This document shows positions 1 through 62,979 of a stretch of DNA of 62,979 bases, in pieces. Positions within the stretch are counted from its first letter, which is position 1. Every line of letters starts with the position of its first letter. This stretch comes from Eubacteriales bacterium (lineage in GTDB: Bacteria; Bacillota; Clostridia; Oscillospirales; QAKW01). The stretch spans positions 1 to 62,979 of the forward strand of contig JAZQAE010000016.1 in assembly GCA_045544995.1 (NCBI GenBank). The letters are read 5' to 3'. Below the pieces are notes generated by a model, which was not told where the DNA came from, ran no database searches, and worked only from the letters and a program-made list of their open reading frames with translations. The translations under genes and the position numbers were made by a program.

Positions 1-61
1 TTTTCTTAACTTCAATTCTAATTGCTGTTGGATATTTTTTCATTCCTTTTATTCCTGGCAT
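1..61 (-). CDS. IS3-family transposase OrfA, N-terminal fragment (partial)
   Basis: ATG at 61 after GGAGG gives MPGIKGMKKYPTAIRIEVKK..., which resembles the start of an IS3 OrfA HTH; runs off the window. Confidence 0.6.
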   Translation of the reverse strand, partial: MPGIKGMKKYPTAIRIEVKK

Positions 62-67
62 AACAAA

Positions 68-102
68 ACCTCCTATGGTATTTTAATTCTACCATAGGAG
101 GT
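68..102 (-). promoter_or_regulatory. 13-bp perfect hairpin occluding the orfA RBS
   Basis: ACCTCCTATGGTA (68-80) / TACCATAGGAGGT (90-102), 9-nt loop; the minus-strand GGAGG RBS lies in the stem. Confidence 0.7.
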
Positions 103-161
103 GGCTTTTTTCTATTGTCCGTTTTTAACGGACTTGTTCACACAAGCGTCGGCTTTTTTGA

Positions 162-1998
162 TTAATAGTTTCTGACTGCGGTGGAAAGTAGAGCCCAGCT
201 TCTCGCCGGATCATATCCGGGATCAAGAATGGTTTCTTCCATCTGTTCAATCTTGTCAATGGTACCATCTAAATAACGTTCAATGGTGAGTTTGGTCGTA
301 TTCAATCGTTCTTTCAGTCCTCCCAAACGCAATTCGATAACGTCAAAACCAAAGGTCTTGTTATCGATGTACCACTCGTCACGGGCTGCTGCAATGTAGT
401 CGTTCAGTGCTTCGATCGCCGCAGGGATCCTCTCCTCAGCAATAGACTTTAAAACGTCATTTTTCTTGCCGAGGTAGGCAGTACGAATGTCGCAGGAAAG
501 GGTGGCTTTTAGTGCCAATACCCGGCAAAGGGCTTCGGCGGAAGTAAAGATATAACTGTACGGATTTTTAGGTACGTGGGAGAGCTGGTCTGCCATTACG
601 GCAAATTCATCGCCATAACTCGGTTTGATACGGAAGTCATACCAACCGCCCAAGGGATCGTTATACAAGAGGAATTTACCGCATACGTCCTTTCGTTCCG
701 TTCTGTCTACGTCGGAGAGTAGGTTGGGGTTGTCCAGGAGCAGAAAATCGTCAAATTTCACGCCGAAGGTTTCTTCAAAACGTGCCTTGACCCACTCTCT
801 GTTCTCACCATTGGCATAGCAATACTCGGCATATTGCTGAAGGGTGGGGAGGATGGAGAAGTTGGAGGCTTCGTTTCCGTTGTCGCCCCAAGCAGTGGCG
901 ATTACCATGGGGATATTTTCTTCTTTTGCAACTTTTAAATGAAAATCGTCCACTAAAAGAGAGTAGTAGTTTCTGGGACTCATAGCGCCCCATTTCCACG
1001 CTCCGCCTGCAAAAATGGTGGTGTTCTTGAATTGCTTGTGGCAATGGATCATATGCCGGAATAACGCTTCACCCTTGGTGTAATAATCCCAGTAAACCAA
1101 TTCAACCTCGGGGGACCATGTCGATGACCCGCTGCTCGATCTCACCTTCGGAAACGTAGTATTCGCCGTCAAATGCGATTCGGAAGAACATATCACTCCA
1201 GATCATGGGTTTAAAATCATATTTTTCACAGATCTTCACAACACGGTCAAGATGCTCCAGGAAAAGTTCTGATTTATCACGGTATCCGTGAAGAGACATA
1301 TACTTTCCGTTACCCATTTGATGAGCCTCATCCATACCGATATGGATCCGGTTGGTATGAAAGCAATTTCGGCAACTCTTGATCATGGCCTCGATAAATT
1401 CATAGTTTTTTTCTTCGCCGATCAAAAGGATATCGCCGACGTCGATGATATTATTGAATGATTTCCACCGAAGAGTGCCTTCCAAATGAGCAAGAACCTG
1501 CATACAGGGGATCATCTCAATGCCAAATTGGAGGGCATAGGCGTCGATTTCTTTTAGTTCATTTTGAGAGAAGCGTCCGCGCAGATATCCAAAGAAGGGA
1601 TATTCCGGTACTTCGTAGGTGTCCTCAGTATAAAGCATGAATGAGGTAAATCCCATCAACGCCAGATGGCGGATCATTTTCTTTGCGCCCTCCAAATGAA
1701 AAACGGCGTTTCTGGAACAATCCGACATCAGGCAAAGATCTTCGAAGGCGGGTGTCTCAGAATAAATGCAGTTCTCCTTGATTTTGCTCGGGAGCATCGT
1801 TAAAAGGCGGAAGAAATGGGGGATCTTATTATATTCGATGCGGATATTCTCTCCGTCTACACAAATCTTGGATTCGTTTTTGTTTGTTTCAACGGAAACC
1901 GGAATACCGTCGTCGGCAAGTTCAAAAGAGAGGTGGGGTGCGATCTCTTTTAATGGAAAATTTAGTTCATCCGGTAAGTTTTAAAAACGGATTTTCAT
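162..1998 (-). pseudogene. GH20 beta-N-acetylhexosaminidase (GcnA-like), disrupted
   Basis: GH20 motifs DCSRNA, LYTEDTY, HIGMDEA, IWSDMFF, VYWDYY, TAWGDNG. ATG at 1998 with RBS, an in-frame TAA at codon 6 (1981-1983), and a frameshift at the C5 run (1110-1114) joining ORFs 1102..1797 and 162..1196. Confidence 0.85.
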
Positions 1999-2028
1999 AA
2001 TGCTTTCCTCTATTTTTTTATTGTTGAA

Positions 2029-2093
2029 ATTATAACATGCCGAGAAAGTCAATACAAGTTTTCCTTGCAATTTAGTGTTAAAAATATTAAAAT
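2029..2093. promoter_or_regulatory. Divergent sigmaA-type promoters
   Basis: Minus: TTGTAT-17-TATAAT with TG extension (2057..2029). Plus: TTGCAA-17-TAAAAT (2065..2093). Confidence 0.55.
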
Positions 2094-2124
2094 AGATACA
2101 AAAAAGTATAAGGGAAGAGTTTTG

Positions 2125-3345
<1,221 letters not shown>

Positions 3346-3346
3346 A

Positions 3347-4018
3347 ATGGGAATTAACGTAGCAATTGATGGACCCAGTGGTGCCGGTAAAAGCACCCTT
3401 TCCAGAAAACTGGCAGAAAAATTGAATTTTATCTATGTGGATACCGGCGCATTGTATCGTACGGTGGGTCTTTATATGTATCGTCATGAGATTGCCCCTA
3501 ATGATACGGAACGGGTGCAATCCGCCCTGAAAAATATCGATGTGGGTCTGCGCTTTATCAACGGGGAACAGCACGTCTATCTAAATGGCGAAGACGTTTC
3601 CGGCGATATACGTCTGCATGAGGTGAGCCAATATGCATCTTTGGTTAGTGCGATTCCTGCCGTGCGTCAGTTTTTATTTGATACACAGCGCAAATTGGCT
3701 GCGGAGAACGACGTTATTATGGATGGCCGGGATATTGGAACCGTGGTTCTGCCGGATGCCGACGTAAAGATTTTTTTAACTGCCAGTGCAGAGGTGCGTG
3801 CCAGACGTCGTTATAACGAATTATTGGAACGAGGTCAAGAGGTGGATTTTGAGCAGATCTTAGCCGATGTCAATAAACGGGACGAGCAAGATATGAACCG
3901 TCCTGTTGCTCCGTTGAAACCGGCGGAAGACAGTGTATTGGTCGATACCTCGGATTGTACTTTCGACGAATCGTTGGCTCTGCTTTATAAGACCATTAAA
4001 GAAAGGCTTGCAACATGA
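3347..4018 (+). CDS. cmk: Cytidylate kinase
   Basis: VAIDGPSGAGKST, DTGALYR, MDGRDIGTVVLPDADVKIFL; ATG after AAGGAG. Confidence 0.97.
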   Translation: MGINVAIDGPSGAGKSTLSRKLAEKLNFIYVDTGALYRTVGLYMYRHEIAPNDTERVQSALKNIDVGLRFINGEQHVYLNGEDVSGDIRLHEVSQYASLVSAIPAVRQFLFDTQRKLAAENDVIMDGRDIGTVVLPDADVKIFLTASAEVRARRRYNELLERGQEVDFEQILADVNKRDEQDMNRPVAPLKPAEDSVLVDTSDCTFDESLALLYKTIKERLAT

Positions 4019-6003
4019 GCGTAGAAGTAATCAAACATGCCGGATTTTGTTTTGGTGTCTCCCGTGCCATTGACTTTTTGAATCAAGAGGTTGAATCAGG
4101 AAGTGCGCCGATCTATACGGTAGGACCAATCATTCATAATCCGCAGATCGTGGGAGAATTTCATGAAAAAGGCGTACAAATTGCAAACGGGGTTCGGGAT
4201 ATTCCTCAAAATGGCGTGGCGGTAATCCGAGCCCACGGAATTCCCCAAGAGGATCTTGCATATCTCAAGGAAAATAATATCCGTTTTGTAGATGCAACTT
4301 GCCCCTTTGTGGAGAAGATCCACCGAATCGTAGAGAGTGAAGCGGATAATACCGTTTTGATCGCCGGCAATCCCGATCATCCGGAAGTAATCGGAATCAA
4401 GAGTTATGGCGGCGAGCATACTTATGTCTTTAAAAATGCAGAAGAATTGGAAAAAATTGCGGAAGAAGTCCGAAGTTTTTCGTCAAAATACATAGTAGTT
4501 GTTTGGCAAACGACATTTAATTTAATCGAATTCGAAAAATGTTGCGAATTTCTCAAAAAAAACTTTGAAAATTTGAAACTTTATGATACAATATGTAAAG
4601 CAACTCAAATTCGGCAGCAAGAAACGGCTGCTTTGGCTTCAAAATGCGACGCCATGATTGTCATTGGCGGCAGGCAGAGTTCCAATACGGCAAAGCTCTT
4701 TGCGATTGCAAAAGAGGCTTGCCCCTGCTCGGTCTTGATCGAGCAAGCAAATGAGGTACCAATAAATTTATTATATAAAGAGAGGATTGGTATTGCAGCC
4801 GGGGCTTCCACACCCGTCTGTATCATCGAGGAGGTAAAACAAACTATGTCGGAACAAAATGTCAACTTGGTTGAGGAAGAATTGACCTTTGAGCAGATGC
4901 TTGAGAATTCCTTGAAAGTAATCAGTAATGGAGATAGGGTGAAAGGCATTGTTGTCGGAATCAATCCTTCTGAAGTCAAGATTGATCTTGGCGCAAAGTA
5001 TTCCGGTTTCATTACTCGGGATAATTTTTCCAATGATCCGTCTGTCGATCTGATGACCGCAGTGGCTGTTGGTGATGAGATCGAGTGCATCGCACTGAGA
5101 GTGAACGATGTGGAGGGTACTGTTGCCCTGTCTAAGAAGAAAGTAGACGCTATGGCTGGCTTTGAAAAGCTGGAAAAGGCTTGCGAAGAGAAGGAAACCC
5201 TGGAGGGTAAAGTCGTCGAAGTGACCAACGGCGGTCTGACCGTTATGATCGACGGTTCCCGTGTCTTCGTTCCTAAGTCTCTGTCCGGTAAGCCCCGTGG
5301 CTTTGAATTTGATACCATGATGAATGAGACTGTTGAACTGCAGATCGCTGAGATCTCCGTAGTTCGCGGCCGTAAGAAAGTAATCGGTTCCATGCGTGCT
5401 CTTGAGGCTGAAAAGCGCAAAGCTGCTCGTAAGGAGTTTTGGGACAATGCCGCTGTCGGCAACCGCTACATGGGCGTTGTGAAGTCCCTGACCACCTTTG
5501 GTGCATTCGTTGACCTGGGCGGTGTTGACGGTCTTTTGCATATCACCGAGATGTCTTGGAAAAAGATTAAGCATCCCAGCGACATTATGAACGTTGGTGA
5601 TGAGATCGACGTTTACATCAAGGCAATCGACGAAGAGAAGAAGAAAATCTCTTTGGGTTATAAGAAGGCAGAGGATAATCCTTTTGTTCTCTTTACCAAC
5701 CAGTATAACGTTGGCGACGTTGCAACCGTAACCATCATGAACCTGATGCCTTTCGGTGCATTCGCTCGGATTATCGATGGCGTGGATGGTCTGATCCATA
5801 TTTCTCAGATCAGCACCAAGCATATCGCAAAGCCTGCCGATGTCCTGAAGGTTGGCGATGAAGTTCAGGTTAAGATCGTAGACATCAACGAAGAAACTCA
5901 GAAGGTTGGTCTTTCCATCCGTGCTCTCTTGGATGAAGAGGCTGCTGAAGCTGAGGCTGCTCCTGCGGAAGAAGAGGCTCCTGCTGAAACTGAAGCTGAG
6001 TAA
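4015..6003 (+). CDS. ispH: Bifunctional IspH (HMBPP reductase) / 30S ribosomal protein S1 fusion
   Basis: N-half AGFCFGV, DATCPFV, TICKAT, SSNT, AGASTP; C-half four S1 repeats (FGAFVDLGGVDGLLHITE, GLIHISQ). Confidence 0.95.
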   Translation: MSVEVIKHAGFCFGVSRAIDFLNQEVESGSAPIYTVGPIIHNPQIVGEFHEKGVQIANGVRDIPQNGVAVIRAHGIPQEDLAYLKENNIRFVDATCPFVEKIHRIVESEADNTVLIAGNPDHPEVIGIKSYGGEHTYVFKNAEELEKIAEEVRSFSSKYIVVVWQTTFNLIEFEKCCEFLKKNFENLKLYDTICKATQIRQQETAALASKCDAMIVIGGRQSSNTAKLFAIAKEACPCSVLIEQANEVPINLLYKERIGIAAGASTPVCIIEEVKQTMSEQNVNLVEEELTFEQMLENSLKVISNGDRVKGIVVGINPSEVKIDLGAKYSGFITRDNFSNDPSVDLMTAVAVGDEIECIALRVNDVEGTVALSKKKVDAMAGFEKLEKACEEKETLEGKVVEVTNGGLTVMIDGSRVFVPKSLSGKPRGFEFDTMMNETVELQIAEISVVRGRKKVIGSMRALEAEKRKAARKEFWDNAAVGNRYMGVVKSLTTFGAFVDLGGVDGLLHITEMSWKKIKHPSDIMNVGDEIDVYIKAIDEEKKKISLGYKKAEDNPFVLFTNQYNVGDVATVTIMNLMPFGAFARIIDGVDGLIHISQISTKHIAKPADVLKVGDEVQVKIVDINEETQKVGLSIRALLDEEAAEAEAAPAEEEAPAETEAE

Positions 6004-6014
6004 TTTTAAAACTG

Positions 6015-6046
6015 AAAAGTGGCATGATTTTCATGCCACTTTTTTT
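6015..6046 (+). terminator. Intrinsic terminator
   Basis: AAAAGTGGCATGA-TTT-TCATGCCACTTTT followed by a T-run. Confidence 0.85.
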
Positions 6047-6056
6047 ATTTCCTCTA

Positions 6057-6085
6057 TGGACAACTATATAATATTATGTTATACT
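6057..6085 (+). promoter_or_regulatory. sigmaA-type promoter of the miaB-mutSL operon
   Basis: TGGACA-17-TATACT with extended -10 TG. Confidence 0.55.
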
Positions 6086-6118
6086 AAAATATATTATTTT
6101 ATTATGGAGTATTGTGCT

Positions 6119-7525
6119 TTGACGGAAGTTAAAAAAGTAGAAAAGCAAATAGAGCAAAGTCGGTTTGATGTGATGAGCCATGTTCGTCAACTGGTAGCAT
6201 CTGACCGCAGACCGTTGGCTTGTGTGCGGACGTATGGCTGTCAGCAAAACGTAGCAGATAGTGAGCGAATCAAAGGAATGCTCTCCATGATGGGCTATGA
6301 ATTCACAGAAGAAACTGAGTCTGCAGATCTGGTTCTTTTTAACACCTGTGCCGTTCGTGAACATGCAGAACTGAAGGTTTACGGCAATGTAGGTGCGTTA
6401 AAGTCATTAAAGGCCAAGAAACCGGAAATGCTTATCATTCTTTGCGGATGTATGATGCAGCAGGAAACGGTGCAAAATCAAATCAAAAAGAAATATAAAC
6501 ACGTGGATATTGTCTTTGGTCCTTCGCTGATTCCGCAATTGCCTCAGATGATGGCGGATGTGTTACAGGACCGTCGTAAGATCTTTACCCGAGAGGAAAG
6601 GCCGGAGATTGCCGAAGATCTTCCCATCGTTCGGGATGATGCTCATAAAGCATGGGTCTCTGTTATGTACGGGTGCAATAACTTTTGCACTTATTGCATC
6701 GTGCCTTATGTCCGTGGGCGGGAACGCAGCCGGGCAAGCCAAGAAATCTTACGTGAGGTTCGTGAACTGGTAGAAGGCGGATATAAAGACATTACGTTGC
6801 TGGGGCAGAATGTGAATTCCTATGGTAAGGATCTTCCCGGTGAGATGGATTTTTCTGATCTTCTGGTCGCCATTAATCAAATCGAAGGGGAATTCTGGAT
6901 TCGGTTTACCACCAGCCACCCTAAGGATTGCAGTACGAAGCTTTTGGACGCAATGGCCTCTTGTGAGAAGGTTTGTCACCAGCTTCAACTGCCGTTCCAA
7001 TCTGGGAGCGACAGGATCCTGCGTGAGATGAATCGTAATTATACGGCGGATTCTTATTACAGTTTGATCGAATATGCACGAAAGGTGATGCCGGACGTGG
7101 TGGTGACCAGTGACGTCATTGTCGGGTTCCCCGGAGAGACGGAAGAAGATTTCCAAGGTACTTTGGATCTTGTAGAACGGGTGCAGTTTGATAATCTGTT
7201 TACCTTTCTGTATTCTAAGCGTACGGGAACCAAAGCGGCAACCTATGAAAATCAGATCGAAGAATCGGTGAAGAAGGAACGGTTCAATCGTTTGCTGGAA
7301 CTCCAGCATGCGGTTTGCTTAAAGAAAAACAAGGAATTAGAGGGTAAAACGCTTCCCGTATACGTGGAATCGTTCAGTAAAAACGATCCCAACACCCTTT
7401 CCGGAAAAACCATGGGCGGAAAGACAGTGGATTTTGCCGGACCGGCCGAGTTGATCGGTCAATTTTGTGAAGTAACAGTGACCAAGGCTAAAAGCTGGTC
7501 CTTGGACGGAAAAATAAAGGAGTAA
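6119..7525 (+). CDS. miaB: tRNA methylthiotransferase MiaB
   Basis: TYGCQQN, NTCAVRE, radical SAM GCNNFCTYC, DVIVGFPGETEEDF, C-terminal TRAM; TTG start inferred from GGAG RBS. Confidence 0.95.
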   Translation: MTEVKKVEKQIEQSRFDVMSHVRQLVASDRRPLACVRTYGCQQNVADSERIKGMLSMMGYEFTEETESADLVLFNTCAVREHAELKVYGNVGALKSLKAKKPEMLIILCGCMMQQETVQNQIKKKYKHVDIVFGPSLIPQLPQMMADVLQDRRKIFTREERPEIAEDLPIVRDDAHKAWVSVMYGCNNFCTYCIVPYVRGRERSRASQEILREVRELVEGGYKDITLLGQNVNSYGKDLPGEMDFSDLLVAINQIEGEFWIRFTTSHPKDCSTKLLDAMASCEKVCHQLQLPFQSGSDRILREMNRNYTADSYYSLIEYARKVMPDVVVTSDVIVGFPGETEEDFQGTLDLVERVQFDNLFTFLYSKRTGTKAATYENQIEESVKKERFNRLLELQHAVCLKKNKELEGKTLPVYVESFSKNDPNTLSGKTMGGKTVDFAGPAELIGQFCEVTVTKAKSWSLDGKIKE

Positions 7526-7531
7526 ATAGAA

Positions 7532-7921
7532 ATGACTGAGATTATCGAAAAAGCAAAAGAATTAGGAGCTCTGTTGCAGAGCAGTGAGCAGATTTTGAAG
7601 TATAACGCCGCTAAGGCTGCCTATGAGCAGGATGATGCTGTACAGAAACTGGTGCAGGAATTCAATTTGCATCGTATGACGATGATGTCTCTTTCCGAGG
7701 CGGAAGAGCAGGATGCAGAGCGGATTGCCGAGGTGGAAGAGCGCATCAAAGGTGTTTATGAAAAGATCATGGCAAACGAAAAGATGCAGGTAATGCAGGA
7801 GACTGCCAAGGCTGTTGAGGAGATGATGGGTCAAGTAAACGGTGTCATTTCTTTTTATGTAACTAGCGAGGAGCCTTCAAGCTGTACTCATGATTGCTCC
7901 ACCTGCGGTGGCTGCCACTAA
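7532..7921 (+). CDS. YlbF/YmcA-family regulator with C-terminal Cys cluster
   Basis: IIEKAKELGALL helical N-terminus, miaB-adjacent position, C-terminal CTHDCSTCGGCH. Confidence 0.8.
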   Translation: MTEIIEKAKELGALLQSSEQILKYNAAKAAYEQDDAVQKLVQEFNLHRMTMMSLSEAEEQDAERIAEVEERIKGVYEKIMANEKMQVMQETAKAVEEMMGQVNGVISFYVTSEEPSSCTHDCSTCGGCH

Positions 7922-7945
7922 TTACGACGATCTGGAGGGACTCCC

Positions 7946-10543
7946 ATGGGAAAACTTTCTCCAATGATGGAGCAGTTTTTTGAAATTAAAAACCGCTATA
8001 AAGATTATATTCTTTTTTATCGGGTTGGCGATTTCTACGAAATGTTCTTTGATGATGCCGAGGCGGCATCACGGGAACTGCAATTGACCTTGACCGGAAA
8101 GGATTGCGGACTTGCAGAACGGGCACCGATGTGCGGTGTGCCGTTTCATAGCTATGAAAGTTATGCGGCAAAGTTGGTTGCCAACGGCTATAAAGTTGCA
8201 ATATGCGAGCAGGTAGAAGATCCCAAAAATGCCAAGGGTTTGGTGCGCCGTGACGTGGTCAAGGTAATTACCCCCGGTACGGTTACCCAGTCCAGTATGC
8301 TGGAAGACGATAAGAATAATTACTTGGCTTGCGTCTTTGCCGGGGAAGCATGTACTGCCCTTGCTTTTGCGGATATTTCCACCGGTGATATTGAAATGAC
8401 GGTTTTAAAGAATGCTGACCCCCAAGCGATCATCAATGAACTGGTGCGTTTTTCGCCCAGTGAAATGCTGATCAATGAACGGGGAAGATATCAGGATGCG
8501 ATCGAGTATGCTGAAGAGCGTCTTGGAACGTTGGTTACCGCCTTGACTGCCGATGAAAACCGTGGCCGTGAAACGGCTTTGATGACTCATTTCCACGTCA
8601 ACGACCTTCGTAAATTGGATATTCCGGACGAGGAGGAAGCAATTGCTTGTCTCTATTATCTCTTAGCTTATATCTCTGAGACCCAAAAATGTGATATTGG
8701 ATATCTGGACAAGCTGAAGGTCTTCCAACCGGAACAGTATATGGAATTGGACGCTGCCACACGGCGCAACCTGGAACTGACCGAGTGTATCCGCCGAACC
8801 GATAAAAAAGGAACGTTGTTTTATGTGCTGAATAAAACCAAGACCTCGGCCGGCTCTAGACTTTTGCGTACATATCTGGAACGTCCCTTGGTTAATATTC
8901 ACGATATTAACCGCCGTTTGACGGCTGTAGAAGAGTTGAAGAGCAACGTCATGTATCGTGACGATCTGCGTGAACTTTTGAAGAAGACCTACGATATTGA
9001 ACGGTTGATGACCCGTGTCATGCTGGGTACTTGTAATGCACGGGATATCAGTGCGCTGGGGCAGACCTTTGAATTGTTCCCTGCAATTAAGGAAATTTTG
9101 GCGAATTTCAATGCCGGATTGTTGCGTGATGCCAATAATAAGCTTTCCGACATGAATGATCTTTATGATCTGATCAGTGCGGCGATCGACGATAAGCTCC
9201 CCCTGACGATCAAAGAAGGAAATATTATTCGTACCGGCTATGATGCCGAAGTGGATGAATGCCGTGCTTTGGCCAACGATTCCGTTCGGATCCTACGGGA
9301 GTGTGAGGCGGAGGAGCGGGAAAAGACCGGCATCAAATCTTTGAAGATCAGTTACAACAAAGTGTTTGGTTATTATATCGAGGTAACCAAATTATATTAT
9401 GATCTGGTGCCGGAGCATTATATCCGTAAGCAGACCCTTGTGAATTGCGAGCGGTATATTACGGAAGATCTAAAAAAGCTGGAAACCAAGATCCTTTATG
9501 CCACACAGCGCTGTCAGGCCAGAGAATATGAACTATTCTGTCAGATTAGAGAAAAAGTAGGGGAACGGTTTAAGGAAATTCAGGCGGCAGCCTCTGCTTT
9601 GGCGGTTTTAGATGTTCTTGCATCCTTGGCGCAGGTGGCGCAGGAAAATAATTATGTAAACCCCGTTGTGGATGAGAGCGATGAGATTCAGATCATCGAA
9701 GGCCGTCATCCGGTGGTGGAAAGCGTTGCAAAGAATACGCTTTTTGTCCCCAATGACACCCAGTTAGATCAAGGCGATCACCGTCTTGCATTAATTACCG
9801 GCCCCAATATGGCGGGTAAATCCACTTATATGCGCCAGGTGGCGGTAATCACCTTGATGGCGCAGATCGGCAGTTTTGTGCCGGCTAAAAGCGCCCATAT
9901 CGGCATTGTAGATAAGATCTTTACCCGTGTGGGTGCTTCGGATGATCTTTCTTCCGGTCAATCCACCTTCATGGTTGAGATGACTGAAGTGGCGCATATT
10001 CTGGATCATGCGACCCCCTCATCGCTGTTGATTTTTGATGAGATCGGGCGTGGAACCTCTACCTACGACGGAATGAGTATCGCCCGTGCAGTGATGGAAT
10101 ATGTGAATAATCCTAAAAAACTCGGTGCGAAGACTTTGTTTGCAACCCATTACCATGAGTTGTGTGCACTCGGCGATCAAGGAACCGGTATTGTAAACTA
10201 CAATATTGCAGTCAAAAAACGTGGAGATGATATTATCTTCCTGCGTAAGATCGTTCCGGGCGGCGCCGATGAGAGTTATGGTATTGAAGTTGCCGCCTTG
10301 GCCGGAGTTCGTGCTGAGGTTGTGAAAAACGCAAAGAAGATCCTGCAAGAAATTGATAAATCTGAGGGTCGTCCCGTTCGTCCGCAGAAAACTGTGGTGG
10401 AAGAGGATGCGCAGATCAGCCTGAGTTATATGGAGCAAAACGCCATTATTAATCGACTGAAAGAACTGGACGTTACCACGTTGACCCCCATTGAGACAAT
10501 GGGAATTTTGTATGAATTAGCGCAAAAAGCAAAGGAGCTGTAA
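7946..10543 (+). CDS. mutS: DNA mismatch repair protein MutS
   Basis: SPMMEQF, GDFYEMF, ITGPNMAGKSTYMRQ, DEIGRGTST, FATHYHEL. Confidence 0.98.
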   Translation: MGKLSPMMEQFFEIKNRYKDYILFYRVGDFYEMFFDDAEAASRELQLTLTGKDCGLAERAPMCGVPFHSYESYAAKLVANGYKVAICEQVEDPKNAKGLVRRDVVKVITPGTVTQSSMLEDDKNNYLACVFAGEACTALAFADISTGDIEMTVLKNADPQAIINELVRFSPSEMLINERGRYQDAIEYAEERLGTLVTALTADENRGRETALMTHFHVNDLRKLDIPDEEEAIACLYYLLAYISETQKCDIGYLDKLKVFQPEQYMELDAATRRNLELTECIRRTDKKGTLFYVLNKTKTSAGSRLLRTYLERPLVNIHDINRRLTAVEELKSNVMYRDDLRELLKKTYDIERLMTRVMLGTCNARDISALGQTFELFPAIKEILANFNAGLLRDANNKLSDMNDLYDLISAAIDDKLPLTIKEGNIIRTGYDAEVDECRALANDSVRILRECEAEEREKTGIKSLKISYNKVFGYYIEVTKLYYDLVPEHYIRKQTLVNCERYITEDLKKLETKILYATQRCQAREYELFCQIREKVGERFKEIQAAASALAVLDVLASLAQVAQENNYVNPVVDESDEIQIIEGRHPVVESVAKNTLFVPNDTQLDQGDHRLALITGPNMAGKSTYMRQVAVITLMAQIGSFVPAKSAHIGIVDKIFTRVGASDDLSSGQSTFMVEMTEVAHILDHATPSSLLIFDEIGRGTSTYDGMSIARAVMEYVNNPKKLGAKTLFATHYHELCALGDQGTGIVNYNIAVKKRGDDIIFLRKIVPGGADESYGIEVAALAGVRAEVVKNAKKILQEIDKSEGRPVRPQKTVVEEDAQISLSYMEQNAIINRLKELDVTTLTPIETMGILYELAQKAKEL

Positions 10544-10547
10544 GGGA

Positions 10548-12470
10548 ATGCCGAAGATTCATGTTTTGGATCAGGATATTGCCAATAAAATAGCCGCCGG
10601 CGAGGTTGTTGAGCGTCCCGGAAGTGTCATCAAGGAATTGGTGGAAAACGCCATGGACGCCGGCGCACAGCATATTACCGTTGAAATTCAAAACGGCGGT
10701 ATTACTTATATGCGGGTAACCGACGATGGATGCGGTATGAACCGGGAAGATGCCAGAAACTGTTTTCTGCGCCATGCTACCAGTAAGATCCGGGATCTGT
10801 CTGATCTTTACGCCATTGAAACGTTGGGTTTTCGTGGTGAGGCATTGGCGGCCATCTCTGCGGTTTCCAAGGTGGAGTTGCTGACATCTATGGAGGGAAT
10901 TGGTACACGCCTTGAATTAGAGGGCGGAAAAGAGATTTCCTGCGAAGATTTCGGCGCACCGCAAGGGACTACCATTATCATCCGTGATTTATTCTTTAAT
11001 ACTCCTGCAAGAATGAAGTTTTTGAAGACCGATCGTGCAGAGGGGAGCAATATTGCTGCTTTGATGGATCGCTTGGCGCTTTCAAATCCCCAGATCGCAT
11101 TCCGTCTGATCCAGGACGGAAAGGCAACCTTAACTACGGACGGAAGTGGGAAACTTTTGGACGTGATCTATGCGGTAATGGGTCGGGAAGTTACCAAAGG
11201 AATGCTGCAGGTGGATACGACAGTACAGCAGGTGCGTGTTTACGGTTATACCGGTGAACCGACGGTCACAAAACCCAATCGCAACTACCAGCTTTGCTAT
11301 ATTAACGGACGTTTAGTGCGCAGTCAGACGGTGTTTGCCGCCATTGAACAGGCATATCGAAACGATCTGTTTCACGGGCGCCATCCAATATGTGTTCTAA
11401 AGATCAATCTGCCGTACGGCTTGGTCGATGTTAACGTCCATCCCAGCAAAATGGAAGTTAAATTTTCCAACGAAAAACTGATTTTTGAAGCAGTCTATTA
11501 TGCCATAAAAGGTGCTTTGAATAAGCAAACCTTGCAAAACCGTGAACCGGTTGTTCCGGTTGTAAAAGAAAAGAAACCGATGCCTGAGCCAAAACCCGTT
11601 GCAAAGACTCCTGCGGTAACTGTCTTAGAAAAGCCGGAACCGTTGTTTACGCCGAAGGCGCAACCGACTCCTCCGGCTAAGCCGGTCTATACTCCAAAAG
11701 TACAGCCGGCAAAAACGATTGAAGATGAAGAAGGACGTGTGACTCTTCCGCCCAAAGCGAGTTTTCAGACCGGTGGTTTTCATGCCCTGCGTCAACCGGA
11801 ACCCGGAAAGCAGGTGAAAACACCGGATACAGTAGTACATCAGGTGGCATTTCCTTCCGTAGCGGAGCAACAGACCATAGTAAAAACAGAAAAAGAGATT
11901 CCGTATCGCTACATTGGTGAGGTATTTAATAGCTATCTTTTGGTAGAAAGCGGAGAGGATCTGTTTTTGGTAGACAAACATGCCGCCCATGAACGAATGA
12001 TCTTTGAAAAACTCTTAAAAGAACAAGAGACAGAGAAGGCGGCGCATCAGCAGATGCTGGTTCCGGAGCAGATTCGTCTCGATCAGGATGAGATGGCTTT
12101 TGCTTTGGAAAACCGTATGGAATTTGAGCGCATTGGCTTTGAATTGGAAGCCTTCGGCGAACGTCAGATCATTTTAAGAAGCCGTCCCGTTTGTTTGACG
12201 GGAGAAACTGCTGTGGATGCCTTTACGGAGATTTTATCTGATTGGATGCGTGGAAAGAAAAACAGCAGTACTGAACGTGAAAATCATGCTTTGAAGACGG
12301 TTGCTTGTAAGGCGGCGATCAAGGCAGGAAATATCAATAATCCGGAAGAATTAAAAGCGTTGGTTCAAAAATTGATCCGTGATGATGAAGTTCATCAATG
12401 TCCTCACGGCAGACCTGTTTTAATTGCCTATAGCAAAAAAGAAATTGAGAAAGCATTTAAGAGGATTTAA
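10548..12470 (+). CDS. mutL: DNA mismatch repair endonuclease MutL
   Basis: IAAGEVVERP, GFRGEAL, VDVNVHPSK, DKHAAHER, ACKAA, CPHGRP. Confidence 0.98.
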   Translation: MPKIHVLDQDIANKIAAGEVVERPGSVIKELVENAMDAGAQHITVEIQNGGITYMRVTDDGCGMNREDARNCFLRHATSKIRDLSDLYAIETLGFRGEALAAISAVSKVELLTSMEGIGTRLELEGGKEISCEDFGAPQGTTIIIRDLFFNTPARMKFLKTDRAEGSNIAALMDRLALSNPQIAFRLIQDGKATLTTDGSGKLLDVIYAVMGREVTKGMLQVDTTVQQVRVYGYTGEPTVTKPNRNYQLCYINGRLVRSQTVFAAIEQAYRNDLFHGRHPICVLKINLPYGLVDVNVHPSKMEVKFSNEKLIFEAVYYAIKGALNKQTLQNREPVVPVVKEKKPMPEPKPVAKTPAVTVLEKPEPLFTPKAQPTPPAKPVYTPKVQPAKTIEDEEGRVTLPPKASFQTGGFHALRQPEPGKQVKTPDTVVHQVAFPSVAEQQTIVKTEKEIPYRYIGEVFNSYLLVESGEDLFLVDKHAAHERMIFEKLLKEQETEKAAHQQMLVPEQIRLDQDEMAFALENRMEFERIGFELEAFGERQIILRSRPVCLTGETAVDAFTEILSDWMRGKKNSSTERENHALKTVACKAAIKAGNINNPEELKALVQKLIRDDEVHQCPHGRPVLIAYSKKEIEKAFKRI

Positions 12471-12473
12471 GGG

Positions 12474-13421
12474 ATGGGAAAGCAAAAGATCATTGCGGTC
12501 GTAGGCCCTACGGCTTCCGGTAAGACCGGACTTTCCGTTGCCTTGGCCTCTCATTTCGGTGCCGAGATTATCTCGGCGGATTCCATGCAGATCTACCGTG
12601 AGATGCAGATTGGGACGGCAAAGCCGACCATGGAAGAGCGGTGCGGTGTGCCTCATCATTTAATGGGGCATATCAGTGTTGAAGAAACCTATAATGTGGC
12701 AAGCTACGCTCAGGATGCCAAAGCTGTTTTGGATGAAATGTCTGAGCGTGGTTGCCTCCCCATCCTTTGCGGTGGAACCGGACTTTATCTGGATCATTTA
12801 CTGGGGAATACGGATTTCTTTGATATTCCCATCCGGGAGGCTGTCCGTGAAAAGTATCAGAGGATGGCCAAAGAATCTGGCGGCGAGGCTCTCTATGAGC
12901 TGTTAATGCAAAAAGATTCGGTTCTTGCAGAAAAACTACACCCGCATGATGAAAAAAGAATTATTCGAGGATTGGAAGTTTTAGAATCAACTGGGCGAAA
13001 ACTTTCTGATTTTCAAAAAGAAAGCCATCGTGAAAGTCCTTATGATGTGTTGTGGATTGGATTGAATTTTCGAGATCGCAATAAATTGTATGAGCGGATC
13101 AATTTACGAGTGGATCTGATGGAAAAAGACGGTCTTTTAGATGAAGTACAGCATCTTAAGGCGAATTTTGCACTTTCTTCTACTGCAAGGGCCGCAATCG
13201 GGTATAAGGAAATCATTGATGCTTTGGAATGTAACGGGACTATAAGAGATGCTTTAGAACTTGTGAAGCAAAAAAGCAGAAACTATGCCAAACGTCAGTT
13301 GACTTGGTTTGGAAGAAATAAAGAAATCCATTGGCTTTATAGAGATGAATGTTCAGAAGAAGAGTTGCTCAATCAAGCGATCGAATATTGCGAAACGTTC
13401 TTGAAAGGAGGAGACGAATGA
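12474..13421 (+). CDS. miaA: tRNA dimethylallyltransferase
   Basis: GPTASGKT, ISADSMQIY, IGTAKP, GGTGLY, RNYAKRQLTWF. Confidence 0.97.
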   Translation: MGKQKIIAVVGPTASGKTGLSVALASHFGAEIISADSMQIYREMQIGTAKPTMEERCGVPHHLMGHISVEETYNVASYAQDAKAVLDEMSERGCLPILCGGTGLYLDHLLGNTDFFDIPIREAVREKYQRMAKESGGEALYELLMQKDSVLAEKLHPHDEKRIIRGLEVLESTGRKLSDFQKESHRESPYDVLWIGLNFRDRNKLYERINLRVDLMEKDGLLDEVQHLKANFALSSTARAAIGYKEIIDALECNGTIRDALELVKQKSRNYAKRQLTWFGRNKEIHWLYRDECSEEELLNQAIEYCETFLKGGDE

Positions 13422-14644
13422 AAACAAGCGGACTGGGATTTATAAAAATTATTATCGCTGTGCTGTCGGTTTTTGCCGTTGTGGTGGTCGGTTACCAGAT
13501 CTATAAGTATAATTTCGTTTCCATCAAGACGGAAAGCGCTGTTATGGGCGAGATGGATGAGGTTGTCAAAGCAAACGGCATCTTTTTCAGAAATGAAAAG
13601 GTGATCAGTCGTTCCGGATATGACTATTTGGATGTAGTGCGTGCCGAGGGGGAGCGGATCGCCGCCGGCGGTACGATCGCACGGGTCTATTCAGACGAAC
13701 GTTCTGCCAAGGTGCGTAAAGAGATTCGTCAGGTCGAGGAAAAAATTGCGACCTATGAGGAAGTACTGGAGCATAGTGGCTCTTATCAAAGTGCCGTGAG
13801 CAGTATCGAACAGGCCATCTATGCTGATCTGAGTCAAATTACTCTCTCTGCCAGAAAAGGAAGGGCATTAGATGCGTTTCATCGTGCGGATGATATGCAG
13901 ATCAATTTGATGAAGAAAAAGATTGCTTCCGGTGATTTGGTCAGTTATGACACGGTTTTGGATGATCTGCGTAAAGAACTTGCCTCATTAAAGAGTTCTG
14001 CCGGAAGCAGTGTTGAAAATCTGCGTACAGAGGAAAGCGGCTATTTTTCACTTATGACAGACGGCTTGGAAGATCAATTAACTCTGGCCCGTCTAAAAGA
14101 TCTAACGGTAGAGAACTATGACGAGGTGAAGTCTTTGGCGGAAAAGACAATGGATTCCGATAGCAACCTCGGCAAAATTGTTTATGATAACAGCTGGACC
14201 GTGGCAATGAAAGTGAAGAAGGATGCGGTGGATCGGCTGGAAGTGAATGATACTGTATATATTAAAATTCCGTCGTATGGTACGGAGCGAATTAAATGTA
14301 CGGTATCGGATATCAGAAAAAGTGGGGAAGAGTGTATTTTATTGCTTTCTTCTTCTGTGATCCATGAAAATATATTGACGCTTCGTCAAGAAGAAGTACA
14401 GCTGATTGTCAAAAATTATAGCGGAATTGTGGTGCGCCAAAGTGCTCTGCGTAAGGTGGATGGAGAAGATGGCGTATTTGTGAAGGTGGGGCTCTTGCTG
14501 CGCTATAGAAAGGTTCACATTCTTTATAACAACGGAACCAGTGCAATCGTGGAATATACTCCTGCCGAAAACGGGACGCTTCGAATTTATGATCAGGTAG
14601 TGTACAAGGGATCGCATCTCTACGACGGAAAGGCGGTAACCTAA
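13418..14644 (+). CDS. Membrane-anchored HlyD/periplasmic-adaptor-like protein of unknown function
   Basis: N-terminal TM, EGERIAAGGTIARVY barrel-sandwich-like segment, coiled coil, SGYFSLMTDGLE; ATG after AGGAGG. Confidence 0.65.
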   Translation: MKTSGLGFIKIIIAVLSVFAVVVVGYQIYKYNFVSIKTESAVMGEMDEVVKANGIFFRNEKVISRSGYDYLDVVRAEGERIAAGGTIARVYSDERSAKVRKEIRQVEEKIATYEEVLEHSGSYQSAVSSIEQAIYADLSQITLSARKGRALDAFHRADDMQINLMKKKIASGDLVSYDTVLDDLRKELASLKSSAGSSVENLRTEESGYFSLMTDGLEDQLTLARLKDLTVENYDEVKSLAEKTMDSDSNLGKIVYDNSWTVAMKVKKDAVDRLEVNDTVYIKIPSYGTERIKCTVSDIRKSGEECILLLSSSVIHENILTLRQEEVQLIVKNYSGIVVRQSALRKVDGEDGVFVKVGLLLRYRKVHILYNNGTSAIVEYTPAENGTLRIYDQVVYKGSHLYDGKAVT

Positions 14645-15315
14645 TGGGATTTTCGGAAATAAAAACGAACCTGGAGACCATATTTCGTCAGTTAGAGGGA
14701 CACGACACAGAACTTTTGGCGGTGACGAAGACACGGACTGCCGAAGAGATCAATTATGCCATAGACTGCGGTGTCCGTCATATCGGCGAAAACAGAGTTC
14801 AGGAACTGCTTGAAAAATATGATCAGCTTCATAAAGAGAACGTGACAATCCATTTAATTGGTCAGCTTCAGACCAATAAAGTGAAATATATCATTGATAA
14901 AGTAGATCTGATTCATTCGGTGGACTCCTTACGACTGGCAAAGGAGATTTCTAAGCGCGCTGAAGGAATTGGAAAGATTCAGGATGTTTTAGTTGAAGTT
15001 AACGTTGGAAATGAATTATCTAAAGGTGGAATTGATCCGTCGGAACTTCTCGAATTGCTGGAAAGTATTTCTACTTTACCTGGAATTAGGGTGCGAGGCT
15101 TGATGTGTATTCCGCCGATTGCAGTAGAGGAGCATCAAAACCTGCAATATTTTTTAAAAATGAAGCAAATGTCGGTTGACATCAGAGAGAAAAAGATAGA
15201 TAATATTAGTATGGACATTTTATCAATGGGAATGTCCGGTGATTATGAAGATGCAATCACCGCCGGGAGCACTTTTATCCGTGTGGGACGTGGCATTTTC
15301 GGCCCCAGAAATTAA
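14644..15315 (+). CDS. yggS: YggS-family PLP homeostasis protein
   Basis: LLAVTKT, IGENRVQE, HLIGQLQTNKVK, LSMGMSGDY, RVGRGIFG. Confidence 0.96.
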   Translation: MGFSEIKTNLETIFRQLEGHDTELLAVTKTRTAEEINYAIDCGVRHIGENRVQELLEKYDQLHKENVTIHLIGQLQTNKVKYIIDKVDLIHSVDSLRLAKEISKRAEGIGKIQDVLVEVNVGNELSKGGIDPSELLELLESISTLPGIRVRGLMCIPPIAVEEHQNLQYFLKMKQMSVDIREKKIDNISMDILSMGMSGDYEDAITAGSTFIRVGRGIFGPRN

Positions 15316-15333
15316 ACCGGGAGGTATAATGAT

Positions 15334-15768
15334 ATGAGTAAGTGGGACAAAATTAAAGCAGTGATCGGAATTCCTGACGATGATGACATCGTTGGCGGAG
15401 AAGAGATGCAAGAAGAGGTTGCTTCTGTCAAAGAGGACGCCCCCAAAAGAGAGACCTATCGTACTCCTGCGCCGAGAACTCCTGCGCCTTCTTCCAGAAG
15501 TCAGGTCAATATGGTGATCATTAAGTCTAATGACTATAGTGACGCACGCACTGTGGCAGACCATATTTTGGGAAATCGTGCAGTACTGCTCAATCTGGAA
15601 AACTGCAATAAAGAGATGGCTCAGCGAATTTTGGATTTCCTGAGCGGTGTTGTTTACGCCCAGGGCGGCGATCTTCAGCGTGTAGCTCATAGTACATATG
15701 CTGTCACTCCCCGTAATGTTGGATTACAGGGCGAATTGATGGACGAAGTAAAAGAAGAGGAATATTGA
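15334..15768 (+). CDS. sepF: Cell division protein SepF
   Basis: AVLLNLE, AQRILDFLSGVVYA, VTPRNV; ylm cluster context. Confidence 0.93.
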   Translation: MSKWDKIKAVIGIPDDDDIVGGEEMQEEVASVKEDAPKRETYRTPAPRTPAPSSRSQVNMVIIKSNDYSDARTVADHILGNRAVLLNLENCNKEMAQRILDFLSGVVYAQGGDLQRVAHSTYAVTPRNVGLQGELMDEVKEEEY

Positions 15769-15769
15769 T

Positions 15770-16048
15770 TTGATATACGTCGCTTATGTGCTGAGTCGCT
15801 TGATCAGCATTTATGCAGCCATCATGCTGATTTATTGCTTGTCCACATGGTTTATCCGTGACCCTCAAAATGGATTTATCCGTTTATTGGCGTCGATTAC
15901 GGAACCGCCTTTGGTGCCGATCCGTCGTTTTTTAAGCCGGTTCTATTATTTTCAAAATTCACCGGTTGATTTTTCACCGTTGATCTTGTTTTTCTTTCTT
16001 CGCCTTTTGGTCTCTGCCGTTAGCTGGCTGGCCGGAGTACTAAGATGA
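15770..16048 (+). CDS. yggT: YggT/YlmG-family membrane protein
   Basis: ITEPPLVPIRR, DFSPLI. Confidence 0.88.
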   Translation: MIYVAYVLSRLISIYAAIMLIYCLSTWFIRDPQNGFIRLLASITEPPLVPIRRFLSRFYYFQNSPVDFSPLILFFFLRLLVSAVSWLAGVLR

Positions 16049-16788
16049 ATGAACGAGATCTTTTGGTGGGACGGATCGAGGATTTGATCCGCCGTGAAGC
16101 CGGAGGAGAATCTATGGCTTTTTCCGGCTTTTTGACGCCGGAAGATTGTATGGAAGCGGAAGCCGTCTGCCGGCGTTATGGTGCGCCGTATTGCTTATAT
16201 GGCGGCCATGATAGTTGTGAGCGAAAAATATTGGCGATCTCTTCCTATGACTGTGAGACGTTGCGATTGTGCTTTCCCATCGTCTTATTGCAGGTGAGTT
16301 GTCCGGAGCCTGATGCTTTGTCTAACCGAGATGTCTTGGGCGCCTTGATGGCACTGGGAATTCGCCGTGACGTGCTGGGAGATATTATCGTTCGTGATGG
16401 TGAAGTTTTGTTCTTTGCCTCAGAACATATTAAGGAGTTCTTGATTCAAAATGTCACTTCGATCGGCCGTCAAACGGTGAAATTGTCTGAGGCACCGCCA
16501 ACGTATGAAATACCGGCGCCTCATTTTGATTATCTACGTATCACGGTGGCGTCTTTACGTGCCGATGCAGTTGTGGGCGGTTTGGCAAAAACCTCTCGGG
16601 AACAAGCGAATCAACTAATTGATGGAAAATCTGTTTATTTAAACCATGTACTTTTAGAGAAAAAAACAAAGGAAGTGCACCCTGGAGACTGTGTGATTAT
16701 TCGTGGGCTGGGCAAGTGGATCATTGATGATTGCGGCCAGCAGACGAGAAAAGGACGGTCTGTTTTGGAGTGCCGAAAATATATTTAG
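16045..16788 (+). CDS. ylmH: YlmH-family S4 RNA-binding protein
   Basis: RDVLGALMALGIRRDVLGDI, VASLRADAV, IIRGLGK. Confidence 0.9.
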   Translation: MNERDLLVGRIEDLIRREAGGESMAFSGFLTPEDCMEAEAVCRRYGAPYCLYGGHDSCERKILAISSYDCETLRLCFPIVLLQVSCPEPDALSNRDVLGALMALGIRRDVLGDIIVRDGEVLFFASEHIKEFLIQNVTSIGRQTVKLSEAPPTYEIPAPHFDYLRITVASLRADAVVGGLAKTSREQANQLIDGKSVYLNHVLLEKKTKEVHPGDCVIIRGLGKWIIDDCGQQTRKGRSVLECRKYI

Positions 16789-16800
16789 GAGGATCTAAAG

Positions 16801-17628
16801 ATGTTAAACCCCGATGCAATTCAGAGCAAAGAATTTGAACAGAGCGTTTTAGGCGGATACCGCCGTGATGAAGTGGATGCCTTTTTAGATGAAGTTGAGG
16901 CAGACTATCGCAAACTTTACACAGAGAATAACGAATTGGTGGAGAAACTGAAGGTATGTCTCGCCAAAATCGAAGATTATAAAAAGGACGAAGAGTTTTT
17001 AAAAACTGCCATTATTAATGCGCAAAAATTAAATGAGACCACACTGCGTGAGATTGAAGTGCGTGAAAAAGAAGTGGAGGTCTCCAGCAAAGCCCGTGCT
17101 GCCGAGATCATTTCTGCCGCTGAAGAGCAGGCGAGAGCAATCTTGAATAAAGCAGAGAAAGAATCTGCTGATGCGATCCGTGCAGCTCAGGAACGTTGCC
17201 GTGCAGAGATCGATGCAGAGCAGGCAAAATCTGCTCAAGAAATCGCTGCTATTCATGCTGCGACTCAGGCAGAGCAGATGAAATTGGACTATCTCCATGG
17301 CGAAGTTTCTGAATTTAAGAATACGATCATTGAACTTTATAAGGCTCATTTGACTTCAATTTCCAAACTGCCTGATTTTAAGGTAGAAGAAAAAGAAGAA
17401 CCCGCTCCCGTGCAGGAAGAAGTGAAAACTGAGCCTGCTCCGGCGGTTGAAGAACCCGTTGTTGCCGAGGAACCTGTTGCTGAAGAGCCGGCGGATTCCA
17501 ACGGCAATACCGTCGAGTTCAAATTAAAGGAAAAGGAAGCTGCAAAAGAAGAGGCGCCGGCAGTAAAACCCTTGAAGTTTGAAAATCTGAAATTCGGTGT
17601 TGATTACGATATCAATAAAGACGAATAA
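16801..17628 (+). CDS. divIVA: DivIVA cell division protein
   Basis: LNPDAIQSKEF..GGYRRDEVDAFLD plus a long coiled coil; ylm cluster position. Confidence 0.9.
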   Translation: MLNPDAIQSKEFEQSVLGGYRRDEVDAFLDEVEADYRKLYTENNELVEKLKVCLAKIEDYKKDEEFLKTAIINAQKLNETTLREIEVREKEVEVSSKARAAEIISAAEEQARAILNKAEKESADAIRAAQERCRAEIDAEQAKSAQEIAAIHAATQAEQMKLDYLHGEVSEFKNTIIELYKAHLTSISKLPDFKVEEKEEPAPVQEEVKTEPAPAVEEPVVAEEPVAEEPADSNGNTVEFKLKEKEAAKEEAPAVKPLKFENLKFGVDYDINKDE

Positions 17629-17638
17629 GGAGAAGCAG

Positions 17639-18148
17639 TTGAAGTTTTTTAAGCGTTATTACTGGATTTTTCTGTCCCTTCTTCTGGTTCTTTTGGATCA
17701 GATTTCAAAGTGGATCGTGGTCAAAAAAATCCCTATTAATGATTCCATTGTTTTGATCCCCGATTTCTTTTCGCTGTCCCACGTTCGCAATACAGGTGCA
17801 GCCTTTGGTATGCTTGCCAATCAACGCTGGATCTTTATGATTTTCACAACTATTGTCATTATTGGTGCTGTCGTTGCGTTGTGCTCCGGACGGGTTAAGA
17901 ATCCCTTTGGAATTCTTTCGCTTTCCTTGGTGATTGGCGGCGGAATAGGGAATATGATCGACCGGATGTTTTTGGGCGAGGTGATAGACTTTTTTGCCTT
18001 TAATTTCTGGGGCTATCAGTTTGCGGTCTTTAACGTGGCGGATATATTTGTTTGTTGCGGTACGATCATTTTGGCTTTTTATATCTTTTTCTCCGGCGAT
18101 TTTGATGACAGCAAGAAAAAAGAGGAGCCATCAGATGGAACGTTATGA
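17639..18148 (+). CDS. lspA: Lipoprotein signal peptidase II
   Basis: LDQISK, NTGAAFG, GGIGNMIDR, FNVAD; TTG after AAGGAG. Confidence 0.96.
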   Translation: MKFFKRYYWIFLSLLLVLLDQISKWIVVKKIPINDSIVLIPDFFSLSHVRNTGAAFGMLANQRWIFMIFTTIVIIGAVVALCSGRVKNPFGILSLSLVIGGGIGNMIDRMFLGEVIDFFAFNFWGYQFAVFNVADIFVCCGTIILAFYIFFSGDFDDSKKKEEPSDGTL

Positions 18149-19055
18149 ATTGATTGTTGAGCAAGAAGGCATCCGTTTGGATGCCTTTTTAGCAGAGAAA
18201 TTAGAGGATTTTTCACGCTCCAGAATTGAAAATCTAATCAAAGACGCTAAAATTACCGTCAATCAGAACAAGGCGACCAAGAGTTATCGCACTAAGATTG
18301 GCGATGTTATTGCTGTAGAGATTCCGCCGCCGGAAGAAACAGCACCGCTTCCTTGCGATATGCCGCTTGATATCATCTATGAGGATGAACATCTTTTGGT
18401 GTTGAATAAACCTAAAGGCGTTGTAGTTCATCCGGCACCCGGTCATACCGGCGATACATTGGTGAATGGATTGCTGGCTTATTGTAAAGATAGCTTGTCC
18501 GGGATCAATGGCGAAAAAAGACCTGGTATTGTTCATCGAATTGATAAGGATACCAGCGGTCTTTTGGTGATCGCAAAAAACGATCGTGCCCATCAAGGGC
18601 TTTCTGCGCAATTCGAGAAACATTCGATTGACCGGGTCTATGAGACGATCGTATTTGGGAAGATGTCCCGGGAAAAGGGAACCGTGGACGCTCCAATCGG
18701 CCGAAGCCAGAAAGATCGTAAAAAGATGGCGGTGGGAGCTAAGAATACCAAACGTGCCGTGACCCATTATGAGGTGTTACACCAGTATCGAGGATTTTCT
18801 CATCTGGCTTGCAGACTGGAGACCGGACGTACCCATCAGATCAGAGTGCATCTTTCTTCATTGGGACATTTTGTGGTCGGCGATCTGGTATATGGGCGTG
18901 CCGTTCCCGGAATCAATCTTGATTTTGAGGGGCAATGTCTCCATGCCCGAGTACTGGGGTTTGACCATCCCATTACAGGTGAACATTTGATTTTTGAAAG
19001 TCCATTACCGGATTATTTCAAAAAACTCTTGACAAAACTGGAACGGATGGAGTAA
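18135..19055 (+). CDS. rluD: RluA/RluD-family pseudouridine synthase
   Basis: S4 domain RLDAFL, NKPKGVVVHP, VHRIDKDTSG, LETGRTHQIRVH. Confidence 0.93.
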   Translation: MERYELIVEQEGIRLDAFLAEKLEDFSRSRIENLIKDAKITVNQNKATKSYRTKIGDVIAVEIPPPEETAPLPCDMPLDIIYEDEHLLVLNKPKGVVVHPAPGHTGDTLVNGLLAYCKDSLSGINGEKRPGIVHRIDKDTSGLLVIAKNDRAHQGLSAQFEKHSIDRVYETIVFGKMSREKGTVDAPIGRSQKDRKKMAVGAKNTKRAVTHYEVLHQYRGFSHLACRLETGRTHQIRVHLSSLGHFVVGDLVYGRAVPGINLDFEGQCLHARVLGFDHPITGEHLIFESPLPDYFKKLLTKLERME

Positions 19056-19058
19056 TAT
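19029..19058 (+). promoter_or_regulatory. Putative thiT promoter overlapping the rluD 3' end
   Basis: TTGACA (19029) with TAATAT 18 nt downstream, just upstream of the riboswitch. Confidence 0.5.
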
Positions 19059-19069
19059 AAATACACATC

Positions 19070-19178
19070 ATATAAAAGGGGTGCTGAGTAAACTCGGCTG
19101 AGAGGACGGATAGATCCGTCTAACCCATGAACCTGATGCGGGTAATGCCGACGTAGGAAAAATAATTGCCTTTTATTA
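19070..19178 (+). ncRNA. TPP riboswitch (THI element)
   Basis: GGGGTGC...CTGAGA...ACCCATGAACCTGATGCGGGTAATGCCGACGTAGGAA core, upstream of a thiamine transporter; boundaries approximate. Confidence 0.95.
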
Positions 19179-19180
19179 GG

Positions 19181-19216
19181 CCCTGCGCTGACATACTGCG
19201 CAGGGTCTTTCTTTTT
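19181..19216 (+). terminator. Riboswitch expression-platform terminator
   Basis: CCCTGCGC-loop-GCGCAGGG followed by TCTTTCTTTTT. Confidence 0.8.
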
Positions 19217-19234
19217 CGATAGGAGGTATGAAAG

Positions 19235-19891
19235 ATGAAGAAAGAACGCGTACATATGTTGGTTGAGAGTGCAATGCTATTGACACTCGGAGTGGTACTG
19301 GAACTGGTCAGTAAGTTCCTGATACCGGAACTGCCCTTTGGCGGTCAGTTGACCTTGGCAAGTATGCTGCCGGTGGTGCTGATCTCTTATCGCTATGGCG
19401 TAAAATGGGGATTATTTTCCGGTGTTGTTTATTCCGTTTTACAGATGGCGTTGGGTGTCAAAACGGTAACTGCCGCTTTCCAAGCGGATTACTTTGGTGA
19501 CGGTGTGATGATCTTGAACGCTCTCATCATGGTGATTTTGGATTATGTTCTGGCCTATACTTTGCTTGGCCTCGGTGGTCTTTTCCGTAATCGAATTAAA
19601 AAGCCAGGTGTCTCGTTGGCATGTGGCGCTGTTGTGGCTCTTTTCGCGCGATACGTTGCTCATATTTTATCCGGTTATATTCTGTTCTCCGGCTGGGCAG
19701 AGTGGTTCTTCACTCAAGATGGTTTCCCGGCTTGGGGGGCCAAGTTGGTCGAATCTGTGAGCCCGGAATTGCTTGGATTTATTTATAGTCTTGTTTATAA
19801 CGGAATGTATATGATCCCTGAGATCCTGATTACTGCGGTCGCCGGCTTGCTGATTGCAAGAGTCCCGAAGATCGTCGAAAAACAAAACTAA
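19235..19891 (+). CDS. thiT: ECF S-component thiamine transporter ThiT
   Basis: LPFGGQLTLASMLP, LDYVLAY, RYVAHILSG, YSLVYNG; downstream of the TPP riboswitch. Confidence 0.88.
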   Translation: MKKERVHMLVESAMLLTLGVVLELVSKFLIPELPFGGQLTLASMLPVVLISYRYGVKWGLFSGVVYSVLQMALGVKTVTAAFQADYFGDGVMILNALIMVILDYVLAYTLLGLGGLFRNRIKKPGVSLACGAVVALFARYVAHILSGYILFSGWAEWFFTQDGFPAWGAKLVESVSPELLGFIYSLVYNGMYMIPEILITAVAGLLIARVPKIVEKQN

Positions 19892-19898
19892 ATAATCT

Positions 19899-19933
19899 AA
19901 AAAGAAGTAACGATTTTTGTTACTTCTTTTTTT
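19899..19933 (+). terminator. Intrinsic terminator
   Basis: AAAAAGAAGTAAC / GTTACTTCTTTTT. Confidence 0.8.
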
Positions 19934-19942
19934 ATATTTTTC

Positions 19943-19971
19943 TTTACAATAAGTCTATAATATATTATAAT
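19943..19971 (+). promoter_or_regulatory. sigmaA promoter of the pyrH operon
   Basis: TTTACA-17-TATAAT. Confidence 0.7.
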
Positions 19972-20008
19972 AACTATAAATAAACTTTAATTTAGGAGTG
20001 TGGATTTT

Positions 20009-20728
20009 ATGGCAGATCTTAAGTATCGCAGAATCCTTTTAAAACTGAGTGGCGAGGCTCTTGCCGGAAGTGGCAAATCCGGAATTGATTTTGAATATGT
20101 ATTGAAGATCGGTTCCTACATTAAGGAATGTGTGGATAAGGGGGTCCAGGTTGCCATCGTCGTTGGCGGCGGTAACTATTGGCGCGGTAGAAGTAATCAG
20201 CAGATGGACCGCACCAGAGCGGATTATATCGGCATGTTGGCCACGACGATGAATGCGCTTACTGTGCAGGATGCTTTGATCCAGAATGGCGTTGAGTGCC
20301 GTGTTATGAGCGCAATTGAAATGCGCCAGATCGCAGAGCCGTTTATTCGTAACCGTGCAATTGCGCACCTGGAAAAAGGTTACGTAGTAATTTTCGCAAG
20401 CGGTACCGGTAACCCTTATTTCTCCACCGATACCTGTGCTGCTTTACGTGCAGCTGAAGTGAATGCCGACGTCATCTTCAAGGCTACCAACGTTGATGGT
20501 GTTTATACAGCCGATCCCAAGAAGGATCCTAACGCTAAGAAACTGCATCATATCCGGTATATGGATATTCTGAAAAATCAGTTGGGCGTCATGGACAGTG
20601 CAGCCGCTGCTCTTTGTAACGATAATAACATTCCCATCTATGTGTTTGATATGTCAGATCCCTCCAACATTGTCCGTGCGGTGATGGGCGAGGATATTGG
20701 TACAACGATTGATAATAAAGGAGAATAA
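20009..20728 (+). CDS. pyrH: UMP kinase
   Basis: [34 protein letters not shown]. Confidence 0.98.
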
Positions 20729-20732
20729 GAGA

Positions 20733-21284
20733 ATGGCAAACTATGTTGAATTTGAAGAGAAAATGAAGAAAACTTTAGTAGCACTCGGTAACGACTATGC
20801 CGGTCTGCGTGCCGGCCGTGCTAATCCTGCTGTTTTAGATCGTTTGCGTGTGGATTATTACGGTGCCTCCAGCAAGATAAACGAAGTGGCAGCGGTCAGC
20901 GTTCCGGAACCCAGAATGTTGATGATCCAGCCTTGGGACGTGACTCTGGTGAAAGAAATTGAAAAGGCAATTCTTGCCTCCGATATCGGTATCACTCCTT
21001 CCAATGACGGTAAGGTGATCCGTCTCAGCTTCCCCCAGCCTACGGAGGAGCGCCGTAAGGAATTAGCAAAAGAAGCGAAGAAATTGGGTGAGGATGCAAA
21101 GGTTGCAGTCCGTAACGTTCGTCGGGATGCTTTGGATAAATTTAAGAAGCAGGAGAAGGCCAAGGAGATCACCGAAGACGAGATGAAGGGCATTGAGACC
21201 GATGTTCAGAAATTGACTGATAAATATATCGCTGAGATCGACAAAATGGTTGCCGAGAAAGAAAAGGAGATCATGGCTGTCTGA
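20733..21284 (+). CDS. frr: Ribosome recycling factor
   Basis: RAGRANP, PTEERRKEL, KVAVRNVRRDA. Confidence 0.98.
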   Translation: MANYVEFEEKMKKTLVALGNDYAGLRAGRANPAVLDRLRVDYYGASSKINEVAAVSVPEPRMLMIQPWDVTLVKEIEKAILASDIGITPSNDGKVIRLSFPQPTEERRKELAKEAKKLGEDAKVAVRNVRRDALDKFKKQEKAKEITEDEMKGIETDVQKLTDKYIAEIDKMVAEKEKEIMAV

Positions 21285-21302
21285 TCCTGAGGAGAGAGCA
21301 AG

Positions 21303-22043
21303 TTGAGTTTATTTAGAAATAAGACAACCGAAAAGATCGACCCGGAGCGCCTTCCGGCTCATGTCGGCATTATTATGGATGGCAACGGCCGGTGGGCTCA
21401 AAAACGGGGGTTGCCCCGTTATGCAGGTCATGTGGCCGGCGCAAAGGTGTTTAAAACCATTGCCTATTATGCCCGTGATATTGGTTTAAAGAATTTGACG
21501 GTATATGCGTTTTCCACCGAAAACTGGCAGCGTCCGGAAGAAGAAGTTTCCAGGATTATGAAGGTTTTGGAAGAATTTATCGACGATGCATTGAATACCT
21601 TTGAAAAGGAACAGGTCAGAATTCGTTTCTTGGGTGATATGTCTGCCTTTTCCGGCGTATTACTGGAGAAGATGCAGAAGATCATGGAAGCGACTAAGCA
21701 TTTTGAAGGTTTGACTTTAAACGTGGCGATGAATTACGGCGGTCAGCATGAGATCGTTCATGCCGCACGTGAAGCGGTTAAACGGGTGCAGAACGGGGAG
21801 ATGAAACCGGAAGACCTCAGCCCGGAAACGTTTGGGAAGATGCTTTATTTTGAGGACTGTGATACGGTAGACTTGGTAATCCGTCCCAGCGGCGAGAAAC
21901 GGTTGTCTAATTTCTTGCTTTGGCAGTCTGCCTATGCGGAGTTTTGGTACTCCGACATTCTTTGGCCCGATTTCAAGCCATCTGATTTGGATCAGGCAAT
22001 TATTGACTATCAAAAGAGAAACAGGAGGTTTGGCGGAGTATGA
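21303..22043 (+). CDS. uppS: Undecaprenyl diphosphate synthase
   Basis: HVGIIMDGNGRWA, YAFSTENW, IRPSGEKRLSNFLLWQ. Confidence 0.97.
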   Translation: MSLFRNKTTEKIDPERLPAHVGIIMDGNGRWAQKRGLPRYAGHVAGAKVFKTIAYYARDIGLKNLTVYAFSTENWQRPEEEVSRIMKVLEEFIDDALNTFEKEQVRIRFLGDMSAFSGVLLEKMQKIMEATKHFEGLTLNVAMNYGGQHEIVHAAREAVKRVQNGEMKPEDLSPETFGKMLYFEDCDTVDLVIRPSGEKRLSNFLLWQSAYAEFWYSDILWPDFKPSDLDQAIIDYQKRNRRFGGV

Positions 22044-22894
22044 AAGAAAATTTTCTAAAGAGATTATGGACCTCATTGATCATATTGGGGATCTTTATCT
22101 TTTTGTTTGCCATATCCGCCTTCTCTCCGTTTTTTGAGATCGCAATTGCGGCATTGATCTGTATCTGTGTTTGGGAAGCGTTGACCTGTACCGGCTGCGC
22201 CACCAAAAAGAGACTGTTGCTTCCGAGCTTAGCATATGGTGTGGCGGTTCCTCTTTCATTTTTGGTTCAGGATTTCCTTTACCCCCATCGCAGTCCGTAT
22301 TTTGGTGTCATCATCATTTCATTTTTGTATTTGGTCTTTTTGTTTATCGTATTGATGGTGAATTTTGAGCGGACAAAATTCAGCGAAGCCACGGTGGCGA
22401 TGTTTGTCACCTTTGTGATTACTTGTTTTATGAGTAATATCATCCTGATCCGTCGTATCGAGAACCATGGCTTTTTCTTTATGGTTCTCTGCATCGTGTG
22501 TAGCGCATGGTGTACCGATATTTTTGCCTATCTGACCGGTATTCTGATCGGCAAGCATCGTCCGTTCCCCTTGATCAGTCCTAAAAAATCGGTGGAAGGA
22601 TGTATTGGCGGAGCAGTTTTCTCCATTGGAATCTATTTCCTGTTTTGCTACGTTTATCAGAATCTTACCGGTGCCTCCATCAATTGGGCCTTGGTTCTGC
22701 TGTATAGCTTTTCCTGTACGGTGATCGGCCAGATCGGCGATCTTTCTTTCTCTTACATCAAGCGTTCGTACGGAATTAAGGATTTTGGTAAGATCCTTCC
22801 GGGGCATGGGGGGATTTTGGATCGGATGGATAGTTTGATCTTTATCGCCCCCACGTTCTTTGCTTTGATGAATACGCAAAGCTTTATCAGATAA
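22040..22894 (+). CDS. cdsA: Phosphatidate cytidylyltransferase
   Basis: ISPKKSVEG, GDLSFSYIKR, PGHGGILDRMDS. Confidence 0.95.
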   Translation: MKENFLKRLWTSLIILGIFIFLFAISAFSPFFEIAIAALICICVWEALTCTGCATKKRLLLPSLAYGVAVPLSFLVQDFLYPHRSPYFGVIIISFLYLVFLFIVLMVNFERTKFSEATVAMFVTFVITCFMSNIILIRRIENHGFFFMVLCIVCSAWCTDIFAYLTGILIGKHRPFPLISPKKSVEGCIGGAVFSIGIYFLFCYVYQNLTGASINWALVLLYSFSCTVIGQIGDLSFSYIKRSYGIKDFGKILPGHGGILDRMDSLIFIAPTFFALMNTQSFIR

Positions 22895-22912
22895 ATTTCA
22901 TAGGGTGAGTTT

Positions 22913-24064
22913 ATGAAGAAGATATCAATTCTTGGCTCAACGGGATCAATCGGTACCCAGACTTTGCAGGTCTGCAGAGATCTGGGTATTTGTGTAGTTG
23001 CCCTTAGTGCCGGGAGCAATATAGAACTGTTGGAACAGCAGATTCGAGAATTTCAAGTCCCTGTCGCCAGCGTATATGATGCAGAATGTGCGGCGATACT
23101 AAGAAAAAGATTAGAAGATTTTCCGTGTGAGGTTTTTGCCGGCGACGAAGGAAACTGTATTGTGGCCTCTGTGCCGGATGCGGACCTCGTTGTAACGGCT
23201 ATGATGGGGATGATTGGTTTAAAACCCACGTTAGCCGCCATTGAAGCCGGAAAAGACATTGGACTTGCCAATAAGGAGACGCTTGTCTGCGCCGGTCAGA
23301 TCGTCATGCCGGCCGCTCGAAAGAAAGGCGTCTGTATCCTGCCGGTCGATAGTGAACACAGCGCGATCTTTCAATGTCTGCAAGGTGCCGGAAATAATAA
23401 GATCAATAAGATTTTATTAACGGCATCCGGTGGACCTTTCTTTGGGAAAACCAAAGAGGAATTGGAAAAGGTTACCGTGGAAGACGCTTTACGCCATCCA
23501 AACTGGAGTATGGGCTCTAAAATCACTATTGACAGCGCCACCTTAATGAATAAAGGATTGGAGTGGATGGAGGCAAAATGGCTTTTTGATCTCACTGACG
23601 ATCAGATTGAAGTGGTGGTTCATCGTGAAAGCATCGTTCATTCTGCCGTGGAGTTTGCAGACCATTCCGTCATTGCACAAATGGGGGTACCGTCCATGTA
23701 TCTTCCCATCAAATATGCATTGACCTATCCGGAGCGTGTATCCAGCGGAGACTTTGCTCTTTCCTTGTTTGGTAAGACGTTGCACTTTGAAGAAGCGGAT
23801 GACGAGACCTTCTCTTGCTTGAAACTGGCTAAATATTCCAGCCGAAAAGGCGGTCTCTATCCCACGGTTCTTAATGGCGCAAATGAGCAGGCAGTAGCGT
23901 TGTTTCTCCAAGGAAAAATCCGATTTATGGATATTGGCCGTTTGGTGGAATTTGCATTGCAGGAAACGCCGGACGGAGATGCCGAAAAATTAGACGACGT
24001 TCTGGCGGCAGACCGCGCAGCCAGAGAATGTGTCTGTAAACGATTTGAAGAGGGTAAACTTTAA
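22913..24064 (+). CDS. dxr: DXP reductoisomerase
   Basis: LGSTGSIGTQTL, LANKE, PVDSEHSAIFQ, HPNWSMGSKITIDSATLMNKG. Confidence 0.98.
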   Translation: MKKISILGSTGSIGTQTLQVCRDLGICVVALSAGSNIELLEQQIREFQVPVASVYDAECAAILRKRLEDFPCEVFAGDEGNCIVASVPDADLVVTAMMGMIGLKPTLAAIEAGKDIGLANKETLVCAGQIVMPAARKKGVCILPVDSEHSAIFQCLQGAGNNKINKILLTASGGPFFGKTKEELEKVTVEDALRHPNWSMGSKITIDSATLMNKGLEWMEAKWLFDLTDDQIEVVVHRESIVHSAVEFADHSVIAQMGVPSMYLPIKYALTYPERVSSGDFALSLFGKTLHFEEADDETFSCLKLAKYSSRKGGLYPTVLNGANEQAVALFLQGKIRFMDIGRLVEFALQETPDGDAEKLDDVLAADRAARECVCKRFEEGKL

Positions 24065-25095
24065 TGCAAGTTGTTTTTAATATTGTCATCACCGTATTGG
24101 TGTTTGGCATTTTGATCTTATCCCATGAGGCCGGTCATTTCTTTACCGCTGTTTGGGCAAAGATCAAGGTTCATGAGTTTTCCATCGGAATGGGCCCGGC
24201 GCTTTTTAAGCGTGACGGAAAGCTCTGCCGTTTTTCGATCCGTGCCCTTCCTATTGGCGGTTATGTCCAGATGGAAGGGGAGGATGGAGAGAGCGACGAT
24301 GAGAATGCTTTTTCCAAGAAGCCCAAATGGAAACGTTTTTTAGTTCTGGTGATGGGTGCGGCGATGAATATCCTGATGGGATTTCTCTTGATCTGTTGCA
24401 TTAATGCGGCGATTGAAGCCTATCCCACCACGATCGTGGCACAGTTTAATGAGGACGCCGTTTCTTCAGCATCCGGACTTCAGGAAGGGGATCAGATCGT
24501 CGAAATTGACGGTTACAGAATCTTTTCCTATATGGATATTTCCTATGCCTTGTCCAAAGACAGCAAAGCGGAAAACTTTGATTTGACGGTTAAAAGAGAT
24601 GGACAAAAGATTCAGTTAAGTCAGGTTCAGTTCCCCAAAATTGAAGTGGATAATGTTGGATCGTTTTACGATACCGACTTTAAGGTTTACGGCGAGAAAC
24701 GAAGTTTTCTCTCAGTGTTTAAATATTCGTTTGGCTATACCGTATCGGTGTCAAGATCCATTTACTCATTTATCGGCTCCATCTTTACGATGGATGCGGA
24801 TTACAGCCAGGTCAGCGGCCCCGTCGGTACTGCTTCTGCCATTGGGGAGAGTGCCGCGAATGGGTTGTCCTCGCTCTTGATGGTGGTTGCCTTTATTTCC
24901 ATTAACTTAGGTATCATGAATTTGCTCCCGTTTCCTGCATTGGACGGCGGCAGAATTCTCTTGTTATTGATTGAAGCCATCCGCAGAAAACCTCTGAATC
25001 CCAAGGTGGAGATGGCATTAAATGGCGTGGGTTTGGTATTATTGATGGGATTAATGGTGCTTGTCACCTTTAAGGATATTATCAATCTCTTTTAG
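24064..25095 (+). CDS. rseP: RIP metalloprotease RseP
   Basis: HEAGH, PIGGYV, PDZ domain, NLLPFPALDGG. Confidence 0.95.
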   Translation: MQVVFNIVITVLVFGILILSHEAGHFFTAVWAKIKVHEFSIGMGPALFKRDGKLCRFSIRALPIGGYVQMEGEDGESDDENAFSKKPKWKRFLVLVMGAAMNILMGFLLICCINAAIEAYPTTIVAQFNEDAVSSASGLQEGDQIVEIDGYRIFSYMDISYALSKDSKAENFDLTVKRDGQKIQLSQVQFPKIEVDNVGSFYDTDFKVYGEKRSFLSVFKYSFGYTVSVSRSIYSFIGSIFTMDADYSQVSGPVGTASAIGESAANGLSSLLMVVAFISINLGIMNLLPFPALDGGRILLLLIEAIRRKPLNPKVEMALNGVGLVLLMGLMVLVTFKDIINLF

Positions 25096-25106
25096 GAGGA
25101 ATCGCA

Positions 25107-26165
25107 ATGTCTAAGACGGTTCGGGTCGGCAATTTAACGTTAGGAAACGGCCGTATCTACGTACAATCTATGCTGAATACGGCTGCCGGAGATCATGACG
25201 GCGCAGTAGCGCAGGCAATTGCTTTGGAGAAGGCCGGATGCGAGATCGTTCGTTTGAGCGTACCGAACAAGGAGAGTGTCGAGACGATTCGCCGTCTGAA
25301 AAAGGCGGTTTCCATGCCGATCGTTGCGGATATTCATTATGATTACCGTATGGCGATTGCGTCTGTTGAAGCCGGCGCCGATAAGATTCGTATCAACCCC
25401 GGTAACATCGGCTCGGAAGAAAAGGTAAAAGCCGTAGTCGATGCCTGTAAGGCAAAGAATATCCCCATTCGTATCGGCGTGAACGGCGGTTCCTTAGAAC
25501 GGGAGCTTTTAGAGAAGTATGGTTCTCCGGTGCCGGAGACGATGGTAGAAAGCGCCATGCGCCACGTTCGGATCTTGGAACGGCTGGATTTCCACGATAT
25601 TGTAATTTCAATTAAGAGTTCCGACGTTCGTAAAATGATTGAAGCCTACCGGCTTTTGAGCAAAGTCTGCGACTATCCTCTGCACTTGGGGGTAACGGAA
25701 GCCGGAACCCGTGAAATGGGTATCGTTAAAAATGCGATTGGAATCGGCAGTCTTTTGGCGGACGGAATTGGCTCCACAATTCGTGTCTCCTTGACGGCAG
25801 ACCCCGTAGAAGAAATTTATGCAGGATTTAAAATTTTAAAAGCGCTGGATTTAGTGGAAGGCGCCTGCCAGTTGGTCTCTTGTCCCACCTGTGGCCGTAC
25901 AAAGATTCCCGTGATCGAGATCGCAGAAAAGGTGGAACGCGCTCTTGAAAATAATCATAGCGGCCTTAAAGTGGCTGTCATGGGATGTGCAGTCAACGGA
26001 CCGGGTGAAGCCCGAGAAGCCGACGTGGGAATCGCCGGCGGTAACGGAGAAGGGTTGATCTTCAAAAAAGGTAAAATTGTGAAAAAAGTGCCGGAGCATC
26101 AGCTATTTGATGCATTGATGGCGGAAATAGATGAAATGTCAAGGAATAGGGAAGATGGGAAATAA
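25107..26165 (+). CDS. ispG: HMBPP synthase
   Basis: VQSM, ADIHYD, RINPGNIG, HLGVTEAG, CPTCGR, MGCAVNGPGE. Confidence 0.98.
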   Translation: MSKTVRVGNLTLGNGRIYVQSMLNTAAGDHDGAVAQAIALEKAGCEIVRLSVPNKESVETIRRLKKAVSMPIVADIHYDYRMAIASVEAGADKIRINPGNIGSEEKVKAVVDACKAKNIPIRIGVNGGSLERELLEKYGSPVPETMVESAMRHVRILERLDFHDIVISIKSSDVRKMIEAYRLLSKVCDYPLHLGVTEAGTREMGIVKNAIGIGSLLADGIGSTIRVSLTADPVEEIYAGFKILKALDLVEGACQLVSCPTCGRTKIPVIEIAEKVERALENNHSGLKVAVMGCAVNGPGEAREADVGIAGGNGEGLIFKKGKIVKKVPEHQLFDALMAEIDEMSRNREDGK

Positions 26166-29100
26166 AAACCTACTTAGTTTTTTTAAGCGTTGTATTTTCT
26201 CAGATGAGGAACAGCGAATTCTTGATGGCGCCTATGCTACAAAAGTAGAGGTCAATCAGGAACATAGAATGATAAAGGCACATGCGGAATTTTCGGGCTA
26301 TGTGCCTTTTTCCCATATTCTCAAATTGGAGGAGAAGGTAAAATCCACCTATGAACTCCATACAGTAGAGATTATTCCGACTTATTTGAATACGACAATT
26401 GATACCGCTCATTGGGATGATATCGTCCTTTGTGCCAAGCGTAAAAACGGCGGTGTTAATGGCTTTTTAAATGATTCCACTGCTGAGATTCGAGACGGTG
26501 TATTGACGGTTTCTCTGCGCTATGGCGGATTGGATATTATGAATGCTCTTGGCGTCCAGAATACTTTGGCAGAGATCTTGAGAGAGTGGTATGGCGCTCC
26601 CTGTAAAATTGAGTTTTCCGGTGCCACGCAAGTAGACGATACTAATCGTCAGGAAATCCCGGAACCGGAGATCGTCGAGGCTCCGCCTCTTCCGGAAGTT
26701 CCGGATGCACCGCCTCCGCCCAAGGAGCCGGTAAAGCGTGAATGGCGCCGTCCTCAGGTTGTGACGGAAATGCCGAAAATTCCCTTTAAACCTACGGATA
26801 AAACCATTCTTGGTGACCGCATCGGTAAGAATTTTTATGCGATGAATATGGTCAATCAGGTGGATGGCAGTGTATCTGTTTTAGGAAATATCTTCAAATG
26901 TGACAGTCGTACGACCTGGGATCAAAAGAACATCCGTTTTTCGGTCTACGTAACGGACTATACCAGTTCCATTATCTTGAAATTCATGGTTCCTGCTGAA
27001 AAAGCGGATGAGATCTCCGGCCAGTTAAAACCAGGTAAAGCAGTAGGTGCTACCGGTCAGGCCATGTATGATAAATATGAAGAGGACTACGTTATCAATG
27101 CCAAGTGCATTTTTGAGGCGAAATACGTAATCCGTCAGGATCATGCGGATGAAAAGCGTGTTGAACTGCATCTTCATACCAATATGTCCACCATGGATGC
27201 GGTTAATACGATTGAAGATTATGTCCGTCGTGCAGCATATTGGGGGCATAAGGCAATTGCTATTACTGATCATGGCAATCTGCAGAACTATCCCGGAGCC
27301 CAGGCTGCCGCCAGTGAATGTGGGCTTAAAATGATCTATGGCGTGGAGGGATATTTGGTTGATGATACGGTGCCCGGATTTGATCCGGAGAGCACCTATC
27401 GTCTCAAAAATACACCTCGTTACCATATTATTATCCTTGTCAAAAATAAGGTCGGCTTAAAGCATCTGTATGAATTGATCTCATATTCTAATATCAAGCA
27501 CTTTTACCGTCGTCCCTTGATGTATCGTTCTGAAATTGAGCGATTAAGAGAAGGTTTGGTCATCGGTAGTGCTTGTGAAGCCGGTGAATTGTTCCGCTCC
27601 ATCGTAAATAAAGAACCGGAAGAAAAAATTCGTCAAATTGCCTCTTTTTATGATTATCTTGAAGTCCAGCCGATTGGGAATAACAGTTATATGTTGCGCA
27701 ACGGCATGGCTTCCTCCGAAGAGGAGTTGCAGAATTTCAATAAAAAGGTCATCAGTCTTGGTGAAGACTTAGGAAAGATGGTTGTTGCCACCTGCGACGT
27801 CCATTTTCTGGATCCCAGAGACGAGGTATTCCGCCGTGTTCTGATGGCCGGTAACGGCTTTGAAGATGCAGACAATCAACCTCCGTTGTATTTCCGTACA
27901 ACCGAGGAAATGTTGGCAGAATTCGAGTATCTACCCTTTGAAAAAGCACATGAAATCGTGGTGGAAAATCCCAATAAGATTGCCGATATGGTGGAAGAAC
28001 TTATTCCGATCCCGTTTGGAATGCACGCTCCTGAAATGGAAGGCGCCGAGGAGGAATTGCGTTCCATCGCTTGGCAGACGGCCCACGATATCTATGGCGA
28101 TCCCTTGCCGGAGTTGGTCGAAGCTCGCTTGGAACGGGAATTAAACTCCATCATCGGTAACGGTTATTCCGTTATGTATATGATCTCGCAGAAACTGGTT
28201 AAGAAGTCCAACGAAGCCGGTTATTCTGTTGGTTCCCGTGGCTCGGTCGGTTCCTCCTTTGCCGCATCTATGATCGGCATATCAGAAGTGAATCCTTTGC
28301 CGCCGCATTATATTTGTCCCAATTGTAAGCATAGTGAATTCTTTGAAGACGGTTCTGTCGGTTCCGGATTCGACTTGCCGGATAAGGATTGTCCCAAATG
28401 CGGCAAAGCAATGAAGACCGACGGACACGATATTCCGTTTGAGACCTTCTTGGGCTTTAAGGGCGATAAGGTGCCGGATATTGACCTGAACTTCTCCGGT
28501 GAATATCAGTCCACCGCTCATAAATATGTTGAGGAGCTTTTCGGTGAAGGCTATGTGTTCAAAGCCGGGACCATCGGTACTCTTGCAGACAAAACGGCCT
28601 ATGGATATGTTAAAAAGTATCTGGAAGGCAAGGGGATGAAACTGAATAAGGCGGAAGAACAACGCTGGGTGGATGGCTGTGTGGGTATTAAACGTACCAC
28701 AGGTCAGCATCCTGCAGGAATGGTCGTTATTCCCAAGAAATACAGTGTCTATGATTTCTGTCCCATCCAGCATCCTGCGGACGATCAGGAATCAGACATT
28801 TTGACTACCCACTTCGATTTCCATTCGTTGCATGATACTATTTTGAAACTTGACATTCTCGGTCACGATGTGCCGACGCTTTTGAAGCATCTGGAGGATC
28901 TGACCCCGCTGAAATTTGTGGATATTCCCATGAATGATCCGGAGGTTTACAGTCTTTTGACCAGCCCGAAAGCGTTGGGGGTTACGCCGGAAGAGATTGA
29001 TTGTGAGACCGGTACTTTGGCTTTGCCGGAGATGGGCACTAAATTCGTCCGTCAGATGATGATGGAAGCAAGACCCAAAAACTTCTCAGAACTGTTGCAG

Positions 29101-29910
29101 ATTTCCGGCCTTTCTCACGGTACCGACGTGTGGATCGGAAATGCGCAGGATCTGATCAAAGAGGGAAAATGCGAGATTAAAGACGTTATCGGTACCCGTG
29201 ATAATATCATGGTCTATCTGATTCATAAAGGGTTGGAGCCCAGTATGGCGTTTAAAATCATGGAGATCGTTCGTAAAGGTAAGGCAAAGAAGCAGTTGAC
29301 CGACGAGATGATCGAAGCGATGAAGACCCACGATCTGCCGGATTGGTACCTGGACAGTTGCTTGAAGATCAAGTATATGTTCCCGAAAGCCCATGCGGCG
29401 GCTTATGTTATGGGCGCCATGCGTCTTGGCTATTATAAGATTCATTATCCAAAGGAATTTTATTGCGCCACCTTTACGGTTCGTCCCGAAGGCTTTAATG
29501 CTGTTGACGTTGTGAAAGGCGTAGATCATCTGCGTGGCGTCATCCGCAGTCTTGAAAACCTTGGCAAAGCCAAAACGGCGAAGGACGATGAAACGATCAA
29601 TACATATCAAGTGGTCATTGAGGCGATGTGCCGTGGAATTCGCTTTTTACCGGTTCACCTCTATAAGTCTCAAGCGAAGGATTTCACCATCGAAGAGGAT
29701 GGAATTCGGATGCCGTTCAGCGTATTAAGCGGTGTGGGCGAAAATGCCGCCCATAATATCGTGAAAGCACGGGACGAAGGAGATGTATTCTCTCAGGAAG
29801 AATTCCGTGTGCGTGCCGGTATTTCCACTACGGTATGTGAGCTTTTGAATAAAGAGGGCGTATTCGGAGATATTCCTGTCAGTGCACAGTTGAGTTTGTT
29901 TGATTTTTAA
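26155..29910 (+). CDS. polC: PolC-type DNA polymerase III alpha subunit (no inserted exonuclease domain)
   Basis: NTD, OB fold, PHP (ELHLHT, TDHG, TCDVH), SRGSVGSS, zinc finger CPNC/CPKC, PDIDLNFSG, KIKYMFPKAHAAAYV. Confidence 0.96.
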   Translation: MGNKNLLSFFKRCIFSDEEQRILDGAYATKVEVNQEHRMIKAHAEFSGYVPFSHILKLEEKVKSTYELHTVEIIPTYLNTTIDTAHWDDIVLCAKRKNGGVNGFLNDSTAEIRDGVLTVSLRYGGLDIMNALGVQNTLAEILREWYGAPCKIEFSGATQVDDTNRQEIPEPEIVEAPPLPEVPDAPPPPKEPVKREWRRPQVVTEMPKIPFKPTDKTILGDRIGKNFYAMNMVNQVDGSVSVLGNIFKCDSRTTWDQKNIRFSVYVTDYTSSIILKFMVPAEKADEISGQLKPGKAVGATGQAMYDKYEEDYVINAKCIFEAKYVIRQDHADEKRVELHLHTNMSTMDAVNTIEDYVRRAAYWGHKAIAITDHGNLQNYPGAQAAASECGLKMIYGVEGYLVDDTVPGFDPESTYRLKNTPRYHIIILVKNKVGLKHLYELISYSNIKHFYRRPLMYRSEIERLREGLVIGSACEAGELFRSIVNKEPEEKIRQIASFYDYLEVQPIGNNSYMLRNGMASSEEELQNFNKKVISLGEDLGKMVVATCDVHFLDPRDEVFRRVLMAGNGFEDADNQPPLYFRTTEEMLAEFEYLPFEKAHEIVVENPNKIADMVEELIPIPFGMHAPEMEGAEEELRSIAWQTAHDIYGDPLPELVEARLERELNSIIGNGYSVMYMISQKLVKKSNEAGYSVGSRGSVGSSFAASMIGISEVNPLPPHYICPNCKHSEFFEDGSVGSGFDLPDKDCPKCGKAMKTDGHDIPFETFLGFKGDKVPDIDLNFSGEYQSTAHKYVEELFGEGYVFKAGTIGTLADKTAYGYVKKYLEGKGMKLNKAEEQRWVDGCVGIKRTTGQHPAGMVVIPKKYSVYDFCPIQHPADDQESDILTTHFDFHSLHDTILKLDILGHDVPTLLKHLEDLTPLKFVDIPMNDPEVYSLLTSPKALGVTPEEIDCETGTLALPEMGTKFVRQMMMEARPKNFSELLQISGLSHGTDVWIGNAQDLIKEGKCEIKDVIGTRDNIMVYLIHKGLEPSMAFKIMEIVRKGKAKKQLTDEMIEAMKTHDLPDWYLDSCLKIKYMFPKAHAAAYVMGAMRLGYYKIHYPKEFYCATFTVRPEGFNAVDVVKGVDHLRGVIRSLENLGKAKTAKDDETINTYQVVIEAMCRGIRFLPVHLYKSQAKDFTIEEDGIRMPFSVLSGVGENAAHNIVKARDEGDVFSQEEFRVRAGISTTVCELLNKEGVFGDIPVSAQLSLFDF

Positions 29911-29920
29911 TGAGGTAGAT

Positions 29921-30823
29921 ATGGAGCATTTAAAAGAGTTACTAAAAAAACACCATATTTTCTTTAGTGAAACCAGTACCCTTGCGGAATTGACCACGTT
30001 TAAGGTGGGCGGCCCCGCCCGCATCGTGATCTATCCGGAAAATGCTGCGCAGTGCTCTGCAGTCCTGAAATTGGCTAAAGAGCAGGGAAGAACCTTGGTT
30101 TATCTCGGAAATGGTTCCAATATGTTGGGTTCTGATGCCGGGTGCGAGGAGTGGATCTTAAAAACCGACCGCCTATGTGATCTCACGTTGAATGAAAACG
30201 GCTTAATGAAGGTGGGTGCCGGTGTTAAGAATGTAAAGGCATCTTCCTTTGCAGCCAAAGCCGGATATACCGGTATGGAATTTGCCCATGGTATTCCCGG
30301 TACTTTAGGCGGTGCTGTGTTTATGAATGCCGGTGCTTACGATGGCACCATGGATCAAATCGTCCTCAGAACGCATTATTTAGACGAGAATGGCGAGCTT
30401 TGTATTCTGGAAAAAGATCAGCATGAGTTTGGCTATCGTAAGAGCTTTTTTATGTGCCATCCCGCTTATTTGATCCTTGCTGTGGAATTACAACTCCAAA
30501 AAGGGGATCCTTCGGAAATTTTGGCAAAAATTGAGGATCTCCAGAGCCGTCGCAAGGCAAAGCAACCCTTGGAATATCCCAGCGCCGGAAGTACTTTCAA
30601 ACGGCCGGAGGGCTATTTTGCCGGTAAATTGATTGAGGATGCCGGGTTAAAAGGATATTCTGTCGGCGGTGCACAAGTCAGCGAAAAACACGCCGGATTT
30701 ATTATTAATTACGATCATGCTACCGGTGATGATGTGCGTGCATTGATTGCCCATGTTCAAGAGACCGTTTTTGAAAAATTCGGTGTAAAATTAGAATGTG
30801 AGATCCGTAGTTTGGGAGAATAA
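29921..30823 (+). CDS. murB: UDP-N-acetylenolpyruvoylglucosamine reductase
   Basis: TFKVGGPA, GNGSN, GIPGTLGGAVFMNAGAY, PSAGSTFKRP, SEKHAGFIIN. Confidence 0.97.
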   Translation: MEHLKELLKKHHIFFSETSTLAELTTFKVGGPARIVIYPENAAQCSAVLKLAKEQGRTLVYLGNGSNMLGSDAGCEEWILKTDRLCDLTLNENGLMKVGAGVKNVKASSFAAKAGYTGMEFAHGIPGTLGGAVFMNAGAYDGTMDQIVLRTHYLDENGELCILEKDQHEFGYRKSFFMCHPAYLILAVELQLQKGDPSEILAKIEDLQSRRKAKQPLEYPSAGSTFKRPEGYFAGKLIEDAGLKGYSVGGAQVSEKHAGFIINYDHATGDDVRALIAHVQETVFEKFGVKLECEIRSLGE

Positions 30824-30840
30824 ACAAGGAGGGATAGCAG

Positions 30841-31734
30841 GTGTCTTTTTGTTTTGATGTAAAAGAAGAGCTCTGTAAAATTGAAGAAAAAAATGATGCC
30901 TGTAAATTGGCTGCATTTTATGGCATGGTGCTATTCGGTCAGTCTGTTACCAACGATCAACTGAAGTTATCGACTGAAAATGTATTTGTCATCAATCGTT
31001 TGCAGACTCTCTCTGCCGGTTTATTGGGTGTATTTTTTGAAATGAGTGAGAGTGGAGTTACTTATACTGCAACCATGAAGGGGAATCAGTTAACTCCGCT
31101 ATACCAAAAGCTCGGTATGCTTGGCGAGGAAGGCCCTGTTATGCGGATCAATGAACAGTTTATCCGCCAAAAAGATCAGTTTGCAGCCTTTCTACGTGGT
31201 GCCGTTCTTGCCGGCGGTTATTTCAGTGATCCACTCAGCGGTTATCACTTTGAATTGGTTACATCAGACTACATAACGGCGAAATCAACACAAGAGTTTT
31301 TGAATCAACGCAGAATTCCCTGCAAAATGGTGGTGCGCCGTTCCAATTACGTGGTGTATTTAAAGGATAGTCAGCAAATCTATGATTTACTATATATCCT
31401 CGGTGCCAGAGCGGCCGCTTTTGATCTGATGAATGTTAAGATCGAAAAAGAAACAAATAATAATAACAATCGGGTGGATAACTGCACGGCATATAATATT
31501 GATAAGGCCATGAATAAAGCGGTAGAACAGATCCATGCGATCGAGAAGATAAAAAACGAAGTAGGGCTCTCCGCCTTACCGGAAGATCTGCTTTATGTGG
31601 CCGTTTTGCGCCAGGAAAACCCGACGAAGAATCTCACGGAGCTTACAGCTTTGTGTGACGGTCGGTTAAGTAAGCCCAGTCTCAGCCGTAAGCTGAATAA
31701 AATTATTGATTTTGCAAAAAATTTAAAAGGATAA
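30841..31734 (+). CDS. whiA: DNA-binding protein WhiA (divergent)
   Basis: SFCFDVKEEL, FLRGAVLAGG..SDP...YHFE, VVYLKDS, C-terminal HTH; GTG start after GGAGG. Confidence 0.85.
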   Translation: MSFCFDVKEELCKIEEKNDACKLAAFYGMVLFGQSVTNDQLKLSTENVFVINRLQTLSAGLLGVFFEMSESGVTYTATMKGNQLTPLYQKLGMLGEEGPVMRINEQFIRQKDQFAAFLRGAVLAGGYFSDPLSGYHFELVTSDYITAKSTQEFLNQRRIPCKMVVRRSNYVVYLKDSQQIYDLLYILGARAAAFDLMNVKIEKETNNNNNRVDNCTAYNIDKAMNKAVEQIHAIEKIKNEVGLSALPEDLLYVAVLRQENPTKNLTELTALCDGRLSKPSLSRKLNKIIDFAKNLKG

Positions 31735-31738
31735 TTTA

Positions 31739-34700
31739 ATGAGGAATTTTGTTCATCTTCATCTTCATACGGAATACAGCCTTTTAGACGGTGCTTGTCG
31801 GATTCAGGAAGTAGTGGCTCGGGCAAAGGCTTTGGGTCAGTCTGCCCTGGCGATCACGGATCACGGGGTGATGTATGGGGTGGTGGACTTTTATAAAGCC
31901 TGCAAAAAAGAGGGAATTAAACCGATTATTGGCTGTGAAATCTATATGGCGCCCCACGGTCGTAAAGATAAGCAATATGACCTTGATGGAAAGTATTCCC
32001 ATTTGATCCTTTTAGCAAAAAACAAAACCGGTTATCACAATCTCATGAAGATCGTCTCCCGTGGATTTACGGAAGGGTTTTACTTTAAGCCTCGTGCGGA
32101 CTTTGAACTTTTAGAGCAATACCACGAGGGATTGATCTGCTTATCCGGCTGTATTGGCGGATCCGTGCAGCAAAAACTATTGCTGGGTGATTATGACGGC
32201 GCCAAGACAGAAGCATTGCGTTATCGCAGTATCTTTGGCGAGGATTATTATCTGGAACTGCAAAATCACGGTTATAAAGAAGATGCGGCGATCTTGCCGG
32301 GCCAGATGCGGATTCATGAAGAAACCGGTATTCCCGTGGTTGCCACTAATGATGCACATTATATCGAAAAAGAAGACTCCTTTACCCAAAAGGTCCTGAT
32401 GTGTATTCAAATGAATAAGACCCTGGATGATGAAGATGCCCCCGGCTTTGACACGGACGAGTTTTATCTGAAATCCGGCGACGAGATGGCATCGTTGTTT
32501 TCCGGTTACGGACAAGCAATTGAAAATACGTTAAAGATTGCCGACAGCTGTAATTATGACTTTGAATTCGGCCAGTTTCATCTGCCCAAGTTTCAACTTC
32601 CTGCCGGTGTGACGGATAGTTTTTCCTATTTGCAGGAACAATGTATGGAGGGGCTTCGTGCGCGTTATTCTGTGATCACGGACGAGTTGAGAGAACGCCT
32701 TACCTACGAATTAAATACGATCCGGGATATGGGTTACGTCGATTACTTTTTGATCGTAAGCGATTTCATTTCTTATGCCAAAAAGCAAGATATCCCCGTA
32801 GGTCCGGGACGTGGAAGTGCGGCTGGATCTTTAGTTTCTTATTGTTTGAAAATTACAGATATCGACCCCATAGAATACGATCTTTTGTTTGAGCGTTTTT
32901 TAAATCCGGAACGGGTTACCATGCCGGATATTGATATTGACTTTTGCTATGAAAAACGTAGTAAAGTCATTGATTACGTCATTGATAAATACGGTGCTAA
33001 TAACGTGGCTCAGATCGTCACCTTTGGTACGATGGCTGCCAAGCAGGCGGTACGTGACGTAGGGCGAGCCATGGGGATTCCTTATGGGGAAGTGGATGCG
33101 GTTGCTAAGATGATCCCGTTCCGCTTAGGAATTACTTTGAAGGACGCATTGAACGACGTTCCGGCATTGAAAGAACTGTATGAAACGAATCAGACGGTTC
33201 ACAGACTTTTGGATCAAGCGCTACGCTTGGAGGGGTTTCCCCGTCATAATTCCACCCATGCTGCCGGCGTAGTGATCACGGAAAATGAAGTCAGTGACTT
33301 TGTTCCCATTTCATTGAACGGAGAGTCTTACGTTACCCAGTTCACAATGACGACGTTAGAGGAATTGGGTCTGCTGAAAATGGATTTTCTCGGGTTGAGA
33401 AACCTGACGATTATTCACGATACAGAAGAGTTGATCCGTCAGCAGAATCCGGCGTTTTCGATGAATCAAATTCCTCTGAATGATCCGGATACCTACCGTA
33501 CACTTTCCAGCGGAAATACGATGGGTATCTTCCAGATGGAAAGTCCCGGAATGCGTCAGGTACTGATGCGCATGAAACCCTCGGAATTTGAGGATATTAT
33601 TGCGGTGATCTCGTTGTATCGCCCCGGCCCGATGGATTCGATCCCGATGTATATCGAAAATAAGAACCATCCCGAACGAATTCGCTATTTGACACCGGAA
33701 CTGGAACCGATTTTAAAGGTGACCTACGGCTGTATCGTTTATCAGGAGCAGGTCATGCAGATCGTTCGTAATCTGGCGGGTTATTCCTATGCCCGCGCAG
33801 ACCTCGTTCGCCGTGCCATGAGTAAGAAAAAGACGGATGTAATGGAACGGGAACGTGAGATCTTTTTAGCAGGCGCACAGCAAAAAGGAATCTCTAAAGG
33901 GGTTGCAAATAAAATCTTCGATCAGATGATCGACTTTACTAAATACGCCTTCAATAAATCTCATGCCACCTGCTATGCAAAGGTGGCATATCAAACGGCG
34001 TATTTGAAAACCCATTATCCTAAGGAATATCTTGCCGCTTTGATGACCAGCGTTTTGGGTTCTACCGAGAAAACGGCGGAATATATCGAAGAATGCCGCC
34101 GAATGAGAATTCCGGTTTTACCTCCGCATATTAATAAAAGCTTTTCTCGTTTTCACGCTACCAAAGACGGTATTGTCTATGGCCTTCTTGCGATCAAAAA
34201 CGTTGGCGTTAAGATGGTAGATGATATTGTGTTGGAACGTGAAAAGAATGGGGAATATAAGGATTTTGTGGACTTTTGCTCCCGTATTGTAGGATTAGAC
34301 GTTAATACCCGTGCCATTGAAAGTATGATTAAATGCGGTGTCTTTGATTGCTTTAAATATTCAAGACGGCATTTGACAATGGTCTACGAACAGCTCTTAA
34401 ACAGTCTCTCTATTGAGAAAAAGAGTCAGATCGAAGGTCAGATCGGACTGTTTTCCATGCTGGATCAACCCCCGGAGACCGGGGAGCGTTTTTTCAAGGA
34501 GCCTCAGCCTGAATTTGAGAAAACCATCAAAATGGCCTTTGAAAAGGAGATGCTGGGAATTCATTTGACCGATAATCCTTTTGAGCCATACCGACATATC
34601 TATAACCGTAAGGATATCACTTTATTTTCTGTCGCTCTTTCTGAAGAGACAGAGGATGGTAAGGAAATCTGGTGTTTCGCTCAGGTGGATGGATATAAAA

Positions 34701-35149
34701 CGGTGAAGACAAAATCCGGTCAAGAAATGGGATATCTGTCCCTTTCAGATTTGTCCGGCGGGATGGAAGGCATTATGTTCCCAAAGGTATATGCAAAATG
34801 GCGGACTGCGATCGTAAAAGGGTCCTTTGCATTTATCCGAGGAAAGATTCAGCAGGATGAGGTGCGAGGAACCAAATTGCTTTTAGAGGAACTGCGTAGA
34901 CCGACGGAAAAAGAATTACAAGAAAAATCCAAACGGCTTTATATCAAATTGCCCAGCCGTACTTGTAGGGAAACCGAAAGCGTACTGGATTTACTTCGTT
35001 TGTATCCCGGAATTCACGAATGTATTCTTTATTTTGAGGATACGAAGAAGAGTGTTTCCACACTGAATCGATTTGGCATTGAGATTCACGATGAATTGCT
35101 GCAAAAACTCAAAAATTTGCTTGGTGATGCGGAAATTGTTGTAAAATAG
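31739..35149 (+). CDS. dnaE: DnaE-type DNA polymerase III alpha subunit
   Basis: HLHLHTEYSLLDG, GPGRGSAAGS, FERFLNPER, PDIDIDF, KMDFLGL, YAFNKSH, C-terminal OB. Confidence 0.98.
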   Translation: MRNFVHLHLHTEYSLLDGACRIQEVVARAKALGQSALAITDHGVMYGVVDFYKACKKEGIKPIIGCEIYMAPHGRKDKQYDLDGKYSHLILLAKNKTGYHNLMKIVSRGFTEGFYFKPRADFELLEQYHEGLICLSGCIGGSVQQKLLLGDYDGAKTEALRYRSIFGEDYYLELQNHGYKEDAAILPGQMRIHEETGIPVVATNDAHYIEKEDSFTQKVLMCIQMNKTLDDEDAPGFDTDEFYLKSGDEMASLFSGYGQAIENTLKIADSCNYDFEFGQFHLPKFQLPAGVTDSFSYLQEQCMEGLRARYSVITDELRERLTYELNTIRDMGYVDYFLIVSDFISYAKKQDIPVGPGRGSAAGSLVSYCLKITDIDPIEYDLLFERFLNPERVTMPDIDIDFCYEKRSKVIDYVIDKYGANNVAQIVTFGTMAAKQAVRDVGRAMGIPYGEVDAVAKMIPFRLGITLKDALNDVPALKELYETNQTVHRLLDQALRLEGFPRHNSTHAAGVVITENEVSDFVPISLNGESYVTQFTMTTLEELGLLKMDFLGLRNLTIIHDTEELIRQQNPAFSMNQIPLNDPDTYRTLSSGNTMGIFQMESPGMRQVLMRMKPSEFEDIIAVISLYRPGPMDSIPMYIENKNHPERIRYLTPELEPILKVTYGCIVYQEQVMQIVRNLAGYSYARADLVRRAMSKKKTDVMEREREIFLAGAQQKGISKGVANKIFDQMIDFTKYAFNKSHATCYAKVAYQTAYLKTHYPKEYLAALMTSVLGSTEKTAEYIEECRRMRIPVLPPHINKSFSRFHATKDGIVYGLLAIKNVGVKMVDDIVLEREKNGEYKDFVDFCSRIVGLDVNTRAIESMIKCGVFDCFKYSRRHLTMVYEQLLNSLSIEKKSQIEGQIGLFSMLDQPPETGERFFKEPQPEFEKTIKMAFEKEMLGIHLTDNPFEPYRHIYNRKDITLFSVALSEETEDGKEIWCFAQVDGYKTVKTKSGQEMGYLSLSDLSGGMEGIMFPKVYAKWRTAIVKGSFAFIRGKIQQDEVRGTKLLLEELRRPTEKELQEKSKRLYIKLPSRTCRETESVLDLLRLYPGIHECILYFEDTKKSVSTLNRFGIEIHDELLQKLKNLLGDAEIVVK

Positions 35150-35151
35150 CA

Positions 35152-35180
35152 TTGATTTTTGGTGAACCATGCATTATAAT
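35152..35180 (+). promoter_or_regulatory. sigmaA promoter of pfkA
   Basis: TTGATT-17-TATAAT. Confidence 0.65.
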
Positions 35181-35212
35181 TTTTAAAATTAATATTTTAA
35201 GAGGTAGATACT

Positions 35213-36184
35213 ATGGAGTCTAAAGTAAAAAAAATTGGTGTATTAACCAGTGGTGGTGATGCCCCCGGTATGAATGCTGCGGTTCGTGCGGTGACTCGTG
35301 CGGCGCTTGCAAAGGGGATCGAGGTCGTTGGTGTGCATAGAGGTTATGCCGGTTTGATCGAAGATGAAGTTGAACCGTTGGGGTTCCGTGATGTTTCCAA
35401 TATTCTTCAGATGGGCGGTACTGCGCTGTTCTCCGCCAGAAGTAAGCTCTTCCAGACTGAGGAAGGCATGCAAAAGGCAATTGACGTTTGTCATAAGCAT
35501 GGAATTGAAGGAATGGTTGTGATCGGCGGTGACGGGTCTTTCCGTGGCGCAGCCGCTTTGTCCGCCCGTGGAATTCCCTGCATTGGTATTCCGGGAACAA
35601 TCGATAACGATATTAGCTCTACGGACTATTCCATCGGTTTTGATACCTGTGTAAACTGTGTTGCAGATTTGATCGACCGAATTCGTGATACCATGCGTTC
35701 CCATGAGCGTTGTTCTGTGGTAGAGGTTATGGGCCGTAATGCAGGTTATATTGCATTACATGCCGGTATTGCTACCGGTGCAGCATTTGTCATGGTTCCT
35801 GAAGTGGAATGTACCCCCGAAGACGTTATTGAAAAGATTGAGCATGGTCGCGCCTTGGGTAAGAGTAATTTTATCGTCATTGTTGCTGAGGGTGTCGGGC
35901 ACGCTGAAGAGCTTTCTGCTTTTATTCAGGAAAGAACCGGCATTGTTACCCGGGCAACGATTTTGGGGCATGTTCAGCGTGGCGGATCTCCTTCCGGCCG
36001 TGACCGTGTGCTTGCCAGCCAGTTTGGCACCTACGCCGTTGAGTTGTTGGCTTCCGGCAAGAGCCATCGTGTTGTTGGTATTCATAAGGAAGAATTGGTG
36101 AACTACGATATTCAGGAAGCCCTCTTGATGAAAAAAGAGTTCCCCATGGATCTTTATAAGATGAGTGAGATGATCTCGATCTGA
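35213..36184 (+). CDS. pfkA: ATP-dependent 6-phosphofructokinase
   Basis: LTSGGDAPGMNAA, GGDGS, PGTIDND, EVMGR, LGHVQRGG. Confidence 0.98.
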   Translation: MESKVKKIGVLTSGGDAPGMNAAVRAVTRAALAKGIEVVGVHRGYAGLIEDEVEPLGFRDVSNILQMGGTALFSARSKLFQTEEGMQKAIDVCHKHGIEGMVVIGGDGSFRGAAALSARGIPCIGIPGTIDNDISSTDYSIGFDTCVNCVADLIDRIRDTMRSHERCSVVEVMGRNAGYIALHAGIATGAAFVMVPEVECTPEDVIEKIEHGRALGKSNFIVIVAEGVGHAEELSAFIQERTGIVTRATILGHVQRGGSPSGRDRVLASQFGTYAVELLASGKSHRVVGIHKEELVNYDIQEALLMKKEFPMDLYKMSEMISI

Positions 36185-36185
36185 T

Positions 36186-36221
36186 TGAAAGCGCTTTTGC
36201 AATCGCAAAAGCGTTTTTTCA
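36186..36221 (+). terminator. pfkA terminator, copy 1 of a 36-bp direct repeat
   Basis: TGAAAGCGCTTTTGCAATCGCAAAAGCGTTTTTTCA hairpin with T-run. Confidence 0.8.
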
Positions 36222-36508
36222 GACTGTCAAAAAAATCCCCGACCGCAGAAAATAAAAAGGAACAAAAGGTCGGTAACAATTTTACAATATAACGGCGGGA
36301 AAGAGATTTTACTCTTTCCCGTTGTTCCTTTATAAGGGAAAAATCTGCATAGCAATGCAGATTTTAATTGAAATTTTCTGCTATCCGCCAAAACGCTCTC
36401 TACCGTACCTACGTACGCCGACGAGACCGTTTTGACGAATTCGGGAACATTTTTGAGAGTCTCACCAGCGTGTCAAAGACGAAAAAGACAGGGTTCTTTG
36501 ACACGCTG
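36220..36508. mobile_element. Non-autonomous MITE-like element (two tandem units)
   Basis: IR pairs CAGACTGTCAAAAA (36220) / TTTTTGAGAGTCTC (36450-36463) and CAGCGTGTCAAAGA (36466) / TCTTTGACACGCTG (36495-36508); several internal hairpins, no credible ORF, flanked by a 34/36 direct repeat. Confidence 0.7.
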
Positions 36509-36544
36509 TGAAGGCGCTTTTGCAATCGCAAAAGCGCTTTTTCA
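36509..36544 (+). repeat. Copy 2 of the 36-bp terminator repeat
   Basis: TGAAGGCGCTTTTGCAATCGCAAAAGCGCTTTTTCA; 2 mismatches to 36186-36221. Confidence 0.9.
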
Positions 36545-36553
36545 TATAAAACA

Positions 36554-36582
36554 TTGAAAAAAGTATCAAAATATGTTAGAAT
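36554..36582 (+). promoter_or_regulatory. sigmaA promoter of the AraC gene
   Basis: TTGAAA-17-TAGAAT with TG extension. Confidence 0.6.
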
Positions 36583-36603
36583 AGAAACGTAGGGGGTGAT
36601 GAA

Positions 36604-37395
36604 GTGGATTATTATATCCGGGCGTCCGAACATTTATCTGAAAAACCGGATAAGGATCATTTTTTTATGCATATGCATGATACTTACGAGATTTATTCTA
36701 TTAATGCAGGAAATGCAGATTATTATGTAGAAGGCACCTGCTATCCGCTTCAGCATGGAGATATTATGGTGATGCGAAAAAGCGAGTCTCACCAAATCGT
36801 ATTAAAGGATGATTCTATTTACGGAAGAAGGGTCATTAATTTTGACTTGCCGTTCTTAAAGCAGATTGATCCGGACGGTACGTTGCTGTCTATCTTCAAT
36901 GACCGCCCACTTGGACAGTTAAACCATTATCCCGCTGCGATGTTTCCTCAAAATAATTGGCAGTTCTTTTTAAAGAGGATCAACGCTACGGAAGATCCTG
37001 CTTTACGTTTATCGTATTTAATGGCCTTGTTAGGGGAACTATCTGAATGTTTTGAGGTTTTAAAAAGTATGGATCAACCTCAGGAGCCGGACACGGTCAC
37101 ATCGGTGATTTATTACATTAACCAACATATTACAGATAAACTATCCCTTTCGGTTCTTTGTGATGAATTTTATTTGAGTAAGGCACACCTGAATCGAATC
37201 TTTAAGCAATCCACCGGTGCTACCGTTTGGAATTATATCGTAACAAAGCGGTTGCTGCTTTCCAAAGAGCTACTTTCCTCCGGTATCACTCCCACGGATG
37301 CCTGTACTCAATGTGGTTTTCAGGATTATACGACCTTTTATCGTGCATATAAAAAGCAATTTGGAGTCTCTCCCAAGGCGGAGCAAAAGAAGTAA
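36604..37395 (+). CDS. AraC-family transcriptional regulator
   Basis: N-terminal cupin HMHDTYE; C-terminal double HTH (LSKAHLNRIFK, CGFQDYTTFYRAYKKQFGVSP). Confidence 0.93.
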   Translation: MDYYIRASEHLSEKPDKDHFFMHMHDTYEIYSINAGNADYYVEGTCYPLQHGDIMVMRKSESHQIVLKDDSIYGRRVINFDLPFLKQIDPDGTLLSIFNDRPLGQLNHYPAAMFPQNNWQFFLKRINATEDPALRLSYLMALLGELSECFEVLKSMDQPQEPDTVTSVIYYINQHITDKLSLSVLCDEFYLSKAHLNRIFKQSTGATVWNYIVTKRLLLSKELLSSGITPTDACTQCGFQDYTTFYRAYKKQFGVSPKAEQKK

Positions 37396-37398
37396 ATC

Positions 37399-37427
37399 TT
37401 GCAGAATAGCTGTAGAAGTGTTATAAT
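37399..37427 (+). promoter_or_regulatory. sigmaA promoter of the rnf operon
   Basis: TTGCAG-17-TATAAT with TG extension. Confidence 0.65.
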
Positions 37428-37456
37428 TAATTAAATTGTGTTCAAGGAGTAATGAA

Positions 37457-39337
37457 ATGAAAAAGATCCTCGGTTATTTAAAAACCCATCTTTTTTATGT
37501 GCAGATTTTAACTGTTTTGACGGTTGCCTCTGCATTTATACCTGCCCTTAATCCCATCGTGGCTTACGGGGAGAAGAATACTCATATGCTGTTTTCTATC
37601 TTTGCCGACCTTGGCGGCATTGAAAAGTATTTTGAAAGTATATTGAGTTCTTTTAGTTTGTTCGGAACGATTTTATATATAGTGATGCTCTTGTTCTATG
37701 TTGGAATGGTGTGCTACGTATGCGGATTGATTTTGATCTGGTCCAAGAGCCAAGGCGGAAAGCGGTCGATCTTTACCGGGGCGCTGATTTTCCTGCTCAT
37801 CTATCTGGTTTTGTTTGTCGTTTATTTTGGCATCAACCGCGAATTGTTGTTTAATGGGAGCGAATTAATTAAAACGACGGCGGACGTTTGGCTAAAGATC
37901 CCCCTTGGAATCTATTATCATCTGGCTTTGGCAATCGGTGTAACCGTTCTTTCTATTTTAGGAAGCGGTATTGATTTTAAGGCTGTATGGTATGGCTTAC
38001 GTTTGAACTGGATTCATCGTTTTGACGGCGGTGTCCATCCAACGCCCCATAAAAATACACGCTCCAAGCCCATCGAAACACTTCCTCCGCAAAAAGAGAT
38101 GATCTATCCGTTGCTTCAGCATATCGGTGCGATTTGCGAACCCTGCGTAAAGGTGGGAGATTACGTAAGAATCGGGCAGATCATTGCCGATAGCGATTCT
38201 TCCATCTCTGCGCCGATTCACGCTTCGGTCTCCGGTACGGTTATTAATATTTGTGATTGGGATCATCCCACCGGTACACGAATCCCTGCAATTATTATTG
38301 AAAACGATTTTGAAGATAATCGTTCGGAATGTTTCCATGAAGCATGTCCGGATTACGAAACGAAGAGCCCGGAAGAACTGATTGCTATGATCCGAGAAGC
38401 CGGAATTGTAGGTATGGGCGGAAAAGGATTTCCGACCCACGTGAAACTTTCTTCTGCTTTAGGCCGTGTCCATACGTTAATAATCAATGCAGCAGAGTGC
38501 GAGCCTTATCTTTCCAGTGACCATCGTGTTATTCTTGAATCCATTGATGACCTGATGGGCGGAATCAAATTGGTACAGTACATTTTGGATGTCAAGCAGT
38601 TTTATATCGGAATTGAAAACAATAAACCGGATGCTATCTCATTGTTGCACAAACGGATGGGCCGCTATCGAAACCGTGTCGTCATTCTAAAAACCAAGTA
38701 TCCTCAGGGTGGGGAAAAACAATTGATTCGTGCGGTTTGCGGTCGTGTGGTGCCTTCTGGCAAGTTACCCACGGATATTGGGTATCTGGTATTAAACGTT
38801 GATACCATTATCGCCATTTATCGTGCAGTTGTAACCGGAACGCCGTTGATGCGCCGTATCGTGACTGTGGCCGGCCATGGTGTTGAGAGAACCGGTAATG
38901 TAAATGTTCGTATTGGCACACCGTTTTCTGCAGTACTGGATTATTTTGGTTTTAAACAATCCACCCGGAAAGTCATCATGGGCGGACCGATGATGGGAAC
39001 GGCACAGTATTCACTTGACGTTCCGGTGATAAAAGAAACGTCCGGATTAATTTGTATGACGAAAGAGCAATTGGCGATCGATCGTGACGTGCATTGTATC
39101 CGTTGCGGCAGTTGTGTTTCGGCGTGTCCCATGCATTTGATGCCAAGTTATATTGCTCAATATGTAAAAGCAAAGCAATTTGATCGCCTGCAAAACCTTA
39201 ACGTGTCGGATTGCATCGATTGTGGCTGTTGTTCTTTCACCTGTCCGGTTAAAATACCGCTGATTCAGTATATGAGAATCGGAAAACAAAAAGTAAAAGA
39301 GATGAACTATAAGAAGAGGGGAGGAAAGCGCGAATGA
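37457..39337 (+). CDS. rnfC: Rnf complex subunit RnfC with extra N-terminal multi-TM domain
   Basis: GGVHP, QHIGA, PIHASVSGTV, GIVGMGG, NAAECEPYL, YPQGGEKQLI, GGPMMG and two 4Fe-4S motifs, preceded in frame by ~188 mostly hydrophobic aa; ATG after AAGGAG. Confidence 0.92.
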   Translation: MKKILGYLKTHLFYVQILTVLTVASAFIPALNPIVAYGEKNTHMLFSIFADLGGIEKYFESILSSFSLFGTILYIVMLLFYVGMVCYVCGLILIWSKSQGGKRSIFTGALIFLLIYLVLFVVYFGINRELLFNGSELIKTTADVWLKIPLGIYYHLALAIGVTVLSILGSGIDFKAVWYGLRLNWIHRFDGGVHPTPHKNTRSKPIETLPPQKEMIYPLLQHIGAICEPCVKVGDYVRIGQIIADSDSSISAPIHASVSGTVINICDWDHPTGTRIPAIIIENDFEDNRSECFHEACPDYETKSPEELIAMIREAGIVGMGGKGFPTHVKLSSALGRVHTLIINAAECEPYLSSDHRVILESIDDLMGGIKLVQYILDVKQFYIGIENNKPDAISLLHKRMGRYRNRVVILKTKYPQGGEKQLIRAVCGRVVPSGKLPTDIGYLVLNVDTIIAIYRAVVTGTPLMRRIVTVAGHGVERTGNVNVRIGTPFSAVLDYFGFKQSTRKVIMGGPMMGTAQYSLDVPVIKETSGLICMTKEQLAIDRDVHCIRCGSCVSACPMHLMPSYIAQYVKAKQFDRLQNLNVSDCIDCGCCSFTCPVKIPLIQYMRIGKQKVKEMNYKKRGGKRE

Positions 39338-40323
39338 AGGAATTGATCGTATCATCCTCACCCCACTCTAAAGACCATCGAACGGTCAGCAAGATTATGG
39401 GTTACGTTCTGGTGGCTCTTGCACCGGCTGCAGCCGGTGCGGTGATCTATTTCAAGTGGAAAGCGTTCTTTTTGATTTTGATCAGCGTTCTGTCTTGCGT
39501 TCTTTTTGAATATCTATATAATTTGATATTCAAAAAAACACAAACTCTTTATGATTGCTCTGCAATTGTGACCGGAGTGCTTTTAGCATTCAACCTTCCG
39601 CCATCTGCACCGTTATGGCTCCCACCGATTGGTGCGTTTTTTGCGATCGTTGTCGTAAAAATGTTGTTTGGCGGTCTTGGAAAAAATGTATTTAACCCTG
39701 CAATTGCGGGACGTATCTTTCTCTTTCTGTCCTTTTCCACCTTTATGAAAGGACCCTGGATCACTCCTTTTGATGGTGTGTCTTCTGCAACGCCGTTGTT
39801 TTATCTGAAGAATAGCGGGGGAGAACTTGTTAATATTACAAACAAATATACCGTCGTCGATTGCATGCTGGGCAGTATCGGTGGATGTATAGGGGAGACC
39901 AGTGCGGTTCTTTTATTGTTGGGAGGAATTTTTCTTCTCTATAAGAGGGTAATCACCTGGCATATTCCTGTTTCGTTTATCGGTACGGTCGCCATAGTTA
40001 CGTTACTGTTTCCCCGATTTCACGATATTTCTGCTTGGCAGTATATGCAGTATCATATTTATAGCGGCGGCTTGTTTTTAGGTGCCTTTTTTATGGCGAC
40101 TGATTATTCTACCAGTCCCATAACCCCCTGGGGACGTGTGATCTATGGTGTAGGATGCGGTCTCATAACGGTCTTTATCCGTTATTATGGCGGTTATCCG
40201 GAAGGTGTCTCTTTTGCCATTTTGCTGATGAACTGTTTTGCATCGTATTTAGATACAAAAACCATTCCTAAAAAATTTGGAGGTGAGCGTCATGTCTTCT
40301 CATTTGAAACATTCAAAAAATGA
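39334..40323 (+). CDS. rnfD: Rnf complex subunit RnfD
   Basis: SSSPH, FGGLGKNVFNPA, SATPL FMN site, GCIGETS, FFMATDY, GYPEGVSFAIL. Confidence 0.96.
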   Translation: MKELIVSSSPHSKDHRTVSKIMGYVLVALAPAAAGAVIYFKWKAFFLILISVLSCVLFEYLYNLIFKKTQTLYDCSAIVTGVLLAFNLPPSAPLWLPPIGAFFAIVVVKMLFGGLGKNVFNPAIAGRIFLFLSFSTFMKGPWITPFDGVSSATPLFYLKNSGGELVNITNKYTVVDCMLGSIGGCIGETSAVLLLLGGIFLLYKRVITWHIPVSFIGTVAIVTLLFPRFHDISAWQYMQYHIYSGGLFLGAFFMATDYSTSPITPWGRVIYGVGCGLITVFIRYYGGYPEGVSFAILLMNCFASYLDTKTIPKKFGGERHVFSFETFKK

Positions 40324-40909
40324 TTTCTTGCACATGGCGTTGCTTCTGTTTTTAATTACAGCGATCGTTGGTTGTATTCTCTCGGTCGTTCATTATTATA
40401 CTGATCCTGTCGTGGAACGTTCGGCGCAAGAGCGTTTGGAGGAATCCTTGTGTGAATTGTTTCCGGATGCCGAAAACTTTGAGATCCCGATCGAATATCC
40501 TCAGGAAATTCTATTGGGAACAGTTCGTGTTCCGGTTAAAACAGTTTATCTTGTTAAAGATCGTGCGTCTGAGGTATCCGGCTACTGCGTAAATGTGAGT
40601 CCTCAATCTTATTCGGATGCTTTAGATCTTCTTGTTGCAATGGATAAGACCGGTGCTGTCACGGACGTGGAGATTTTATCCATTTCCGATACCCCTGGAA
40701 TCGGTCTGAAGGTGCAGAGCAACAAAACGTTTAGATCCAGCGTGAAAGGCCTTGTTGATTCGGCAAAAATTGTAAAAGAAACTCCCTCTTCTAAAGAAGA
40801 GATCCAAGTAATTGCCGGAGCAACGGTTTCTTCGTCTGCCTATATTAACGGCGTGAATGCTGCCATTGAAGCAGTACAGATCCTTCGAGCGGAGGAGGTG
40901 CAGAAATGA
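40292..40909 (+). CDS. rnfG: Rnf complex subunit RnfG
   Basis: N-terminal TM, DTPGIG, IAGATVSS FMN motif; ATG after GGAGGTG. Confidence 0.9.
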   Translation: MSSHLKHSKNDFLHMALLLFLITAIVGCILSVVHYYTDPVVERSAQERLEESLCELFPDAENFEIPIEYPQEILLGTVRVPVKTVYLVKDRASEVSGYCVNVSPQSYSDALDLLVAMDKTGAVTDVEILSISDTPGIGLKVQSNKTFRSSVKGLVDSAKIVKETPSSKEEIQVIAGATVSSSAYINGVNAAIEAVQILRAEEVQK

Positions 40910-41508
40910 AACTGAAAGAATATTTTAAGTCCGGAATTCTTACGGAGAATCCGGTATTAATTCAACTGTTGGGGCTTTGTCCCACCTTAGCCACCTCTAC
41001 ATCATTGATCAATGCATTTTTTATGGGTCTTTCTGCTACATTGGTTTTGATTTGTTCCAATGTTTTAATTTCGTTATTACGAAAATTTATTCCGGAAAAG
41101 ATTCGTATTGTTGCCTATATTGCGATAATTGCCTGTTTTGTATCGGTGGTTGATATGTTGCTGGAAGCTTATTTTAACCCCATTTACAAAGCATTGGGCG
41201 TATTTATTCCGCTGATCGTCGTGAACTGTATCATTCTGGCTCGTGCAGAAAGCTTTGCTTCCGGAAATAAAGTCCTTCCCAGTTTTTTGGACGGCTTGAC
41301 CATGGGGCTTGGTTTTACCTTTGCTATTTCTCTTTTGGGCTTGATTCGTGAAGTGCTTGGAAACGGAACGATTTTTGGCCATGCTATTTTCGGCGGTGCC
41401 GCTCCTCTTGCTATATTGGCATTACCGGCCGGCGGCTTTTTAACCTTAGGCTTCCTGATGGCTTTGGCCCAGCACTTCATTAAACGTAGAGGAGGGAATG
41501 AATCATGA
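40906..41508 (+). CDS. rnfE: Rnf complex subunit RnfE
   Basis: ENPVLIQLLGLCPTLA, PLIVVNCIILARAE, IREVLGNG. Confidence 0.96.
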   Translation: MKLKEYFKSGILTENPVLIQLLGLCPTLATSTSLINAFFMGLSATLVLICSNVLISLLRKFIPEKIRIVAYIAIIACFVSVVDMLLEAYFNPIYKALGVFIPLIVVNCIILARAESFASGNKVLPSFLDGLTMGLGFTFAISLLGLIREVLGNGTIFGHAIFGGAAPLAILALPAGGFLTLGFLMALAQHFIKRRGGNES

Positions 41509-42101
41509 CAGAACTTAGTTTTGGCACCATTCTCGCCTTTGCAATTAATGCAATTTTGATTGAAAACATCGTCTTGAATCAATTCTTAGGGTGCTGTTCC
41601 TTTTTTGGTGTTTCTGAGAAGAAAGAAACAGCCCTTGGAATGGGCCTGTCCGTAACGTTTATCATGGGACTGTCCTCGATTGTTACTTATGGAATACATC
41701 ATTTGATTTTAGTTCCGTTGAAATTGGAGTATCTGCAAACGGTTTCCTTTGTGTTGGTGATTGCCGCCTTGGTTCAGTTTGTAGAAATGGTATTAAAGAA
41801 GTTTGCCCCAGTTCTTTATCGTGCATTGGGGATTTATCTTCCGCTCATTACAACGAATTGCGCAGTATTGGGCGTCTGTTTAAATAATATTCAGGACGGC
41901 TATTATTTTTGGACTTCGTTTTTTAATGCTGTCTTCACTGCAATCGGCTTTACGTTAGCGATTTGGATCTTTTCCTTGGTGCGTATTCGAATTGAAGAGA
42001 CCAGTGATATTCCGGAAGTATTTAAAGGGTTGCCTATTGCATTAATTTCGGCTGCTCTGTTATCATTTGGATTCATGGGCTTTAGCGGACTATCTTTCTA
42101 A
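41505..42101 (+). CDS. rnfA: Rnf complex subunit RnfA
   Basis: QFLGCC, LVQFVEM, LGIYLPLITTNCAVLG. Confidence 0.96.
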   Translation: MTELSFGTILAFAINAILIENIVLNQFLGCCSFFGVSEKKETALGMGLSVTFIMGLSSIVTYGIHHLILVPLKLEYLQTVSFVLVIAALVQFVEMVLKKFAPVLYRALGIYLPLITTNCAVLGVCLNNIQDGYYFWTSFFNAVFTAIGFTLAIWIFSLVRIRIEETSDIPEVFKGLPIALISAALLSFGFMGFSGLSF

Positions 42102-42113
42102 AAGGGGGAACTG

Positions 42114-42920
42114 ATGATGTGGATTGATGTTTTAAAAGCGGTTCTTACTTTGGGTTTGATTGGCGGTCTTTTGGGCGGTGGTTTGAGTTTTGCCGGTAAG
42201 GTTTTCCGTGTTCGTGAAGATAAACGCCGGGAAAAGATCATGGCGGTGTTGCCTGGAGCGGACTGCGGAATGTGCGGTTACCGTAGTTGTTCCCGCTATG
42301 CTGAGGCATTATTGAACGGAGATAAGGATTGCGCCAGGTGTCTTGTTGCGCAAGCAGAAGGTGCAGAAGCCTTGGCGGACATTTTAGGAATTAAGGATTT
42401 TAAATTTCATGAGAAGGTCGCTCATATCCGTTGTCATGGAAGTCATGATTTTGCAAGCCGTAAATATATCTATTATGGTATGAATGATTGTGAAGCGGCC
42501 AGCCGGCTTTTAGGTGGGTATATGACCTGTCAGTATGGCTGCCTGGGGTTTGGGAATTGCGTTGAGAAATGTCCCCAGAATGCGATCAGCATTCAAAATG
42601 GCGTAGCGCTTGTGGATCGTGAGCTTTGTAACGGATGCGGAATTTGTTTATCCGCTTGTCCTAAAAATGTCATCGAATTGATTCCTAAAGACAGCCATAT
42701 TATGATTAACTGTTCCAGCAAGGATAAAGGGGCTAAAACCCGGGTTGCTTGCAATATTGGGTGTATTGGCTGTAAGAATTGCGAGAAGAACTGCCCGGAG
42801 GGTGCCATCTCTGTTAAAGGAAATGTCTCGGTCATTGACTATGAAAAATGTATTGGATGCGGATTATGTGCAGAGAATTGTCCCCGTAATATTATTGAGA
42901 TTCCGGCGGTGGTAACATGA
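42114..42920 (+). CDS. rnfB: Rnf complex subunit RnfB
   Basis: TM anchor, LPGADCGMCGY, multiple CxxCxxCxxxCP motifs. Confidence 0.94.
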   Translation: MMWIDVLKAVLTLGLIGGLLGGGLSFAGKVFRVREDKRREKIMAVLPGADCGMCGYRSCSRYAEALLNGDKDCARCLVAQAEGAEALADILGIKDFKFHEKVAHIRCHGSHDFASRKYIYYGMNDCEAASRLLGGYMTCQYGCLGFGNCVEKCPQNAISIQNGVALVDRELCNGCGICLSACPKNVIELIPKDSHIMINCSSKDKGAKTRVACNIGCIGCKNCEKNCPEGAISVKGNVSVIDYEKCIGCGLCAENCPRNIIEIPAVVT

Positions 42921-43396
42921 TGAATCAAGAATTAGCCTTAGAATTAGTTCGTAAATTACAGGATCATCATCTCGAAATTGCGCATGCTGAATCATGCACC
43001 GGCGGTCTGTTATCCAAGTATATTACCGATCAGCCGGGGGCGTCCCGGGTCTTTCAATGCGGTGTTGTTTCCTATAGCGGAAAGATCAAACATCAGATTT
43101 TAGGTGTTTCTCAGGAAACGATAAATCAACACGGTGAAGTCAGTGCTGAGACAGCGCTTGAGATGGCCGATGGCGTTCGCCGGCTTGCGAATAGCCAGAT
43201 TGGCGTTGGAATTACCGGAATTGCCGGGCCCGGCGGCGGATCCAAGGAAAAGCCGGTGGGATTGGTGTATTTTGCTGTTTCCTATCGGGATCACTGTGAA
43301 GCCGTACGTTTGGAATTGTTTGATTTAAAGACACGGGAAGAAGTTCGTGAAACAACCGTTCAGTCCGTGTTAGAGTATTTGTTAAAGATCATATAA
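42917..43396 (+). CDS. CinA C-terminal / PncC-like NMN deamidase
   Basis: AESCTGG, PGAS, ITGIAGPGGGS..KPVGLVY. Confidence 0.9.
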   Translation: MMNQELALELVRKLQDHHLEIAHAESCTGGLLSKYITDQPGASRVFQCGVVSYSGKIKHQILGVSQETINQHGEVSAETALEMADGVRRLANSQIGVGITGIAGPGGGSKEKPVGLVYFAVSYRDHCEAVRLELFDLKTREEVRETTVQSVLEYLLKII

Positions 43397-43427
43397 AAAA
43401 GAGTCCATGGTTTCCATGGACTCTTTT
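43397..43427. terminator. Bidirectional terminator
   Basis: AAAAGAGTCCATGG-TTT-CCATGGACTCTTTT between convergent genes. Confidence 0.85.
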
Positions 43428-44394
43428 ATATTTTGATTGCTTGAAGATCATCTTCATGCGTAAAGTGTAAAGTGTAGCCTTTGCTTTTCCAATATTCCAA
43501 GTTTTTCTTTTTCTGTCCGGTTGCAATCGAGAGTTCGTTTTGTTTTATATAGATCAAAACGTTTCCCGGTGTTTGAGGTAATTTACTCTTTAATCGTTCG
43601 TTCCATAAGGCAGTTTTAACCATCTCGCCGAAAGCGGGATGAAACGCACCTGCAACGGCACCATCCGCTTGATGTAATCCGACTTTTAAAAGATGGATCC
43701 CCTGGTGTTCTAAATGGGAAGCAATTGGAACGATCCAATCTAAAGCCTCATCAACCGTCAGAGGAGCGTATCGGCCTGCTTTAAACTGTTTATAAAGATC
43801 TGTTCCCGGAAATACAACCGCCGGATATAAGCGCATTTCTTTTGGATTAAGTGCCGCCAATTTTACTGCGGTTTCATGAGCGATCTCTTTACTGTCACCC
43901 GGTAGACCGATCAACATTTGTAGTCCCAACTCAAATCCATACTCGTGAATAAGGTTTGCCGCTTGTGCGGTATCTTCCGGCGTGTGCCCCCGATTTGCTC
44001 GACGTAGGATTTCCGAATTCATGCTCTGTGCGCCAAGTTCGATATTTTGAACTCGATATTCTTTTAAAAGGGATAAAATCTCAGGGGTGATCCCATCGGG
44101 ACGTGTGGAAATACGAATTCCGGTGAAATCCTCTCGTTCAATATATGGGCGTGTAACCTCTAAATAAGCGGTCATTTGCTCTCGAGGGATGCAGGTGAAG
44201 GAACCTCCGAAAAAAGCGATCTGCGTCAAATCTGCTCGATGTGAGGGCAGATTGACGCAGTTTTCGATCATTTCATGTACTTTTTCCAGTGAAGGTGGTT
44301 TCGACTGCCCACTGATCTGTCGCTGATCGCAAAAGGAACAACGATGCGGACAACCCGCATGAGGAATAAAGATGGCTAAATTACGGTGTTTCAT
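43426..44394 (-). CDS. Radical SAM protein (Elp3/YhcC-like)
   Basis: FIPHAGCPHRCSFCDQ, FFGGSFT, ISTRPD, ELGAQS, QMLIGLPG. Confidence 0.88.
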   Translation of the reverse strand: MKHRNLAIFIPHAGCPHRCSFCDQRQISGQSKPPSLEKVHEMIENCVNLPSHRADLTQIAFFGGSFTCIPREQMTAYLEVTRPYIEREDFTGIRISTRPDGITPEILSLLKEYRVQNIELGAQSMNSEILRRANRGHTPEDTAQAANLIHEYGFELGLQMLIGLPGDSKEIAHETAVKLAALNPKEMRLYPAVVFPGTDLYKQFKAGRYAPLTVDEALDWIVPIASHLEHQGIHLLKVGLHQADGAVAGAFHPAFGEMVKTALWNERLKSKLPQTPGNVLIYIKQNELSIATGQKKKNLEYWKSKGYTLHFTHEDDLQAIKI

Positions 44395-45089
44395 GCCTGC
44401 TCTTCACCCATCAGCTTCAGCGCTTCTTTTGCGGCCATTTGTTCGGCTTCTTTTTTACTTTTGCCGATGCCTTTGCCAAGAAGATTGCTGTTCAAGAAAC
44501 AATGTACTTCAAAAACCTTCGCATGATCAGGGCCGGAGGAACGAACTAATTCATAGTGAATTAATTCACCCGGGTTCTGCTGAGCAATTTCTTGAAGTGT
44601 TGTTTTATAGTCGTAACTATGGACGTTACCTTCAATTTCTTTGGCGCCTTGAATAATGTAGGGAAGAACAAAGTTCTTGGCATTCTCCAATCCGCCATCC
44701 AGATAGATCGCTGCCAAGAGTGCCTCAAATGCATCGGAAAGAATGGACGGACGTGTTCTGCTGCCGGAACGTTCCTCGCCGTGTCCTAATAAAAGTTCTT
44801 CTCCAAGATTGATCTTTTGCGCAAAACCAAAAAGAGAGTTCTCGCAAACCAGGAGCGCTCTCATCTTGGTAAGTTTACCTTCCGGAAGATGCTGATAATG
44901 AGAGAAGAGGTACTCTGCTGACACTAAACTTAAAACCGAATCGCCCAAAAACTCCAAACGCTCATTGGAGCCGGAAACCTCGTGGCGATGCTCATTGGCA
45001 TAACTGGAGTGCGCCAATGCATGTTTCAGCAATTCTTCGTTGCGAAATTGATAATGAATATTATTTTGAAGACGTTTGAGGTCGGACAT
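44391..45089 (-). CDS. rnc: Ribonuclease III
   Basis: NERLEFLGDSVL, SDAFEA, dsRBD GKSKKEAEQMAA. Confidence 0.98.
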   Translation of the reverse strand: MSDLKRLQNNIHYQFRNEELLKHALAHSSYANEHRHEVSGSNERLEFLGDSVLSLVSAEYLFSHYQHLPEGKLTKMRALLVCENSLFGFAQKINLGEELLLGHGEERSGSRTRPSILSDAFEALLAAIYLDGGLENAKNFVLPYIIQGAKEIEGNVHSYDYKTTLQEIAQQNPGELIHYELVRSSGPDHAKVFEVHCFLNSNLLGKGIGKSKKEAEQMAAKEALKLMGEEQA

Positions 45090-45090
45090 T

Positions 45091-45309
45091 TTACTTGCTG
45101 ATGTAGTTGATCAGATCGCTGACGCTCTTCAGGGTCTCCAGGTCTTCGTCTTTGATCTGAACGTCAAATTCATCTTCAATAGCCATAATAACTTCAACCA
45201 TGTCCAAGGAATCGGCACCGAGATCTTCCAGGGTGGTTTCCAAAGTAACCATGTCCTCGTCGGTGATACCTAATTGATCAATAATAATAGCTTTTACTTT
45301 TTCAAACAT
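45091..45309 (-). CDS. acpP: Acyl carrier protein
   Basis: DLGADSLD phosphopantetheine site; start at MFEKVK. Confidence 0.96.
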   Translation of the reverse strand: MFEKVKAIIIDQLGITDEDMVTLETTLEDLGADSLDMVEVIMAIEDEFDVQIKDEDLETLKSVSDLINYISK

Positions 45310-45347
45310 AATAATGTAATCCTTTCGAATTGATTTATACAACTAAT

Positions 45348-45376
45348 ATAGTATCTGTTTCCATGAAAAATGTCAA
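45348..45376 (-). promoter_or_regulatory. Internal sigmaA promoter for acpP-rnc
   Basis: TTGACA-17-TACTAT on the minus strand. Confidence 0.65.
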
Positions 45377-45381
45377 GAGGA

Positions 45382-46377
45382 TTATTCCTCAGCCAAGGCT
45401 TTTTCGATCTCACGGATCATCCCACTCTCGGCAAACGTACAAGCTTGACGAATAGCATTTTTAAACGCCCTTGCATCAGAGGAACCGTGCGCTTTGATCA
45501 CCGGTTTGCTGATGCCCAAGAGGGGAGCGCCGCCATACTCTTTATAGTCGAGTTTATTACGAAACTCTTTGATTTCACTCATAACCAGGAGTGCGGCTAT
45601 TTTAGATTTAAGGTTCTTGGTAAAGATCTCTTTTAAAGAACCGGAGATTAATTTACCCCAACCTTCGGAAACTTTCAAAGTAATATTTCCGCTAAATCCA
45701 TCTGCTACCACAACGTCACTACCGCCCAAGGGAACTTCACGACCTTCAATATTCCCGATAAAGTTGATGTTTTTATTCGCTTTGAGCAGTTGATAGGATT
45801 CTTTTTGCAATTCCGGGCCCTTGCATTCTTCGGTACCGTTGTTTAAAAGTGCCACACGGGGATTTTCAATGCCCAGGCAAGATTTCATATAAAGACTGCC
45901 CATCATACCAAATTGATTTAAATATTCGGGCTTGCACTCCACGTTTGCGCCGCAATCCAGCATGATATAAGGCCCTTTGGTAGAGGGCATTACGGCGCCC
46001 AGAGCTGCACGCTTGATGCCGCGGATTCGTTTTACTAAAAGGGTTGCCCCCACCAGAACAGCACCGCTATTTCCGGCACTTACAAAAGCATCAGCCTTAT
46101 CTTCCTTCAGCAATTTAAATGCGATCGCCATGGAACTGTACTGTTTTTCTTTTAAAACAGAAGTGGGGTCGTCTTCCATCGTTAAAATATCAGGTGCATC
46201 TACCAATTCGATGTTGGTGTACGGCAGACCGTTTTCGTTCATAACCTGTTGCAATTCATTTTTTCTGCCGACCAGCAAAATGGAGAGGTCGCCCAACTCT
46301 TTGACTGCCAAGCAACAGCCCTTAATGATTTCCAGCGGTGCATGATCACCGCCGTGTGCATCGACTACTATTCTCAT
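45382..46377 (-). CDS. plsX: Phosphate acyltransferase PlsX
   Basis: [35 protein letters not shown]. Confidence 0.97.
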
Positions 46378-47702
46378 AAAAGTTCTCCTTCAAATAAAGC
46401 AGAATTGTTTTTGATCTCTTCGATCAATGAAAGGCTTCTTTGTGAGGTGGCAAGGTAGCGGTCCGCTTTTTTGCGTACACGCTCATCTAAAGAAGCGATG
46501 ATACCGAAATTAATATTCATGGGTTGGAAATTCTCGGAATTTCCGTTGCTGATGTAAAGCCCCAGTGCACCAATGGCAGTTTTGTCTGTAAAGTGGGGCA
46601 GAGGGATCTCAAGAATTTTAGCTGCCAGCGAAAGCCCGGCCATCATTCCGGATGATGCGGATTCCACATACCCTTCAACGCCGGTCATCTGACCTGCAAA
46701 ATAGAGCGTATCTTTTTCTTTTACGCTAAAATCGGCATTCAATAAAACCGGTGCGTTGAGATAGGTGTTGCGGTGCATCACGCCGTAGCGGACAAATTCA
46801 GCGTTTTCCAACCCCGGAATCATTGAGAAGACCCGTTTTTGTTCCGGAAATTTCAAGTGGGTTTGGAATCCTACAATATTGTATAAAGTACCTGCGGCAT
46901 TATCCTTTCTTAATTGGACAACCCCATGGGAACGAATTCCGGTGCGGTCATCCACGAGTCCAACCGGCTTTAACGGACCGTACCGCATGGTATCTTCGCC
47001 ACGCCGTGCCATCTCTTCGATCGGCATACAGCCTTCAAAGACCTGATGGTCAAAATCGTGAAGTTCTGCACATTCTGCCGTTAAGAGCGCTTGATAAAAA
47101 GCCTCGTACTCTTCTTTGCTCATCGGACAGTTGATATAGTCCGGTGTCCCTTTGTTGTAACGGGACGCAAAGAAGGCTTTATCCATATTGATGCTCTCAA
47201 AAGTGACAATAGGGGCGGCGGCATCGAAAAAGGAAAGATATTCGTTGCCGAAAAACTCTGCAATGGATTTGGAAAGCGGTTCTGCTGTCAAAGGGCCGGT
47301 GGCGATGATCACGTTTTCCTCATCCGGAATGGTATGAACTTCCTCTTCAATTACGGTGATCAGAGGATGTTCCCGAATTGTTTTTGTCACCGCTGCTGAG
47401 AAGGCGGTGCGATCCACTGCCAAAGCACCGCCTGCAGGAACCTGGGTTGCATCGGCGGCATCCATGATGACAGAACCTAACCGACGCATTTCCTCTTTTA
47501 AGAGACCTACTGCATTGGTCAGACCGGCTCCCCGCAGAGAATTAGAACATACTAATTCAGCAAAATCCGGTTGATGGTGCGCAGGGGTGAATTGCTTTGG
47601 CTTCATCTCATAAAGGATGACGGGAATACCCCGTTTTGCCAATTGATACGCCGCTTCGCATCCGGCTAATCCTGCGCCGATTACGGTAGCGTGTTTATTC
47701 AT
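46374..47702 (-). CDS. trmFO: FAD-dependent tRNA (uracil-5-)-methyltransferase TrmFO
   Basis: [49 protein letters not shown]. Confidence 0.97.
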
Positions 47703-49770
47703 TGTTTTTTTCCTGCTTTCCGCACTGTGGATTGGAGCAATAGGTTCCTTTTCCACGTCCGTAATGCTTGAATAAGGGGGATCCGCATTTCTCACATTTT
47801 TTAGTGAGGGGCTCATCCCAAGTCATAAAGTCACAAGTTGGGTTGTGTTCGCATCCATAGTAGGTTTTTCCTGTTTTAGAACGCTTTTTAAGGATCTTTC
47901 CTCCGCATTTGGGGCAGGGGACTTGTGTATCATGGACGATTGCCTTGGTGAACCGGCAATCCGGATAACCGGGACAAGCCAGGAATTTGCCAAACCGACC
48001 GCTTTTGATTACGAGGTTCTTGCCACAGTTGGGGCAGACTTCTTCTGTCACTTCATCCGGCACCTTAACACGCTCTGTTAAGGTCTTTTCAGCCTCATCA
48101 AGGGTTTTAACAAATAGGTCGTAGAAATGACCAACGATTTCCTGCCACTCGACGGAACCTTCCTCAACCTTATCCAGTTCCGTTTCAAGATGCGCTGTAA
48201 AGTCATAGTCCACAATAGAAGCAAAGTGGTCTTTCATTAACTTTGTCGTCACTTCGCCGAGGAGTGTGGGCTTTAAGGTTTTTCCTTCTCGCTCCACGTA
48301 TTCACGGGCGAGGATCGTGGTGATGATAGGAACAAAGGTGGAAGGTCTGCCAATCTCATTTTCTTCCAAAGCCTTGATCAAAGAGGCTTCGGTGTAGCGG
48401 GAAGGCGGCTGAGTAAAGTTCTGCACCTTATCCAAGGTTTGAAGCACCATCTTTTCGCCGGTCTCTACTTTATACAGACGGCGTTGATTTTTCTCTTTAT
48501 CTTCACTTTCCTGATAAGCGGAGGTAAAACCTTTGAATTTTACGACCTGGCAATTGGATTTGAAGATATAGGTTCCGTCGCTGATCTCCACGGCAAGGGT
48601 GTCATAGACGGCTTCAGCCATCTGGCTTGCCAAAAAGCGGTCGTAGATCAACTTATAGATGCGATACTGATCGGAGGTGCAGGTCAATTTTGCCTGTTCC
48701 GGCGTAATGGAAATATCCGTGGGACGAATGGCCTCATGTGCATCCTGCGCATTCTTCTTCGTTTTGAAATAACGGCGGCGAGGGGGATAGTATTCTTTAC
48801 CAAAGGTTTCAATAATGTGTGCCTTAGCTGCGGCAGCCGCTTCATCTGAAATTCTCAGAGAGTCGGTACGCATATAGGTGATAAGACCCACCAAGCCGAT
48901 TCCGGTCACTTCCACACCTTCATAAAGTTCTTGCGCCGCCTTCATGGTTCTCTTGGCCTGGAAATTATACCGTCTGGAAGCTTCTTGCTGAAGGGTAGAG
49001 GTGGTAAAGGGCGGAGCGGGCGACTTCTTTTTTTCAGCCTTTTTAATGTCAGTGATAGAGAAATCGGCATCCTTCAAAGCGTTATAGATTTTTTTAGCCT
49101 CATCCCCGTTGCTGATCTCCAGAGCCCCTTTATTTGTTCCATGGAATTTTGCCTCGATCTTTGCAGAACCATCCGCCTGAGTAAAGGTGGCGTCTAAATT
49201 CCAGTATTCCTTTGGAACAAACGCTTTGATCTCTTCTTCACGATCCACGATCATAGCAGTAGCTACCGATTGGACACGGCCGGCAGAAAGGCCTTTTTTT
49301 ACCTTTCTCCAGAGGAACGGACTTAATTTATAACCTACGATACGATCCAGAACACGCCGTGCCTGCTGTGCATCTACCAAGTTCATATTGATCTCAGTCG
49401 GATTGGCAACCGCATTCTGTAATGCACCTTTGGTAATTTCGTTAAAGACGATTCGCTTGCACTGATCCGGCTGTAGACCAAGCAGGGTGGAAAGATGCCA
49501 AGAAATAGCTTCACCTTCACGATCCGGGTCCGTTGCGAGATAAACCATATCGGCCTTTTGCGCTTCTTTCTTTAACGCACGGATCAACTCGCTTTTTCCT
49601 CGAATGGAAATGTATTTCGGCGTAAAGTTATGCTCCACGTCGATACCAAAATCACTCTTGGGCAGATCACGAATGTGACCCATGGAAGCCATAACCTTAT
49701 ATTTTTTACCAAGGTATTTTTCAATGGTTTTCGCCTTGGCAGGAGACTCAACGATTAATAAATTAGACAT
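47695..49770 (-). CDS. topA: DNA topoisomerase I
   Basis: [34 protein letters not shown]-terminal zinc ribbons. Confidence 0.98.
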
Positions 49771-49783
49771 TTAGGGACCTCTC

Positions 49784-50935
49784 TTATAGAATAACTTTAA
49801 ATTTACTGCCGGGGCAGGAGACCGCTAACCCTTTGAATTCCAGCATTGTAAGACTTTGCAAAACGGATTCCATGGGAATTTCGGCATTTTCAATTAAGTA
49901 ATCAGTGGTACATTCTTCGGTGGTCAGCAGATCAAAGACCGCTTGCTCCTCGGGAGATAACTGTTTGCGGTGTTTCTTTTTATAAGCGATCAATTTATCT
50001 TCCGTCAATTCATCTTGCAGTGAAAATACCTTTTCCCGGGAACAGGCAAGTTCAGTCAGACGATCCTTAAAAGAGGAGAGATAATGCTGAAGAATGTCGG
50101 TATATTCGGTAACGGGATAGCACCCTTGTTTGATCAAATTGTTGCTTCCCTCTGCCGTAGGAGAAGCATTTGCCATTACGGCAAAAAGATCACGATTTTG
50201 CTCGATGGCATAATTTGCAGTCATCAGCGCACCGCTTCGTTTAGGGGCTTGAATCACCAAAGTACCATTAGAAAGTCCGCTTAAGATGCGGTTTCGTTCG
50301 TGGTATGAAAAGCGATGGGAATGATTGCGAGGAAAGACTTCGCTGATTAATGCGCCTTTGGAAAGGATATCCGGAAAATTCTTAGTAGAATAACCTTTGG
50401 TGGATAAAATTCCAAAGGGGAGAACAGCCAATGGTCCACAGTCTGCCCTCAATGCACTTTCACAGACAAAACGATCAATACCGTCTGCAATTCCGCATGC
50501 AACACTAAACCCACAATAGCAAAGCGCAGTCGTAAGCTCTTTAGCCATTGCTTCTCCATATCCGTCGTGGGAGCGGGTTCCTACGATGGTGAGAAGAGGT
50601 TTATCTAACGCAGATTTTAAATGACCTTTAAAAAAGAGGGGAGAGGGCGGATTGACGATCTCTTTTAAGAGGGGCGGATACATAGAATCCTCCGGTGTCA
50701 AAATACCGATCTGATTTTCTTCGCAATCCCCGTAAATCTCCCAAGCGGAACGCAGATCTTTTCTGGATAATTCTAACTGCTCTCTCAATGTCAAAAAGGA
50801 GAACTCGGAGAAGTCACCCGTTTCATAGACTGCCTCAATAGAGCCTAATAATTCCACCAATCTGAGCAGTTTCTTATTGTTAAAGTTCAGTACTTCCTTG
50901 GCCCAAAGCCAAAGGATATGATGATTTATCTCCAT
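49784..50935 (-). CDS. dprA: DNA-processing protein DprA (divergent)
   Basis: YPPLLKEI, IVGTR, GIADGID, RNRILSGLS, SGALMTA, C-terminal wHTH; upstream of topA. Confidence 0.88.
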   Translation of the reverse strand: MEINHHILWLWAKEVLNFNNKKLLRLVELLGSIEAVYETGDFSEFSFLTLREQLELSRKDLRSAWEIYGDCEENQIGILTPEDSMYPPLLKEIVNPPSPLFFKGHLKSALDKPLLTIVGTRSHDGYGEAMAKELTTALCYCGFSVACGIADGIDRFVCESALRADCGPLAVLPFGILSTKGYSTKNFPDILSKGALISEVFPRNHSHRFSYHERNRILSGLSNGTLVIQAPKRSGALMTANYAIEQNRDLFAVMANASPTAEGSNNLIKQGCYPVTEYTDILQHYLSSFKDRLTELACSREKVFSLQDELTEDKLIAYKKKHRKQLSPEEQAVFDLLTTEECTTDYLIENAEIPMESVLQSLTMLEFKGLAVSCPGSKFKVIL

Positions 50936-51690
50936 TTTGACTGCTCCCATAAAAGAATGGATGCAGCTACTGCCGCATTTAGGGATTCATTTTCTCCCAG
51001 CATAGGGATGAAAACACCGTGATCACAAAGGGCGTTGATTTCAGCGGTGATGCCGTTCGCCTCATTGCCGATGATCATAAGGGTTGGAGAATCGAAGGAG
51101 AGATCCGGCAGTTCGCAGTAGTTGCGATCCAGTCCGGCGCCAATGATTCGGTATCCTTTTTCTTTTTGTTCAGTAATAAAAGAGGCAAGCGATCCTCTTT
51201 GAACAGCCACACGAAAAGCACTGCCCATGGCGGCTCGTAATACCTTGGGAGAATAAAGATCAACGCAACCCTCGCTCAAAAAGACCGCTTTGACGCCAAA
51301 AGCTTCTGCAGACCGCAGGATGGCGCCCAGGTTGGCGGGATCTGAAACGTGATCTAATGCCAAAATAAAGGGGAGCTCCCCTTTAAATATTGGTTTGGGT
51401 TGCCGAATGACCATAAAGATTCCGGGCACCGTATCCATGGTGCTTAATTTTTTTGCTACATGGTCGGCAATCAAGATAATCTTAGCGTTTAGACCATTGA
51501 GGACCGGTGATGCTTGTTCTCTTTCTGCCACCAAGCAACATTCAATTTCCAACCCGCTTCGTACAGCTTCTTCACATAATTTACGTCCCTCCACAAGGAA
51601 AAGACCGCTTTCTTTTCTTCCGGAAACTGAGTGAAGCCTGCAAAGGTTTTTGATATATTCGTTTTGTAAACTGGTAATGTGTTCTGTCAT
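50926..51690 (-). CDS. TrmH/SpoU-family RNA methyltransferase
   Basis: ITSLQN, FLVEG, DPANLGAILRSA, IGNEANG, IPM...ESLNAAVA. Confidence 0.93.
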   Translation of the reverse strand: MTEHITSLQNEYIKNLCRLHSVSGRKESGLFLVEGRKLCEEAVRSGLEIECCLVAEREQASPVLNGLNAKIILIADHVAKKLSTMDTVPGIFMVIRQPKPIFKGELPFILALDHVSDPANLGAILRSAEAFGVKAVFLSEGCVDLYSPKVLRAAMGSAFRVAVQRGSLASFITEQKEKGYRIIGAGLDRNYCELPDLSFDSPTLMIIGNEANGITAEINALCDHGVFIPMLGENESLNAAVAASILLWEQSKWR

Positions 51691-52343
51691 TGATTGATGA
51701 TTCTTTCGATATTTTCGTTTGTGCCGACGACGATCAGCTTGTTTTCAGCAATCAACGGCATTTTAGGGTCAGGGGAGATGCAGATGGAACCGTCTGCACT
51801 GCGGCAAGCGATGATGTTGATGTTGTAATTGACCCGTACGTTTAATTCCAGAATACTTTTTCCGGCCCATTCTTTAGGAACACGAATCTCCATAATAGAA
51901 TAGTCATCCGAAAGATCAATATACTCCATAATATCGGTATTGCTCAAACTCTTTGCCAAGCGCACGCCCATATCTTTCTCTGGATAGATCACTTTATCAG
52001 CACCCACTTTGGTGAGAATTCTGCCGTGAATTTCGCTGGTGCTTTCGGCAATTACGTTTTTCATGCCCATTTCTTTCAGCATCAAGGTTACCAAGACGCC
52101 GGATTGGATGTTCTCCGTTAAAGCGACAATGGCCACGTCTGTGTTGCGAACTCCGATTGTGCGCAAGACTTCTTCATCGGTAGGATCACCGATGGCAGCA
52201 TGGGTAATAACGTCAGAAATGCGCCGTACTTTTTCGGGATCTGAATCGATTCCGATGACTTCGTTGCCTAATTTTTGAAGATTGATTGCAAGATTAGAAC
52301 CAAAGCGATCTAAGCCGATCACGGCAAAAGTTTTATTTTTCAT
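51687..52343 (-). CDS. ktrA: KtrA/TrkA-family RCK potassium uptake regulatory subunit
   Basis: FAVIGLDRFG (Rossmann variant), GADKVIYPEKDMG, RCK_C domain. Confidence 0.9.
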   Translation of the reverse strand: MKNKTFAVIGLDRFGSNLAINLQKLGNEVIGIDSDPEKVRRISDVITHAAIGDPTDEEVLRTIGVRNTDVAIVALTENIQSGVLVTLMLKEMGMKNVIAESTSEIHGRILTKVGADKVIYPEKDMGVRLAKSLSNTDIMEYIDLSDDYSIMEIRVPKEWAGKSILELNVRVNYNINIIACRSADGSICISPDPKMPLIAENKLIVVGTNENIERIINQ

Positions 52344-52353
52344 GTTATATCTC

Positions 52354-53703
52354 CTAACCGATTAAAATGTTGGCTTTAGGATAAGAAATTTTATCTTTAC
52401 TACGATTGAGACGAATCATAATAGCCAGAGTGATGGTGAGAATTCCCAAGCGTCCCATAAACATTAATAAAATGATTATTAGCTGAGAAAGGGCCGACAT
52501 CGTTGCAATATTATAAGCGGCACATCCGACCGTTCCAAAGGCGGAAACACAGGTGAAAAAGATATCAATGATCTTTGCTTGTGGTGTTAGAATTCCCACT
52601 GCCAGCGTACTGATTAAAACAATACCGCATGCTATAAAGAAGAGGGAAAAGGCACGGTAAATGTCGTCTTGAGCAATCGTGCGATTGCGAAATTGAATTT
52701 TGTTTCTTCCGCCAGCGATTTGGAATGCGGTGATAATCAACACCAAAAACGTAACTGTTTTAATACCGCCTGCGGTAGAACCGGAGGATCCGCCAATAAA
52801 CATGAGCAAGGCGGAGATGATCTTAGATGGTTCTGAGAATAATGAAAAATCAAAGGTTGAAAATCCCACCGTACGCATGGTTACGGAGGAGAAGGCGGCA
52901 TTTAATAGTTTGCCTCCAAAATTTAGACTTCCAATGGTCTGCGGGTTATTCCATTCAAGAAGAAGGTATAAAACAGTTCCCGATAATAATAGTATTCCGG
53001 ACATGAGAAGAACCATTTTAGAATAAATGGAAAGCTTCCGATTCAGTAAATCCTTCCACACAATAAACCCAAGCCCACCGATGATCGTCAGAACCATGAG
53101 AATGATCAAGACGTATCCGTTCGTTTGTATGGAGGTCAAGCTATCGCCTTTTCCTAAAATATCAAAACCTGCATTACAAAAGGATGATATGGACATGAAG
53201 ATGGATTTCCAAAGCCCCCCAAAAAAACCATATTGTGGGATGAAGTAAAACGAAAGCAGCAGTGCACCCATTCCTTCAACCGCAAATGTTCCGCCAACGA
53301 TTAATCGTACAAAGGCAAGAATACCGCCGGCAGAGGAAAGGCCCAGGGAAGAGGAAAGCAACACTCTTTCACTGAAAGAAATTGCCTTTCTCAATGCCAT
53401 CATTAGAATCATGGTCAAACTCATGAAACCAAGTCCGCCAATTTGGATCATGGCCAAGATGACGATTTGACCAAAGAAGGTGAACATGGTGTAAGGGTCT
53501 CCCACCGTCAGACCGGTAACACAGGTTGCGCTGGTTGCTGTAAATAAAGCGGAGAGGGGAGAAAGCCATGTTCCATCTCGGTTAGAGATGGGGAGCATCA
53601 GTAAAAATGTGCCGATTAAAATAATAAAAAGGAAGCCGAAAATAACGGTAATCATGGGATTGTGGGAGATAAATTTAGAAAAAAGTTTCTCTTTCTTCAC
53701 CAT
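52354..53703 (-). CDS. ktrB: KtrB/TrkH-family potassium uptake membrane subunit
   Basis: Four pore motifs: SATCVTGL, SFCNAGF, RTVGF, SAFGTVG; also GSTAGGIK. Confidence 0.92.
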   Translation of the reverse strand: MVKKEKLFSKFISHNPMITVIFGFLFIILIGTFLLMLPISNRDGTWLSPLSALFTATSATCVTGLTVGDPYTMFTFFGQIVILAMIQIGGLGFMSLTMILMMALRKAISFSERVLLSSSLGLSSAGGILAFVRLIVGGTFAVEGMGALLLSFYFIPQYGFFGGLWKSIFMSISSFCNAGFDILGKGDSLTSIQTNGYVLIILMVLTIIGGLGFIVWKDLLNRKLSIYSKMVLLMSGILLLSGTVLYLLLEWNNPQTIGSLNFGGKLLNAAFSSVTMRTVGFSTFDFSLFSEPSKIISALLMFIGGSSGSTAGGIKTVTFLVLIITAFQIAGGRNKIQFRNRTIAQDDIYRAFSLFFIACGIVLISTLAVGILTPQAKIIDIFFTCVSAFGTVGCAAYNIATMSALSQLIIILLMFMGRLGILTITLAIMIRLNRSKDKISYPKANILIG

Positions 53704-53811
53704 GATAACCCTGCTTCCTTTCTAAAAAATACAAGTTCCTACATATATATAATACGAAACAATTATAATATATTTTCGTAAAATTGCAATACCCTTTTGA
53801 AAATTAAAGAA

Positions 53812-53841
53812 AAACAGAGTAGGAATAAACCTACTCTGTTT
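53812..53841 (-). terminator. rplT terminator
   Basis: AAACAGAGTAGG / CCTACTCTGTTT, T-run on the minus strand. Confidence 0.8.
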
Positions 53842-53847
53842 AGTCAA

Positions 53848-54207
53848 TTACTTGCTCAACTGCTTTTTAACAGTAGCAACCAGTGCGGTGAACGCCTCAG
53901 CATCAGACACAGCGATCTCAGCAAGCATCTTTCTGTTCAGATTGATCTTGCAGAGCTTCAAGCCGTGCATGAACTGAGAATAGTTGATGTCGTTCATCCG
54001 GCAAGCAGCGGAGATTCTGGTGATCCAGAGAGCACGGAAATCTCTCTTCTTCTGCTTTCTGCCGATGTAAGCGTTGGTCAAAGAACGCATAACTGCCTGG
54101 TTCGCAGTTCTGAACTGTTTGCTCTTGGCACCATAATAGCCCTTAGCAAGCTTTAAAATCTTTTTTCTTCTTTTGCGGGTAGTAACCGCACCTTTAATTC
54201 TAGCCAT
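53848..54207 (-). CDS. rplT: 50S ribosomal protein L20
   Basis: [32 protein letters not shown]. Confidence 0.99.
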
Positions 54208-54232
54208 TTATTTCAGCCTCCGTATCTTTAAA

Positions 54233-54430
54233 TTATTTGTAGGGGATCAGCTTCTTCAAAGAAGCGGCGTTGGTTGCATCAACGTAAGCTTCTTTACGCA
54301 GTCCTCTTTTACGCTTGGTGGTCTTCTTGTTCAGAATGTGAGATCTGAAAGCATGGCTTCTCTTGATCTTTCCACCTTTAGTGATCTTAAAACGCTTTTT
54401 TGCACCGCTATGGGTCTTTACCTTAGCCAT
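54233..54430 (-). CDS. rpmI: 50S ribosomal protein L35
   Basis: [13 protein letters not shown]. Confidence 0.98.
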
Positions 54431-54443
54431 AATATTGCCTCCC

Positions 54444-54974
54444 TTATTTTTTTTCTTTCTTTGGCGCTAAAACCATGATCATATTACGCCCTTCCAACTT
54501 GGCGGGCTTTTCGATCACGCAGTTTTCTTCGGTCAGGGAACAGAAACGCTTTGCGATATCGTATCCCAACTCAGTGTGGGCCATTTCACGACCCTTGAAC
54601 TTGACAACGACCTTCACCTTATCGCCGGACTGCAAAAAGCGGTTGGCATGAGATGCTTTGGTCTGAATGTCGTGTGTGTCGATTTTTAAGGTCAACTGGA
54701 TCTCTTTGACCGTTACAATGTTCTGGTTCTTTTTAGCCTCTTTTTCTTTTTTAGCCTGCTCGTAGCAATATTTACCGAAATCGATAATCTTGCAAACAGG
54801 GGGCTGCGCCTTAGGCGCAATCATTACCAGATCAAGTCCTTTGCTCTCGGCGATCTTCATCGCCTCGGCAGGAGCCATGATACCAAGCTGACTTCCGTCT
54901 GAGTCTACGACCCGGATCTCTTTCTCTCGGATTGCCTCGTTGATACTTAATCCTTTTGCTTCTTTCGCGTTAAT
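54444..54974 (-). CDS. infC: Translation initiation factor IF-3 (AUU start)
   Basis: [28 protein letters not shown]; in-frame ATT at 54974 just after a GGAGGTG RBS. Confidence 0.97.
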
Positions 54975-54990
54975 GTTTCCACACCTCCGA

Positions 54991-55125
54991 AAAATAATAA
55001 AAACGAGCAAAATAATTGCTCGTTTCACAACATAATAAAACCGATGATGATCGGTCTTGAGATGTTAACCGCTGCTGTTATAATGAACGCAGGGTGAGAA
55101 CAGAGCAAACTATTCTACTTCTTTT
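54991..55125 (-). promoter_or_regulatory. L20 ribosomal protein leader with attenuator
   Basis: AAGTAGAA...TTCTCACC motif upstream of infC-rpmI-rplT; hairpin 55001-55025 plus U-run; promoter TTGACT-17-TAATCT at 55163..55135. Confidence 0.7.
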
Positions 55126-55202
55126 TGCTCATATAGATTACCATACCCTGGGATGAAAGTCAACACTTTTTTGCAAAAACTTTTATTTTTTCAAAAAAAG
55201 TC

Positions 55203-55231
55203 TTTACAAATGAAAAAGAGTTGTGTATAAT
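55203..55231 (+). promoter_or_regulatory. sigmaA promoter of the tRNA pair
   Basis: TTTACA-17-TATAAT with an A-rich UP region. Confidence 0.75.
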
Positions 55232-55262
55232 AGTAGAGCGCTTTTGAAGAAAAAGCAAAATT

Positions 55263-55339
55263 GGCCTGGTAGTTCAGTTGGTTAGAACGCTAGCCTGTCA
55301 CGCTAGAGGTCGTGGGTTCGAGCCCCATCCAGGTCGCCA
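55263..55339 (+). tRNA. tRNA-Asp (GTC)
   Basis: Cloverleaf, CTAGC-CT-GTC-AC-GCTAG, GGTTCGA, encoded CCA. Confidence 0.98.
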
Positions 55340-55342
55340 TAT

Positions 55343-55418
55343 GCTGCTATAGCTCAGGTGGTAGAGTGCATCCTTGGTAAGGATGAGGTCACCAGTTCAA
55401 ATCTGGTTAGCAGCTCCA
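55343..55418 (+). tRNA. tRNA-Thr (GGT)
   Basis: CATCC-TT-GGT-AA-GGATG, AGTTCAA, encoded CCA. Confidence 0.98.
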
Positions 55419-55424
55419 AAAAAA

Positions 55425-55453
55425 TCCAAGGACATTATGTCCTTGGAATTTTT
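55425..55453 (+). terminator. Hairpin after tRNAs
   Basis: TCCAAGGACAT-T-ATGTCCTTGGA followed by ATTTTT. Confidence 0.6.
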
Positions 55454-55580
55454 AGCGGTTACTTTTTGATAAAAAGTAGTTGATATCAAATAATGCAATC
55501 TTCTTAAAATATCATTTAGACGGATACGAGGAAGATTGTTTTTATGTATAATGTATAAGTTAATTAATTGGTGATTCACA

Positions 55581-56984
55581 ATGGAAAAATTAGTTGATTC
55601 TTTAAATGGTTTTCTTGGATTTGCATATGATAATATTCTGAGCATTGCCATGATGTTTCTTTTGATTGTAACAGGTGTCTTTTTATCTATCAAGACCGGT
55701 TTCTTTCAATTTAGAAAGTTTGGTTATGTTTTAAAAAATACATTAGGGATGATGTTTAATAAAAAATTACATCATCGAGATGTAGGCAGTGTAAGTCCAT
55801 TTCAAGCGGTTACCACTGCGCTTGCGGGAACTATAGGCACAGGAAGTATTGCTGGTGTTGCAACCGCATTGGTGCTTGGAGGGCCGGGCGCTGTATTTTG
55901 GATGTGGATAAGCGCTCTTTTCGGTATGGTAACAAAATATTCTGAAATTGTTCTTGCCATTAAATTTAGAGAGAAGGACAAGCGTGGAGCCTTCATAGGC
56001 GGTCCTATGTACTATATTAAAAACGGTTTGGGCATTAAGTGGCTTGCACTCTTGTTTGCTGTGTTTGCGATGATTGCTTGCATAGGCACGGGAAATGCTA
56101 CACAATCAAATTCAATTTCAGGTGTTATTAATTCGAATTTTAATATTGCACCATGGATAACCGGAGTAGTTCTTACAGTAATTGTAGGATTCGTTATTAT
56201 TGGTGGTGTAAAAAGAATTGCTACGGTAAATGAAAAATTAGTACCTGTAATGGCAGTTTTCTTTATACTTGCTTCGGTTATTGCTCTTGTATTTAATACA
56301 AATAAGATTCCAACTGCATTTGCACTCATATTTAATGAGGCGTTTAATTTCAAATCTGCGTTTGGAGGAGTTGCAGGATATAGTATACTTTCTGCGATGC
56401 GCTATGGTGTTGGCAGAGGCGTTTTTTCAAACGAGGCGGGTCTCGGTAGCGCACCTATTGCTCACTCTGCATCAAGCACAGAAGATCCCGTTAAGCAGGG
56501 ACTTTGGGGCGTATTTGAGGTGTTTATTACAACTATAATTATTTGTACGATGTCTGCTATAGTTGTTCTTACGTCTAATGTTTATTTGGCAGCTTATGAT
56601 TCCGGAGTTCTTCCTTCCGTGAGTGGAGCCGCTCTCAGTAGTGCTGCATTTGATGAGGCTATACCTTACATAGGCGGAATGGGAATTGCGGTTTCAACAG
56701 TTTTCTTTGCTCTTTCAACAATACTTGGTTGGGCATACTACGGAGAAGTGAGTGTCGGATACATCTTCAAAAATCATTCAAGAATAGCTATTGGTATTTA
56801 CAGAATTATATATGTTGCCTTTGTATTCGTTGGGGCAGTCGCGGAGATAAATACAGTATGGCTTGTGGCTGACTGTTTTAATGCCCTCATGGCAGTACCT
56901 AACCTTATAGCGCTTATTGGTCTTTCGGGACTTGTAGTCAAGATTACTCGTGAGCATTTTTCGCAAAATCATATTCAAAAATAA
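55581..56984 (+). CDS. Alanine/glycine:cation symporter (AGCS/AlsT family)
   Basis: SPFQA, LAGTIGTG, GGPGAVFWMW, GGPMYYI, RGVFSNEAGLGSAP, LMAVPNL. Confidence 0.95.
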   Translation: MEKLVDSLNGFLGFAYDNILSIAMMFLLIVTGVFLSIKTGFFQFRKFGYVLKNTLGMMFNKKLHHRDVGSVSPFQAVTTALAGTIGTGSIAGVATALVLGGPGAVFWMWISALFGMVTKYSEIVLAIKFREKDKRGAFIGGPMYYIKNGLGIKWLALLFAVFAMIACIGTGNATQSNSISGVINSNFNIAPWITGVVLTVIVGFVIIGGVKRIATVNEKLVPVMAVFFILASVIALVFNTNKIPTAFALIFNEAFNFKSAFGGVAGYSILSAMRYGVGRGVFSNEAGLGSAPIAHSASSTEDPVKQGLWGVFEVFITTIIICTMSAIVVLTSNVYLAAYDSGVLPSVSGAALSSAAFDEAIPYIGGMGIAVSTVFFALSTILGWAYYGEVSVGYIFKNHSRIAIGIYRIIYVAFVFVGAVAEINTVWLVADCFNALMAVPNLIALIGLSGLVVKITREHFSQNHIQK

Positions 56985-57026
56985 TTTTCAGGCACATTGA
57001 ATTCGTGCCACTAAGTTCAAACTATC

Positions 57027-57066
57027 CAAAAACAAAAGGACTACTTCGGTAGTCCTTTTGTTTTTG
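57027..57066. terminator. Long perfect-stem terminator with UUCG loop
   Basis: CAAAAACAAAAGGACTAC-TTCG-GTAGTCCTTTTGTTTTTG. Confidence 0.85.
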
Positions 57067-57108
57067 TGTTTGTGTCTGCGACGCAAATACACGCTTTCGC
57101 GCGAGATG

Positions 57109-57137
57109 TTGCACTTCGTAAAAATGTGTGTTATAAT
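57109..57137 (+). promoter_or_regulatory. sigmaA promoter
   Basis: TTGCAC-17-TATAAT with TG extension. Confidence 0.65.
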
Positions 57138-57161
57138 ACAACTTAAAAAAAGGGGGATACC

Positions 57162-57932
57162 GTGAAAACGTTTTGCTTTACGGTTGATGATAACATCCGC
57201 TTTTTGAAGGAAATAACCGAAAATAACTACAGAAGTATTTTTGAGCATCCGTATCTTGCCATGTATAAGCAGCTACATGATAGATTTGGTTTAAAGGTTC
57301 AACTGAATTTGTTCTACAGAACGGATGGATTTGACCTTTCTCAAATGAGTTCCGCTTATCGTGATGAATGGAAAGAAAATGCCGATTGGTTAAAGCTTTC
57401 TTTTCATTCGGAAATTGAGAACAAAAGACCGTATGAGTTTTCCGGATATGATGAGGTTTACGCCGACTGCAAAGCAGTAAATGAACAGATTATACGTTTT
57501 GCCTCGTCCGAGTCATTGGCCAAGACAACCACGATCCATTGTTGCTCTGTAACTGCAGAAGGGTTAAAAGCGCTGGAGGATCATTGCATTAGGGGGTTGC
57601 TGGGGCTTTTTGGCAGTAGCGAAACGCCGAGAACGTCGTATAGCTTGGATGAAACTGATGCTGCGAGGCTTAGAGCTGGCGATGTTGTTAAAAGAAATAA
57701 TATCAATTTTGCATCGATCGATATCATATTAAATTTATTTTCAAAAGAAGAAATCTTAACTCGTTTAGAGACTTTGCAGGATCGGAACGGTATCCGTGTC
57801 ATGATCCACGAACAATTTTTCTATCCGGATTATAAAAGGTATCAATCGGATTTTGAAGAAAAACTCGAAGCAACATTTTTATTTTTGTATCAAAAGGGCT
57901 ATAAAAGCCACTTCTTTGAAGAATTAATTTAA
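57162..57932 (+). CDS. Hypothetical protein, possible NodB/CE4-like deacetylase fold
   Basis: GTG after GGGGG; FTVDD, SFHS and MIHEQ resemble CE4-like motifs; function uncertain. Confidence 0.55.
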   Translation: MKTFCFTVDDNIRFLKEITENNYRSIFEHPYLAMYKQLHDRFGLKVQLNLFYRTDGFDLSQMSSAYRDEWKENADWLKLSFHSEIENKRPYEFSGYDEVYADCKAVNEQIIRFASSESLAKTTTIHCCSVTAEGLKALEDHCIRGLLGLFGSSETPRTSYSLDETDAARLRAGDVVKRNNINFASIDIILNLFSKEEILTRLETLQDRNGIRVMIHEQFFYPDYKRYQSDFEEKLEATFLFLYQKGYKSHFFEELI

Positions 57933-57949
57933 AAAAGGAGAACAGAACT

Positions 57950-58852
57950 ATGAAATTGGGTACATATACATTTTCTCATGGAAAAAATGATCACCGATCA
58001 GTTGAAGAGAAGATCGATTTAATCCAAAAAAACGGCTTTGATTTTGTGGCGCTTGATTATTCTAATTTGGAAGACGGCGTTCGCCATTGTCAAAGAATCG
58101 GTTTTCCGGTGGAAAATGTCCATCTTGCTTGCAGAGGCACCAGCAAAATTTGGTTAAAGGACGATAGTGGGGACGAAATCGTTGAAGGCTACTGTGATCA
58201 GATCAAGAATTGCGCTGAACATGGAGTTATGACCGGAATTGCCCATGTTACCTATGGCGCCGATATTCTGCCTCCTTCCGAAATCGGATATAAACGTTAC
58301 GAAAAAATCGTTAATTGCGCTCAAAAATATAACTTTAACCTTTGCGTGGAAAATTCCAGGGCGTCCGAACACCTCCCCTTTGTGATGGACTCTTTCAAAG
58401 GTTCTAACGTAAAATATTGTTACGATAGCGGCCATGATCTCGGCATGGGCTACGGCACGGAATTTCTTTATGATTATTTGCCCCGCTACGGGGATCGTCT
58501 GGGGGCCGTTCACATCCACGATTCCATCAAAGGCTTTGATTTGCACGTAATTCCGTTTGATGGAGCAATCAACTGGGATTTAATCACAAAGCAATTGGCG
58601 AAGACAGAATACGCCAAACAAAAACTTTGTGCAGAACCGGGCGGACTGATCCACGCCATCAAAGAGGGAAAGACGGCCGAAGAACTGCGTGCCACTTATG
58701 CCGATATGGCAATAGCAAACGATGAAAGCTTGGTACGTTTCTATGATGGCTACTATACTGCTTATGAAGACTTGACTGTAGAAGAGTATTTAGAGCGCTA
58801 CTTAAAGGCATTGAAAAAACTGGCCGCAATGATCGAATCGGCAAATAAATAA
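57950..58852 (+). CDS. Sugar phosphate isomerase/epimerase (AP endonuclease 2-type TIM barrel)
   Basis: LCVEN, CYDSGH, VHIHD, H..PFDGAINW metal motifs. Confidence 0.85.
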   Translation: MKLGTYTFSHGKNDHRSVEEKIDLIQKNGFDFVALDYSNLEDGVRHCQRIGFPVENVHLACRGTSKIWLKDDSGDEIVEGYCDQIKNCAEHGVMTGIAHVTYGADILPPSEIGYKRYEKIVNCAQKYNFNLCVENSRASEHLPFVMDSFKGSNVKYCYDSGHDLGMGYGTEFLYDYLPRYGDRLGAVHIHDSIKGFDLHVIPFDGAINWDLITKQLAKTEYAKQKLCAEPGGLIHAIKEGKTAEELRATYADMAIANDESLVRFYDGYYTAYEDLTVEEYLERYLKALKKLAAMIESANK

Positions 58853-58894
58853 CAAAAAAACAATCATAATAAGATAAGAAAGGAGTGTCTTATT

Positions 58895-59329
58895 ATGATT
58901 GAACAAGATACCATTAAGCTATTACGTGAATGTGACGCCGGTATTAAAATGGGAGTATCCTCTATTGAAGATGTTCTTCCGTACGTTCGCTCTGATAAAC
59001 TGGAAACGGTTCTGACGGACTGTAAGGATGAGCACGCAAAATTGGATCGGGAACTCCAGGAATTACTCGACAAATACAAGGATGACGGAAAAGAACCCAA
59101 TCCCATGGCGAAAGGAATGTCCTGGATCAAAACGAACGTGAAATTAGCGGCAGATGAATCGGATCACACGATCGCAGATCTGATGACAGACGGTTGTAAT
59201 ATGGGCGTAAAGTCTTTAAATCGTTATCTGAACCAATATGAAGCTGCCGATGAAGTATCGAAAGATATTTGTAAGCGGCTGATCAATCTGGAAGAAAAAC
59301 TGACGATTCAAATGCGACAGTTTTTATGA
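58895..59329 (+). CDS. Conserved hypothetical ferritin-like four-helix protein
   Basis: Strong AAGGAGTG RBS; twofold G.KMGV.S / GCNMGVKS helical repeat. Confidence 0.65.
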   Translation: MIEQDTIKLLRECDAGIKMGVSSIEDVLPYVRSDKLETVLTDCKDEHAKLDRELQELLDKYKDDGKEPNPMAKGMSWIKTNVKLAADESDHTIADLMTDGCNMGVKSLNRYLNQYEAADEVSKDICKRLINLEEKLTIQMRQFL

Positions 59330-59332
59330 TTT

Positions 59333-59363
59333 AAAAAACCTCTGCGTTGTGCAGAGGTTTTTT
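59333..59363. terminator. Bidirectional terminator
   Basis: AAAAAACCTCTGC / GCAGAGGTTTTTT. Confidence 0.85.
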
Positions 59364-59371
59364 AGTTATTG

Positions 59372-59716
59372 TTATAAGAAAATGCAAAGCAAGATACCGC
59401 AAACAAAGCATATTCCGGCTACAGCGAGTTTTGCAACGCTTAATTTGGGAGGATGCTTTCTCCAGCGTTTTTCAACCTCGTAGGTATCTTTTTCCATCGC
59501 TTTGAGAATATCCAATTCTTTATAACAGTAGATGGCACTACCAACTAAATATAACGCATATAAAAAGAAGATGGGCATTACCGTAAAGAGGGCAAGTGTA
59601 CCGCTGGATACAAAAAGAGAAATGTAGGAGAACACCAGTACCCAGCAAACTGCAACAATGGGAACGAAAGTATCCGATAATTCAATTTTAGACATTTTAT
59701 AAGTCTTTTTAGCCAT
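59372..59716 (-). CDS. Hypothetical small membrane protein (3 TM)
   Basis: GGAG RBS, three hydrophobic segments. Confidence 0.7.
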   Translation of the reverse strand: MAKKTYKMSKIELSDTFVPIVAVCWVLVFSYISLFVSSGTLALFTVMPIFFLYALYLVGSAIYCYKELDILKAMEKDTYEVEKRWRKHPPKLSVAKLAVAGICFVCGILLCIFL

Positions 59717-59788
59717 AAGTATTCCTCCAAATAAACATTGTAAACATTATAGCATAAAATGATGAAAAAGTGTGAACAATTTTAAAAT

Positions 59789-59817
59789 AATAAAGAGCCC
59801 TGTAGGGGCTCTTTATT
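59789..59817 (-). terminator. Intrinsic terminator
   Basis: AATAAAGAGCCC / GGGCTCTTTATT. Confidence 0.75.
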
Positions 59818-59969
59818 TAAAGCTTTAAATCTTCGCTCCAACCGCGCGTGATTTTGACGTCATCATCTTGTGGAATTGTAACTTTGCCCTCTTTTGTTTT
59901 GTGATCCGGCTGAAGCATGGGCAAGGTACAATAATAGGGGATCACGTCGTTCTTTTTATTGGGTTCCAT
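59817..59969 (-). CDS. Small protein, DUF3787-like (clostridial spore-associated)
   Basis: GGAGG RBS; VTIPQDDDVKITRGWSEDLKL resembles the V-x-I-P...W-x-E/D C-terminus of that family. Confidence 0.55.
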   Translation of the reverse strand: MEPNKKNDVIPYYCTLPMLQPDHKTKEGKVTIPQDDDVKITRGWSEDLKL

Positions 59970-60034
59970 GAAAGTTCCTCCCACTATAAGTGTGGGCAAA
60001 GAATCAAATGAAATACTATGAAAAAATTACCGTT

Positions 60035-61693
60035 TTATATTTTTGAAGTGAGCTCTAAAGCTTCATCGATATGAGCACAGAAGAATGCTTCGCCCACTCG
60101 CTCATAGAAACCGGATTTTTTCATTACCTCAAGGGGTTGAGAATTCACGTGAGACAGGATCAACTGGATATTATTTTTTTGACATTTTTTATAGAGTTGT
60201 TCCAGTGCGTTCATTGCGGTGGCATCCAATGCGGGAACAGCACGCATCCGCAAGATCAAGCAACGGGTATAATCTTTCACTTTGATATCCAGGATCTTAT
60301 CGGCGGCACCAAAGAAAAGAGGACCGCTGATTTCATAAACACGCACGTTTTGCGGAACGGTCCGCAGATCAATGCTATCAACGTCGTTTTCGGGATCTAC
60401 GTATTTCCAGCTGGTAACAGCCGTTTCTTCGCTCATACGCTTCATGAAGAACATAGCGGCAAGCACCATACCGACCTCGATGGCAATAACGAGATCAAAT
60501 ACCACAGTTAAGACAAAAGTGACGATCATTACGATGGTATCGCTTTTGGGTGCTGTTTTGACGGTGTGGACAAATTTTTTCCATTCACTCATATTGTAAG
60601 CAACCATAAAGAGAATGGCCGCAATAGCAGGCATAGGAATCAATTCAGCCAAAGGCATCAGGAACAACAATACCAGCAATAGAACTATTGCGTGAACCAT
60701 ACCGGCAATGGGCGTTCTACCGCCATTTTTTGCGTTGGCGGCAGTGCGGGCGATGGCACCGGTGGCAGGGATTCCGCCAAACAGTACGGAGACGATGTTG
60801 CCGACACCCTGCGCAACCAATTCGGCATTGGAATTATGACGGGAGTTTACCATACTGTCCGCCACAACACAAGAAAGCAGAGACTCAATGGCGGCTAAAA
60901 TTGCGATAGTAAAGGCGCTGGGTAATACGGCAGAGATTTTTGCAAAGCTGAAATCCATGCCGGCAAAGTCAATCTTGGGAAGACCGGTGGGAACGTCATA
61001 CAGTTCGCCGATGGTGAAAACTCCGCTGTCCAGCCCCGGGATAAATTTTACCATCAAAGCACCTGCAATGACAGCAATCAATGAAGGCGGAATTTTCTTC
61101 TCAAATTTAGGATAGATAATCAAGATCGCCAGACATACTGCGCCAACCAGTAACGCTTGCCAACTGAAGGTGCCGGCTGCTGCAATGTTGGCTTCGATCT
61201 TTTCGATGGTTTCTACCGGCTTGATTCCGCTTGCATAAGTCAGACCCAGAAAGTCTTTAATCTGACCGATCAAAATAGTAACGGCAATACCTGCGGTGAA
61301 TCCGGTGGTAATGGTGTAGGGGATAAACTTGATCAGCGATCCCAACTTGAATACACCCATCAAAATCAACATAATGCCGGCCAGAATGGTAGCAAGAATT
61401 AATCCGTCCATTCCTTGCGTAGCCACAATGCCGGCCACAATGGTCGCAAAAGCGGCGGTGGGGCCTGCGATCTGAACACGGCTTCCGCCTAATAGCGAGA
61501 CGATAAAACCGGCGGCAATGGCGGTGTAAATACCGCAAGCCGGTTCCACGCCGGAAGCCAGCGCCAATGCGATAGAAAGCGGTAAGGCAATGATTGCTAC
61601 GATGATACCGGCGATGATATCCTGAACCAATTGTTTTTTGGTATAAGTTTTCATCGCCGTAAAGAGTTTCGGTTTTAAATAGAATTTTTTCAT
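60035..61693 (-). CDS. SulP-family anion/dicarboxylate transporter with STAS domain
   Basis: DIIAGIIVAIIALPLSIALA, QIAGPT, IPATGAIART, GPLFFGAA, LDATAM. Confidence 0.95.
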   Translation of the reverse strand: MKKFYLKPKLFTAMKTYTKKQLVQDIIAGIIVAIIALPLSIALALASGVEPACGIYTAIAAGFIVSLLGGSRVQIAGPTAAFATIVAGIVATQGMDGLILATILAGIMLILMGVFKLGSLIKFIPYTITTGFTAGIAVTILIGQIKDFLGLTYASGIKPVETIEKIEANIAAAGTFSWQALLVGAVCLAILIIYPKFEKKIPPSLIAVIAGALMVKFIPGLDSGVFTIGELYDVPTGLPKIDFAGMDFSFAKISAVLPSAFTIAILAAIESLLSCVVADSMVNSRHNSNAELVAQGVGNIVSVLFGGIPATGAIARTAANAKNGGRTPIAGMVHAIVLLLVLLFLMPLAELIPMPAIAAILFMVAYNMSEWKKFVHTVKTAPKSDTIVMIVTFVLTVVFDLVIAIEVGMVLAAMFFMKRMSEETAVTSWKYVDPENDVDSIDLRTVPQNVRVYEISGPLFFGAADKILDIKVKDYTRCLILRMRAVPALDATAMNALEQLYKKCQKNNIQLILSHVNSQPLEVMKKSGFYERVGEAFFCAHIDEALELTSKI

Positions 61694-61720
61694 TGTTCCC
61701 CCAAAGCTAATTTAATAATC

Positions 61721-61754
61721 AAAAAACTCGAATGCATCAGCATTCGAGTTTTTT
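61721..61754 (-). terminator. Terminator after tRNA-Arg
   Basis: AAAAAACTCGAATGC-ATCA-GCATTCGAGTTTTTT. Confidence 0.8.
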
Positions 61755-61830
61755 GGTACGCCCGACTGGATTCGAACCAGCGGCCTTCAGAGTCGGAGTC
61801 TGACGCGCTATCCAACTGCGCTACGGGCGC
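61754..61830 (-). tRNA. tRNA-Arg (CCG)
   Basis: Minus strand GCGCCCG...TCAGA-CT-CCG-AC-TCTGA...GGTTCGAATCC...CCA. Confidence 0.97.
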
Positions 61831-61844
61831 ATTTACAGTTTGTT

Positions 61845-61938
61845 ATTATACTATCCTTTTTTCAAAAAAGCAACCTTTTTTTAAAATAAGTTCATGAATT
61901 TAAAAAATGTTGCTTTTTAAGAGATTATATGGTATGAT
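61845..61938. promoter_or_regulatory. Divergent sigmaA promoters (tRNA-Arg / DivIVA-like gene)
   Basis: Minus: TTGCTT-17-TATAAT (61873..61845). Plus: TTGCTT-17-TATGAT (61910..61938). Confidence 0.6.
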
Positions 61939-61969
61939 ATTCCTATTAAGAATGATATGGAGGCCGTAT

Positions 61970-62680
61970 ATGGCAAACACAGAAATTTTTAAAACTGTAT
62001 TTAAGGGCTATAATAAAGAAGAAGTTATTACATATATTGATTCCCTTAACCGCCAGGCAACGATGCTTCAAAAGGAATTGGACGAGCTGAATGCCCGTAT
62101 GTTGCAGATGGAAGATGAAAAGCAGGAAAACATTGCGGAATGTAAGCGTCAAGAAGCGGATGAAGAAGCGTTGCGGTCGGCGATCGTTGAGGAATTGACC
62201 CCCTCTTTGCGTGATGAACTTCGTCAGCAGTTGGTGGATGAGTTGCGACCTCAGATCGAAAGTGAAATGCGTCGTAAGATCGAATCTGAAATGGCACCGA
62301 AATATGAGGAAGCCGCCCGTACCGAACTGAACCATCGCATGCAAAGCCAAGCCGGGGAACTGCGTGAATTGCGCCGGCGTGCTCAACTGTATGATGATAA
62401 TCGTGAGGTTTTGGCAGAGTTGATGATTAAGGCAAAGAATGATGCAGCTGCCATCATCAAAGATGCAGAAGCGCATGCCAAGGAATTGCGTGACGACGCT
62501 GAAAATCGTTACCGTCTTCTGATTTCTGATTACGAACTTTTAAAGTCCAATCTTTTGATCGCCAAAACTGAAGCGGCCGAAAAACTGAATGCAGCTGTAA
62601 AAAATCTCGATGATTTTGAAAAGAAATTCGCCTGCATGGATCAGGATGTCGCTCTTTCAAAAGCCCATTTAGCTGAATGA
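61970..62680 (+). CDS. Second DivIVA-domain coiled-coil protein
   Basis: FKTVFKGYNKEEVITYID DivIVA-type motif plus long coiled coil; ATG after GGAGG. Confidence 0.75.
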   Translation: MANTEIFKTVFKGYNKEEVITYIDSLNRQATMLQKELDELNARMLQMEDEKQENIAECKRQEADEEALRSAIVEELTPSLRDELRQQLVDELRPQIESEMRRKIESEMAPKYEEAARTELNHRMQSQAGELRELRRRAQLYDDNREVLAELMIKAKNDAAAIIKDAEAHAKELRDDAENRYRLLISDYELLKSNLLIAKTEAAEKLNAAVKNLDDFEKKFACMDQDVALSKAHLAE

Positions 62681-62697
62681 TAAAAGCCAACCGTTGT

Positions 62698-62979
62698 TGA
62701 GCTGCCCCAATTTGTGCGGACAGTACAAAAAAGACTCCTGCGGTAGCAAATATTAAAATTCAAGCAACGAACTGACTTCTCATTTCAAGGGGAGTCAGTT
62801 TTGTTTTTAGTTGGATGCGTTGATGATTGTAGAAATGAATGTATTCACCTATGAGGAGGCGAGCCTCCTCATAGGTCTGAAGTTTCACTCGGTAAATGCA
62901 CTCTGTTTTGAGAATTGAGAAGAAATTTTCTGCCAAAGCATTGTCATAAGGATTACCGCGTCTTGACATTGACGGCGTA
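62698..62979 (-). mobile_element. IS3-family (IS150-like) insertion sequence, right end, truncated by window edge
   Basis: Terminal IR TGAGCTGCCCCAATTTGTGCGGACAGTACAAAAAAG at 62698, adjacent to the OrfB C-terminus. Confidence 0.9.
62760..62979 (-). CDS. IS3-family transposase OrfB, C-terminal fragment (partial)
   Basis: SMSRRGNPYDNALAENFFSILKTE, YIHFYNHQRIQ, LTPLEMR: the IS3 DDE C-terminus. Confidence 0.95.
   Translation of the reverse strand, partial: TPSMSRRGNPYDNALAENFFSILKTECIYRVKLQTYEEARLLIGEYIHFYNHQRIQLKTKLTPLEMRSQFVA

Follow-up and report, generated by a model that had tools for sequence, protein, structure and literature searches.

Organization of the fused rnfC locus

In many anaerobes the Rnf complex serves as the main ion-motive enzyme. 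In all solved Rnf structures known to us, RnfC alone among the subunits lacks a membrane segment. The window, the whole stretch of 62,979 nt that was analyzed, carries an rnf operon whose lead gene encodes an RnfC preceded by a membrane domain (Table 1). A single reading frame of 626 codons opens with the ATG at 37457 and closes with the stop codon at 39335-39337. This agrees with the first-pass annotation, which had described a frame open upstream of the RnfC core from an ATG with a good ribosome binding site. The core was also placed correctly at FDGGVHP, as F189 is encoded at 38021. The promoter proposed in the same annotation can be read by eye, but it was absent from the list returned by a consensus scan because its -35 hexamer matches at only 3 of 6 positions.

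Residues 187-615 aligned with positions 2-433 of the NCBIfam rnfC model TIGR01945 with a score of 540.4 bits (cut-off 245.95), indicating that the protein contains a full-length RnfC, although the usual description of RnfC as a peripheral, helix-free subunit does not apply to it. The Pfam RnfC_N match begins at residue 188, and the FMN/NADH domain was recognized as Complex1_51K with an E-value of 4.5e-48. The core is thus made up of an RnfC_N barrel-sandwich domain, a Nuo51-type FMN/NADH domain, an SLBB domain and two CxxCxxCxxxCP motifs, CIRCGSCVSACP and CIDCGCCSFTCP. All eight cysteines of these motifs are invariant in 18 sequences, and both motifs are intact in the 14 loci checked. The cysteines of such motifs are ligands of [4Fe-4S] clusters according to PMC12174285.

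RnfD, RnfG, RnfE, RnfA and RnfB are encoded separately, as had been claimed, and all five genes lie downstream in the window. Of 20 loci of the family, 17 preserve the C-D-G-E-A-B order. The PncC/CinA-type gene, whose start overlaps the rnfB stop codon, therefore probably closes the operon. The AraC-family gene on the upstream side is regarded as context for the rnf operon only. A search for a second, canonical rnfCDGEAB operon, advised in the first-pass annotation, located one in the genome of the window (G000, contig C76).

Table 1. Position of genes, protein segments and signals in the fused rnfC region of the window.
Feature	Position	Strand	Basis
AraC-family regulator gene, directly upstream	36604..37395	+	ORF; C-terminal HTH matches NCBIfam below cut-offs
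Possible promoter: TTGCAG, 17-nt spacer, extended -10 TGTTATAAT (37419-37427)	37399..37427	+	By eye
Shine-Dalgarno AAGGAG, seven bases 5' of ATG	37444..37449	+	Read from sequence
Fused rnfC gene, 626 aa + stop	37457..39337	+	ORF, translation, Pfam, NCBIfam
N-terminal membrane domain, aa 1-186, no known family	37457..38014	+	No family cut-off reached; AlphaFold2 model
Predicted membrane helix 1, aa 11-32; ends in invariant F27-x-P29-x-x-N32-P33	37487..37552	+	
Helix aa 45-62, first predicted outer loop; invariant G53, Y58, F59	37589..37642	+	
Predicted membrane helix 2, aa 66-95	37652..37741	+	Hydropathy, AlphaFold2
Predicted membrane helix 3, aa 101-126; then invariant N127	37757..37834	+	Hydropathy, AlphaFold2
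Predicted membrane helix 4, aa 150-170; invariant P149 just before	37904..37966	+	Hydropathy, AlphaFold2
Linker aa 171-188, short aromatic/basic helix 174-187, invariant Y179	37967..38020	+	Alignment, AlphaFold2
Canonical RnfC core, aa 187-626	38015..39334	+	Family matches, motifs
rnfD, SSATPL flavinylation-type motif	39334..40323	+	TIGR01946, 314 bits (cut-off 207)
rnfG	40277..40909	+	Best NCBIfam TIGR01947, 82 bits, below cut-off 102
rnfE, both Cys motifs present	40906..41508	+	NCBIfam, motif check
rnfA	41505..42101	+	NCBIfam
rnfB	42114..42920	+	TIGR01944 above cut-off; NF005503 236 bits, below cut-off 252
PncC/CinA-type nicotinamide-nucleotide amidohydrolase gene	42917..43396	+	TIGR00199, 151 bits (cut-off 69)
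Terminator-like hairpin, then T run	43397..43427	+	Sequence scan

Predicted structure and topology of the N-terminal domain

The extension had been described as containing about four hydrophobic helices, and both methods that we applied returned the same four segments. Kyte-Doolittle analysis identified hydrophobic stretches at about residues 12-32, 66-94, 104-125 and 150-170, and an AlphaFold2 model of the domain (pLDDT 79.5, pTM 0.73) placed helices at 11-25, 67-95, 101-132 and 150-170. The model also contains the helix of the first outer loop (45-62) and the linker helix (174-187). A model of the full-length protein (pTM 0.57), in which residues 171-197 have a pLDDT below 50, did not position the two domains relative to each other with confidence.

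Lysine and arginine are enriched in the N-terminal tail, the second loop and the linker, and the first loop is acidic. The third loop is likewise rich in these residues, and the positive-inside rule is therefore not cleanly followed. A cytoplasmic RnfC core is consistent with the even number of helices, and the predicted topology would place both termini of the four-helix module in the cytoplasm. Nine of the 11 invariant residues of the domain (F27, P29, N32, P33, G53, Y58, F59, N127 and P149) map to what is predicted to be the outer face, which in this topology is distant from RnfC. The family alignment shows no conserved histidine or cysteine within the membrane domain, a finding that speaks against a redox cofactor there. 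Complex prediction for the domain against alignments of RnfD, RnfE and RnfA, run without controls, gave no verdict either for or against contact (scores of 0.00 and 0.00).

The fusion is conserved throughout the family

To examine the junction in relatives, as the first-pass annotation had recommended, we searched genomes of the same family. The fusion is present in 46 of 49 species genomes belonging to three genera and in all 26 high-quality genomes; the three genomes in which the domain was not detected are 60-85% complete. Residues 1-190 matched 47 protein clusters at 90% identity (46 in addition to that of the window itself), with lengths of 608-627 aa and 55-83% identity to the query. Complete open frames of the fused gene in the family genomes encode 622-658 aa. 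All carriers are uncultured MAGs from ruminant and human gut. A whole family of gut bacteria builds RnfC as a predicted polytopic membrane protein, and the architecture, which might have turned out to be already common, is rare.

The first-pass annotation had also considered that a recent stop loss or an assembly error could have joined two genes. No relative encodes the membrane part and rnfC as separate genes, none has a stop codon at the junction, and the only short matches to the domain are contig-end or frameshifted fragments. Continuity across the junction, for which read mapping had been proposed, was seen in an independent 213-nt contig that is colinear with positions 37938-38150, without insertion or deletion.

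Both the start codon of the fused gene and its Shine-Dalgarno sequence proved to be conserved in most of the loci compared. A Shine-Dalgarno-like purine run lies before the upstream start, 20-27 codons upstream of FIPxxNP, in 14 of 18 loci (the window and 17 others), most plainly in eight loci of genus g1. Such a run precedes an adjacent TTG instead in L022 and L025 and only the GTG in L019, and none was evident before the upstream start in L026. Within the 25 codons upstream of the core, none of the candidate starts is preceded by a Shine-Dalgarno-like motif in any of 21 family loci, and two of these loci have no start codon at all in this interval. The earlier view that no convincing ribosome binding site precedes the core therefore holds for the family. 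We infer that the fused form is the sole product of the gene.

Across eight species pairs, pN of the domain was 0.12-0.25 against a pS of 0.66-0.87, and pN of the core was 0.08-0.16. These values indicate that the membrane domain is under purifying selection. Its identity between genera is 23-33%, reflecting fast divergence. In an RnfC tree obtained by a quick search with SH-aLRT as the sole support measure, all 21 fused cores formed one clade (SH-aLRT 99) nested in the main RnfC group of the order. Four rows with very long branches (L079, L101, L089 and L102), probably translated in a wrong frame, were kept and fell apart from this clade. The tree thus indicates that the fusion arose once. 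Furthermore, each of the 15 RnfC-bearing genomes of genera g18 and g19 encodes exactly one RnfC, which is always fused. With no other rnfC present in these two genera, the fused gene must serve the working Rnf of the cell.

Search for relatives of the membrane domain

Residues 1-186 matched no entry of Pfam, NCBIfam or the PDB. The best domain match was to DUF420 (PF04238), with an E-value of 0.0075 and 17 bits, below the cut-off of 30.5; it was found, weakly, in 3 of 17 members. A Pfam search with the 17 orthologous domains returned scattered weak DUF matches, none of them in more than three members. No stand-alone homologue of the domain was found among 1.84 billion representative proteins. 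Foldseek searches of the PDB with the domain model gave no match at E ≤ 0.001, and the best TM-scores, 0.34-0.44, were to generic four-helix membrane proteins (MS4A/FcεRIβ and claudin/TARP folds were considered). The ESM Atlas returned unnamed clusters only, with a recognition value below the mark.

Specific candidates were rejected as well. RseC/MucC (PF04246) matched none of the 17 domain sequences at E-values up to 1, and an hhalign comparison with six RseC sequences from this order gave a probability of 5%. Hpre_diP_synt_I, or 'Gx transporter' (PF07456), was absent from the matches of the 17 members and reached 0.3% with hhalign. An origin by internal duplication of RnfD, RnfE or RnfA obtained probabilities of 0.05%, 0.5% and 0.4%, respectively. 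An origin by capture of a neighboring gene is not supported, since none of four sister-family loci has a small multi-helix gene upstream of rnfC. One weak match outside the family (G026, contig C45, E-value 4e-5) corresponds to a hydrophobic stretch in an unrelated ORF far from rnf. Therefore, no relative of the domain is detectable outside the family, and by these searches it is a lineage-restricted membrane domain, a clean case of such a domain recruited into an ancient complex.

Comparison with known complexes

The fused protein shares with the canonical RnfC of Clostridium tetanomorphum (PDB 7ZC6) and Acetobacterium woodii a full-length RnfC core and the lead position in the rnfCDGEAB operon. 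Canonical RnfC has no membrane helix (PMC9588780; bioRxiv 10.1101/2024.06.21.599731), whereas the fused RnfC has a 186-residue four-helix domain in front. RnfB, RnfG and NqrF resemble it in that their redox modules are tied to the membrane by their own N-terminus (PMC9588780), but these anchors are single helices devoid of conserved loop structure, unlike the predicted four-helix bundle with its conserved outer face.

A covalent link between an NAD(P)H module and the membrane also occurs in the two-subunit 'Nqr/Rnf-like' complexes, in which, according to PMC10979944, an RnfD-like domain is fused to a PF00175 NAD-binding domain and accompanied by an RnfG-like subunit. Their reduced subunit set recalls the loci of G024 and G052 described below. 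However, their membrane part is RnfD and their NAD-binding domain belongs to another family, whereas RnfD remains separate here and scored below 1% with the new domain by hhalign. Lineage-specific additions are likewise reported for Azotobacter vinelandii, namely a long C-terminal helix of RnfC and the RnfH subunit; as described in PMC12174285, these are C-terminal and soluble, whereas the present addition is N-terminal and membrane-spanning.

The main texts of the papers searched describe no membrane fusion of RnfC, and the fusion is apparently a new but conserved variant of a well-known enzyme.

Reduced operons retain the fused rnfC and rnfD

In four sister species, rnfG, rnfE, rnfA or rnfB has been lost or has decayed, whereas the fused rnfC and rnfD are intact. 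These reduced operons are confined to genus g1. In G024 and G052, rnfG, rnfE, rnfA and rnfB of this operon are gone, and RnfA and RnfE are encoded by the second operon only. Comparison of these two genomes gave dN/dS values of 0.058/0.975 for the membrane domain, 0.072/1.007 for the core and 0.152/1.281 for rnfD. G009 has no rnfB, and a conserved cysteine of RnfE is lost in both G009 and G019. These observations suggest that the pair formed by the fused RnfC and RnfD is retained for a purpose in which a membrane core encoded by its own operon is dispensable. Species with only the fused rnfC and rnfD offer a natural experiment on the separable parts of Rnf.

Proposed role of the membrane domain

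The explanation that we favor, and hold to be reasonably likely, is that RnfC works here as an integral membrane protein of the Rnf pump, with the added module most likely tethering the NADH module beside RnfD. A linker of some 20 residues would connect the N-terminal four-helix module, including the extra helix of its first outer loop, to an RnfC that is ordinary in all other respects and carries FMN, an NADH site and two [4Fe-4S] clusters. Together with the RnfD, G, E, A and B subunits encoded downstream, the protein would retain ion pumping as a ferredoxin:NAD+ oxidoreductase. In characterized complexes, RnfC is held by the two terminal arms of RnfD only (PMC9588780; bioRxiv 10.1101/2024.06.21.599731). 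With the new module, the NADH module would be permanently tethered in the membrane next to RnfD, and the module may represent a seventh membrane element of the complex. We infer that it adjoins RnfD and that its role is structural. Something more than an anchor is suggested, since one helix suffices for a plain anchor and four are found here with a conserved loop helix; the invariant residues of the outer face and the reduced operons that keep the fused rnfC and rnfD point in the same direction. Should the domain dock on the membrane core, the assembly and holding of the NADH module would change, and structural and engineering studies would gain a naturally 'tethered' Rnf.

The first-pass annotation had proposed a variant Rnf complex with an extra tetraspan module acting as an anchor, assembly factor, sensor or docking site. 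The module is indeed a conserved addition to a complete rnfCDGEAB set, but these four roles could not be told apart. The suggestion of an undescribed system did not survive, as the complex is the ordinary Rnf of the lineage with one subunit modified and the sole Rnf in two genera.

Alternatively, the domain could be a working seventh module that acts with RnfD and RnfC independently of the RnfG, E, A and B subunits of its own operon, a reading that we consider unlikely. On this reading, the conserved outer face would dock a partner outside the cytoplasm, for example an RnfG-type flavoprotein from the second operon or another acceptor, or the domain would sense something outside the cell. The clustering of nine of 11 invariant residues at the predicted outer face would fit such a module, as would the strong purifying selection on the intact fused rnfC and rnfD of G024 and G052. 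It is also consistent with the intact Fe-S motifs of the fused RnfC at all 14 loci despite the loss of rnfB in G009 and of an RnfE cysteine in G009 and G019. The reduced, unidirectional RnfD-based two-subunit complexes presented in PMC10979944 offer a precedent. However, the full six-gene operon is intact in g18, g19 and the window, suggesting that the ancestral setting was an ordinary Rnf, and reduced operons occur in g1 only, where the second, full operon could supply RnfG, E, A and B. Hybrid complexes of this kind would explain the retention of the fused rnfC and rnfD without any new activity. Furthermore, no conserved partner gene lies beside the operon, and the fast divergence of the domain between genera speaks against such a module.

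A bolder version, which we regard as distinctly doubtful, is that the domain, RnfC and RnfD constitute a self-sufficient NADH-linked transmembrane electron-transfer unit, that is, a two-gene redox conduit. The domain would take over the scaffolding function of RnfA, E, G and B, and electrons would pass from the RnfD flavins to an extracytoplasmic flavoprotein or acceptor via the conserved outer face of the domain. Such a conduit would explain why the fused rnfC and rnfD are kept where rnfG, rnfE, rnfA and rnfB are lost or degraded. If true, a classical ion pump would be undergoing remodeling to a two-gene conduit, in parallel with the 'Nqr/Rnf-like' complexes.

It seems improbable that the domain is a fused assembly or stabilizing factor similar to RseC in role. 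RseC is a small two-helix membrane protein needed for Rnf function in Clostridium ljungdahlii, where its gene is directly 5' of rnfC; PMC9124969 reports this position in several Clostridia and gives stabilization of Rnf in the membrane as one proposed function. Like RseC, the new domain is a membrane element encoded directly at the 5' side of rnfC, and RseC was not found in the genome of the window, which is 96% complete. However, RseC is encoded by a separate gene and combines two helices with a Cys-rich soluble head, whereas the domain has four helices and no Cys-rich N-terminus, and the profile searches described above revealed no sequence relation. Moreover, within the order sample, RseC and fused RnfC coexist in all four g18 and g19 genomes and in one of three g1 genomes (four with that of the window), indicating that the domain is no replacement for RseC.

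Finally, an artefact of stop loss or misassembly, or a second, soluble RnfC made from an internal start, is very improbable and largely refuted by the recurrence of the same join in many independent assemblies, the unbroken junction, the purifying selection on the upstream part and the lack of Shine-Dalgarno-like motifs at internal starts, even though a methionine codon lies seven codons before the core in many g1 species and a PF07456 gene is in frame with rnfC in G116, a genome of another family, and separate in its relative G039, showing that such joins can arise by a single change or error.

Other long RnfC frames besides that of G116 were set aside as different in nature. Those of G146 and three f85 genomes owe their length to non-coding sequence that happens to lack stop codons ahead of a normal start, and the same was seen by eye for G504, which the motif scan had missed. 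The extension of G153 is Cys-rich and soluble.

An additional predicted membrane domain is fused in frame to RnfC

The first-pass annotation had described an RnfC carrying an extra N-terminal domain of about four transmembrane helices, and both the ORF listing and the translation of the window bear this out: a single open frame encodes a fused protein of 626 residues. The NCBIfam rnfC model covers the whole of residues 187-615, scoring 540 bits (cut-off, 246), and no Pfam or NCBIfam model exceeded its cut-off over residues 1-186, hereafter the domain. ATG 37457 was taken as the start codon because AAGGAG lies seven bases 5' of it and because the start position is conserved among related loci. 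Most of the related loci examined have a start codon with a Shine-Dalgarno-like motif 20-27 codons 5' of a conserved FIPxxNP; the clearest case is g1, the window's genus, in which an ATG lies 26 codons 5' of FIPxxNP behind an AAGGAG-type motif in every locus. The ribosome binding site proposed earlier is thus upheld, whereas the promoter proposed with it was read by eye and is absent from the output of a consensus scan. Genes for the five other subunits follow separately, as had been noted, with rnfG being a weak match that falls under the family cut-off.

Features of the window and of the related loci discussed in the text
Feature	Location	Remark
AraC-family regulator gene		5' of fused rnfC
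Promoter read by eye	37399-37427	TTGCAG, 17 nt, TGTTATAAT
Fused rnfC, open frame	37436/37457-39337 (+)	membrane domain, residues 1-186; RnfC core, residues 187-626
RnfC_N	residues 188-285	Pfam
Nuo51-type FMN domain, SLBB, 2x[4Fe-4S] ferredoxin domain	fused RnfC core	Pfam
rnfD, rnfG, rnfE, rnfA, rnfB	3' of fused rnfC	ORFs and family models
PncC/CinA-type gene	42917-43396	ORFs and family models
Terminator-like hairpin	43397-43427	3' of PncC/CinA-type gene
Second rnf operon, window's genome	contig C76, L005, 8231-14042	followers on to 17145
Reduced first operon, G024	L068, 302-3727
Reduced first operon, G052	L069
First operon of G009	L073, 1700-3382	rnfB absent
RnfE of G019	L070, 2795-3406
PF07456-RnfC frame, G116	L124, G116:C7, 79-1932	617 aa
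PF07456 gene and rnfC, G039	L125, 479-1222 and 1152 onward	separate, overlapping
RnfC paralogue, G153	L029, G153:C1, 1378-3453	692-codon open frame

The fusion is conserved and selected across the family

A word-indexed search with residues 1-190 returned 47 clusters, the window's own and 46 others, all of 608-627 aa, 55-83% identical to the query and containing RnfC domains. Within the window's bacterial family, the domain was found in 46 of the 49 species genomes (28 of 29 in g1 in addition to the window's genome, 5 of 7 in genus g18 and 12 of 12 in genus g19). All 26 family genomes of 90% completeness or more have it; the three genomes in which it was missed reach 60, 64 and 85%. Where the contig allows, the fused open frame measures 622-658 aa. 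Between genera the domain is 23-33% identical and can be aligned over its whole length. In eight g1 pairs, nonsynonymous divergence of the domain is 0.12-0.25 per site versus a saturated synonymous divergence of 0.66-0.87, and that of the RnfC core is 0.08-0.16.

The earlier reading that no convincing ribosome binding site precedes the core holds in all 21 loci inspected, as none has a Shine-Dalgarno-like motif before any start in the 25 codons 5' of the core; in two g18 loci this interval is devoid of start codons. An independent 213-nt contig from a public run covers 37938-38150 without indel and lends weak support to an intact junction. Altogether, comparison of these genomes confirmed the fusion as real, old, selected and common to the family, and as predicted to make RnfC a polytopic membrane protein.

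Fused RnfC is the only RnfC in two genera and coexists with a second operon in g1

A quick maximum-likelihood tree built from 66 RnfC cores placed the 21 fused cores in one clade (SH-aLRT 99), nested in a group that includes the main RnfC of other families in this order; it is most simply read as a single fusion event in the ancestor of the family. Each of the 15 g18 and g19 genomes having RnfC encodes exactly one, the fused one, which must therefore work in the only Rnf that the cell has. A canonical RnfC of about 440 aa is additionally encoded in at least 24 of 30 g1 genomes. The window's genome is among them: the second canonical operon that the first-pass annotation had suggested looking for is present, as a full rnfCDGEAB operon 3' of ATP synthase genes. 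The second g1 copies group in a clade of their own (8 rows, SH-aLRT 100), which falls within a different RnfC group (19 rows, SH-aLRT 99) shared with other families. Since both operon types co-occur in most g1 genomes, a binning error is unlikely. The G+C content of the window is 44.4%, at the low end for its genome (mean 48.4%, sd 3.0 over 99 contigs > 5 kb), and that of the contig bearing the second operon is 51.2%.

The second operon directly follows the ATP synthase genes and encodes an unusually long RnfG (391 aa). Downstream lie a small gene and a membrane protein of PF07456 type, which shares 29% identity with the corresponding domain of G116 (a genome of another family of the order), together with a lipoprotein-like gene and an ApbE-type gene; apart from the PF07456 assignment, the follower names come from translations read by eye.

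No stand-alone domain was found, and the architecture is rare outside the family

Searching 1.84 billion representative proteins with the domain profile, without a word index, gave 8 matches. One is an additional full-length fusion (625 aa); three short ones (P0049, P0051 and P0056) each turn into unrelated sequence part-way, as would frameshifted or mis-assembled copies; and the other four are 69-86 aa long. A second search limited to proteins of 102-338 aa yielded two fragments only, one continuing into RnfC_N. Relatives encoding the two parts as separate genes, a case raised in the first-pass annotation, did not emerge, as neither search found a stand-alone domain. No small multi-helix gene lies 5' of rnfC in four sister-family loci. 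A pattern scan of one genome for each of 185,579 species detected 27 loci, every one in a MAG of an uncultured "Eubacteriales/Clostridia bacterium" from the gut of an animal or human. Foldseek found no match in the PDB at E up to 0.001, and the ESM Atlas returned unnamed clusters only. Kinship with known membrane proteins was rejected by hhalign for RseC (PF04246; probability 5%), RnfE (0.5%), RnfA (0.4%), PF07456 (0.3%) and RnfD (0.05%).

The earlier concern that the architecture might already be common was not borne out, since it is rare outside the family. RnfC frames span 418-512 aa in 151 genomes of the order with three exceptions (open non-coding sequence, a Cys-rich soluble extension and G116), and in a phylum sample of 401 genomes, for which 150 of 225 matches were listed, no listed frame other than the window's is longer than 540 aa. 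The frames of 512-539 aa that were checked, three from f85 and that of G504, are normal genes behind open non-coding sequence, in G504 on reading its sequence. In G116 the RnfC frame also encodes a PF07456 membrane domain; the two genes are separate in its relative G039, thus the join is probably recent or an indel error. The N-terminal 260 residues of the G153 paralogue are Cys-rich and soluble, and we take them to resemble the MetV/MTHFR-associated zinc-ribbon domain.

Predicted structure and possible role of the domain

Hydropathy revealed four segments at about residues 12-32, 66-94, 104-125 and 150-170, in line with the four hydrophobic helices reported initially. An AlphaFold2 model of the domain built with 17 orthologues as input (pLDDT 79.5, pTM 0.73) places helices at 11-25, 45-62, 67-95, 101-132, 141-146, 150-170 and 174-187. 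Lys and Arg are abundant in the N-tail, in the short loop 96-104 and in the linker, and the first loop is acidic, a pattern mostly consistent with both ends of the domain lying inside the cell; it is not a clean positive-inside pattern because the third loop is basic too, and a cytoplasmic C-terminus is argued mainly from the need for RnfC to lie in the cytoplasm. Both halves fold in the full-length model, which gives no relative placement for them since the linker (171-197) has pLDDT < 50 and pTM is 0.57.

According to the structural reports, RnfC of the solved complexes lacks a membrane anchor and is held in place by the terminal arms of RnfD (PMC9588780; bioRxiv 10.1101/2024.06.21.599731). 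The available part of a 2025 review mentions, as a lineage-specific addition, just a C-terminal helix of Azotobacter RnfC (PMC12174285), and full-text searches brought up no account of a membrane domain at the N-terminus of RnfC in the main texts covered. The closest conceptual precedent is a class of "Nqr/Rnf-like" complexes with two subunits, where a fusion joins an NAD-binding domain to an RnfD-like membrane protein (PMC10979944). We regard as most likely, with some reservation, that the domain would act as a built-in tether or scaffold beside RnfD.

A live alternative, to which we give a distinctly smaller chance, is that the domain may be a working module of the outer face. Nine of the 11 columns invariant over the three genera (F27, P29, N32, P33, G53, Y58, F59, L93, N127, P149 and Y179) map to the predicted outer face; no His or Cys is conserved in the same alignment, evidence against a haem or Fe-S site. 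Reduced operons also hint at such a module. The six-gene order is retained in 17 of 20 family loci. Two sister species, G024 and G052, each 98% complete, depart from it: the PncC/CinA-type gene comes straight after fused rnfC and rnfD, and the only RnfA and RnfE in these genomes are those of the second operon. Divergence between these two species shows strong purifying selection on the retained genes (membrane domain, dN 0.058, dS 0.975; RnfC core, dN 0.072, dS 1.007; rnfD, dN 0.152, dS 1.281). No other species in the genus has RnfE and RnfA as diverged as those of G009, whose fused operon has no rnfB, and G019. In RnfE of these two, the second of the conserved cysteines, presumably a ligand of the membrane [2Fe-2S] cluster, is replaced by Ser and Gly, respectively. 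All 14 loci checked retain both Fe-S motifs in fused RnfC. These reduced loci indicate that where a second operon exists, G, E, A and B of the first operon are free to decay, with fused RnfC and RnfD being retained. The retained pair may either form hybrids with second-operon subunits or act as a unit of its own, and the conserved predicted outer face would fit the latter.

Less likely still is an assembly role like that of RseC, a small membrane protein linked to rnfC (PMC9124969), as the domain is unrelated to RseC (the 5% hhalign probability) and the RseC gene occurs together with the fusion in g18 and g19. What largely excludes an artefact or internal start is the 46 of 49 genomes with the fusion, the purifying selection and the 21 of 21 loci without an internal Shine-Dalgarno-like motif.

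The RseC gene was found in 82 of 151 genomes of the order, usually away from rnfC, and not in the window's genome (96% complete). Lastly, the gene for a PncC/CinA-type nicotinamide-nucleotide amidohydrolase has an overlap with the rnfB stop and is followed by the terminator, and it also lies 3' of the operon in the relatives examined; co-transcription of an NAD-salvage gene with an NAD-reducing complex may merit attention.
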